This document shows positions 1 to 14,007 of a stretch of 14,007 nucleotides of DNA, piece after piece. The notes beneath the pieces were generated by a model. The model was not told the DNA's origin, did not search any database, and saw nothing but the letters and a program-made list of their open reading frames with translations. The translations under genes were made by a program, and so were the position numbers. Position 1 is the first letter of the stretch, and every line of letters begins with the position of its first letter. Origin of the DNA: Promethearchaeota archaeon (lineage in GTDB: Archaea > Asgardarchaeota > Lokiarchaeia > Sigyniarchaeales > SOKP01); the NCBI GenBank assembly GCA_048940445.1, contig JBHLON010000049.1, positions 3,892 through 17,898 on the forward strand, given 5' to 3'.

Positions 1-392
1 GAAAGTTAACCTGTATCTTATGTAAGCGATTAATGATTAGGATAGCAATGCGAATTGCAAATTTAGAAAAGACCAACTTTATAGTTACAGGAGATATCTT
101 AGGAGAACAGGCAAGTCAAACGTTAGATAATATTTATTTATATAATGATCTCATATCTAATTATATCCTTATTAGACCTCTTATTGGTTGGAATAAATTG
201 GAGGTTATAGAACTAAATAAGAGACTAGGTTTATATGATATAGTTTCACACTTAACAATATCATGCCAGTATAATCCTCAATATCCTGAAACTCACGGGA
301 AGTTAAAAGAAGTTCAACTTAATGAATTAAAGCTAAATTTCTCAGAGATTTGCAAAGAATCAATAAAATCTGCTGAACTATTTATATTCTAA
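1..392 (+). CDS. thiI: tRNA 4-thiouridine synthase ThiI, C-terminal part (5'-truncated by window edge)
   Basis: Frame is open from nt 3 (KLTCILCKRLM...), so the gene starts upstream of the window. ThiI motifs: CxxCKR, IVTGDxLGEQASQTLDN, RPLIGWNK.EVI...KRLG.YD, plus a downstream Cys (the CxxC + C arrangement of archaeal Fe-S ThiI). Confidence 0.9.
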   Translation, partial: KLTCILCKRLMIRIAMRIANLEKTNFIVTGDILGEQASQTLDNIYLYNDLISNYILIRPLIGWNKLEVIELNKRLGLYDIVSHLTISCQYNPQYPETHGKLKEVQLNELKLNFSEICKESIKSAELFIF

Positions 393-773
393 CTCTAAAT
401 CATTGATTAACTTTTTAAATTCAGCATCATCTAATTCAATTTCTTGGTAGAGTCTTAGTGCTTCACTTATAATTTGGGCTAAAATATGTTTGCAAAATAC
501 TCTCTTTCTTTTTATCACTACACTCTTATAAAAATCTTGACAAGAACAATATAGTTTTGGATAGATTATATGTTCGCATTTTTCCCCTAAGGCTATCCAA
601 ATGCTCCGATTTGAAGGTTTATAGATATATTTAAAAATACCTTTATTTAATACATCTAAAACTTTATCTGATTTATTAGGAAAAACCTCTTCTATAGAAT
701 TGATTAAATCACGTTCATTGTTTCCCTTTTTCTCAATGTTTATAAAAAAATTACTAAAAAAATTATTAGTCAT
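378..773 (-). CDS. SWIM zinc-finger protein, SWS1/ZSWIM7-like
   Basis: 131 aa with CSC-x15-CKH (CSCQDFYKSVVIKRKRVFCKHILA). Convergent 15-nt overlap with the thiI 3' end. Confidence 0.85.
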   Translation of the reverse strand: MTNNFFSNFFINIEKKGNNERDLINSIEEVFPNKSDKVLDVLNKGIFKYIYKPSNRSIWIALGEKCEHIIYPKLYCSCQDFYKSVVIKRKRVFCKHILAQIISEALRLYQEIELDDAEFKKLINDLELEYK

Positions 774-822
774 ATATATTTCATATTATTAGTAGGAATA
801 ATTAGTAATAAGGATCATTAAT

Positions 823-2109
823 TTGTCTAAAATTCTATATCTACCAACAAGATACTATCCTGCAATTTCTGGAGCAGAATTTTATATACAAAGAATCGCT
901 GAAATCCTAACTTTTAAATATAAGTATACAGCAGACATTTTCACATCAGACGGTCTTGATTTCAGAAGTTTAAGAGATTCAAGAGGAAAAAAAGTTACAA
1001 AGAAAAATAAATTTTATTCAAATGTTAATAATTTGAAGGTTAATCGTTTTTCCATAGATTATAGTAAGTCATTAGATGATAAAATACAAAAATTAGAAAG
1101 AATACCCCAATATGATAAATTGGGAATTCCTCAAAATTCCTTAGTGCAATATCTAAAAAATGGACCTTTTTCACTCCGCTTGATCGACTATTTTTTGAGT
1201 AAAAAAAATATTGAATTCGATTTAATCCATACGACTTTTTATCCTTATTTTAACCTGATAACTAGCTTAATAATAGGAACTTCAAGGAAGATACCAACCG
1301 TTTGCACTCCTTTTTTTCATTTCTCAAATCCTCGATATTTAAACCTTGATTTACTTATAATTTTAAAAAAATTTGATAAATTAATTGCATGTACAAATTT
1401 AGAAAAAAGAAATTTAATAAAATTCTTAAAAGTCCCTGAACGAAAAGTAGATGTGATTCCAATGGGGGTAGATTATAAAAAATTCAATGCAAAAACCAAA
1501 GGAAAAAAGTCTTATAAATTTAAGCAAAGTTTTTTTAAGACAGGGGAAGAAAAGTTTAAGATGGTACTTTTTTGTGGATATAAAAACTATGAAAAAGGAG
1601 CAATTTCAATTTTAAACGCAATTCCTCTTATCACGAAACATCTAAAAAATATATATTTCGTTTTTATTGGGCCTTCTACAATGGCTTTTAATAGAGAATC
1701 ATCAAGAATACAGAAAAAAGTAAATTTTAGAATCCTTAATCTTACTCCAGAAAATCTTACAGGCTATTACGACAAGAAAAAGATTGCTGCATTCAAAGAA
1801 ACTGATATCTATTTAATGCCAAGTCGAAGTGATGCTTTTGGAATAGCCTTTTTGGAGGCTTGGGCGTCAAGAAAGCCTGTTATTGGAGCAAATATAGGTG
1901 CAACTCCAGAAGTCATAAGAAATAACGTAGATGGTTTATTGGTAGAATTTGATAATCCTTATGAGATTGCAAACAAAGTACTTTATCTTTTGAAAAATAA
2001 AGATACAAGAATGAAATTAGGCTCAAGAGGGCGAACCAAAGTAATAAAGCATTATACTTGGGAAAATGTTGCAAATAGAACCATAGCCCTCTATAGAGAT
2101 TTAGTATAA
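823..2109 (+). CDS. Glycosyltransferase family 4 (GT-B, RfaB-like)
   Basis: N-terminal YYPAISGAE motif, IPMGVD, and C-terminal MPSRSDAFGIAFLEAWASRKPVI...GATPEVI...DGLLV signature. TTG start preceded by AAGGA. Confidence 0.92.
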   Translation: MSKILYLPTRYYPAISGAEFYIQRIAEILTFKYKYTADIFTSDGLDFRSLRDSRGKKVTKKNKFYSNVNNLKVNRFSIDYSKSLDDKIQKLERIPQYDKLGIPQNSLVQYLKNGPFSLRLIDYFLSKKNIEFDLIHTTFYPYFNLITSLIIGTSRKIPTVCTPFFHFSNPRYLNLDLLIILKKFDKLIACTNLEKRNLIKFLKVPERKVDVIPMGVDYKKFNAKTKGKKSYKFKQSFFKTGEEKFKMVLFCGYKNYEKGAISILNAIPLITKHLKNIYFVFIGPSTMAFNRESSRIQKKVNFRILNLTPENLTGYYDKKKIAAFKETDIYLMPSRSDAFGIAFLEAWASRKPVIGANIGATPEVIRNNVDGLLVEFDNPYEIANKVLYLLKNKDTRMKLGSRGRTKVIKHYTWENVANRTIALYRDLV

Positions 2110-2123
2110 AGATGTGAAATTAA

Positions 2124-3344
2124 ATGAAAAGAATTGCTGGAAATCCTTATATAATCAAGAATGGAAATGATCTGACTATTGATTCATTATCGATCTCCAA
2201 ATTTTTAGAGGTAACCAAAACACCTTTTTTTGTATTTCTAGAAAATAGGATTAAAGACAACGTTAGAAACTTTTGTCAAACATTTAAATCTATATTTAAG
2301 GATATTCAAGTTTTTTATTCTTTTAAAGCAAATTTCCTTCCCGAAATTTGTAGAATAATTTGCGCTGAAGGAATGGGTGCCGAATTGGTTGGCTTACCAG
2401 AACTTAAATTAGCTTTAAAAATTGGCTTTTCTCCAGCAAAAATTATAATTGGAGGTCCATATTTGCCAAAAGAGTTAATTGAAACTAGTATAAAATTACA
2501 AGTGAAAGAGATCATAATTTATCATTTAGATTATCTTAAAAAAGTAGATTCTATTGCTCAGAAGTTAAATATAGTACAAGATGTATGTTTGAGGATCAGA
2601 TCTCAAAAATTTAACACAAAATTAGGTATTAATTTCAATGAAAGTAATCTAAACCAGTTAGCCCATTTAAAAAGAAAATTTAAAAATATTAAGATAAATT
2701 CTATTTTATCCCATTACACGACTCAAATGAATAGCATAGAGCAATATAACAAAAATATCGATAATTTAGTAGGTATATTTAAAATATTGTCGCAAAAAGG
2801 ACTAAACATTTCAAATTTAAATCTTGGAGGCGGGTTTCCTGAGGCATCTATTTTGTCAGAAAAACAATTAAAGAAAGTGGCGGTTAATATAAAGCAAAAA
2901 TTATCAAATTTTGAATTAGAGGATAAAAATTTGTACTTTGAACCTGGTAGGTATTTTGTTGGAGATTCCGGCTTGATTATTGCAAAAATAATTAATACAA
3001 CTAATAACAGATGGATTTTTATAAACATCGGAAATCATATTTGTCCTAAATTTGCAAGAAATTCATTAAGATTTTATAATATATCACAACTTAGTAAACC
3101 CCATAAATTTAAAACTTCTATTGGAGGAATCATGCCTACAGATCAAGATGTATTAGCTAAAAACTATTTTTTCACTAAAGAAAATAAAAAAGGAGACTTG
3201 GTTTTAATAACGAATGTGGGTGCGTATACTCTAACTTTTTCAAATCGATTTCCTTATGGCTTACCAAATATCTTTCTTATAACGGAAAGAAAAATTAAGC
3301 AAATCTTTAATAGCACATGTGATCATGATTTTTCTATATTTTAA
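2124..3344 (+). CDS. Fold-type III PLP-dependent decarboxylase family protein (diaminopimelate/ornithine decarboxylase-like, divergent)
   Basis: YSFKAN (PLP lysine), NLGGGFP, FEPGRYFV and GAY motifs present. The canonical GPxCESGD segment reads GIMPTDQD, so the substrate is uncertain. Confidence 0.8.
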   Translation: MKRIAGNPYIIKNGNDLTIDSLSISKFLEVTKTPFFVFLENRIKDNVRNFCQTFKSIFKDIQVFYSFKANFLPEICRIICAEGMGAELVGLPELKLALKIGFSPAKIIIGGPYLPKELIETSIKLQVKEIIIYHLDYLKKVDSIAQKLNIVQDVCLRIRSQKFNTKLGINFNESNLNQLAHLKRKFKNIKINSILSHYTTQMNSIEQYNKNIDNLVGIFKILSQKGLNISNLNLGGGFPEASILSEKQLKKVAVNIKQKLSNFELEDKNLYFEPGRYFVGDSGLIIAKIINTTNNRWIFINIGNHICPKFARNSLRFYNISQLSKPHKFKTSIGGIMPTDQDVLAKNYFFTKENKKGDLVLITNVGAYTLTFSNRFPYGLPNIFLITERKIKQIFNSTCDHDFSIF

Positions 3345-3426
3345 TAATATGTGAATAATATATGAATTCTAATTTTTTAGCTTCAATACTTCAGTAAGAT
3401 AAAATTAAACTAAGGACATTTTATAA

Positions 3427-4533
3427 ATGGAATCATTAATAAAGAATGCTCGAAAAAGAGAAACAGTCAGACCTGTGAAAGAGAATTATGGATATGCAAA
3501 TATAAAAATTGTAGGTTGTGGTGGTGCAGGAAATAATACTATAGATCGCCTTATGAAGATTGGAATTAGGGGAGCAAAATGTGTTGCTATTAATACTGAT
3601 TGCCAGCATTTAGATATGGTTGAGGCTCACATAAAAGTCCTAATAGGAAAGAATCTAACTAGGGGATTAGGTGCAGGTGGAAATCCAGAAATAGGACGCG
3701 CAGCAGCGGAGGAGTCTAGAGAAGATTTAACTAAAATTTTGAGGGATTCAAATTTAGTATTCATAACTTGTGGAGAGGGTGGTGGAACCGGTACTGGGAG
3801 TGCACCTATTGTCGCAGAAATTGCAAAATTGGAAGGAGCAATTGTTGTAGGGGTAGTTACCCTACCTTTTGATACAGAAATAGGTCGTATTGACAAAGCT
3901 CAAATAGGGTTAAATGAATTAAAGAATTACGCTGATACATTGGTAGTGATTGATAATAATCGTTTACTAGATATAGCTCCAGATTTGCCAATCATAGAGG
4001 CTTTTAGTGTGGCTGATGAAGTTCTAGCCACAATGGTTAAAGGTATTACTGAAACAATTTCTCTTCCTTCCTTGATTAATTTAGATTTTGCAGATGTTCG
4101 AACAATATTAAGCACGGGCGGTGTTGCAATTGTGGGTGTAGGGGAATCAGCAGATAAAGAACATCGAGTGAGTGAAGCAATTGAAGATGCTCTTAGCTCT
4201 CCCTTATTAGATGTATCAATAGATGGTGCAAAAGGCGCTTTGATTCATATTTGTGGAGGAAATGATATGACTTTAGCAGAAGCAAATTCAGTTGCAAAGA
4301 AGATTACAGAGAAAATGGATGTTAATGATTCAATGGTAATATGGGGTGCGAGAGTGAATGATGAGTATAATGGATATCTAAGAGTTATGCTTCTAATCAC
4401 GGGAATCAAGTCCCCTCAAATCTTTGGGAAAGGAAGCACCTATGAATCAGGAATTTCTAGCAAACAAATGCCTAAACAAAAAATTGGATTGTCAAATGAT
4501 ATTTTTAATATTGGAGAATTATCCTTTGATTAA
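3427..4533 (+). CDS. ftsZ: Cell division GTPase FtsZ (archaeal FtsZ2-like)
   Basis: GCGGAGNN, NTD, GLGAGGNP, tubulin signature GGGTGTG, T7 loop INLDFADV, IWGA. Confidence 0.97.
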   Translation: MESLIKNARKRETVRPVKENYGYANIKIVGCGGAGNNTIDRLMKIGIRGAKCVAINTDCQHLDMVEAHIKVLIGKNLTRGLGAGGNPEIGRAAAEESREDLTKILRDSNLVFITCGEGGGTGTGSAPIVAEIAKLEGAIVVGVVTLPFDTEIGRIDKAQIGLNELKNYADTLVVIDNNRLLDIAPDLPIIEAFSVADEVLATMVKGITETISLPSLINLDFADVRTILSTGGVAIVGVGESADKEHRVSEAIEDALSSPLLDVSIDGAKGALIHICGGNDMTLAEANSVAKKITEKMDVNDSMVIWGARVNDEYNGYLRVMLLITGIKSPQIFGKGSTYESGISSKQMPKQKIGLSNDIFNIGELSFD

Positions 4534-4580
4534 ATAAAAAATTCATTTCTCTTTATAAACTCAATTTAAAATATAATGAT

Positions 4581-4937
4581 ATGGAAAGCAAATATTCTCC
4601 TTCTATTGAAGATCAGACAGATAAATTTCTACTTTACTTGAATGAATGGAAAGAATTATTTTCAATAAAATTAAATTATTATGATGAAGGATGGGCCATT
4701 TCTCTAAGAGAGAAAAATGTTTACCCACGTTATATCGTGCTATTTAAACCATATGGGTTAGAAAAGTATTCCCTTAAAAGTTTTGAAATCCATTTTGATG
4801 AAAGTGATAATGAAACTTTTAATGAAATTTATTTTAATAAAGATATTGGCAATTCCGATGAAGTTATTAATGAAATCAAAGAAATTATTTATGGGAAGGA
4901 CATTATTGATAAGATACTAAGAGATATTCATGAATGA
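4581..4937 (+). CDS. Hypothetical acidic protein
   Basis: 118-aa ATG-initiated ORF filling the gap between ftsZ and the convergent KH gene; no recognised motif. Confidence 0.7.
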   Translation: MESKYSPSIEDQTDKFLLYLNEWKELFSIKLNYYDEGWAISLREKNVYPRYIVLFKPYGLEKYSLKSFEIHFDESDNETFNEIYFNKDIGNSDEVINEIKEIIYGKDIIDKILRDIHE

Positions 4938-4955
4938 AAAGTATATCTATAATTT

Positions 4956-5513
4956 TTAGAATTCAGGTTTATACATTTTTCGAAATTCTTCCCTTTGTCT
5001 TTCATTATACTTTTTCTCCAAAAATCTTAACACATTATGATGCGGAATTCCACTTAACAACATGTTAATTGCTTTTCTAGCTATCTGTAAATTATCATAA
5101 TCAGCAATTATTGAAATTGTTTTTCCATAAACAGATACATAACTTTCAGCATACCTCTCTATTGCCTTTCTCATTTCACCATTTCTTCCAATTATTCTAC
5201 CCTTTACCCTCTTTATTTTCTTCTCAGACTTTCCTAAGAGATTATAAAGATTAAATATTTCTAGCTCATAAGCATCTTCAACTAGTTTCATAGCTTTAAT
5301 CGGATTAAAGCCCCTATTAATTGCATTTAAAATTTTTTCTGCAGTGTATACATTCAAGGGATTATAATTGGGGCTTTCTAGAATAGGTTTAACTTCGCAA
5401 TCTCCTGTCTTGCTATCTAGGATAATTTTAACATTTAAATCATCCTCAATATTTCTTTTAGTCTCCCCATTTTTACCAATAATTACAGCAATTCTATTTT
5501 TACCAATCTTCAT
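4956..5513 (-). CDS. dim2: KH-domain small-subunit rRNA processing protein (aDim2/Pno1/Krr1 family)
   Basis: Two GxxG KH motifs (RIAVIIGKNGETK, KGRIIGRNG), AINRGFNP, and MLLSGIPH..V.RFLE. Directly downstream of rio1, as is usual in archaea. Confidence 0.93.
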   Translation of the reverse strand: MKIGKNRIAVIIGKNGETKRNIEDDLNVKIILDSKTGDCEVKPILESPNYNPLNVYTAEKILNAINRGFNPIKAMKLVEDAYELEIFNLYNLLGKSEKKIKRVKGRIIGRNGEMRKAIERYAESYVSVYGKTISIIADYDNLQIARKAINMLLSGIPHHNVLRFLEKKYNERQREEFRKMYKPEF

Positions 5514-5516
5514 TAT

Positions 5517-6350
5517 TTAATTCATTTTTTTATCAATTATTTCATTATAAAAAGATTCCAAATCAGGTAGTTTGACTCCAAATCTTTGAAAATAATTTGA
5601 AATGTTTTTGATATCTCTCACTAAATAAACTTCTGCTTTTGGATGTCGAATATCTACCGCTTGAGAAATGTCTATAACAAAAGCTTTTTGATTATGATAT
5701 AAAATGTTAAATTCTGATAAATCTCCATGAACGAGATTTGCTTTTTGATATAAATTCTTGATAAAGTTAAAAATTTGATTTAATAAACCTATAGGATCGT
5801 TTAATTTTTTGATATCTTTAAGTTTTGGGGCGGGAATGGATTGAAACCCAATATATTCCATAATTAATATATTATCTTTAACATAAATTGGTTTTGGTAC
5901 ACTTAATCCTTCCCTAAATGCTCGCATAAGATTTTTATATTCTTTACTTGCCCATAAAAAGATAATTTTTGATGGGTTGTGAGGTACCTTTTTGAAGCGA
6001 GGATCTCCAACAATATAATTATACATCCACTTTGATATGTTACTATCAATTTTGTAAATTTTAACTGCAACTTCTAAACCTGTTTTGGTATAAGCTAAAT
6101 ATATATTAGCTTCCTTACCTGCTGATATAATTCCTTCGACTTTATTTAGTGGACCATTAACTAGTATCTTATTCAAATTGAAAACGGTTCTTTCATCAAA
6201 AACAGATTCTACAGCAGCTTTCTTCTTTGTTTGATCAATTCTTTTTATCCTTTTGTAATCTATACTTTTTTTTTCTAAATCATCTATATCAGAATTTACC
6301 TCTTCGTTCAAAAAATTATCATCATATTTTTTATCATTATCCATTAACAT
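5517..6350 (-). CDS. rio1: RIO1 serine/threonine kinase-ATPase (small-subunit maturation)
   Basis: SAGKEANIY, AVKIY, YIVGDPRF, WASKEYKNL, VHGDLSEFNIL, IDISQAV. Start placed at ATG 6350 behind GGAGG (6360-6356); ATG 6344 is an alternative. Confidence 0.95.
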   Translation of the reverse strand: MLMDNDKKYDDNFLNEEVNSDIDDLEKKSIDYKRIKRIDQTKKKAAVESVFDERTVFNLNKILVNGPLNKVEGIISAGKEANIYLAYTKTGLEVAVKIYKIDSNISKWMYNYIVGDPRFKKVPHNPSKIIFLWASKEYKNLMRAFREGLSVPKPIYVKDNILIMEYIGFQSIPAPKLKDIKKLNDPIGLLNQIFNFIKNLYQKANLVHGDLSEFNILYHNQKAFVIDISQAVDIRHPKAEVYLVRDIKNISNYFQRFGVKLPDLESFYNEIIDKKMN

Positions 6351-7272
6351 TTTCTCCTCCAATTATCTTAAAAGAGTTCTTTTGATCAAAAAAGAAGGAA
6401 AAATTCTTCACTAATTTTTGATTATCATCGCTCTTTAATACGATTTTATTTTTAGTAATATTTTCAATTATATATTTGTGATTATCAATTTCAATAATAT
6501 CATTTTTTCTAAAAGGTAAAAATCTTATTAACGACTTTAACCTATAAATGTTTTTACCTTTTTGGATGTCCCTTCCTACTAATTTTTTAGTTCTTTTTAG
6601 AATGAAATGATATTTATTTCTCAAATGTGAAATTAAATGATTTAATAACTCATTTGTGCTTAACATAAGGTCTAAACCATATTTCTGGTCTACAATTTTT
6701 GAAATATATTGTTTATTATCCCTTTGGAATAGTTTTTCAACATACATTTGAATAGAATCCAGCGCTTCTTTAATTAAATTAAAGTAATTCTCATCATTTA
6801 CACGTAATTGTAGTATTGATAAATAGTAGGTCCCTCCTCTCAAATTTAAACAATTTTTGCATAATTCATAATTAATATTAACCATAATTAATTGTGTATG
6901 AGTTATTTTTGGATCTTCTTTTAGGGATCCATTAATATTAACTTCTAATGAGTTTAACAAGTTATCAGACGAATATTTAAAACTAGATTTATTAAAATCT
7001 AAATTAAAATTAACTTTTTCAGATTTTAAGTAAGTCTTTAATAGGAACCTCGAGATCGCTTGTTCAATAATAAAAAAAATGTCATCAGTATCCACTTGAA
7101 TCCAATCTTCCTTCTTCGAATAACTTGCGCAATCAAGACAAACATTAAAATCAAAATTAGAGGGAAATTCGAATAATGGATGTTCCTTTAAAAAACATGA
7201 AAGACACAATCCAACATGAGGTGAATCGTTCTTTATATTTATTCCACAAACAGCACAAAACCTATGGGGCAT
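6337..7272 (-). CDS. nmd3: NMD3 family large-subunit maturation protein
   Basis: Four CxxC pairs (CAVC, CLSC, CLDC, CKNC), GGTYY.SILQLR, and KLVGRD...GK.IYR. Start overlaps the upstream stop (TGATG). Confidence 0.92.
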   Translation of the reverse strand: MPHRFCAVCGINIKNDSPHVGLCLSCFLKEHPLFEFPSNFDFNVCLDCASYSKKEDWIQVDTDDIFFIIEQAISRFLLKTYLKSEKVNFNLDFNKSSFKYSSDNLLNSLEVNINGSLKEDPKITHTQLIMVNINYELCKNCLNLRGGTYYLSILQLRVNDENYFNLIKEALDSIQMYVEKLFQRDNKQYISKIVDQKYGLDLMLSTNELLNHLISHLRNKYHFILKRTKKLVGRDIQKGKNIYRLKSLIRFLPFRKNDIIEIDNHKYIIENITKNKIVLKSDDNQKLVKNFSFFFDQKNSFKIIGGENVNG

Positions 7273-7568
7273 CAGAACATCATCTTTAAAGCCATTGGGA
7301 CGCCATTTATTAAACGAACCCCCTCTTTAGGAAGGATGTTATGTTCAATTATTTTATTAATAATATTTTCTCCAACAACATTGAAATAAGAAGCATCTTT
7401 CAGAATTTCTATAGCATCTTTAATATCGATAAGATTTCCTCCAAAAAATGGTTCATTAATTTCAATTCTTAAATTACCTTCCATAAAAATCTGATTTAAT
7501 AATAGCTCATCACAGCATGCTACAGTTTGAATTTCATTTCTAGTATGAATTTTCACATAGACTTTCAT
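7272..7568 (-). CDS. DUF424 family protein
   Basis: 98 aa with ACCDELLL, I.E.FFGG, NVVGE..I, V..INGVP.A pattern, located between aIF-2beta and NMD3. Confidence 0.88.
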   Translation of the reverse strand: MKVYVKIHTRNEIQTVACCDELLLNQIFMEGNLRIEINEPFFGGNLIDIKDAIEILKDASYFNVVGENIINKIIEHNILPKEGVRLINGVPMALKMMF

Positions 7569-7577
7569 AATTTAATT

Positions 7578-8000
7578 TCATTTTTCTTTGATTTCTTCTC
7601 TTGCTCCACAGGCAGTACATTTAAGAAATTCTTTCCTGCCTTCTCTTTGGATTTCAGTATCTGGTTTATTACATATTTTACATAAAACATAAGTTTTTGA
7701 ATATTGTTCAATAAGTCTATTTAATACTTGCTCTTTATATATACCTTTTAAAAATAATTGTTGTCCTCGAATTTCTCCCATAGTACCTGCTTTTTTAAGA
7801 AAAATACCTAAAAAATGGCGTTTATCTCTATTTAAAGTATTTATAATTTTATTAAAATTTGTAATGTAGGTATTTTTCGATTCAATTCTTAATTGTACTT
7901 TTGGAATTTCAAATCTAGAAAGCTTTTTTACATTTTCTGGTATGCTTTCATATGCCCTTTCAAGAAGTTTTTCATAATTATGAAGATCCATTGATATCAT
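7578..8000 (-). CDS. eif2b: Translation initiation factor 2 beta subunit (aIF-2beta)
   Basis: YEKLLERAY, RFEIP, T.I.NF..I...LNRD, C-terminal zinc ribbon CKICNKPDT...CTACGA. Alternative start ATG 7991. Confidence 0.95.
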   Translation of the reverse strand: MISMDLHNYEKLLERAYESIPENVKKLSRFEIPKVQLRIESKNTYITNFNKIINTLNRDKRHFLGIFLKKAGTMGEIRGQQLFLKGIYKEQVLNRLIEQYSKTYVLCKICNKPDTEIQREGRKEFLKCTACGAREEIKEK

Positions 8001-8104
8001 CTAATCTTATATTCAATAAATAAAAAAATGTATCTTTCAAAATAATTTTTGTCATTTTAAATATCTATTTTTAAAATACTTTTAAAAAAGATAATTATAC
8101 TAAT

Positions 8105-8809
8105 TTAAGGCAAATAAGATTGGTAAATATTTTCTTCAGATTGATAAATTTTTGATTCCATTTCTAATTCTCTAATATGTCTCCTTAACTTTTCCTCAGG
8201 AATATCAATTAACTGTAATAACTTTTTAAAACTTATTCCCCTCTCACTTCGAGAAAACTTTTCTATTATAGATAAAACATTACCTTTAAAATCATCACTA
8301 TTATTTACAGGCTGAGTTAGAAATTTCAGTTCTGAATCCAAATCATTTTCTTCAATAAAATGTTTTTCATAGGATTTCAATTTTTTTATCATTTCAGAAT
8401 CACGTAATAATATTATGTTTACATTTTCAATGTTTTTCATAATCTCAATAGAAATAGAGATAGTCTCATACTTATAACTAATTAATCCTATAATTTCAAC
8501 TAAACTCCCTTTCTCAAAATGGTTGTATAATTCAGGATTAATGTCCCATTTATTTGCTTGTATTAAACCAGTTCCATCGTCTATATCAAATTCGATTCGT
8601 ACGTTTGATTCTTTATTATTATATTGAGAGCTTGAATCGTGAGAACTTACTTTTATTCTCTTTTCAATGATAGTACCATAAATTCGGACTCTTTTTATAG
8701 TACCAAATATAGTCCTTAGCATATTATTTTCTATTGAAAACTTTCCTTCAACAATATGTTTGATCCAACAACGGATTGCAGGTAATCTTTTCCTCTGTAA
8801 ATCACTCAT
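8105..8809 (-). CDS. RPA2/RPA32-like single-stranded DNA-binding subunit (OB fold + C-terminal winged helix)
   Basis: R.PA...I..I..G, RVRIYGTII, IDDGTGLI...W, LVEIIG OB-fold pattern; acidic linker; C-terminal GISFKKL...LRRHIRELEMESKIY wHTH-like segment. ATG at 8809. Confidence 0.82.
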   Translation of the reverse strand: MSDLQRKRLPAIRCWIKHIVEGKFSIENNMLRTIFGTIKRVRIYGTIIEKRIKVSSHDSSSQYNNKESNVRIEFDIDDGTGLIQANKWDINPELYNHFEKGSLVEIIGLISYKYETISISIEIMKNIENVNIILLRDSEMIKKLKSYEKHFIEENDLDSELKFLTQPVNNSDDFKGNVLSIIEKFSRSERGISFKKLLQLIDIPEEKLRRHIRELEMESKIYQSEENIYQSYLP

Positions 8810-8913
8810 CAAAACCTACTCCAAAAAGAAGAATTTAAATATATAAAAGAAAAAAATTTTAGAAATATACATGTATTTATTAAAGCATAAATATACCTTA
8901 TAATCTTTTTATG

Positions 8914-8919
8914 AAAAAA
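8914..8919 (-). terminator. Oligo(T) archaeal terminator downstream of tRNA-iMet
   Basis: Minus strand reads ...CCA CAC TTTTTT directly after the tRNA 3' end. Confidence 0.5.
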
Positions 8920-8939
8920 GTGTGGTAGCGGGGGTTCGA

Positions 8940-8971
8940 ATTTCAGCTTGTTGGAAACCAAACTTCTTGCT
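8940..8971 (-). other. tRNA intron 3 (32 nt, T-loop position 59/60)
   Basis: AGCAAGAAGTTTGGTTTCCAACAAGCTGAAAT. Strict BHB: outer GTTCG/CGAAC, central TTCA/TGAA, bulges AA^A and AT^T, inner GC/GC. Confidence 0.9.
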
Positions 8972-8984
8972 TTTGAACGAACGA

Positions 8985-9015
8985 GTCTGCCGATCTTTCG
9001 ATTGTGGAAGAACGA
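8985..9015 (-). other. tRNA intron 2 (31 nt, variable loop, best placed at 46/47)
   Basis: TCGTTCTTCCACAATCGAAAGATCGGCAGAC. Central helix CTGA/GCAG (3 of 4), bulge GA^T, inner helix CGTTCTT/AAGATCG (6 of 7). The boundary can slide up to 6 nt because of a TCGTTC direct repeat. Confidence 0.75.
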
Positions 9016-9024
9016 TCTCAGGGT

Positions 9025-9049
9025 CTCTCTATGGAGTGAAGCCATCATA
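9025..9049 (-). other. tRNA intron 1 (25 nt, canonical position 37/38)
   Basis: TATGATGGCTTCACTCCATAGAGAG. Outer helix is the anticodon stem, central helix CTCA/AGAG (3 of 4 pairs), bulges TA^T and AG^A, inner ATG/CAT. Confidence 0.85.
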
Positions 9050-9119
9050 TATGAGCCCTGCGGCATAAACCAGGCTAGCCCACCCCGCTCTACTTGCTCC
9101 TATGAAAAAATTCAACTTT

Positions 9120-9134
9120 CTATATATTTTTATA
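9120..9134 (-). promoter_or_regulatory. Putative TATA-box region of the tRNA-iMet gene
   Basis: Minus strand TATAAAAATATATAG about 30-45 nt upstream of the mature 5' end. The AT-rich background weakens the call. Confidence 0.35.
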
Positions 9135-9251
9135 ATTATCTTATTTTTTAATATTTACCCTTTTTAGAAGTTTTAGTGGATTTTTTTAACTTTATGTTAA
9201 AATAATCTGATAACGTAATTTGTTATTAATCAAATAGGATATTTGAAAGTA

Positions 9252-9923
9252 ATGGTTGATGCTCATATTCAAAGCTTTTTTGGTCATAACATAGGAATAA
9301 TAGTAAAAACCTTTTCAAAATCTAAACCATATATTTTCTTCCAATTTTTAAAAAAAAAGCCTAATGGAATTTGGGAAAAGCCATCTATAAATGAAGGGAA
9401 AGTTATAAAATTCTCATTAGAAGAAATTATTATGATTTTACAGGTATTAAATCGCAATATTCAAAATTGGACAAATTACCACATATATCAGAATAAAAAA
9501 ACCCATATTTCATTTAGTTGGGAAGATGATATTACAAAAACTTTATGGATAAACATTGATGATTACTCAAAGATGCTCAATTTTGCTCAAACAGAAATTT
9601 TAAGATTATTAATGACCCATATATTAAATGAAAAAATTATCTATTCTACTTCTTCAAAATTAATTAATAAGACAGAATTATCCAATCTTAATAAAGAAAA
9701 ATCAAGAGATCGGAATTTCAACAAAGAAGTCCCCATTACGATTCCGATAGAGGGCTTAATTAAAGAAGATTCAAATAAAGCAATTTTAATTAAATTCAAT
9801 GCTAATAAGGAAATATGGATTCCTAAATCAACTATTCATTCTGATTATCTTCCAAAGAAATTTGAATATCAAATCTTCTTAATAGAAAACTGGATATTAA
9901 AAAAAAATAATATAAAATCCTAA
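9252..9923 (+). CDS. Hypothetical protein; N-terminal Whirly/PC4-like domain (tentative) plus small C-terminal KAIL...WIPKS beta domain
   Basis: Long ORF divergent from the tRNA (ATG 9252, or TTG 9243 after AGGA). Domain calls come from pattern resemblance only. Confidence 0.75.
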   Translation: MVDAHIQSFFGHNIGIIVKTFSKSKPYIFFQFLKKKPNGIWEKPSINEGKVIKFSLEEIIMILQVLNRNIQNWTNYHIYQNKKTHISFSWEDDITKTLWINIDDYSKMLNFAQTEILRLLMTHILNEKIIYSTSSKLINKTELSNLNKEKSRDRNFNKEVPITIPIEGLIKEDSNKAILIKFNANKEIWIPKSTIHSDYLPKKFEYQIFLIENWILKKNNIKS

Positions 9924-9995
9924 ATCTTTAATTTATTTCAATATTTTAAAATAAAAAATAAACTTAATTTTAATTAATTATAATAATATTGCCAT

Positions 9996-11795
9996 ATGAG
10001 CATTCTCAATCTAATTTTAGATTTCATACTAAACCCGTGGTTTATACTCTCATTAATTTTTTGGACATTTGTGGCAATTATGGTATATTTATTAAGGAAT
10101 AGGAAAGGATCTTACAATCTCTTTTTTCCTCTGCTCGCTTTATTCAAAACAAAAAGGTTAAATAATTTTATTAGAAGAATCTCAGCAAAAAATCCAAAAT
10201 TTTGGAGGATTTTTTGGAATATTGGTATTTTTATATCATTTGGGTTAATGATTTATGCATTTTACTTCTTTTTTACGAATCTTCTTAATATCATTTTTGC
10301 CCCAAGTCCTGAACAAGCTCTTGTTCCACTTATTCCAGGAGTAACCATCGGTCTACCGACTTTTTTTTATTTACTATTACCCTTATTGTTTGTACTTACT
10401 ACACATGAATTTGCTCATGGTATTTCCGCTAGTATCGATGGTGTTGAGATTAAATCAACCGGAGTAATGGGTGTTGGATTATTTTATTTAATCGGCTTTG
10501 GAGCTTTTGTGGAAGTTAATGAATGGGAATTAAATTCAAGTAAACACCATCGAAATACTAGATTTAGAATTGCTGCTGCGGGAACTTATATAAACGCAAT
10601 TACTGCAGGATTAGCTTTCATACTTATTATAAGTTTTCCATATCTAGTATCCCCGTTTTATAAGCAGGTAAGTCAAATTTATTATGTACTAAAACCTGAC
10701 GAAGGAGGATTCAATTATGGAGTGCTTGAACATGGAGATGCAATTGATGCGATCAAAAAACAAAATGCTCCTGATACATCTTTCCTTTATTTAGACGAAC
10801 TACAAGGAATTAGTTTATCAACAATTCTAAGTAATACTACAAGAATAAAATTTTCTATAGGAGATAATTTAACATTTAAGGTTTATAATCCATATAGTGA
10901 TATTTCTTCAGAAAAAAATGTAGTAGTGGGCCCAAGATATGATTTGGGTTTACAATATGAATATATTTCAAATTCTCAATTAAAGTTAACTTATAATTAT
11001 ACAAGTCAAGAAAATTTGAATATAACAATTACCCTTATAAATGGCACAGCGATCGATCGTGAAAATGGAAAAACGCTAGAATCTTTTCTCTCTAAATTTA
11101 ATCGAACATATTTGATCTTAACAGATAATCATGGTTTCAATCATACGGTTAACATTTCAGTAACAGGTGTATTTATTGGAGTGCAAAGCACCTTATACTG
11201 GTTGTATAAGAATGAATTTGCTAAATTCTTTACAGGAAATTGGCCAGATTTCTGGTTAAGAGAAATTGTTTGGTTATTTATAATTGCTTTTAGTCTGGTA
11301 CTTTTCAACGTAATTCCTTTACCTGTCTTTGATGGAGATAGAATGTTGAAAGAACTTGTAGATTGGATTTTTGGAAAGAATTTTAGTGGTGTGAAAAGGA
11401 AAAGGAAAGATCGTTTTATCTATAAAGGCACAGATACAGATTGTAATCTATCAGAATATCGTGTAGAAAAGGTCGATGCTATTAAAGTTTATTTAAAAGA
11501 CAAGTCTGATAAGCAAAAAAGCAAGGAAATTATACTAGGGGAAAGTAATTATGAATTAAAAGATAAAACAGGGGATGGTTTTAATGATACAGTTTCAATT
11601 AAATTACCAGAAGATTCAAAAATCAAGGAAAATACTGTTTTTGAGATATTTTATGAGTATTCTTATGATGAAAAGAAAAGAACTAAGAAAGTAGTTGTAA
11701 ATATAATTAGATATATTGCAATAATAATTGTACTGAGCAACTTTATATTATCCTTTATAAAGTTTGGCTTCAATCCACTCTTTTGGATCCAATAA
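9996..11795 (+). CDS. Site-2 protease (peptidase M50, intramembrane zinc metalloprotease)
   Basis: HEFAH zinc motif, GAFVE, RIAAAG...N, NVIPLPVFDG (NxxPxxxxDG), and multiple hydrophobic segments. Confidence 0.95.
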   Translation: MSILNLILDFILNPWFILSLIFWTFVAIMVYLLRNRKGSYNLFFPLLALFKTKRLNNFIRRISAKNPKFWRIFWNIGIFISFGLMIYAFYFFFTNLLNIIFAPSPEQALVPLIPGVTIGLPTFFYLLLPLLFVLTTHEFAHGISASIDGVEIKSTGVMGVGLFYLIGFGAFVEVNEWELNSSKHHRNTRFRIAAAGTYINAITAGLAFILIISFPYLVSPFYKQVSQIYYVLKPDEGGFNYGVLEHGDAIDAIKKQNAPDTSFLYLDELQGISLSTILSNTTRIKFSIGDNLTFKVYNPYSDISSEKNVVVGPRYDLGLQYEYISNSQLKLTYNYTSQENLNITITLINGTAIDRENGKTLESFLSKFNRTYLILTDNHGFNHTVNISVTGVFIGVQSTLYWLYKNEFAKFFTGNWPDFWLREIVWLFIIAFSLVLFNVIPLPVFDGDRMLKELVDWIFGKNFSGVKRKRKDRFIYKGTDTDCNLSEYRVEKVDAIKVYLKDKSDKQKSKEIILGESNYELKDKTGDGFNDTVSIKLPEDSKIKENTVFEIFYEYSYDEKKRTKKVVVNIIRYIAIIIVLSNFILSFIKFGFNPLFWIQ

Positions 11796-11805
11796 CGCTC
11801 TTGAA

Positions 11806-12792
11806 GTGATTGATATAACTCGCCCACAGATTGGAAAAGAAAACCTTAACTGTTCATTTTGTGATAAAATTGCTATTACTATAAGAAAACATTCAGGGCA
11901 ATCATTATGTAGTGATTGTTTTCTAACAAGTATTGAGAAGATCATAGCCAATACAATTTCAAAATATAATATGCTAAAACCAAGAGATCAAATAATTATT
12001 GCCTTATCTGGTGGTAAGGATTCTATAACCTTGTTATATAACCTAATAAAAATCCAAAAGAAGATATATATTCCAAGATCATTGATAGCATTAACTATAG
12101 ATGAAGGAATTGAAGGATATCGAGAAAATACTATCGGAATTGCGAAAAATTTTTGTAAAAAATATGGTATTGAACATAAAATTGTAAGCTTTAAAGAACG
12201 ATTTGGAATGACATTGGATGATATAGTCAAAAAAAAAAAAAAATCTACAAATCATAAATATGCCTGTAATTATTGTGCTACAATTAGAAGAAGATTGCTA
12301 AACGATGTTGCAAAAGAACTAGGTGCAGACATTTTAGCTTTAGGACATAATTTGACCGATATCTGCGAAACTTTCTTAATGAACATTTTATATAAAAGGA
12401 TAAATCTAATAGGAAGTCAATTTCCATACAAAGAAGAAAGCGAAGAAATAAGGAACTATTATATTAAAAAGGTGTCACCACTTATGAGACTCCCAGAGGA
12501 AGAAATATCATTGTACACCAGGTTAAATCAATTTGAGACTTACAATTCTCATTGCCCTTATAGAAAAAAAGATCCGATTTTAAGGAGAAGAGTATTAGAT
12601 TTCATTCAATCCTGTAAAGTATATAGCCCTGAAATAGAATTTAACTTATTTAATGGATTTTCAGAACTGTCAAATATAATTTATCACTATTATGGAAAAC
12701 AGAAACATAAATTATGTAAAATTTGCGGATATCCAAGTGGAAGTGCTAAAATATGTTCATACTGTAGTTTAAAAGAAGAACTGAGCTTATAA
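11806..12792 (+). CDS. ttuA: tRNA 2-thiolation protein, Ctu1/NcsA/TtuA family (TIGR00269-like)
   Basis: N-terminal CSFC...CSDC zinc finger, PP-loop SGGKDS, TIDEGI.GYR, CNYC...RRR.LN, GHN..D..ET, CPY, C-terminal CKIC...CSYC. In-frame GTG at 11806, just after the S2P stop, is preferred to TTG 11764. Confidence 0.92.
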   Translation: MIDITRPQIGKENLNCSFCDKIAITIRKHSGQSLCSDCFLTSIEKIIANTISKYNMLKPRDQIIIALSGGKDSITLLYNLIKIQKKIYIPRSLIALTIDEGIEGYRENTIGIAKNFCKKYGIEHKIVSFKERFGMTLDDIVKKKKKSTNHKYACNYCATIRRRLLNDVAKELGADILALGHNLTDICETFLMNILYKRINLIGSQFPYKEESEEIRNYYIKKVSPLMRLPEEEISLYTRLNQFETYNSHCPYRKKDPILRRRVLDFIQSCKVYSPEIEFNLFNGFSELSNIIYHYYGKQKHKLCKICGYPSGSAKICSYCSLKEELSL

Positions 12793-12793
12793 A

Positions 12794-13783
12794 TCAGTCA
12801 ATTAAATAATTTGAAAATGCTTTCAACATTTTATATTCCCTTACTTCTTCCTTAAACAGAGGTATTTCAATCAGATCCTTCTGCAATTTATTTTGAAAGA
12901 CTTCTTTGATTTTATCTAAATTTTTTTGTTGCATATTCCTTCGAGCCTTACAAAAATCACATAGTTCAGATGGATTTTGGTATAATTGGTTAACTACAAT
13001 GTTCGAATTAGGAATATTATACTTAATCAATTGATTCAATAATCTTCCCGTTTCTGCAATAGCCATTTCTTCAGGAATCATAACTATTACGAAAGAATTG
13101 ATATTTGGATCGGCTAAATCAGCTCTAGCGTTTAATATCGCATCATTCATTCTTTCCAACACTTCCATTGAATTATTTTGCTCTTCATTTTCTCCACCAA
13201 ACATCTTTTTAAATTTACCAAATAATTTACCTATTTTAAGTCTCAACTTTAAAATTTTACCTATCCAACTAGATAATGTATCTGGGAGTCCTAAGAGTCT
13301 TAATGTGTGTCCAGTAGGTGCTGTGTCAAATATGATTAGATCATAATCATGTTCAGTTTCTATAAATTCTAAAACTTTTCCAAAAGCCAGTGTTTCATCT
13401 ATACCAGGAGGATTTAATGTAGATCCATTTTCAGAGTCCCCAGACAATCCATCTAGCATACTTTGCATCATATCACCCATAAAACCCATATCTCCTAATG
13501 GGTTTATTTCAGTTAATTGTTTAATTTCTGTGAATTTTGCTTGAGGATTGATTTCTAAAGCACTTAAATTTGTAATTCCATTAACAGGAACAATTTCACC
13601 GGGAGTTAAACTCATTCCTAAACTATCTCCTAATGAATGAGCCGGATCTGTGCTTATTATCAACGTTTTTCTCCCATGTTCAGCAGCCCAGATTGCTGAA
13701 CTTGCTGCACACGTTGTTTTTCCCACTCCTCCTTTTCCACCAAACATGATTATTTTTAAGTTGAGTAATAAATACTTTAGCAT
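12794..13783 (-). CDS. get3: Get3/TRC40/ArsA-family ATPase (single domain, Get3-like)
   Basis: GGKGGVGKTT, STDPAHSL, PGIDE, DTAPTGHTLRLL, VVNQ, CDFCKARR (CxxC), and a Met-rich helical insert. Confidence 0.9.
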   Translation of the reverse strand: MLKYLLLNLKIIMFGGKGGVGKTTCAASSAIWAAEHGRKTLIISTDPAHSLGDSLGMSLTPGEIVPVNGITNLSALEINPQAKFTEIKQLTEINPLGDMGFMGDMMQSMLDGLSGDSENGSTLNPPGIDETLAFGKVLEFIETEHDYDLIIFDTAPTGHTLRLLGLPDTLSSWIGKILKLRLKIGKLFGKFKKMFGGENEEQNNSMEVLERMNDAILNARADLADPNINSFVIVMIPEEMAIAETGRLLNQLIKYNIPNSNIVVNQLYQNPSELCDFCKARRNMQQKNLDKIKEVFQNKLQKDLIEIPLFKEEVREYKMLKAFSNYLID

Positions 13784-13810
13784 AATCTATCTCTCTTTTG
13801 CTCTTATTAA

Positions 13811-14007
13811 TTAGTAATTTAACTTAAAACGTAAAATCGCTACAATTCCTCCAAATGTGCTGTATAACATCTCTCCTTCTTCAGTTTCAGAAGAAATAAT
13901 ATCTACTTCAGTTCCCATAGTATTTGCAACACTTCCTAGCTCTTCGATCATTGAAATATTATCAGTAACATTAAATGTATTTGAATTACATTTAGGACAA
14001 TTCTCTT
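13811..14007 (-). CDS. prf1: Peptide chain release factor aRF1, C-terminal part (5'-truncated; not in ORF track)
   Basis: Manual translation from 14005: ENCPKCNSNTFNVTDNISMIEELGSVANTMGTEVDIISSETEEGEMLYSTFGGIVAILRFKLNY*. The SSETEEGE..L...FGGI.AILRF tail and CPKC minidomain fit aRF1 better than pelota. Confidence 0.88.
   Translation of the reverse strand, partial: ENCPKCNSNTFNVTDNISMIEELGSVANTMGTEVDIISSETEEGEMLYSTFGGIVAILRFKLNY

Follow-up and report, generated by a model that had tools for sequence, protein, structure and literature searches.

The window analysed here, a stretch of 14,007 nt from an archaeal contig, carries on its minus strand (9089-8923) an initiator tRNA-Met (tRNA-iMet) gene of 167 nt, made up of four exons (40, 9, 13 and 17 nt) and three introns, which measure 25, 31 and 32 nt and interrupt the tRNA at positions 37/38, 46/47 and 59/60. 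The original prediction, which assigned 88 of the 167 nt to introns, was right in all its coordinates and sizes. The gene and its surroundings are organised as follows.

9120-9135, minus strand: AT-rich, TATA-like stretch seen in the sequence 31-46 nt upstream of the gene, similar in close relatives
9050-9089, minus strand: exon 1, 40 nt, tRNA positions 1-37 (5' acceptor strand, D arm, 5' anticodon stem, CAU anticodon)
9025-9049, minus strand: intron 1, 25 nt, at the canonical position 37/38, relaxed hBHBh', junction unambiguous
9016-9024, minus strand: exon 2, 9 nt, positions 38-46
8985-9015, minus strand: intron 2, 31 nt, in the variable loop at 46/47, HBh' type
8972-8984, minus strand: exon 3, 13 nt, positions 47-59 (5' T stem and T loop)
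8940-8971, minus strand: intron 3, 32 nt, in the T loop at 59/60, strict hBHBh'
8923-8939, minus strand: exon 4, 17 nt, positions 60-76, with a genomically encoded CCA
8914-8919, minus strand: T6 run seen in the sequence directly after the CCA
8809-9066, minus strand: spurious 85-aa ORF that crosses the tRNA exons and introns
4956-8812, minus strand: downstream cluster encoding an RPA2-like OB protein, eIF2-beta, DUF424, NMD3, a RIO1-like kinase and a Dim2-like KH protein

With a GC content of 50% the tRNA gene forms an island in a window of about 28% GC. The upstream AT-rich stretch is a putative promoter, a label to be read with caution in a genome of 28% GC, and the T6 run is a putative archaeal terminator; a sigma-70 promoter scan of the DNA was uninformative, the host being an archaeon. 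Junctions 1 and 3 allow one placement each. Judged by sequence alone, intron 2 has seven possible placements between 46/47 and 52/53, since the 6 nt with which it begins are repeated in the next exon, and it is the BHB geometry, together with orthologous introns devoid of the repeat, that fixes it at 46/47. The repeat was also considered as a target-site duplication and rejected as a general feature, being absent from most orthologous versions. No split, permuted or nested-intron form was met at the locus, where four collinear exons lie within 167 nt and the three introns are separate.

An archaeal initiator tRNA is marked by an A1-U72 pair, by G11:C24 and by an anticodon stem with three G-C pairs at its base. 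All of these marks are present in the spliced cloverleaf (the three G-C pairs consecutively as 29-41, 30-40 and 31-39), as is the CAU anticodon, which bears out the identity first proposed for the gene. ARAGORN reads the spliced 79-mer as a tRNA-Met(CAT) of 79 nt with an encoded CCA and a complete cloverleaf, while neither the window nor the unspliced gene yields a hit with it, and an Rfam search of the window found no tRNA either. The comparison of locus and spliced sequence that had been suggested for ARAGORN thus yields a call only once the introns are removed, and the warning that such a gene is easily missed or covered by false ORF calls was apt on both counts, given the failure of the two tools and the overlapping 85-aa ORF. 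The spliced 79-mer is letter-for-letter equal to the intron-less genes found at the same locus in four other genomes (L053, L070, L104 and L120), and its 76-nt body is identical in 86 of 101 relatives, which were retrieved with exon 1 as the search key. Shuffled introns match the observed BHB quality in 1.4%, 1.3% and 0.26% of trials for introns 1, 2 and 3, respectively. With a product equal to the intron-less genes of four other genomes, the predicted gene structure is beyond what chance would be expected to provide.

Exon 1, which served as the search key for relatives, has an exact match in 103 genome records, an identity that is therefore given by the search; most of these records are titled Promethearchaeota, including Loki_b31 and Loki_b32, and the sources of the matching DNA are chiefly mangrove and sediment metagenomes. 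The host is a Lokiarchaeia-type Asgard archaeon, the MAG belonging to the genus that includes the MAG SOKP01 and probably Loki_b31. A number of records titled Thorarchaeota, Hermodarchaeota, Hodarchaeota, Odinarchaeota and Nanopelagicaceae bacterium sit inside this Lokiarchaeia clade on the flanking-protein tree and are probably mislabelled (examples are L040, L045, L054, L061 and L083). The tRNA gene lies immediately upstream of, and on the same strand as, the cluster at 4956-8812, which is syntenic in relatives; its first four members were named from Pfam, the RIO1-like and Dim2-like proteins from their translations. The cluster headed by the initiator tRNA gene comprises genes for translation initiation and ribosome maturation. 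On the plus strand, 9243-9923 holds a divergent 226-aa ORF with no Pfam match, which is found in many, not all, relatives (40-67% identity) and is absent at the same position throughout one clade.

Pattern and blastn searches of the MAG, which is 93% complete, found no second tRNA-iMet, the original prediction having named such a copy as a point to be checked, and exactly one iMet-like match was found in each of the 31 genomes that have a match. A second copy elsewhere in the genome retains some residual chance, with the MAG at this level of completeness and a dozen or more expected tRNAs missing from the tRNA census described below. It is very unlikely, on the other hand, that the locus is a dead copy into which sequences were inserted, or an artefact of co-occurring strains wrongly joined at common exons. 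Exon 1 is identical over about 100 species, metagenome contigs do break there, and the MAG is incomplete; yet the exons are perfectly conserved, with no second copy found, and the proteins upstream and downstream both place the locus in the same clade. Moreover, a 40.5-kb contig from an independent study (X13) spans the locus with all three introns and only two changes within the gene, both in intron 3, and triple-intron genes also occur in two other species (L085 and L138).

That the introns are cut at BHB motifs, as originally proposed, is sustained by their BHB-type folds and by the enzymes that the genome encodes, but a strict BHB is found in intron 3 alone, whereas introns 1 and 2 are of relaxed form. 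Intron 3 adopts the strict hBHBh' structure with 4/4 central pairs and two 3-nt bulges, its helix h being the T stem (5 bp) and h' a helix of 2 bp, and all 46 distinct orthologous versions keep the 4/4 central pairs. Intron 1 forms a relaxed hBHBh' with a central helix of C-G, U-A, C-G and A.A, an h of 5 bp and an h' of 3 bp. Intron 2 is of the HBh' type (C-G, U-A, G-C, A.G), the outer exon helix being absent, and 14 of 16 distinct versions retain this geometry with its A.G mismatch. Introns 1 and 2 therefore do not display the strict hBHBh'; both possess the at least three central pairs and intron-side helix, conserved in orthologues, that define the relaxed BHB (HBh'/BHL). Overall, the BHB pairs are conserved over 69, 16 and 46 distinct orthologous introns 1, 2 and 3, respectively. 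Intron 2 is 31 nt long in every carrier, and compensatory changes have occurred across relatives in seven of its eight stem pairs. In its region 96.6% of the cells are paired, compared with 82% in shuffled (0 of 500) and 31-51% in slid alignments, a shuffle test that is inflated by relatedness, with pair types that still differ widely between clades.

For introns 1 and 2 the BHB folds are not the structures preferred by nearest-neighbour folding: in the full precursor they lie 6.4 and 10.9 kcal/mol above the minimum, respectively, in models that score bulges and purine mismatches poorly. The cost of the intron 2 fold is 5.9 kcal/mol after removal of intron 1, while the intron 3 motif lies 0.5 kcal/mol above the minimum in every intermediate. 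A strict mutual exclusion of introns 1 and 2 was considered and rejected, in that all three motifs can be forced together, although this is energetically expensive and leaves intron 1 just two outer pairs. In these folding models introns 1 and 2 are predicted to compete with rather than to exclude one another.

Two EndA paralogues, alpha and beta, and the ligase RtcB are present in the genome. EndA alpha aligns with the solved splicing endonucleases 3ajv_B and 3p1z_B, which we take to be Aeropyrum pernix structures, over the catalytic Tyr/His/Lys and the Lys of the N-terminal loop. An (alpha-beta)2 EndA with an L1 loop has been reported in Asgard archaea, and the loop has been linked to the cleavage of relaxed motifs (PMC5829648). 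The host thus appears, judging from its gene content, to have what splicing of this gene would require, an EndA with the relaxed-motif loop and a ligase.

It is highly probable that the locus is a functional, single-copy initiator tRNA-Met gene spliced at three BHB sites, with introns that are passengers lost and regained. The whole gene would be transcribed as a single 167-nt precursor, which a heterotetrameric (alpha-beta)2 EndA with its specificity loop would cut at the three BHB sites, and RtcB would rejoin the exons in three ligations. Intron 3 is expected to fold independently of the other two. The situation differs for introns 1 and 2: bases 41-44 of exon 2 have a double role in the 3' strand of the anticodon stem and in the central helix of intron 2, and since this helix would borrow bases 41-43 of the very stem that flanks intron 1, the two introns are probably removed in sequence with refolding in between. 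The folding energies, crude as they are for such motifs, hint that intron 1 may leave more easily first. The original prediction had this essential tRNA depend on three splicing events; with a sole iMet found, BHB-type introns and the enzymes encoded, all three events are very probably needed in this organism. The introns themselves are dispensable, because relatives make the same tRNA with any subset of them.

Introns are plentiful in the other tRNA genes of this genome. A homology-guided census, which is a lower bound and leaves several junctions in other tRNAs ambiguous, recovered about 32 tRNA genes, eight of them with no intron, 15 with one, seven with two and two with three, so that about 24 of 32 carry introns at roughly 1.1 introns per gene; T-loop introns occur in eight tRNA genes. 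The second three-intron tRNA is a probable Ile(UAU) gene (C61:59342-59519, plus strand) with inserts of about 25 nt in the D loop, 47 nt at 37/38 and 32 nt in the variable loop, and an Ile(UAU) gene is found in one relative (L186) as well. A dozen or more expected tRNAs are absent from the census, for instance Asn, Glu, Trp, Tyr, elongator Met and Ile GAU, being either missing from the MAG or too fragmented for the homology-guided search. On the same contig as the Ile(UAU) gene the N-terminal domain of uL11 (L242, C61:46064-46245) matches in two pieces that lie in different frames. No close copies of the three iMet introns exist elsewhere in the genome, a blastn search of which returned the locus itself and chance 11-15-mers.

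The three introns turn over among relatives. Writing the presence of introns 1, 2 and 3 as three digits, the 102 complete syntenic loci (two that are cut off, L044 and L105, were left out of all counts) fall into the patterns 100 (37 loci), 101 (29), 001 (10), 011 (8), 000 (7), 110 (7), 111 (3) and 010 (1), i.e. all eight possible combinations are present. On a tree of the flanking proteins of this one locus, drawn from draft MAGs and without L078, 15, 14 and 20 changes are needed for introns 1, 2 and 3, respectively. Even near-sisters differ, among them L114 and L125 (100) from L101 (011) at about 0.04 substitutions per site, L054 (100) from L039 (011) at 0.03, and L131 (110) from L069 (101), and in near-sister pairs with unlike patterns the flanking proteins agree on both sides. 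For L039 (CAZDTP010000025.1) and L054 these proteins are about 96-97% identical on either side, the intron pattern is swapped and the non-coding flanks at the tRNA differ, which makes the difference a candidate for a short replaced tract. The sister of the studied locus is L060 (101), and the next clade consists of four 110 loci and one 101 locus. The introns of the sister and this clade are 90-97% identical to those of the studied gene, except for intron 3 of L069 (71%); the sister group shares 28-29 of the 31 nt of intron 2, and in intron 3 all but one of the 32 nt are the same in L060. Given the local tree and these identities, the triple form is either a retained local ancestor or a recombinant.

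Several loci depart from the common scheme. In L075 and L088 the insert at 59/60 is 64 nt long and has the look of two introns, of about 30 and 34 nt, stacked one after the other. The second of them resembles the usual intron 3, and the mature T loop of these loci is predicted to have C59 instead of A59. L014 and L038, from other families of the order, have iMet genes with 29-nt D-loop introns instead, L014 with a T-loop intron in addition. The CCA is encoded in seven of seven intron-less alleles and in 46 of 94 intron-bearing ones; this was not used as a sign of reverse transcription, since five of the seven intron-less alleles are deep-branching and not independent.

Each intron would then be a homologous, structure-conserving element that has been precisely lost and also regained in the lineage, and the triple form would be the coincidence of all three, either inherited from the local clade's ancestor or put together by recombination. 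Three accounts of how this came about have been weighed. The favoured one, to which we assign about half of the total probability, combines precise loss with horizontal transfer: homologous recombination or gene conversion at the invariant exons would exchange intron alleles among related species, with no homing endonuclease involved, and the triple gene itself may be recombinant. Exchange accounts for the near-sister loci with matching flanks and different patterns, and agrees with a two-state model, one without rate differences among lineages, which prefers gain plus loss and rejects loss-only for introns 2 (p=5e-5) and 3 (p=3e-9). One clade contains two unlike intron-1 alleles, of 25 and 32 nt, in an interleaved arrangement, and AU tests reject the monophyly of either carrier set, the carrier groups having been named after the tree was seen; L045 and L132 share 24 of 25 nt of intron 1 across the interleaved clade, and the sister triples L138 and L085 are only about 52% alike in introns 2 and 3, for which closer matches occur in other branches. 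However, short introns that evolve slowly under a pairing constraint are expected to show identity over long distances, the tree stems from one locus of draft MAGs, and inner exons of 9 and 13 nt are short for crossovers. Nor has any donor element come to light: two patterns designed to find viruses with the gene, with its 3' half or with intron 3 had no match in viral contigs, a 17-mer gave seven matches there that are due to chance and lie outside any tRNA context, and the genome has no duplicated 3' half (an integration scar) and no intron donor.

Loss alone, from an early ancestor of the group that had all three introns, is a serious competitor of somewhat lower probability. The studied gene would keep the ancestral state, and the many precise losses elsewhere could have come about through, for instance, conversion with spliced RNA or cDNA as the template. 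The near-identity of introns 2 and 3 within the local clade, together with intron-2 carriers that do not form a clade (AU p ~1e-71), makes a local ancestor with all three introns parsimonious; the fixed 31-nt length and invariant C-G closing pair of intron 2 argue for its single origin, and loss-only fits intron 1 (p=0.72). Such a history would need 17, 29 and 29 losses of introns 1, 2 and 3, while five deep-branching lineages are intron-less and the interleaved intron-1 alleles are left unexplained. Distinctly improbable are independent gains de novo at a few splice-permissive sites, with introns that look alike by convergence. Intron 3' ends dictated by exon pairing would facilitate this, T-loop introns do recur in other tRNA genes of the genome, and for intron 3 gain-only nearly equals gain plus loss (lnL -61.1 versus -59.4), but gain-only is far worse for introns 1 and 2 and the genome offers no donor. 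Independent gains appear particularly disfavoured for intron 2 on grounds of homology, its length being exactly 31 nt and its covarying columns alignable in 16 of 16 distinct versions. Precise loss plus interspecies exchange thus ranks above loss alone, and loss alone above independent gains.

The original prediction regarded triple-intron tRNAs as rare and best known from Thermoproteales, a view that is outdated: multi-intron tRNAs are common in Asgard archaea (PMC11291895; bioRxiv 10.64898/2026.10.13.758758). In three Asgard genomes 92-95% of the tRNA genes have introns, over half with several (PMC11291895), and a three-intron tRNA-iMet is listed for Atabeyarchaeia-2 (PMC11291895, Suppl. Data 4), which the studied gene resembles in intron number as listed. 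A three-intron initiator in itself is an expected Asgard feature that has already been reported in Asgard archaea. The studied locus shares with Asgard multi-intron tRNAs the presence of several short BHB introns, both canonical and non-canonical in position, the failure of standard tools to find them, the two EndA paralogues and the lack of intron copying between tRNA types. A preprint describes focal families with 2.2 introns per gene and up to five, other Asgard families having 0.91 (bioRxiv 10.64898/2026.10.13.758758). Its main text does not name Lokiarchaeia or Promethearchaeia, and the host studied here, a member of the Promethearchaeia (Lokiarchaeia), differs from those focal families by its lower load of about 1.1. 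The preprint reports repeated gains in other Asgard classes by a route that it does not identify, and the tests it sets out concern copying between tRNA types, mobile elements and reverse transcription; same-site exchange between species does not appear among them (bioRxiv 10.64898/2026.10.13.758758). The present analysis goes beyond it in following one locus over 102 species, where homologous introns turn over and alleles conflict with the tree.

Multi-intron tRNAs of Thermoproteales such as Thermofilum and Pyrobaculum have been described in a series of studies (Marck and Grosjean 2003; Sugahara 2007/2008; Fujishima 2010). They resemble the studied gene in their relaxed BHB motifs at non-canonical positions, an (alpha-beta)2 EndA with a specificity loop and up to three introns. 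There, however, introns recur across tRNA types within one genome by transposition, whereas the studied gene has no close intron copy in its genome and the similarity is one between species at the same site. Neither is the gene permuted, unlike the iMet gene of Thermofilum pendens (PMC4090602). Another parallel is the tRNA-Thr(GGU) of a Caldiarchaeum population, where close relatives likewise differ in intron number at one locus, in that case one versus two (Sugahara 2012, PMC3293823); a recombinase element and a tRNA fragment lie nearby there, and none was seen at the studied locus.

What is new is that three iMet introns come and go independently at identical spots over about 100 related species. 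The conflict between the intron alleles and the flanking-protein tree points, with roughly even confidence for and against, to precise loss plus the exchange of alleles between species. More tentatively, and a little short of an even chance, the ORF-less introns of 25-35 nt could be seen as exchangeable alleles among Lokiarchaeia for which the invariant iMet exons serve as a conversion platform without any homing endonuclease, each of the three introns being lost precisely and re-acquired sideways independently of the others. If true, this would give the arrival route, the same site in another species, that the 2026 Asgard census has left open.

Asgard EndA is a close archaeal relative of the eukaryotic TSEN, and the strict, relaxed and competing BHB motifs that occur on one RNA are natural substrates for the Asgard enzyme. 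An essential gene that is invisible to ARAGORN and Rfam, and hidden under a false ORF, implies that the tRNA sets and gene calls of Lokiarchaeia are under-annotated. A single mature tRNA encoded with eight intron combinations, which differ even between near-sisters, bears directly on how Asgard tRNA introns arrive and turn over, and with about 100 species sampled its locus lends itself readily to testing the routes involved.
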